Source of the DNA: an uncultured virus (IMG/VR IMGVR_UViG_2718218029_000001)
Lineage: Duplodnaviria; Heunggongvirae; Uroviricota; Caudoviricetes
DNA: 20,128 nt
IMG/VR virus record: IMGVR_UViG_2718218029_000001
Span: 62,001 to 82,128 of that record
Strand: one strand, 5' to 3'
The notes beneath the pieces are model-generated. The model did not search any database. It was not told where the DNA came from and saw nothing but the letters and a program-made list of their open reading frames with translations. The position numbers were made by a program, and so were the translations under genes. Shown piece by piece: positions 1-20,128 of this stretch. Numbering within the stretch: the first letter of the stretch is position 1; the number at the start of each line of letters is the position of its first letter.

Positions 1-1
1 G

Positions 2-826
2 ACACTTCACAATAAGATGCGAAAAATGTATGTCAAAATGCAATTTGAAACTTCTAAGCGTGAAGAGTTTATGACTAAACGGATGGACTTTCCAATTGAA
101 GACTTGGAACGTTCAATTGCACCGTATGAACAAATCAAAGCTACTAATAAGCCGGTTCCTGATGATTTAGAGGGTATGGAAGCGATTGGCTCAGTGGATT
201 TCGCGTCTATTCGCGACTTTACTGCAGATGGTTTAACCATCAAACGAGATGGCAAGCAATACTTTATCAGCCATCAATTTGCCCGCCGCCAATTTGTCGA
301 TAAGTTCTATGCATATTCAGCTAAGCCACAAGATCGCCCCCAGTCTGCTCCTCCTATTGCTGAATGGGAAGAACGCGGGTTACTGACTGTGGTAGACACG
401 CCAACAATTGACCCACAAGCCGTAGTTAATTGGTTTTTGGAACAGCGGAAACATTTCATCATTAAGAAAGTTGTCATGGATAACTTTCGTGCCGATCTTT
501 TGCGTAAGTTTTTCGTAGACGCTGGATTTGAAGTCGCAGTCATTCGGAATCCAACTGCCATTGATGGCCTACTGGCACCGAGAATTGAGACTGGGTTTGC
601 TAATCATCAATATATCTGGGGGGACAACCCGTTATTGCGGTGGAACACTCAAAACGTGTTGGTTTCGACCGATAGCCACGGTAACAAACGATACGGCAAG
701 AAAGAAGAGATTCGGCGAAAAACTGATGGCTTTAAAGCGTTTGAATATGGCCAATATCTAGTTGACCAGTTACCCGACTACTCGGTAAATGAATCGCTAG
801 ATATGTTAGCCGACATTGATTTCTAA
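2..826 (+). CDS. terL: Phage terminase large subunit, C-terminal nuclease part (5'-truncated by window edge)
   Basis: Frame is open from position 2 (ACA CTT CAC AAT AAG ATG). It has RNase H-like nuclease motifs GSVDFASIRDFT, VVMDNFR, DNPLLRWN and KTDG, and lies directly upstream of the portal. Confidence 0.93.
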   Translation, partial: TLHNKMRKMYVKMQFETSKREEFMTKRMDFPIEDLERSIAPYEQIKATNKPVPDDLEGMEAIGSVDFASIRDFTADGLTIKRDGKQYFISHQFARRQFVDKFYAYSAKPQDRPQSAPPIAEWEERGLLTVVDTPTIDPQAVVNWFLEQRKHFIIKKVVMDNFRADLLRKFFVDAGFEVAVIRNPTAIDGLLAPRIETGFANHQYIWGDNPLLRWNTQNVLVSTDSHGNKRYGKKEEIRRKTDGFKAFEYGQYLVDQLPDYSVNESLDMLADIDF

Positions 827-844
827 CGGAAGGGAGGTGAATAT

Positions 845-1987
845 ATGAGTGTAATTAATAGCTTCTTTGACCTGTTTACACGGCGAAAAGACTCCAGCTT
901 TATTTATGATCTTGATTTGTTCCAGGATATTAAGAACCGAGCCTACTTAAAGCGCATGGCGATTGACACAGTAATCAATTACGTAGGCCGGGCAGTTAGC
1001 CAGTCGGAGTTTCGTGTGATGAACAAGGGGTTACCTGTTAAAGATGCGATGTATTACAAGCTCAATGTCCGACCAAATACTGACGAATCGGCCAGTGATT
1101 TTTGGCAGCATTTTATTTACCAATTGATTTATTACAACGAGGTGCTAGTGATTCAGGACGACGATGGTGATTTATTAATTGCTGATGATTTTAGTCGTCA
1201 CGAATATGCAGTATATGAAGATGTTTTCGACAATGTCACGGTCAAAGAATACACGTTTAAGCGTTCCTTCCCGATGTCTGATGTTATTTACCTGAGATAC
1301 TCCAATGACCAGCTAGAACACTATCTGACTGGTTTGTGGGGAGACTATGGCGAGTTGTTTGGGCGGATGTATGAGCTAGAATTGCGTAATAATCAGATTC
1401 GCGCGACTGTTAAGGCTGATATGACGGCTGGTGTTAATGACGATAAAGCGAACAAACTGCAGAAGTTTATTGACAAGATTTTCCAATCTTTCAGCAAGAA
1501 TTCTGTTGCACTAGTACCAATCACAAATGGCTTTGAATATAACGAAGTATCGAACGGGGTAGGCAAAAATCAGACGTTTGATGAAAGTAACGGCGTGTTA
1601 CTGGCATTCATTGACCATGTTGCCCGGCTGGTAGGAGTGCCACCAGCGTTAATTCATGGTGAAACTGCTGAAAGTGGTGAAAATCAGAAACTGTTCAATA
1701 AGCAGTGCTTGAGTTCGTTATTAAATAAGATTCAGTCAGAGCTTAACGCTAAGTCATTCAGCCAGCGAGATTACTTAAAAAATGGAAAACAAGTTGAAGT
1801 TATTGGCATTAATCGACCAACACTAATTGAACTAGCAGAACAAATCGACAAGCTTGGCTCGTCAGGTATGGTTACTCAAAACGAGGTTCGGTTAGCAGTT
1901 GGGTTGCCACCACGTGAAGACGGTGACCAGATAGTGATGACCAAGAATTATACAATGAAAGGTGGTGAGAATAATGAAGAAGATTAA
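845..1987 (+). CDS. Phage portal protein, HK97 family
   Basis: 380 aa with SD GGGAGGTG upstream. Motifs YKLNVRPN..SASDFW, DVIYLRY, VARLVGVPPALI and TQNEVRLAVGLPP. Sits between terL and the protease. Confidence 0.95.
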   Translation: MSVINSFFDLFTRRKDSSFIYDLDLFQDIKNRAYLKRMAIDTVINYVGRAVSQSEFRVMNKGLPVKDAMYYKLNVRPNTDESASDFWQHFIYQLIYYNEVLVIQDDDGDLLIADDFSRHEYAVYEDVFDNVTVKEYTFKRSFPMSDVIYLRYSNDQLEHYLTGLWGDYGELFGRMYELELRNNQIRATVKADMTAGVNDDKANKLQKFIDKIFQSFSKNSVALVPITNGFEYNEVSNGVGKNQTFDESNGVLLAFIDHVARLVGVPPALIHGETAESGENQKLFNKQCLSSLLNKIQSELNAKSFSQRDYLKNGKQVEVIGINRPTLIELAEQIDKLGSSGMVTQNEVRLAVGLPPREDGDQIVMTKNYTMKGGENNEED

Positions 1988-2726
1988 CGTTAAGGGTCCG
2001 ATTATTAGTAATGATGACAAGTGGATTTATGACATGTTGGAAATGGACAGTACCGCTCCTAAGGATGTCATTGATGCATTACCAGATGATGGCTCAACTG
2101 TTGAAGTTGATATTAATTCTGGTGGTGGTTTAATGGACGCTGGAACTGAAATTTATACTGCGTTGATGGCTTATCAAGGAAAAGTTATGGTTAACATTGT
2201 TGGGATGGCCGCAAGTTCAGCGTCATTGATCGCCATGGCTGGTAATCCCACACGGATTAGTCCAGTCGGCCAAATTATGATTCACAATGTAGCTGGTGGA
2301 TTGCGTGGTGATTACCGTGATCAGGCTAAGTTGTCTGAAATTTTAAAGCAGTCCAGCGAAGCGATTGCGAATGCTTATCATCTTAAAACTGGCTTATCGA
2401 TGGAAGATCTACAGGCCAAGATGGATTCAGAAACGTATTTGAATGCAGACCAAGCTAAAGAATTAGGCTTTGTCGATGAAATTATGTTTGATGATCAAAT
2501 TGAGCTGGTCGCAGATGGTGGCTCAGGTATGTTACCAAAGCCTGCCATTGATAAAATAACTGAGTTAATGAAGCAAAATAATTCAGGGATGACAACTGCA
2601 CGCAGTATTAATCCTTTCAAATTATCTGATTCAGATATTGATCGTATTACGACTGCAGTCACTCAAAAACTGAATGTTAAACCTAAAGTGCAAACGGAAA
2701 AAACATTTAATCCGTTTGCTTTTTAA
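1974..2726 (+). CDS. Head maturation protease, ClpP (S14) family
   Basis: Motifs INSGGG, GMAASSAS (catalytic Ser), IMIHN (His) and ETYLNADQAKELGFVDEI. ATG 1974 follows SD AAGGTGGTG and is preferred over the track's GTG 1962. Confidence 0.93.
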   Translation: MKKINVKGPIISNDDKWIYDMLEMDSTAPKDVIDALPDDGSTVEVDINSGGGLMDAGTEIYTALMAYQGKVMVNIVGMAASSASLIAMAGNPTRISPVGQIMIHNVAGGLRGDYRDQAKLSEILKQSSEAIANAYHLKTGLSMEDLQAKMDSETYLNADQAKELGFVDEIMFDDQIELVADGGSGMLPKPAIDKITELMKQNNSGMTTARSINPFKLSDSDIDRITTAVTQKLNVKPKVQTEKTFNPFAF

Positions 2727-2746
2727 TTTAGAAAGAAGGAAAAGTA

Positions 2747-3925
2747 ATGATTAAATTTGATACAAATGTTTTCAAAAACTTTACTGACGCACGTGAAAAG
2801 TACGCACAATTGGTGAAGAACGCTGCCAAGCCCGAAGAGCAACAACAGGGTTTTACTGATATGATGGACGCTTTGGGTGAAGATACACTTTCAGAAATTA
2901 AGAACCAAGTTCACGCTCAAACCGAAGATTACTTGGACGCTCGCCGACACGACCCCAAGATGTCGAACGAAGAAGTGAAGTTTTTCAATGAGATTAAGAC
3001 AGATACTGGATTTAAAGAACCTAAGTTATTGCCTGAAACGGTTGTTACTGAAGTGTTCGATGACATGGTTCAAGCCCACCCGTTACTTCAAGCGATCGGT
3101 TTGCAAAACCAAGGTATTAGCTTGAAGATTATCCAATCAGATGCTTCCGGAGTAATTGGCTGGGGTAATATTTTCGGCGAAATCACTAGTCAATTAGATG
3201 CTAAGTTCAAGGAGACTAAAGCTGACCAATCCAAGGCAACCGCGTTCTTGGTATTACCAAAGGACTTAAGCGACTTCGGCCCATCATGGATTAAGCAATA
3301 CGTAATCACCCAAATTACTGAAGCCTTTGCGGTCGGCGCTGAAACTGCATTCTTGACTGGTGATGGGAATCAAAAACCAATTGGCTTAAACCGTTCCGTC
3401 AAGGAAGGCGTAGCTGTGACTGGCGGCGTATACCCTGAAAAGGAATCCGCAGGAACGTTGACGTTCGCTGATACCAAGACTGCTGCTAAAGAACTAGCTG
3501 GTATGATCAAAGAATTATCCACTAAAGAAAATGGCAAGCCGGTTGTTGCCAAGGGCAAGACTGTCATGGTCATGGGCCCCGGCGAATCATTAGATGTGGA
3601 AGCACAATTTATGGTTCAAAACTTAGCTGGCCAATTTGTCACTGCCTTACCATTTGGATTGACGATTATCGAATCTGAATTTGCGCCTGAAAACAAGGTG
3701 ATTGCATTCGTTCAAGGTCGCTATGATGCATTCCAAGCCGGTCCATTGAAGATTCAACCATACGACCAAACGTTGGCACTTGAAGACATGGACTTATACA
3801 CGGCAAAGCAGTTCTTCTATGGTAAGGCTAAGGATGACAAGGCAGCTGCGGTTTACGACTTGAAGCTTGCTACTCCTGGTACTACGACTACTGAACCAAC
3901 GACCGGCGGTGACACGGGAAAATAG
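2747..3925 (+). CDS. Major capsid protein, HK97 fold
   Basis: 392 aa after the protease, SD AGAAGGA. Helical N-terminal scaffold-like region, LLPETVVTEVFDDM..HPLL, AFLTGDGNQKPIGL, YTAKQFFYGK. Ends in a Thr/Pro/Gly linker. Confidence 0.95.
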   Translation: MIKFDTNVFKNFTDAREKYAQLVKNAAKPEEQQQGFTDMMDALGEDTLSEIKNQVHAQTEDYLDARRHDPKMSNEEVKFFNEIKTDTGFKEPKLLPETVVTEVFDDMVQAHPLLQAIGLQNQGISLKIIQSDASGVIGWGNIFGEITSQLDAKFKETKADQSKATAFLVLPKDLSDFGPSWIKQYVITQITEAFAVGAETAFLTGDGNQKPIGLNRSVKEGVAVTGGVYPEKESAGTLTFADTKTAAKELAGMIKELSTKENGKPVVAKGKTVMVMGPGESLDVEAQFMVQNLAGQFVTALPFGLTIIESEFAPENKVIAFVQGRYDAFQAGPLKIQPYDQTLALEDMDLYTAKQFFYGKAKDDKAAAVYDLKLATPGTTTTEPTTGGDTGK

Positions 3926-3944
3926 CGACCCCGGACACCGGGGT
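3916..3944 (+). other. Programmed -1 ribosomal frameshift signal at end of capsid gene (G_GGA_AAA + stem-loop)
   Basis: In-frame heptamer GGGAAAA at 3916-3922 immediately before TAG, a 5-nt spacer, then a 7-bp hairpin ACCCCGG-aca-CCGGGGT at 3928-3944. Confidence 0.85.
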
Positions 3945-4059
3945 AACTAAGCCTACCGCGAACAGTACCGTAGCTGAGATTACGGCTTGGTTAGATGCTA
4001 ACGGAATTGACCACACTGGAGCTACGTTGAAGGCCGATTTACTAGCATTAGTGGGGTGA
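3922..4059 (+). CDS. -1 frame C-terminal capsid extension (45 aa), HeH/LEM/SAP-like domain; fused product about 437 aa
   Basis: Translates IATPDTGVTKPTANSTVAEITAWLDANGIDHTGATLKADLLALVG*. The frame is closed by TGA 3910-3912 upstream and has no usable start codon. It fills the capsid-to-connector gap. Confidence 0.8.
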   Translation: MATPDTGVTKPTANSTVAEITAWLDANGIDHTGATLKADLLALVG

Positions 4060-4063
4060 TTAA

Positions 4064-4369
4064 ATGGCAGATGAAAAAGTGAATCCATTATTGGAACAGT
4101 TTAAACAGCGAATGAAGATTTATCACAAAGCCGAGGACGCGAATTTATCGCGAATTCTGAATGCAAGCCAGAAGCGTATCACCGATATTACTGGTATTGC
4201 CAGTAACGCCGGTGATGATGTGTATGACGAGCTAGTTTTAGAACGAGCACGATACGCTTACAATGACCAAGTCGAGTTTTTTGACGCTAATTTTTTGGAC
4301 GACTTATTGTCTGCATCCTTGACCAGCTATGAACCGGGGGATGATGAAGATGAACCGACCGGAGTTTGA
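4064..4369 (+). CDS. Head-tail connector/adaptor (HK97 gp6 / SPP1 gp15-like)
   Basis: 101 aa helical protein, LLEQFKQRMKI...EDANL..IL, ELVLERARYAYND..EFF..NF. Position after capsid; SD GGGGTG. Confidence 0.85.
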   Translation: MADEKVNPLLEQFKQRMKIYHKAEDANLSRILNASQKRITDITGIASNAGDDVYDELVLERARYAYNDQVEFFDANFLDDLLSASLTSYEPGDDEDEPTGV

Positions 4370-4739
4370 GTACAAAGCACCACCAGTAAGAACGAATCAG
4401 CTTAATACGCCGGTTCGTTTTTTTCGTACCGTCAAGAATACGGGACCCGAACCAGGGCGTGGTCAAACCGAGCAAATCTTTGAGTGCCTAGGACTAGTTT
4501 ATGCCCCATCAACCAAGGATCGCACGGTGCTAACGGCTCACGAATCCAAGTACGGCGCAACGGTAAAAATCCGTGATACTTTTGGTGAATTTGACCCGAC
4601 AACTAAGGACACCGTGGTCATTGACGACCGCCGCTATCTGGATGTCGCTGGTCAACCGATTGTTTGGGATGTTATCCAGGTGGCGCCGGACCTAGAAAAT
4701 AATGCTTTTGTCAAAATCGTGCTGGGGGTGACTAAATGA
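4350..4739 (+). CDS. Head closure/stopper protein (SPP1 gp16-like)
   Basis: Beta-rich, LNTPVRFF...VKIRD...WDVIQVAPD...FVKIV. Syntenic position. Start is uncertain (4329/4341/4344/4350); 4350 follows a GGGGG SD. Confidence 0.75.
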   Translation: MNRPEFEYKAPPVRTNQLNTPVRFFRTVKNTGPEPGRGQTEQIFECLGLVYAPSTKDRTVLTAHESKYGATVKIRDTFGEFDPTTKDTVVIDDRRYLDVAGQPIVWDVIQVAPDLENNAFVKIVLGVTK

Positions 4740-5143
4740 CGGAAGTAACGGTTAAGTTCACAGGCGTTGATGAAGTCATCAACAAGCTGTCCCAGAAACT
4801 GAGTCCAGCAAAACTGAATCGTGCTGAAAACGATGCGCTACGAGTGGCTGGTAGGCGTGTAGCAGTTGAGTTAAAGAACGCCGTGGCTAGTTATCGTGAT
4901 ACAGGGCAAACAGTTCTTCAAGTGTCGGTGGGAAACCCGCACAGCCGTGGCGGTGTTCGCACAATTAAAATTGGATGGCATGCTGGTTCACGCTGGCGGT
5001 TGGTTCATCTTAACGAATTAGGCTATACACGGTTCGGCAAAACCTATCATCCACGAGGCATGGGTAAAGTTCAAGGTGCATTTGATAGTAGCCGTGGCCC
5101 TGCTAAGGCACTTGAAGAAGCTGAATTGAGGAAACTACTATGA
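4736..5143 (+). CDS. HK97 gp10-like tail-component/neck protein
   Basis: Basic 135 aa, GVDEVINKL...RDTG...RWRLVHLNELG...PRGMG. ATGA overlap with the upstream gene. Confidence 0.8.
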   Translation: MTEVTVKFTGVDEVINKLSQKLSPAKLNRAENDALRVAGRRVAVELKNAVASYRDTGQTVLQVSVGNPHSRGGVRTIKIGWHAGSRWRLVHLNELGYTRFGKTYHPRGMGKVQGAFDSSRGPAKALEEAELRKLL

Positions 5144-5562
5144 CCGAAAACAAGGATATGCTTGCAACTATTTATACCGCATTGTTGGCAAATGCAACAA
5201 TTGCAAAACTGACATTGGCTGGTGATGGCAGTCATAGAATTAGTTATTTTGAAAGCCCAGAAACGGCTGACCACGACAATCTATTTGTTGTGATTACACC
5301 TGTCGGACCACCGGTACCAGCGGCTGTTGGAAGTGATGATTATTTGAATGTGCAATTCACGTTTCAAGTCAATGTTGAATCTATCAGTCGACCGGCACGT
5401 AATGCTGTGGCACGTGAAATTCAAAATGAAATGCTTGCGTTGGGATTCAGTCGGCTATCTGGTGCTCAGAACGAATTAGATGAATTCATGACTGAAACTA
5501 ACCGCTTTGTTGATGTTCGCAGATACCGCGGTAACACTAAATTGTATGACACAAATTATTAA
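5140..5562 (+). CDS. Tail terminator/completion protein
   Basis: 140 aa acidic protein directly before the major tail gene, FQVNVES and RFVDVRRYRG. ATGA overlap. Confidence 0.72.
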   Translation: MTENKDMLATIYTALLANATIAKLTLAGDGSHRISYFESPETADHDNLFVVITPVGPPVPAAVGSDDYLNVQFTFQVNVESISRPARNAVAREIQNEMLALGFSRLSGAQNELDEFMTETNRFVDVRRYRGNTKLYDTNY

Positions 5563-5576
5563 GGAGAGATGTAATT

Positions 5577-6182
5577 ATGTTTGTAGGATATAAACGATTA
5601 AAGATTCAACCATTTGCCGAAGACGGCACGAAAAAAGGTGACCTGATTATTGTTGAAGGACAGGCACACAAAGGGGCTACGACCACTGCTGAAATCAGTG
5701 GCTTAGCTAAAGACCCAGTGAAAGTACCGGGGTCTAATATCGATTACTATTTGTCACGTCAAGGCTTGGGTGACGCCAAGGTAGCACTCGGTATTTTAGA
5801 TTTACCGGAAGCTAGTGCTGACCTATTGGCTGGTTTCCGTGTCGATGATGACAAGATCAGCTATGGTGGTGAAGATACGTTGCCACCATATTGCTCAATT
5901 GAAATGGAATCCAAAGAAGACACTGGTGAAATTGCGTTAGTTGGTTTCTTCAAGGGAACATTTACGCGGGATAAGATTAGCTTGAGCACGCTGGATTCAT
6001 CTAAATCGTTTACGCCAGAAGCTGATGCCTGGACTTTTACGCCAATTAGTTCGATTGCCACTGCTACTAACGGCGAAGTGATGCAGAAGTTTGTGGGCGA
6101 TGCCACTAAGGATGCAACGACTGTTACGAAGTTTGAAAAGCAATTGTTTGATCCAAATGGTACGGCGAGTAGTAACGGTTAA
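5577..6182 (+). CDS. Major tail (tube) protein
   Basis: 201 aa, SD AAGGAG. MFVGYKRLKI, EISGL, PPYCSIEMES, LVGFFKGTF. Syntenic position before the chaperones and tape measure. Confidence 0.88.
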   Translation: MFVGYKRLKIQPFAEDGTKKGDLIIVEGQAHKGATTTAEISGLAKDPVKVPGSNIDYYLSRQGLGDAKVALGILDLPEASADLLAGFRVDDDKISYGGEDTLPPYCSIEMESKEDTGEIALVGFFKGTFTRDKISLSTLDSSKSFTPEADAWTFTPISSIATATNGEVMQKFVGDATKDATTVTKFEKQLFDPNGTASSNG

Positions 6183-6429
6183 GAGTATTACATTAACAGC
6201 GGATAAACCGTCTATTTCAGTAGGTGCAACAAGCACAATCACTTCAACAGTACTTCCTGATAACGCTACAGACAAAACAGTTTTATTATCAGTTGATGAC
6301 CCTGCCGTTGCAACGTTAACGGGAAACACGTTGACAGGTATTAGTGCTGGTGTTGTAACAGTGATTGGCACTGATGCAACAAAGCAAGTCACAGGGACAG
6401 TTAAAGTAACGATTACTAAAACAGAATAA
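6157..6429 (+). CDS. Ig-like (Big_2-type) domain in the +1 frame of the major tail gene; probable tail decoration or extension
   Basis: VTVKSITLT...ISVGATSTITSTVLPDNATDKTV..SVDDPAVATL...TGISAG...V.VTI matches the Big_2 pattern. It overlaps the MTP stop and has no SD before ATG 6157, so the true start or mode of expression is uncertain. Confidence 0.8.
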   Translation: MVRRVVTVKSITLTADKPSISVGATSTITSTVLPDNATDKTVLLSVDDPAVATLTGNTLTGISAGVVTVIGTDATKQVTGTVKVTITKTE

Positions 6430-6438
6430 AAACACTTT

Positions 6439-6480
6439 AAGTCGCCGATAAATCAACAATACCAATTGGGGCGGCTTTTT
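6439..6480 (+). terminator. Probable intrinsic terminator/attenuator after the major tail module
   Basis: AAGTCGCC pairs with GGCGGCTT (one G-U) across a 23-nt loop and runs into a T tract. Confidence 0.55.
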
Positions 6481-6500
6481 GTGTATGGAGGGAAAAGACT

Positions 6501-6815
6501 ATGAGTACACCACTAAAGATGGAATTACTTATTGATGGTAAAAAGCAGACCTTCACGGAATCGTTCATTCCGGCAGGCCGTATCTTGGACGCATTGGACT
6601 TAATCGAAAACGATAACTCAGATCGTAAATTGCGTGATGTTTTTGAAGAACGAGTAGCATTTCTATCCAAAGTATTTACTAACCCGTTAGTGACAACAGA
6701 AGCAATTTGGAATGGTTTCAATGCGATTGGCTTTGAAGACCATATTTTTGAACTTATTTGTAAGGTTGCAAATGTAAACCCAAAAAAGCTACAGATGGCG
6801 ACAACACCGGAATAA
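6501..6815 (+). CDS. Tail assembly chaperone (lambda gpG-like)
   Basis: 104 aa, SD GGAGG, located between MTP and tape measure. Contains ...NPKK slippery codons near its end. Confidence 0.85.
   Translation: MSTPLKMELLIDGKKQTFTESFIPAGRILDALDLIENDNSDRKLRDVFEERVAFLSKVFTNPLVTTEAIWNGFNAIGFEDHIFELICKVANVNPKKLQMATTPE
6779..6788 (+). other. -1 frameshift site of tail chaperone (overlapping C_CCA_AAA and A_AAA_AAG)
   Basis: Sequence AAC CCA AAA AAG in frame; the -1 frame is open from here to TAA 7058-7060. Confidence 0.88.
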
Positions 6816-7060
6816 CAATCAAAGAAGCTCGCAAAAGTGTGTTATCAGCAGTCGGCGTAATTGTTGAGAACCGAACTGGCTATACACTATCGAGCGTATT
6901 AAATGATGTTGATTTTCAATTGTTGTCGCAAATAATCGAAGCAACGACCGAACAGACTCAGCAGACTGAAAGTGGGACCCGAGTTAAACCGGGAACTGTG
7001 GGTGTAAATCCTGGTAATCAGCCTGTTATGAGTCTTTTTGACTTTGCTAGAAAATCTTAA
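6788..7060 (+). CDS. Tail assembly chaperone frameshift extension (gpT-like part of G-T fusion, about 186 aa total)
   Basis: -1 frame reads ATDGDNTGITIKEARKSVLSAVG...FARKS*, contiguous with track ORF 6839..7060, whose GTG lacks an SD. Confidence 0.82.
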   Translation, partial: ATDGDNTGITIKEARKSVLSAVGVIVENRTGYTLSSVLNDVDFQLLSQIIEATTEQTQQTESGTRVKPGTVGVNPGNQPVMSLFDFARKS

Positions 7061-7078
7061 TGAAGGGAGGAATAATAA

Positions 7079-10000
7079 ATGGCAGATGAAGTATTAGGCC
7101 GCATGGTCATCGAGTTAGGGCTGGATCACGCTGCGTTTGGCAAAGGTTTAACCGGTGCTAAACGTGAAGTTAAGTATGCAATGGCTGAGATGAAATCATC
7201 AATGGCTGTACTCGGTCAATCAGGCCGCCAGTTTGACGTCCTATCAGCTAAGTCTAAAGGCTTGTCACAAGTAATGATGAGTCAGCAGCGGGTTGTTGAA
7301 AAACTGGGTAAAGCGTACAAGGATTCGCTGGTTGATGGTAAACCAACCGCACAAACAGCTAAGTTAGCAACTCAATTGCAGAATGCCAATGCTAAATTAG
7401 CCTCATTACAAACTCAGTACAAGAATAATGCAGCGGCAATGGCTAAAGCACGTGTTGAGCAAACTGGTTTTACCGGTGGTTTAAATAAAGTTAGCAAGGC
7501 CGCTGTAGCGACTGGTACATCGATGAAGAACATCGGCTCAACGATGACCAGCAAAGTTAGCGCCCCAATTGCGGCTGGTTTAGCCATTGCAACTAAATCC
7601 GCTATCACTTTTGATTCGCAAATCAAGTCCATGGGGCCTCTGCTGACTAATGGGGGCGCGGTTACCGCTAAGTACCGGTCACAGTTGGATCAGTTGGGTG
7701 ATGCATCTAAAAAGATGTCGATGAAGTACGGTGTCTCGACTACTGAAATCAACAACGGCATGGCGGAACTTATTCGGCGTGGTTACACGACTAACCAAGT
7801 TCTAGGCTCAATGCCGTCTATCTTAGATGCAACCATGGCTTCCGGTGAAGATATGGGTACGGTCATGAATGCCACAGCGTCAATCGTTGAACAGTTCGGG
7901 TTAAAGACTAACTCAACGGCTGGGACGATGAAGAACACTCAGCGGGTTACCGATTCGCTGACATACGCGGCCAATGCAACTGCGGCTGGCTTCGGTGATA
8001 TGTCTGATGCGATGAGCTACGTCGGGCCGGTTGCATCTAGTTTGGGTCTCAGCGTTGAACAAACTGCGGCGGCTGTTGGTGAGCTTAGTAACCAAGGAAT
8101 CGAAGGCCAAAAAGCTGGGACTAATTTACGTGGTATGCTGACTAGTTTGATTAAGCCAACCAAGCAAAACACCGAAGGATTCAAGAGTATGGGCATTAGT
8201 TCGAAGCAACTGGCCCATGACTCACACGATTTACCGCAACTAATTGATGATATCACACATGGCACTAAGGGCTGGTCAAACGCTGAACGTGGTAAGGCCT
8301 TAGCCCAAGCATTCGGACGTGAGAACCAAGCTGCTGCTAACGCATTAGTTAAGGCCGGTTCTAAGAGTCTGCGTGACTTGACTAAAGATACTGAGAACGC
8401 TGGTGGTGCGACTAAGAAAGTTGCCGAGCAAATGAGCAATACTTCGGCAAATAATGTCAAGAAACTGATTGCGTCATTACAAGTGCTAGGAATTGAAATC
8501 GGTGAGAAGTTAATTCCAAAACTAACACCATTAGTTAAGAAAGCCACGGATATGGTTCAAGGTTTTTCAAAGATGGATGATGCCACTCAGAATACAATTA
8601 TTAAGTTTGCCCTATTAGCTGCTGCTGGTGGCCCAGTATTGAGTATGCTGGGTAATATCGTCGGTGGATTTGGAACATTTGGTGGCGGTATTGTTAAAGT
8701 TATTAGCGCTACCGCACAATGGCACGCGAAGAATCAAGCAGCTAAAGAATCACTCGCGATGTTAAAAGGTGCGACTGATGCCACTAGTGGCGGTTTCAAA
8801 GCGTTCAAGGGTAGTGTTGATACTGTAAATGGCTCAGCATCAACGGCTAAGTCAACATTTGGCTTGCTTAAAGGTGCCTTTACGACGGCCGAAGCCGGCG
8901 CCGGTGTATTAGGAACCTCATTAAGTGTGACGGGTGCGGCGGTGACCGGTGTTGGTTTGGCAGCTGTAGCCGGTGTGGCTTACTGGCAACTCTATGGTAA
9001 AGAAGCGGCCGCTAGCGCTGCACGAACACGGCAGTGGGGTTCAGATGTCGGTGAACAGGCTGATTCTGCACTGACTAAGTTCAAGGGATTTAGTACTAAC
9101 GCTAGTGCGTCATTGACGGATTTTGAGACAGCAAGTCATACAAGCACTAAGAGCGTTGCCAAGGATTTTGGCGATATGTACACTGAGATGGAGAAGGATT
9201 CCAAAGACACTATCCAGCAGATGCAGAAGGATATGAAGGGCCTGCCCGACTCTGTTCAAGGTGACTTGAAAAAGGATATTGCTGATCGCAAGAAGCATAA
9301 TGCTACGGTATTGGCCGATGCTAAGGAAAATTATAATAACGCGGAAGCAATACTCAAAAACCACAATGGCAAGATGTCTGGTTTAAGTGATACGGAACGA
9401 ACTGCATTGCTCAATAGCCAACGTAAAATGAATAGCGATGAGATTAGCCTACTAAAAATTGGTGGAAGTGCTAAGAAGAACGTTCTAGCTGCATTGAATG
9501 GGGATATTGGTAACATGACCCGTAAGCAACGTGATACGACCATTAATCAATTGACGTCTTCAATGCAGAAAGAAAACAAGCTTTACAATGATCAGAGCCA
9601 GCAGATCAAGTCCATGTACGATAAAGGTGAAATTTCTGCATCACAATATGGCAAGGCAATGACTGACCTGCAAGCTACCCACAAGTCAACTATAGATGGT
9701 ATGGCCGCGGCAATCTATAAACTGGATAAGGCGAACGGGGCTTCGAAAGCCCAAATTACGCAGGATTTACTAAATGTTGGCTACACTTACAAGCAAGCAG
9801 CGGCGATTGTAAAACGGCAAAATGATGACATGAGTAAGAGTACATCCTTGGTGGTTGCTGAAACTGGCAATATGAGTAAGAAGTCTAAGGCGGCAGCCGA
9901 TACCTGGAATAGCTTAGTATTTGATTCCAAGACTGGAAAAGTTAAGACCAATGCACAGGGCGAAGTCAATAAAGCTGCTAAATCTAAGGACAAATGGAAC

Positions 10001-11623
10001 CAGATGAAGCTACTGGTTAAACAAGGAAAGATGAGCTCCAATGCCGCGGCCATGGTTGGGGTTGCGGCTGTTCAGACCAAACGCTGGGATGGTTTAACGC
10101 TTAAAGAGAAACAGGCGATGATTAAGTCTAAAGGTGGCGATGATCTAGCCGGGCTAATCGAAAAGGGCAAACAATGGGGTAAGTTTACCCCAGCCGAAAA
10201 GAAGGCCATCATTACTTCCAAAGGTGGACCAGAACTCTTAGGCGTCATGACTAAGGCTCAAACTTGGAATAAGTTAACGATGGCTGAGAAGCGGGCAGTC
10301 TTAAAGGACAATGCGTCGCCAGCCATGAAGCAAGCTACGATTGGTATTAAGGATTGGAACAACTTAACGCCACAAATGAAGACGGTCATGGCTAAAGCTA
10401 AGGGTGCCGAAGATGTTGCGAAAGGCGTTAAAAACCTTAAGGATTGGAATAGCTTACCAGAACGTGAAAAACGGTTAATTGCAAACGACAAGGGCGCTAC
10501 GGGAATTATTAAGAAGGTAACTGGTAATTATAAGGCTTATCAGAATTTACCAAAAAACGCTACTAAGAATTTACTTGCTAAGGACAATGCTAGCAAGAAT
10601 GCTGGTAAAGCTAAAATTTCAGTTGATAAGTTTGGCCGAGCTAAGGTAACTGGTAAGGTACTTAAGGCTACTGATAAGGCGTCTGGTCCTGCCAAGAGCG
10701 GTAAAAAGGGACTAGATAAATTTAATTCAACCAAAATGCAGACTAAAACTGCAAAAGGTAAGGATTCGGCCTCAGGTTCAATGAACGGTGCACGTAAATC
10801 GGCAATTAAATATAACGGCGTTAATATGGCACTCAAAACTGCTCGTGGACATGACGCTGCATCTAGTCCAATTAATGGTGCTCACCGGTCACTTGATCGA
10901 TACAACGGGGTAGGCATGCGTGGAAAAACAGCTCGCGGATATGATTCAGCAAGCGGTGCTATGGGACGCGCTAAAGGTTCGTTAGGTCGCTACAATGGAA
11001 CCGGTATGCGAGACAAGACTGCTCGTGGTCACGATGGCGCTTCTGGTCCAATCAGTAGCGCAATCCGTACTCTAAGCCACTGGAATGCAATGGGGAACGT
11101 GACTCACTTCATTACAACTGTTTTTCGTAAAATTACTCGGCACGCAACAGGTACAACAGGTACCGATGGTAATCCAATCATTGTTAATGACGAAGAAAGT
11201 TCAGTATACCGTGAAGCTGTCAAGTATCCCGGGCATCCAGCGTTTATTCCACACGGACGTAATGTCTATCTGAATGCACCAAAAGGAACGCAAGTTATTC
11301 CAGCGGGATTAACGGCCAAAATGTTTGGTGTCTCACAGTATGCTGCTGGTACTATTCCGGCTAATTCATCAATTATCCAAGCTTCGAAAGCCATCAATGA
11401 CTCAATTGGCGGAGATAATACCACAATCAACTATAACTTGGGTGGTAGCGACAGTACACAAGCAATCGTAGCGGGTCTGGAAGCTATCCTGAATAAACTT
11501 GATGACCAACAACCAACATTTGAAGTGCACAACGACATGATTGGTGAAAAACTGCGGACTTTGATTAAACAAAAGGATTCACGGGAACACAATTTAAATC
11601 GATTCTTCCCACAAGGAGGTTAG
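7079..11623 (+). CDS. Tail tape measure protein
   Basis: 1514 aa Ala/Gly/Lys-rich helical protein, SD GGGAGG. Has a TP901-type core (ELSNQGIEGQKAGTNLRGML), hydrophobic segments, 30-aa aromatic repeats and C-terminal HATGT...YAAGT motifs. Confidence 0.96.
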   Translation: MADEVLGRMVIELGLDHAAFGKGLTGAKREVKYAMAEMKSSMAVLGQSGRQFDVLSAKSKGLSQVMMSQQRVVEKLGKAYKDSLVDGKPTAQTAKLATQLQNANAKLASLQTQYKNNAAAMAKARVEQTGFTGGLNKVSKAAVATGTSMKNIGSTMTSKVSAPIAAGLAIATKSAITFDSQIKSMGPLLTNGGAVTAKYRSQLDQLGDASKKMSMKYGVSTTEINNGMAELIRRGYTTNQVLGSMPSILDATMASGEDMGTVMNATASIVEQFGLKTNSTAGTMKNTQRVTDSLTYAANATAAGFGDMSDAMSYVGPVASSLGLSVEQTAAAVGELSNQGIEGQKAGTNLRGMLTSLIKPTKQNTEGFKSMGISSKQLAHDSHDLPQLIDDITHGTKGWSNAERGKALAQAFGRENQAAANALVKAGSKSLRDLTKDTENAGGATKKVAEQMSNTSANNVKKLIASLQVLGIEIGEKLIPKLTPLVKKATDMVQGFSKMDDATQNTIIKFALLAAAGGPVLSMLGNIVGGFGTFGGGIVKVISATAQWHAKNQAAKESLAMLKGATDATSGGFKAFKGSVDTVNGSASTAKSTFGLLKGAFTTAEAGAGVLGTSLSVTGAAVTGVGLAAVAGVAYWQLYGKEAAASAARTRQWGSDVGEQADSALTKFKGFSTNASASLTDFETASHTSTKSVAKDFGDMYTEMEKDSKDTIQQMQKDMKGLPDSVQGDLKKDIADRKKHNATVLADAKENYNNAEAILKNHNGKMSGLSDTERTALLNSQRKMNSDEISLLKIGGSAKKNVLAALNGDIGNMTRKQRDTTINQLTSSMQKENKLYNDQSQQIKSMYDKGEISASQYGKAMTDLQATHKSTIDGMAAAIYKLDKANGASKAQITQDLLNVGYTYKQAAAIVKRQNDDMSKSTSLVVAETGNMSKKSKAAADTWNSLVFDSKTGKVKTNAQGEVNKAAKSKDKWNQMKLLVKQGKMSSNAAAMVGVAAVQTKRWDGLTLKEKQAMIKSKGGDDLAGLIEKGKQWGKFTPAEKKAIITSKGGPELLGVMTKAQTWNKLTMAEKRAVLKDNASPAMKQATIGIKDWNNLTPQMKTVMAKAKGAEDVAKGVKNLKDWNSLPEREKRLIANDKGATGIIKKVTGNYKAYQNLPKNATKNLLAKDNASKNAGKAKISVDKFGRAKVTGKVLKATDKASGPAKSGKKGLDKFNSTKMQTKTAKGKDSASGSMNGARKSAIKYNGVNMALKTARGHDAASSPINGAHRSLDRYNGVGMRGKTARGYDSASGAMGRAKGSLGRYNGTGMRDKTARGHDGASGPISSAIRTLSHWNAMGNVTHFITTVFRKITRHATGTTGTDGNPIIVNDEESSVYREAVKYPGHPAFIPHGRNVYLNAPKGTQVIPAGLTAKMFGVSQYAAGTIPANSSIIQASKAINDSIGGDNTTINYNLGGSDSTQAIVAGLEAILNKLDDQQPTFEVHNDMIGEKLRTLIKQKDSREHNLNRFFPQGG
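9905..11083 (+). repeat. 13 degenerate 30-31-aa (90-93 nt) tandem repeats in tape measure
   Basis: W/F/Y recurs every 30 aa (twice 31) from TGG 9905 to TGG 11081. The last units share YNG..M..KTARG.D.AS. Confidence 0.85.
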
Positions 11624-11626
11624 CAA

Positions 11627-12448
11627 ATGGATGCTTTAATTACAAACTTAAATGGAACTGAACATAAGTTGAGTGACTTCGGCTTCCAAGTGCTCAACTT
11701 CGAAGAATCGGCGCCAACAATCACCAGAACTACTAAGAGTTTTGATGGGCGCGCCGGTTCATTAGATTATGGGGGCCGGCATGTCGTTAAGAGGATTACA
11801 ATCAATGGTTTGTATTGGGTTAAAAGCCTGGAACAAGTGGATGATGTGCGAGATAAAGTTAACGCGGCTTTGTCACAAACGGAATCCATTTATTTAACAC
11901 GCATTTACGGTGGTCGAAACTTGTATGACGTGCGTGAGAGTGGCAAAGACTTTGTGATGCCAGCACAAACTGTTGATGAGAAACGGTTTAAAGTGTATCG
12001 AACAGATACCAACCTACCATCAATCATCGAGCGGACTGGTAAGGGCGTTTACTACACCTGGTCACTGGAATTTGAGACAGCCGAGTTGCCATATGGTGAG
12101 AGTAAGCCACGGTCGCAAACGTTAGTTAGTGGCCAATCAATAACTTATAACGGTACAGTAGCTTGTTCACAGCTAGAACAGGCTTTTTATTTTGTTGTGA
12201 CGGCTAAGGTGGCGTCTGCTGGTGGGTTTACGTTGACAGTCGATGGTCAATCATTGATAGTTACTAGCCCAGTAGTTGCTGGTGACGTTTATACGTTATC
12301 GGGCATGAATAATACTCGTGGCAGTCAGAACATTAATGATAAAACTAATGCGGGGTATTTTATCCTGCATCCCAGTGCAGCTAACAAGGTAGTATGTTCA
12401 ATCAGTGCGGATATTCAGATCAAAAATTTATGTGATTTATATATTTAG
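11627..12448 (+). CDS. Distal tail protein (Dit)
   Basis: 273 aa right after the tape measure, SD AGGAGG. Motifs DGRAGSLDYG and LEFETAELPYGES. Confidence 0.85.
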   Translation: MDALITNLNGTEHKLSDFGFQVLNFEESAPTITRTTKSFDGRAGSLDYGGRHVVKRITINGLYWVKSLEQVDDVRDKVNAALSQTESIYLTRIYGGRNLYDVRESGKDFVMPAQTVDEKRFKVYRTDTNLPSIIERTGKGVYYTWSLEFETAELPYGESKPRSQTLVSGQSITYNGTVACSQLEQAFYFVVTAKVASAGGFTLTVDGQSLIVTSPVVAGDVYTLSGMNNTRGSQNINDKTNAGYFILHPSAANKVVCSISADIQIKNLCDLYI

Positions 12449-12467
12449 GAAGGTGAGGTGAAAATTA

Positions 12468-15400
12468 TTGATTAAATTTCATGATCCGGCTGGGACGCCC
12501 CATTTCGGCCAAGCTACCATTACAAGAACTACTAGCGTTAATGGCGGACTGTCACTGACTGGTGAAGTGTTTGCTGGTGATGACGTATTGAACGGTTTAG
12601 ACTACGGCTGGTGGTTAAACTTCGATAACGAAAAGTACGTCATTACGTATAAGAAGCTGAGTGATGATACCAATACCGTTGTCTTTGATGCGGTACAACA
12701 GTTCTTTTGGGACTTTGCCAAAGTAGCATTGCACGCACAATACACGGGTAGTCATGAGTATACATTCTATCTAGGACAACTCTTTGATAAATCCGGGTAT
12801 ACCTACAAGAATGACGTTACCGTACCAGCATTTGAAAAAGAAAATTGGGGTTATAAAAATAAGTTAGATTTATTTAACGACATTATTGATCAGGCTGGCG
12901 TTGAATTTGAAGTGCACAATGAGACGGTTCACATTGCTAAACAGATTGGTAGTGACCTGACCAGTTTTGCCCGTAAAGGGATTAACCTTAGTAATCTCAC
13001 GGAAGAAATGAAAATATCCGATTTTGCGACGTATGCTAAGGGCTATGGTGCTTTCAAAGATACTGAAGACCAAAGTAAGGGTCGATTAGAAGTTGAGTAT
13101 CGCAGTGAGTTAGCCAAGCAGTTTGGCGACTTAGAAATGGACCCGATTGTCGATGAACGATACACAATTGCAGATAACTTGATTGCCGCCTTAAAAAAGC
13201 AGGTTGATGCGACCTATACCGTGTCAATGACTATGAACATCTATGACTTAGAGAACGCTGGTTATCCTAATTATGAAGCACCTAAAGTCGGGGACTGGAT
13301 TCTAGCGATTGATGAAGCATTAAATTTCAAGCGTAAGATTCGCATTATTCAGCTTGAAGAACAGTTTGACGTGACCGGTAAGCGTATCGGGTATACGGCC
13401 ACTTGTGGTGATTTGAGTATTGTGGATCAGTACACACATCTACAAAGTAGTTTGGATAGCAAGGTGCAACGTATTCAAGAAAGTGTTGATAATGTACTTA
13501 GCAGCGCTAACGGCAAGAGTACAAACTACTATGGTGAAAAAGAACCCACGAGCGCCAATGAAGGTGACTTATGGTTTGACCAAAGTGATAGTGATCCAGA
13601 CAAGTGGTCTATCAAACAATGGGTCAACGGGCGTTGGAAACAGATTACGCTGAACCCTGGCGAGGTAGACGCCAAAGTTAACGTTGCTAAGAAAGAGGCT
13701 GAAACTGCGGTTGAAAATGCTAAAAGTGCATCAGATAAAGCTGACCAGTTTGCGGCCAAGTACGATGATACAAATGCACTAGCTAATCAAGCACTGGACC
13801 GGGCCACAAGTGCACAAGCATCGGCTAATGATCTTGTAGATTCAGTTAAAGCTGCCTCTATAGATGCTAATGATGCCAAAACTATTGCCAATTCGGTTAA
13901 GTCAAGTTATGACACGCTAACTGACGGATCAACAATGACAATTGCTGAATTAGAAAATGGATTAGCAGCCAAATTAACCAAAGAAGATCTTAATGGATAT
14001 GCCACCCAAACATGGACTCAAAATCAAATTAAGCTTACTGCCGATGGAATTAACTCAACATTATCTAGTGTTAAAACTACGGTTGATGGACAGACGACAA
14101 GTATTAATGATTTGAAAGCTGATTCCAGTGGGGTTAAAGCTCAATTTGTTACAGTCAATGACACTCTAGATAAGCAAACTAAGGACATTGGAACTCTTCA
14201 GGCAACAAACAAGTCTTTGGTTGCTAGTTTTGATTCTTTAAATGCTGATAATGCCGTGAATCAGCATAATATTAGTCAGTTACAATTAACGGCAACTTCA
14301 TTGAGTAATACTATCGAAAACGTGAATCAAAAAGTTGAAGATGGACTGATATCAACTAACATCTTTAGAAGCGCAAATGACTTTTCACGTTCTTATTGGA
14401 CTGATACATTTGGTTATCCGTTCACAACCATTCAAACCGAAAGTAGGTACCACGATTCGTTGATTCACTATCAAGGTCAGGGCAAGACACCCGCACCATA
14501 TTCGACTATTGCTCAGCAAACAATCACTGATGATGCTATGGCTGCTGATACATGGTACACGCTTAGCTTCTATGCACGTGGAGCTGGAGACAATAATACA
14601 GTAGGCAAATTTGGTGTGTACTTTTATGGTAATGGTAGCGACCAGTCTATGTCTAGCAGTGACGGTGTTGAAGTACTGGGAACATCAGATACTCATTGCA
14701 TAATTACATTAACGCCGTACTTTAGACGTTACGTAATTACTTTCCACACGCCTAAAGATTTCTCAGGCGGGCATTCATTCTGGGCTAGAAATGACCTAGA
14801 TCTAAATGATGGCAGTTTGTATTGTGATTTTTGGCACCCTAAACTGGAACTAGGTAAAGTTGCGAGTAATTTCTCGGTAAACCCAGCAGATACAGCAACT
14901 ATTTCAGCATTGTCAAGTATTTCGCAAACTGTCGATGCAATCCAAACAACAGTACGTGGAAAGGTTGATAATGACACTTATCAGTCAAAGATGACTCAAA
15001 TCGACAATGCAATTGTTACTAAGGTGTCCAAAGGTGATGTTACTAATGATAATATCCTTCCATATTCGGGGTACTGGTCTGATACGACCGGATGGAATCT
15101 ATTCGCCTGGGGTGCTTCTGACAAAACATTAAGTCTAATTCATCATGACTTCTACCATAATGCCGTCGATGCAACTTTATGCATACAAACAAAGTTGAAT
15201 GCTACGGCCCCAGTAGGTTCATCTAAGTTCACTCTTATTCCAAATACTACGTACACCTTTAGCTTTTGGGGATTTGCGTCATCTAATGTTGTCGGTACCA
15301 ACGTGTATGTACTTGGTCGCAGTTACACATCCACAAATGACTATGATTTTGTTCACGCAGTATTTGAAAATCTTAAAATGTCTCCTAATGGGATAAACAA

Positions 15401-16421
15401 ATACACGGCTACCTTCAAAACAGGACCGACTGAGACTCAGGCTTATATACGACTTGACAATGGCGGATCTAATAACGGCCAAAGCGCAGGATCATATTTC
15501 GCAGAACTTAAATTAGAGCAAGGTGACATAGCCACTCCGTATACGAGAGTATCGAGTGGTGAGATTCAGATAACCTCAGATAACATCAATCTTAAGGTTT
15601 CCAAAGATGGTGTTATAAATGCAGTCAACATTTCTCCTGAAGGAATCCAGATATACGGTAACAAACTGCATATTACGGCGGCCACCTACATTGACAATGC
15701 AGTCATTAAGGACGCCATGATTGCCAACCTAAATGCTAATAAGTTAACAGCTGGCTCAATTAATGCGGCTAATATCAATGTGTATAACATTAATGGCGCA
15801 AATATTGTCGCCAATTCGATAACTGCTAACCAGCTTCAAGCCGGGTCTCTATTAATTGCATTAAACTCCACTATGCAAACTATGAGGATTGGCACCGATG
15901 GTTTATACACTACTGATAATAAAGGCGACGGGGTTGGCCATATTCATACCAACTCAGTTGTTGGGCATCCAGATGTCTATGGCCTAAACTTTGACCTTGA
16001 TGCTACCGGGGACTATATGGGTTGGGGAGCTAAGAACCGTGGAGATCCTAATGGAACCTATGCCATCAAACTAGGCTGGTATCGTTCAGATACGGCTAAT
16101 ACCATTGGAAATATTAAAGGATTCGTATTCTCAGACCAAGTAACCTTAAACGGCGGTATTCAAGTTTCCGGAGCATATCAGAATCTAGGCTTCGGTACAA
16201 GTACGTTTAACAACAATACCCATTACCCTTATTTTGGGTCAACTGGCATGAAGGCTGGATTAGCCTATGGCTCGACGGATACCTATCTGATTTCAGATGG
16301 TAAGTATGCTGATATGACTAAGGTTATATTTGCTTTACAAGGTATCGGTGATGCTTATATTCCCGTTAAGCTTAGTGACGGAAAGATAACTAGTTATGTT
16401 AAAGTCAATTTCCAACATTAG
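12468..16421 (+). CDS. Tal-like tail tip / host-recognition protein (prophage-tail N-domain, coiled coil, two CBM-like domains, gp58-like C-terminal region)
   Basis: 1317 aa, TTG start with SD GGTGAGGTG. N-terminal baseplate hub region (GINL...TYAKGYG...DERYT), EGDLWFD motif, heptad-rich stalk, two ~170-aa beta domains, and an I.A..I.A beta-helix-like segment. Confidence 0.88.
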   Translation: MIKFHDPAGTPHFGQATITRTTSVNGGLSLTGEVFAGDDVLNGLDYGWWLNFDNEKYVITYKKLSDDTNTVVFDAVQQFFWDFAKVALHAQYTGSHEYTFYLGQLFDKSGYTYKNDVTVPAFEKENWGYKNKLDLFNDIIDQAGVEFEVHNETVHIAKQIGSDLTSFARKGINLSNLTEEMKISDFATYAKGYGAFKDTEDQSKGRLEVEYRSELAKQFGDLEMDPIVDERYTIADNLIAALKKQVDATYTVSMTMNIYDLENAGYPNYEAPKVGDWILAIDEALNFKRKIRIIQLEEQFDVTGKRIGYTATCGDLSIVDQYTHLQSSLDSKVQRIQESVDNVLSSANGKSTNYYGEKEPTSANEGDLWFDQSDSDPDKWSIKQWVNGRWKQITLNPGEVDAKVNVAKKEAETAVENAKSASDKADQFAAKYDDTNALANQALDRATSAQASANDLVDSVKAASIDANDAKTIANSVKSSYDTLTDGSTMTIAELENGLAAKLTKEDLNGYATQTWTQNQIKLTADGINSTLSSVKTTVDGQTTSINDLKADSSGVKAQFVTVNDTLDKQTKDIGTLQATNKSLVASFDSLNADNAVNQHNISQLQLTATSLSNTIENVNQKVEDGLISTNIFRSANDFSRSYWTDTFGYPFTTIQTESRYHDSLIHYQGQGKTPAPYSTIAQQTITDDAMAADTWYTLSFYARGAGDNNTVGKFGVYFYGNGSDQSMSSSDGVEVLGTSDTHCIITLTPYFRRYVITFHTPKDFSGGHSFWARNDLDLNDGSLYCDFWHPKLELGKVASNFSVNPADTATISALSSISQTVDAIQTTVRGKVDNDTYQSKMTQIDNAIVTKVSKGDVTNDNILPYSGYWSDTTGWNLFAWGASDKTLSLIHHDFYHNAVDATLCIQTKLNATAPVGSSKFTLIPNTTYTFSFWGFASSNVVGTNVYVLGRSYTSTNDYDFVHAVFENLKMSPNGINKYTATFKTGPTETQAYIRLDNGGSNNGQSAGSYFAELKLEQGDIATPYTRVSSGEIQITSDNINLKVSKDGVINAVNISPEGIQIYGNKLHITAATYIDNAVIKDAMIANLNANKLTAGSINAANINVYNINGANIVANSITANQLQAGSLLIALNSTMQTMRIGTDGLYTTDNKGDGVGHIHTNSVVGHPDVYGLNFDLDATGDYMGWGAKNRGDPNGTYAIKLGWYRSDTANTIGNIKGFVFSDQVTLNGGIQVSGAYQNLGFGTSTFNNNTHYPYFGSTGMKAGLAYGSTDTYLISDGKYADMTKVIFALQGIGDAYIPVKLSDGKITSYVKVNFQH

Positions 16422-16443
16422 ACAAAAATAAGAAGGAGCAATA

Positions 16444-16929
16444 ATGATGAAAAACACTATTGAATTTAAAAATTCTGAACTTACAGGGCTGGCAAACGTT
16501 TTAGGAGGATTCAAGCTAAAAGGAAAAGCAAGCCTAGGTCGTACCGTACTGATTCGTAAATTCGCTAAGAAGCAGGAAGAAGTCAACGACGATCGGATTG
16601 AAATTCAGAAAAAGTACTTTGAGACTGATGAAGACGGCTCATTGCGTGTTTTCAAAGACAGTGAAGGCAAGTTGATTCCTAAGTCAGAATTGGCGGATAA
16701 AGAGGATCCTAAGAAATTAGGGGCAAAATCTGCCAAAGAATTGGACGATGAGATCAAAGATCTTAACAGCGAAAAAGCCATCATCGATTTTAGTGAATAC
16801 TCGCCTCGTTTTAAGGCGCTTAAGGCTGCTTTAGAAGACTACCCATATGAGCTTGAAAGTGATTCAGCAATTGCATACGAACGAGTTTATGACCAACTAG
16901 AACAGGCATTCAGCAAAGGAGAAAAATAA
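16444..16929 (+). CDS. Phage protein, DUF1617-like (tail-fibre associated)
   Basis: 161 aa charged helical protein, SD AAGGAG. F.N.EL...L...LKGKASLGRT.LI pattern, typical position after the host-recognition gene. Confidence 0.6.
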   Translation: MMKNTIEFKNSELTGLANVLGGFKLKGKASLGRTVLIRKFAKKQEEVNDDRIEIQKKYFETDEDGSLRVFKDSEGKLIPKSELADKEDPKKLGAKSAKELDDEIKDLNSEKAIIDFSEYSPRFKALKAALEDYPYELESDSAIAYERVYDQLEQAFSKGEK

Positions 16930-16930
16930 T

Positions 16931-17365
16931 ATGAACTTAATTAATCGTAGTATCCAATACGCTTTATCAGCTGAAACTGGTAACACAGATAGTGTCGTTG
17001 TTGGGGTTTACGGAAAATCTGATAATCTCGAAATTAACGGTACCTTAACAATCGTCGCAGATGACTTAGATGAAGGAACTACTTTTGACGACCTTTCTAA
17101 GAAGCAACTATTTGCGTTAGCCACTAAGAAGCTGCCTACCTTATTGCCAAATTTGGCGTACACTAACTATCAATTCTTTGTTCAGAATGATACGCCGGTT
17201 CGATTAACCGCATACTCAGACTTAAGCAATAATGGCAGTTATATTTCATTAAGCTCAACTCTCGACCAGTCTGACTTCACAGATAAAGCTATCGAATCTG
17301 TCGGTTACGAAGATGTAAAATCTGCAGTCAAAACTATTCTTAGTCAAGAATTCCCGACATCATGA
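16931..17365 (+). CDS. Hypothetical phage protein (acidic, apparent two-domain duplication)
   Basis: 144 aa ORF with SD AAGGAG, tightly packed in the operon. Confidence 0.75.
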   Translation: MNLINRSIQYALSAETGNTDSVVVGVYGKSDNLEINGTLTIVADDLDEGTTFDDLSKKQLFALATKKLPTLLPNLAYTNYQFFVQNDTPVRLTAYSDLSNNGSYISLSSTLDQSDFTDKAIESVGYEDVKSAVKTILSQEFPTS

Positions 17366-17381
17366 ATGGAAGTGTGATGTG

Positions 17382-17765
17382 ATGTTTGAACATTTAGCAA
17401 AAAATAGATTTTGGTTTTGGAAAGCGATGGAAACATATGGCTTAGGAATTTACTTTATTATTAAGCACAACACGTTTGCATTTGAGCCACCACAGCCAAC
17501 GTTGCTTGATGTGCTTGATGATCCACCTATGATTTTTATGCTGGCGGTGGTTGGAACGCTCGCCCTGGTGTATTCTTTGTGGAACTTGCGTACACATTAT
17601 TACAAGCCATTAATGACTGGATCACTTACTTTTGTCTGGTTATTTTTCATGATAGCGTTTAGCGTTCATGATTTTGAAATGCAACGTTATGTAAGTTTTG
17701 AAAGTATGTATGCCATGTTTGTTTTAGGATCAACCATTTTTGAAATTGTAATTGGGGATGATTAG
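17382..17765 (+). CDS. Hypothetical membrane protein (about 4 TM) in the lysis module
   Basis: Four hydrophobic segments; start GTG 17379 or ATG 17382. Confidence 0.72.
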   Translation: MFEHLAKNRFWFWKAMETYGLGIYFIIKHNTFAFEPPQPTLLDVLDDPPMIFMLAVVGTLALVYSLWNLRTHYYKPLMTGSLTFVWLFFMIAFSVHDFEMQRYVSFESMYAMFVLGSTIFEIVIGDD

Positions 17766-17767
17766 GG

Positions 17768-17962
17768 GTGAGCGATGCTGTTATCGTGGCCTTAATTACC
17801 ACAGCGGGTTCAATTTTCGTTGCGGTCTTAACGATGTGGAACAGTAGCAAGGCCGCTAACAGCGATACTGAAACCAAGTTAAAAAAGGAAAATGAGGCTC
17901 TAAAAAGGGAAAATAATGAGAAGCAAGAAATAATTGACTATTATAGAAAGCGTGATAAATAA
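17768..17962 (+). CDS. Small single-TM + coiled-coil protein (holin-accessory-like)
   Basis: 64 aa: AVIVALITTAGSIFVAVLTMW, then a charged heptad tail. GTG start after GGGG/GATG; TAATG coupling to the holin. Confidence 0.7.
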   Translation: MSDAVIVALITTAGSIFVAVLTMWNSSKAANSDTETKLKKENEALKRENNEKQEIIDYYRKRDK

Positions 17963-18246
17963 TGATGGAATTAATCCAATTTATTAACGGTACCACGATT
18001 GCGGCAATCGCCGTAGTAACATATTTAGTTGTTTGGGCGATTAAACAAACTCAATTCAGCAACAAATATTTACCAATTATTGCCCTTGGCGTTGGTGCAG
18101 TGATTGGTATTTTTATTGGCATTGCCAATGGTGATATCAAATGGGTAGCTGGTTTGGTTGATGGTGTGATTGCAGGTGCCGTCAGCGTCGGTGGTAATGA
18201 GCTAGCTAAATCGATTGGGACAATGTTTAATGGGGGTGCAAAATAA
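17962..18246 (+). CDS. Holin
   Basis: 94 aa with 2-3 TM segments and the AIKQT..SNKYLPIIAL..G..IG...G..AG..SVG motif. Immediately upstream of the endolysin with TAATG coupling. Confidence 0.88.
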   Translation: MMELIQFINGTTIAAIAVVTYLVVWAIKQTQFSNKYLPIIALGVGAVIGIFIGIANGDIKWVAGLVDGVIAGAVSVGGNELAKSIGTMFNGGAK

Positions 18247-19139
18247 TGAGCTTAAATGGATTTGATGTAGCCAGTTATCAGGCTGGTATGAATGTAGGCG
18301 AAGTTACAGGCGACTTTGTGTTGGTGAAAGCAACAGAGGGTATTGATTATACTAATCCAGAATTTAATGGACACGCAAAGCAGACTTTGTCAGCAGGCAA
18401 GAAGCTAGGCGTGTACCACTTTATTCGAAACGACTCGGATATTAAGCAGCAGGCTGATTACTTCTTAACGGTTGTTAAGCCATATATTGGTAAAGCAATG
18501 CTGGTTCTTGATTTTGAAAACACGACAGGTTCAACCATCCAGAACCAAGCAGGTGTCGGCTTAGCTAAGCAATGGCTGGATTACGTGTATCAACAAACTG
18601 GTGTCCGACCAGTGCTTTATACGGGGATTAGTTGTGAGAACTCATTAGATTGGTCATCCGTGGTCAAGGCTAACTATGGGTTATGGATCGCTCAGTATAA
18701 CAATTATGACGCGGTGATTGGATATCAACCACGAGACTTATATGGTAGCTTGAAGAACTGGAAGACAGCGGTAATGTTCCAATATACAAGCACTGGACGG
18801 TTACCGGGCTGGAATGGCAACCTTGACTTTGATGTGTTTTACGGTGACAAGTCCGCCTGGGATAAGTACGCTAAGACTACTAAAGCAGTGAAACCTAAGA
18901 CAGCTGGGCCAAAGTGGGTCAAGGAGAAGAAGACGTATACTCTCAAGACGGCTGTGAAACTTCGAAATGCACCATCAATGTCAGCTAGTGTGATTGCAGT
19001 GTTACCAGCTGGTTCAACGGTGAGAACCGATCAAGCGATTATTCAAGGTGGTTATCGTTGGGTGCGCCAACCACGGTCGAACTGCTATGCTTACATGGCA
19101 ACTGGCCCGATAGATAATACGTTGGAATACGTGAAGTAA
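18246..19139 (+). CDS. Endolysin: GH25 muramidase + C-terminal SH3 cell-wall binding domain
   Basis: GH25 motifs DVASYQ, VKATEG, GVYHF, LDFE, LWIAQY, FQYTS and LDFD. Lys-rich linker, then LRNAPS....IAVLPAG.TV..D.....GYRWV (SH3_5-like). Confidence 0.95.
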   Translation: MSLNGFDVASYQAGMNVGEVTGDFVLVKATEGIDYTNPEFNGHAKQTLSAGKKLGVYHFIRNDSDIKQQADYFLTVVKPYIGKAMLVLDFENTTGSTIQNQAGVGLAKQWLDYVYQQTGVRPVLYTGISCENSLDWSSVVKANYGLWIAQYNNYDAVIGYQPRDLYGSLKNWKTAVMFQYTSTGRLPGWNGNLDFDVFYGDKSAWDKYAKTTKAVKPKTAGPKWVKEKKTYTLKTAVKLRNAPSMSASVIAVLPAGSTVRTDQAIIQGGYRWVRQPRSNCYAYMATGPIDNTLEYVK

Positions 19140-19143
19140 AACG

Positions 19144-19185
19144 AATCCTCACACTGACCATAATGGTTGGTGTGGGGATTTTTTT
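19144..19185 (+). terminator. Intrinsic terminator of the late/lysis operon
   Basis: 17-bp stem AATCCTCACACTGACCA-taa-TGGTTGGTGTGGGGATT (3 G-U pairs) ending in a T7 run, 4 nt after the lysin stop. Confidence 0.9.
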
Positions 19186-19201
19186 GTGCAAAAAATAAGA
19201 T

Positions 19202-19210
19202 TGATATAAT
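19202..19210 (+). promoter_or_regulatory. Candidate extended -10 promoter (TGaTATAAT)
   Basis: Perfect TGnTATAAT with A/T-rich upstream sequence; no good -35 at 17 bp. Confidence 0.4.
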
Positions 19211-19238
19211 CAATATATGCTGATATATCAAGGGGTAG

Positions 19239-19260
19239 AACGTGCAAAAAACGTGCAAAA
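19239..19260 (+). repeat. Tandem 11-bp direct repeat AACGTGCAAAA x2 (third partial GTGCAAAAA at 19186-19194); probable integrase arm-type sites
   Basis: Exact repeats about 110-185 bp from the tRNA 3' end, inside the phage arm. Confidence 0.7.
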
Positions 19261-19295
19261 ACTTTTTATGTTCTAGTGTTTTTTAATGAAATATC

Positions 19296-19344
19296 AAAAA
19301 TAGGAATCTCGCTAAACGTTGATTTAACGGGATTCCTATTTTTT
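19296..19344. terminator. Bidirectional intrinsic terminator downstream of tRNA-Leu
   Basis: AAAAATAGGAATCTCGCTAAA / TTTAACGGGATTCCTATTTTTT inverted repeat with 2 non-Watson-Crick positions and A/T tracts on both sides. Confidence 0.82.
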
Positions 19345-19369
19345 GAAAGTGTTCTCTTTTGACTAATTA

Positions 19370-19453
19370 TGCCCCAGGCAGGATTCGAACCTGTACATTG
19401 TTTCCAATACAGCGACCTGAACGCTGCGCGTCTGCCAGTTCCGCCACTGGGGC
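19370..19453 (-). tRNA. tRNA-Leu(CAG), CCA not encoded; likely prophage attachment site
   Basis: Reverse complement GCCCCAGTGGCGGAACTGGCAGACGCGCAGCGTTCAGGTCGCTGTATTGGAAACAATGTACAGGTTCGAATCCTGCCTGGGGCA. 7-bp acceptor stem, anticodon arm CAGCG-TTCAGGT-CGCTG, long variable arm, TTCGAAT loop, discriminator A. Confidence 0.97.
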
Positions 19454-19475
19454 AGTTGCTTTAACAACAATATCC

Positions 19476-19504
19476 ATTATAGCGAAAAGTAACAAAAAAA
19501 TAAA
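19476..19504 (-). promoter_or_regulatory. Probable sigma-A promoter of tRNA-Leu
   Basis: TATAAT on the - strand at 19476-19481, weak -35 TTTATT at 17 bp, AT-rich upstream. Confidence 0.55.
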
Positions 19505-19638
19505 CCTTTTTCTATATTTATGCAGTTGATATTAATTGTAATTGCAAATTGGTTGCTTAGTTACTGGGGCTGGCCTTAATTAGCATGGAATAACTGTACG
19601 CCGAAATACTGAAATTACTACCGGCAAAAAATGCATCC

Positions 19639-19688
19639 AAAAAGTCACCCATCCCAGCAGGTTCAACGACACTGCTTGAATGGGTGAC
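19639..19688 (-). terminator. Intrinsic terminator of the lipoprotein gene
   Basis: - strand GTCACCCAT..AGCAG...CTGCT..ATGGGTGAC followed by TTTTT, 14 nt after the stop. Confidence 0.75.
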
Positions 19689-19702
19689 AACTTGTCTGTT
19701 TA

Positions 19703-20128
19703 TTAATTTGCTTGTTTGGTCGTGATACTACCATCTAAATAAACAAAGTAACTATTCAGATAATGCCCCCGGCCGCCATTAGCCGTTTTCTGATAAGCAT
19801 CGACCTGATAATAGTGGTGGCCGTGTGCATCTTGATTGGCAGTTGGTACGACACCAAAGGTTTGTTGCTTGGGATCGTTGAGCACTTGCCCGACGGCGGC
19901 CACTGCACTAGTTGCGCTAGTGATATGGTCGTCAGCAGCTTGATAATGGTCACCAGATTGCTTCTTAGCACTAGCATCAGCCGCTGCATTGGCACGACTA
20001 GTTTGCTCCGCGCGGTTAGCGGCTGCAACTGAGTTCGCTTGCTTAGTGGAAATACTTGGCTCAGCTTGGGAAGTGCAGCCTGCTAAAAGGAATAGGGCGC
20101 AGAAACTGATTAAAATTGCCCGGGTCAC
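19703..20128 (-). CDS. Host extracellular lipoprotein of unknown function
   Basis: Signal peptide with lipobox LAG|C and an Ala/Ser/Gln-rich linker. GTG start is at the very window edge, so the ORF could extend further. Higher GC than the att region. Confidence 0.82.
   Translation of the reverse strand: MTRAILISFCALFLLAGCTSQAEPSISTKQANSVAAANRAEQTSRANAAADASAKKQSGDHYQAADDHITSATSAVAAVGQVLNDPKQQTFGVVPTANQDAHGHHYYQVDAYQKTANGGRGHYLNSYFVYLDGSITTKQAN

Follow-up and report, generated by a model that had tools for sequence, protein, structure and literature searches.

A -1 frameshift hidden at the end of a capsid gene very probably appends a linker and HeH domain to a phage major capsid protein

A hidden -1 shift of reading frame at the stop codon of the major capsid protein (MCP) gene very probably appends a linker and a helix-extension-helix (HeH) domain to the capsid protein of the virus analyzed here. 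The DNA examined, referred to as the window, is the whole 20,128-nt stretch from an uncultured virus (IMG/VR record IMGVR_UViG_2718218029_000001, positions 62,001 to 82,128), and all coordinates are positions within it. Judged from its sequence, a programmed -1 frameshift at the capsid 3' end that would yield a 437-aa capsid-HeH form is the best explanation of the evidence as a whole, with a probability of roughly 85%. This reading is built on the observed anatomy of the site and its conservation among relatives, the signs of coding in the -1 frame, the relationship to in-frame capsid-HeH fusions, and a fold prediction.

The MCP gene (2747..3925, + strand) encodes a 392-aa protein with an HK97 fold and an N-terminal delta domain. 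The protein matched PF05065 (E 5.3e-11, 42.9 bits, cut-off 24.2) and phrog_10, the major head protein (E 4.5e-48). A phmmer search of PDB sequences with the MCP returned no match, and a profile of 18 MCP relatives gave only weak HK97-type matches in the PDB (E 0.002-0.004). The AF2 model of P0015, a homologue in which the HeH domain is fused in frame, matched the shells of RcGTA, HK97, T5 and encapsulin (E 5e-11 to 1e-7), and comparison of the RcGTA and HK97 capsids with this model gave E 1e-10 to 1e-8. Upstream of the capsid gene are genes for a portal protein (845..1987, +; PF04860, E 2.9e-24) and a ClpP-like prohead protease (1962..2726, +; PF00574, E 1.8e-28); the next gene downstream encodes a 101-aa head-tail connector-like protein (4064..4369, +; phrog_749, E 3.4e-30; Phage_connect_1 weak, E 0.015). 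All genes around the capsid 3' end lie on the + strand. The gap at the capsid 3' end is unannotated in both of the near-identical GenBank phages PM411 and H1-Guo. The phage also carries a canonical A_AAA_AAG tail-chaperone frameshift site.

The last codons of the MCP ORF read ACG GGA AAA TAG. A preliminary description of this DNA had pointed to an in-frame X_XXY_YYZ heptamer at this place, and its coordinates and register were verified in the sequence: G_GGA_AAA occupies the last two sense codons (3916..3922, +) and is followed immediately by the zero-frame TAG stop (3923..3925, +), which terminates the short major product. A 7-bp hairpin with the loop ACA (3928..3944, +), the presumed frameshift stimulator, begins 5 nt past the heptamer; its position and length are as first described, but the stem is not all GC, having six G-C pairs and one A-U pair. 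A TGA at 3910..3912 closes the -1 frame, which is then open from 3913 to 4056; the open stretch starts 10 nt upstream of the capsid stop. It encodes 45 new residues (IATPD...ALVG) and ends with TGA at 4057..4059 (+), within the ribosome-binding site of the next gene (GGGGTGAT). The frame was said to have no usable start, and no ATG, GTG or TTG was found upstream of the HeH core, the first TTG and GTG lying 104 and 128 nt past the stop; nor is a start codon conserved. The long form, put at about 437 aa beforehand, was computed as a trans-frame product of 437 aa and 47.3 kDa, compared with 42.8 kDa for the short form. Folding of 75 nt at the slip site gave a z-score of only -1.86, and an Rfam search of the region returned nothing.

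Two further features of the region were considered and set aside. An SD-like GGCGGTG (3905..3911), noted earlier as a possible upstream element, is present and ends 4 nt before the heptamer but is missing in lineages L117, L081 and L106 and in phage R10.1. The optimal spacing of dnaX-type SD stimulators is about 10 nt. A stimulator of this type was rejected because the motif is not conserved among the lineages predicted to frameshift. An antisense ORF of 66 aa (3888..4088) was also rejected: its frame is not kept in L024, L010, L094, L081 or L117, and substitutions follow the -1 frame of the + strand.

In the mechanism proposed for this temperate Lactiplantibacillus plantarum siphophage, slippage takes place on the two sense codons that close the MCP gene. 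Most ribosomes would terminate at TAG 3923..3925 and release the 392-aa MCP. Some would pause at the hairpin, which begins 5 nt further on, while tRNA-Gly occupies GGA and tRNA-Lys occupies AAA; each tRNA would move back by one base and pair again (on GGG and AAA, respectively), and translation would resume in the -1 frame at AUA (Ile). In the predicted 437-aa product, the capsid body is followed by a flexible Thr/Pro/Gly linker of 15 residues and then by a HeH domain of 30 residues (phrog_12526). The short and long forms would each undergo trimming by the ClpP-like prohead protease and would co-assemble, so that a sub-stoichiometric set of subunits would bear the HeH domain. Frameshifting at this site would thereby bring the long form into virions, with the domain projecting from the outer capsid surface. 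The mature N-terminus of the MCP probably lies at residue 82, as judged by alignment to the annotated mature peptide of B025; on this assumption, the predicted masses after prohead trimming are ~33.3 and ~37.8 kDa. The predicted -1 frame product includes the peptides IATPDTGVTKPTANSTVAEITAWLDANGIDHTGATLK and ADLLALVG, and its junction reads ...GGDTGK-IATPD....

The -1 frame encodes a Thr/Pro/Gly-rich linker (IATPDTGVTKPTANS; 3922..3966, +), which has low model pLDDT, and the HeH domain (TVAEITAWLDANGIDHTGATLKADLLALVG; 3967..4056, +), whose helices are encoded at 3970..3999 and 4030..4053. A linker and a HeH-type domain had been proposed for this frame, and both the phrog_12526 match and the helix-extension-helix fold of the AF2 model bear this out. 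The window peptide matched phrog_12526 at E 3.5e-18 (66.2 bits; residues 9-47 against profile positions 11-49 of 53), and matched Pfam HeH (PF12949) at 16.9 bits (E 0.005), below the cut-off of 28.9 bits. Nine of ten aligned homologues matched Pfam HeH at E values up to 0.1 (best E 2.5e-10), and the extensions of L081, L094 and L117 scored above the same cut-off (30.1, 39.5 and 40.0 bits, respectively). The AF2 model has a helix at residues 19-28, a 10-residue extended segment and a helix at residues 39-46 (pLDDT 91-92), with a mean pLDDT of 55 over the first 10 residues, which belong to the linker. In the P0015 model, helices were predicted at residues 409-418 and 429-434, and the linker (residues 378-399) had pLDDT below 50. 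A Foldseek search of the PDB with the 47-aa model gave no match at E <= 0.001; weak matches (E 1.3-10) were to Rho N-terminal, SAP and CDNF/MANF C-terminal domains. Against BFVD a single marginal match was obtained, to a 53-aa protein (E 4.6e-3). The HeH domain has a net charge of -3 and a pI of 4.2, and its relatives span net charges of -3 to +2. It also forms the C-terminus of capsid proteins from other families, of Ig-repeat proteins and of a tail tube protein. Elsewhere, the HeH domain is annotated as "hypothetical protein" or "Arc-like repressor".

Conservation was assessed at loci chosen as the best matches to the window MCP. Of 128 loci, 124 were usable and reduced to 76 distinct 550-nt capsid 3' regions, a sample that is biased and phylogenetically clumped. 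The HeH domain is in the -1 frame in 52 of these 76 distinct capsid 3' ends and fused in frame in three; none of the 76 has it in the +1 frame or in an ORF of its own. An in-frame slippery site is present in every one of the 52 distinct -1 HeH regions (33 G_GGA_AAA, 14 G_GGA_AAC, 4 G_GGG_GAA and 1 C_CCA_AAA), and the zero-frame stop abuts it in 51, lying one codon further on in the remaining region. Capsid homologues number 758 in all; among the 120 database relatives listed, 12 have an in-frame HeH domain: 11 with precomputed PF05065 and PF12949 matches, and P0015 as the twelfth.

The hairpins of the different lineages are compact and GC-rich and start about 5-7 nt past the slip site, and their sequences are mutually unrelated (arms ACCCCGG/CCGGGGT, CCCCATC/GATGGGG, CGCCGTT/GACGGCG, CGCCTCA/TGAGGCG and CCCCCG/CGGGGG). 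Over the 40 nt past the slip site, predicted folding energies ranged from -11.9 to -17.7 kcal/mol for 12 tabulated HeH lineages; the values were 0 to -6.6 kcal/mol for 12 relatives with neither heptamer nor extension. L038, which has the heptamer and a 19-aa extension, has a downstream fold of -11.9 kcal/mol. RNAalifold found no consensus structure over 12 slip-site regions, since hairpins of such varied sequence and loop length cannot be aligned; the case for structural conservation is therefore built from per-lineage folds rather than formal covariation. We give almost no weight to the hairpin being a transcription terminator or RNA-stability element beside a coincidentally open -1 frame. 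A consensus scan does call the hairpin, read as 3944-3928 and followed by CGCTATTTTC, terminator-like on the minus strand, but the T run there is set apart from the stem, the + strand has no T run after the hairpin, and the neighboring genes are all +. A chance ORF is excluded by the strength of the phrog_12526 match (E 3.5e-18) together with the coding signature.

That signature was measured against the four closest lineages, for which the -1 frame has pN/pS of 0.17-0.40 with an excess of third-position differences, pointing to purifying selection. Between the window and L007, 22 of 34 differences in the -1 frame fall at third positions (pN/pS 0.25), and between the window and L032, 23 of 35 (pN/pS 0.17). 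Alignment of homologous capsid 3' ends had been suggested as a check on the frameshift, and slip site, hairpin and -1 coding signature all proved conserved, in relatives with 51-100% MCP identity. The heptamer is kept while the extension is only 19-23 aa or the downstream structure weak in L009, L038, L115 and L122-124, and FN3-like domains are reached from the same slip sites in L092 and L099. The Lacticaseibacillus phage R10.1, whose capsid gene has no BLAST similarity, has C_CCA_AAA GCG TAG, a hairpin and a -1 HeH domain.

The same comparisons bear on whether the extension is a decaying remnant, in which an ancestral in-frame capsid-HeH gene was hit by a 1-nt frameshift mutation, production of the extension has ceased and the hairpin is there by chance. 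The relatives with in-frame fusions and the lineages with extensions truncated to 19-23 aa would fit such a history. We find it barely credible, since the -1 ORF is open and under purifying selection across capsids at 51-65% identity, the X_XXY_YYZ register is kept by four different slip-site sequences, and hairpins have been replaced at the same spacing over 52 distinct sequence variants.

Translation of the HeH peptide as a free small protein, unfused to the capsid and begun at a non-canonical start (e.g. AUA 3922) or by re-initiation, is very unlikely, although several observations are compatible with it. The phrog_12526 profile is 53 residues long, the SD-like GGCGGTGA ends 9 nt upstream of AUA 3922, and the streptococcal phages 315.2 and LYGO9 annotate a separate 42-53-aa ORF in the +1 frame; the existence of these free-standing ORFs makes a free peptide a viable form of the HeH domain. 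In most lineages, however, none of ATG, GTG and TTG precedes the domain, and GTGs, where they occur, lack conservation. Both AUA and the SD-like motif are absent in the G_GGA_AAC, G_GGG_GAA and C_CCA_AAA lineages. A free peptide would also leave unexplained the slippery heptamer and hairpin in 52 of 52 regions and the in-frame fusions of close relatives.

A protein nearly identical to that expected from a ribosomal -1 frameshift could arise by RNA polymerase slippage on the A run at the site, with a subset of mRNAs losing one A or gaining two and so bringing the extension in frame. Transcriptional slippage requires longer runs; the run here has only 4 A, and only 3 A in the G_GGA_AAC lineages. 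Contigs from RNA libraries (4 runs from 4 studies) cross the site with no indels, which is weak evidence, since rare variants are lost from contigs and part of the material could be DNA. With runs this short, polymerase slippage is hardly a credible source of the long form.

If the long form is made by ribosomal frameshifting, its HeH domain is probably displayed on the virion surface, by analogy with the HeH domains that end capsid proteins of other families, proteins with Ig repeats and a tail tube protein. In HK97-fold shells the C-terminus faces outward, and this, together with the HeH domains at the ends of tail tube proteins, is the reason for placing the domain on the outside. Contact with packaged DNA, one of the roles raised in the preliminary description, appears unlikely for a domain of net charge -3 and pI 4.2 that is also carried by tail tube and Ig-repeat proteins; DNA binding is not favored, because the domain is acidic. 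Our guess, by analogy with the Ig-like domains that frameshifts add elsewhere, is that HeH may be an accessory surface domain for weak binding of protein or envelope ligands or for contacts between subunits. We put forward tentatively, as a possibility that we would not bet on, a broader proposal: that the HeH domain moves among at least four BLAST-dissimilar capsid families and tail tube, Ig-repeat and small capsid-adjacent proteins as a portable recoding cassette made up of slip site, stop, hairpin, Thr/Pro linker and domain. Copies per virion would depend on whether the domain is fused in frame, reached by a -1 shift, or encoded in the +1 frame or a free-standing ORF, and the domain would give weak, dosage-sensitive binding to a cell-envelope or matrix ligand or inter-subunit contacts, affecting adsorption or particle stability.

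Long capsid forms made by frameshifting are already known from A2, T3/T7 and Listeria phages, and the modules that they append, as described in passages of one review, are Ig-like or uncharacterized (PMC5009743). The HeH domain would be a new payload for this known phage capsid-frameshift device, of the A2 type. Dozens of prophages from Lactiplantibacillus, Pediococcus, Atopobacter and allied hosts keep it, with four slip sites, and the same capsid position alternatively has an FN3-like domain or an in-frame fusion. Domains on none, a fraction or all of the subunits make up a natural dosage series, which could be used to probe the role of small surface domains. The extension was missed by gene callers. 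Because the hosts are easily handled bacteria of food and probiotic use, the prediction is directly testable.

The nearest known system is gp5A/gp5B of Lactobacillus (Lacticaseibacillus) phage A2, likewise a temperate phage that infects lactic acid bacteria. The window shares with it a -1 site at the extreme end of the HK97-type capsid gene, an X_XXY_YYZ heptamer close to the stop, and a short major form with a C-terminally extended minor form, here predicted from sequence. The extended gp5B of A2 is reportedly essential. The A2 capsid gene ends ACC CCA AAA GCG TAA, and the same C_CCA_AAA GCG stop form is found in L081 and R10.1 with a HeH payload; the junction peptides are also alike (KSVTPDGVT in A2, KIATPDTGVT in the window). 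The A2 slip site is C_CCA_AAA, whereas that of the window is G_GGA_AAA and directly abuts the stop, and the two capsid proteins show no significant similarity by BLASTP (best E 0.94). The A2 payload is beta-rich and Ig-like, in an 86-residue -1 ORF after the shifted Lys codon; that of the window has 45 residues and a two-helix HeH domain. The A2 extension is described as Ig-like and produced by a -1 shift, and recoding at the capsid end gives a second virion capsid species in T7/T3 (gene 10A/10B) and in Listeria phages A118 and A500 (-1) and PSA (+1); extensions are Ig-like in T3 and A2 and non-Ig in T7, and a HeH payload is not mentioned in these passages (PMC5009743). T7/T3 10A/10B and Listeria A118, A500 and PSA differ from the window in capsid lineage, shift site and payload.

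The domain itself has several counterparts. It belongs to the same HeH family as phrog_1539 ("Arc-like repressor", e.g. ST77p06 of phage 77), the C-terminal part of which matched at E 2.8e-5; residues 90-120 of FluMu gp35 (PDB 2OUT) matched the extension profile marginally (E 0.025). The phage 77 and streptococcal HeH members are encoded directly downstream of the capsid gene. The small proteins of phrog_12526, phrog_1539 and FluMu gp35 are free-standing ORFs with their own starts, unlike the extension in the window. Eukaryotic and bacterial HeH/LEM/SAP and Rho N-terminal domains have the two-helix fold in common with it, at fold E-values that are not significant for a domain of such size. Most of these domains are basic and bind nucleic acid or BAF; the window HeH domain is acidic. 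The Latilactobacillus phages TMW 1.46 P2 and TMW 1.1365 P2 (59% MCP identity) and the protein P0015 (79%) have a homologous MCP, a homologous linker and a HeH domain (PF05065 and PF12949) fused in frame with no recoding. Every capsid subunit therefore has the domain in these cases, whereas in the window its dosage would follow the rate of frameshifting.

The window holds the structural module of a temperate siphophage. Over positions 2747-4369 it shares 96.6% identity with Lactobacillus phage PM411 and 93.9% with Lactiplantibacillus phage H1-Guo. Genes were located for the portal (845-1987), a ClpP-like prohead protease (1962-2726), the major capsid protein (MCP, 2747-3925), a head-tail connector-like protein (4064-4369), the tail tube protein (5577-6182), a tail chaperone (6441-6815) and the tape measure protein (7079-11623). 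The capsid ORF ends in ACG GGA AAA TAG, where the slippery heptamer G_GGA_AAA (3916-3922, X_XXY_YYZ register) is followed directly by the zero-frame stop TAG (3923-3925) and, 5 nt past the heptamer, by the hairpin ACCCCGG-ACA-CCGGGGT (3928-3944). The -1 frame is closed upstream by TGA 3910-3912 and open from there to TGA 4057-4059, so that slippage at the heptamer would extend the protein by 45 residues (IATPDTGVTKPTANSTVAEITAWLDANGIDHTGATLKADLLALVG), with predicted products of 437 aa (47.3 kDa) shifted versus 392 aa (42.8 kDa) unshifted. Since TGA 4057-4059 falls within the ribosome-binding site GGGGTGAT that serves the next gene, the 138-nt "gap", which carries no annotation in either GenBank relative (PM411, H1-Guo), is fully occupied by the -1 frame. 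The preliminary description had placed the heptamer, stop, hairpin and -1 ORF correctly, one stem detail excepted: the 7-bp stem at 3928-3944 stood, but it is not all-GC, as one of the seven pairs is A-U.

The 45-residue peptide matched phrog_12526 (E 3.5e-18) and scored 16.9 bits against the Pfam helix-extension-helix (HeH) family PF12949, below the 28.9-bit cut-off; nine of ten aligned extensions matched Pfam HeH (best E 2.5e-10), and those of three relatives (loci L081, L094 and L117) exceeded the cut-off. AlphaFold2, run with a 10-sequence alignment, predicted a disordered start and helices at 19-28 and 39-46 with an extended segment between them (pLDDT 91-92). The HeH-type domain first proposed from the sequence is supported by the PHROG match, the Pfam matches of homologues and this two-helix fold. 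Fold searches returned weak matches only: the N-terminal domain of Rho, the SAP domain, the C-terminal domain of CDNF/MANF, and phage HeH and "Rho N-terminal" proteins. A profile search of PDB sequences gave a marginal match to the FluMu gp35 C-terminus (2OUT, E 0.025).

The -1 frame is, judging by its substitution pattern, coding. Third -1 codon positions hold 22 of 34 nucleotide differences between the window and relative L007 (pN/pS 0.25) and 23 of 35 against L032 (pN/pS 0.17); pN/pS was 0.38 against L024, 0.27 against L033 and 0.25 to 0.70 in more distant pairs. The frame opens just 10 nt upstream of the capsid stop in most lineages, and across lineages no ATG, GTG or TTG precedes the HeH domain within it, apart from sporadic unconserved GTGs. 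An antisense ORF at 3888-4088 was rejected as coding, its open frame being lost in 5 of 10 lineages checked. On the minus strand, the hairpin at 3928-3944 together with the A-rich heptamer is terminator-like (stem, then CGCTATTTTC); no minus-strand gene lies near it in the window's gene neighbourhood.

Capsid 3' ends were gathered from one-genome-per-species contigs (4 loci), GenBank phages and IMG/VR, the last searched with a protein query (37 loci) and an 18-sequence profile (best 80 of 300 relatives). Four of 128 loci were left out, two with an early capsid-gene frame break (L030, L052) and two that run off or break early (L036, L037), and 124 were retained. L030 and L052 are the same IMG/VR contig, with a 1-nt break near capsid codon 38 that reflects an assembly error or a pseudogene. 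Because many of the 124 loci represent one contig fetched twice, distinct 550-nt regions (n=76) were counted. The HeH domain lay in the -1 frame, reached via an in-frame slip site, in 52 of the 76, and was fused in frame in 3; a heptamer with a long non-HeH -1 extension was found in 2, a heptamer with a 19-23-aa extension only in 7, and neither heptamer nor extension in 12. None of the 76 holds the HeH domain in the +1 frame, nor as a separate ORF that has a start of its own. All 52 -1 HeH regions, whose capsids share from 100% to as little as 51-52% identity with the window's, carry an in-frame slippery site inside the last two or three codons: G_GGA_AAA (33), G_GGA_AAC (14), G_GGG_GAA (4) or C_CCA_AAA followed by GCG and a stop (1).

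L. plantarum prophages at L106-L116 (e.g. L106:2358-2504) bear a near-identical slip site, hairpin and HeH cassette behind a capsid of only 55% identity to the window's, which points to a recombination junction close to the 3' end of the capsid gene. The heptamer with a 19-23-aa -1 extension and no HeH domain was seen in L009 and L041 (Pediococcus stilesii type), L038/L039, L115 and L122-L124; a strong hairpin follows the heptamer in L009, and L038 has a separate 65-aa ORF (MYRVIRQFRDG...) resembling ORFs that follow the capsid gene in L008 and phage B025.

The hairpin is conserved in structure and not in sequence. Its arms are ACCCCGG/CCGGGGT in the window type, CCCCATC/GATGGGG in L033, CGCCGTT/GACGGCG in L042, CGCCTCA/TGAGGCG in L010 and CCCCCG/CGGGGG in L094 and L117, starting about 5-7 nt past the slip site in each; as the hairpins are unalignable, no consensus fold could be obtained, and their conservation consists of per-lineage folds, short of formal covariation. 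The 40 nt past the slip site had folding energies of -11.9 to -17.7 kcal/mol in 12 tabulated HeH lineages and 0 to -6.6 kcal/mol in 12 relatives lacking heptamer and extension. Predicted structure in this stretch was weak in lineages with FN3-like or short extensions; L038 (heptamer and short extension) folded at -11.9 kcal/mol. The SD-like GGCGGTG that precedes the heptamer lies outside the apparatus conserved across frameshifting lineages. A CCCC/CCC run some 5-8 nt past the slip site and the peptide K-[IS]-x-[STAV]-P at the junction occur in nearly all lineages (window 3923-3945; L092, L099, L115, L122, L123, L093, L038; Lactobacillus phage A2 locus L048, 5578-5610), even where the extension is FN3-like or short and the predicted hairpin weak; the peptide is KSVTPDGVT in A2 versus KIATPDTGVT in the window. 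They may act as a signal in the RNA, reflect a constraint on the linker or stem from common ancestry of the cassette.

Relatives with the domain fused in frame were also found. In Latilactobacillus phages TMW 1.46 P2 and TMW 1.1365 P2 (59% capsid identity to the window), a single capsid ORF continues through a linker to ...LTVDQIKAKLTELGIEFDNKLNKADLLALLPKE, and database protein P0015 (439 aa, 79% identity) has a C-terminal tail, ...TGGNTESTFDPAGSVKPTDTNTITEITAWLDAHSIDHTGKTAKADLLALVPAE, that reads plainly as the window's extension fused in frame. PF05065 and PF12949 were both precomputed for 11 among the best 120 of 758 database homologues, beside which P0015 is a twelfth fused form. The HeH domain is thereby predicted to be part of the capsid polypeptide. 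RNA-level frame correction would yield an in-frame extension as well; RNA-library contigs (four runs, four studies) held no inserted or deleted letters over 3600-4300, which argues weakly against it, as contigs mask rare variants and could contain DNA. The slip sites, hairpins, coding signature and in-frame fusions support the core reading of the preliminary description, a -1 frameshift adding an HeH extension to the capsid, and we put the probability of programmed -1 frameshifting at this site at roughly 0.85. In the best-supported mechanism, tRNA-Gly and tRNA-Lys would slip -1 in tandem on G_GGA_AAA, stimulated by the hairpin and perhaps by the adjoining stop, which need not adjoin the heptamer since some lineages have a sense codon between; the same product would arise if tRNA-Lys alone slipped in the P site at the stop.

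As modelled at full length, P0015 has a helical delta domain at its N-terminus, then an HK97-like body matching RcGTA, HK97, T5 and encapsulin shells, a linker (residues 378-399, pLDDT <50) and the same two helices. In HK97-fold shells the C-terminus faces outward. For this reason, and because the domain is tolerated on every subunit in the in-frame relatives, is interchangeable with FN3 or Ig-like modules and also ends tail tube proteins, we think that it is held outside the shell by a flexible tether. Contact with DNA, raised earlier, is argued against by the net charge of the HeH core (-3, pI 4.2; relatives -3 to +2), and a putative role in binding protein or envelope ligands or in inter-subunit contacts seems more likely.

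Other recoding candidates and oddities were noted in the window. A canonical tail-assembly-chaperone frameshift occupies 6441-7060, with A_AAA_AAG (6782-6788) in frame within ORF 6441-6815 (PF23857, E 1.5e-14) and a -1 ORF open over 6764-7060, just upstream of the tape measure gene. At 5577-6429, a +1-frame ORF (open 6082-6429; ATG at 6157, no obvious SD) overlaps the tail tube gene (5577-6182, PF04630) and encodes a Big_2 Ig-like domain (E 1.5e-8). This ORF may be an extension reached by +1 recoding, a situation reported in Listeria phages, or may stand on its own; the PM411 annotation calls it "lipoprotein releasing system transmembrane protein". Several structural genes in that record (L001, 4104-6623) are implausibly named FkbH, ATP-dependent DNA helicase Rep, Kup potassium uptake protein and LolC. 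The only Rfam match in the window, a minus-strand tRNA gene at 19370-19453 (RF00005, 44.6 bits), may be a phage tRNA or a host attachment-site flank.

The closest longer carriers of the HeH domain included a phrog_422 major head protein (P0136), a phrog_88/PF06488 tail tube protein (P0137), the 232-aa P0133, with Ig repeats by eye and no Ig call from Pfam or PHROGs, and P0126, P0128 and P0134 (103-116 aa), each with a small N-terminal domain. By tblastn the domain was found in 52 GenBank phage records; going by position, it falls under the annotated capsid gene in KC5a, Lj771, phiAQ113 and L. helveticus phages. The 337-aa capsid of Lacticaseibacillus phage R10.1, without BLAST similarity to those of the window, A2 and P0136, ends in GCC CCA AAA GCG TAG, followed by a hairpin and an unannotated -1 HeH frame. 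A2-like capsids (40-46% identity) of S. pyogenes prophage 315.2 (L129:1488-1629), S. agalactiae phage LYGO9 (L132:1488-1662) and Leuconostoc phage phiMH1 (L131:1491-1670) are accompanied by a +1-frame HeH peptide, annotated in 315.2 and LYGO9 as a 42-53-aa ORF whose GTG start lies in a conserved hairpin immediately past the capsid stop, within the 3' arm; the phiMH1 peptide has no annotation and lacks an obvious start. In L092 and L099 (57% and 53% capsid identity), G_GGA_AAA or C_CCA_AAA leads to non-HeH -1 ORFs of 116-120 aa (L092:2361-2708; L099:2379-2738) that match fn3 weakly (E 0.044 and 0.005).

No report of a frameshift-appended capsid HeH domain was found in the full-text literature searched, whose scope largely excluded subscription journals. 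The HeH capsid extension is, from these comparisons, widespread, unannotated and part of a putative modular system of virion accessory domains. In A2, a C_CCA_AAA site leads to an Ig-like extension, described as arising by a -1 shift in the review by Atkins et al. (PMC5009743), and the BH1 paper gives a CCCAAAA site in an A2-like phage and lists a 79-aa ORF7 product in virions. As HeH, FN3-like and Ig-like payloads share sites, the slip site, stop, structure and linker behave as a cassette with exchangeable payloads, and the system described here is, on its predicted elements, an A2/T3-type capsid-end frameshift with a new payload, the HeH domain.
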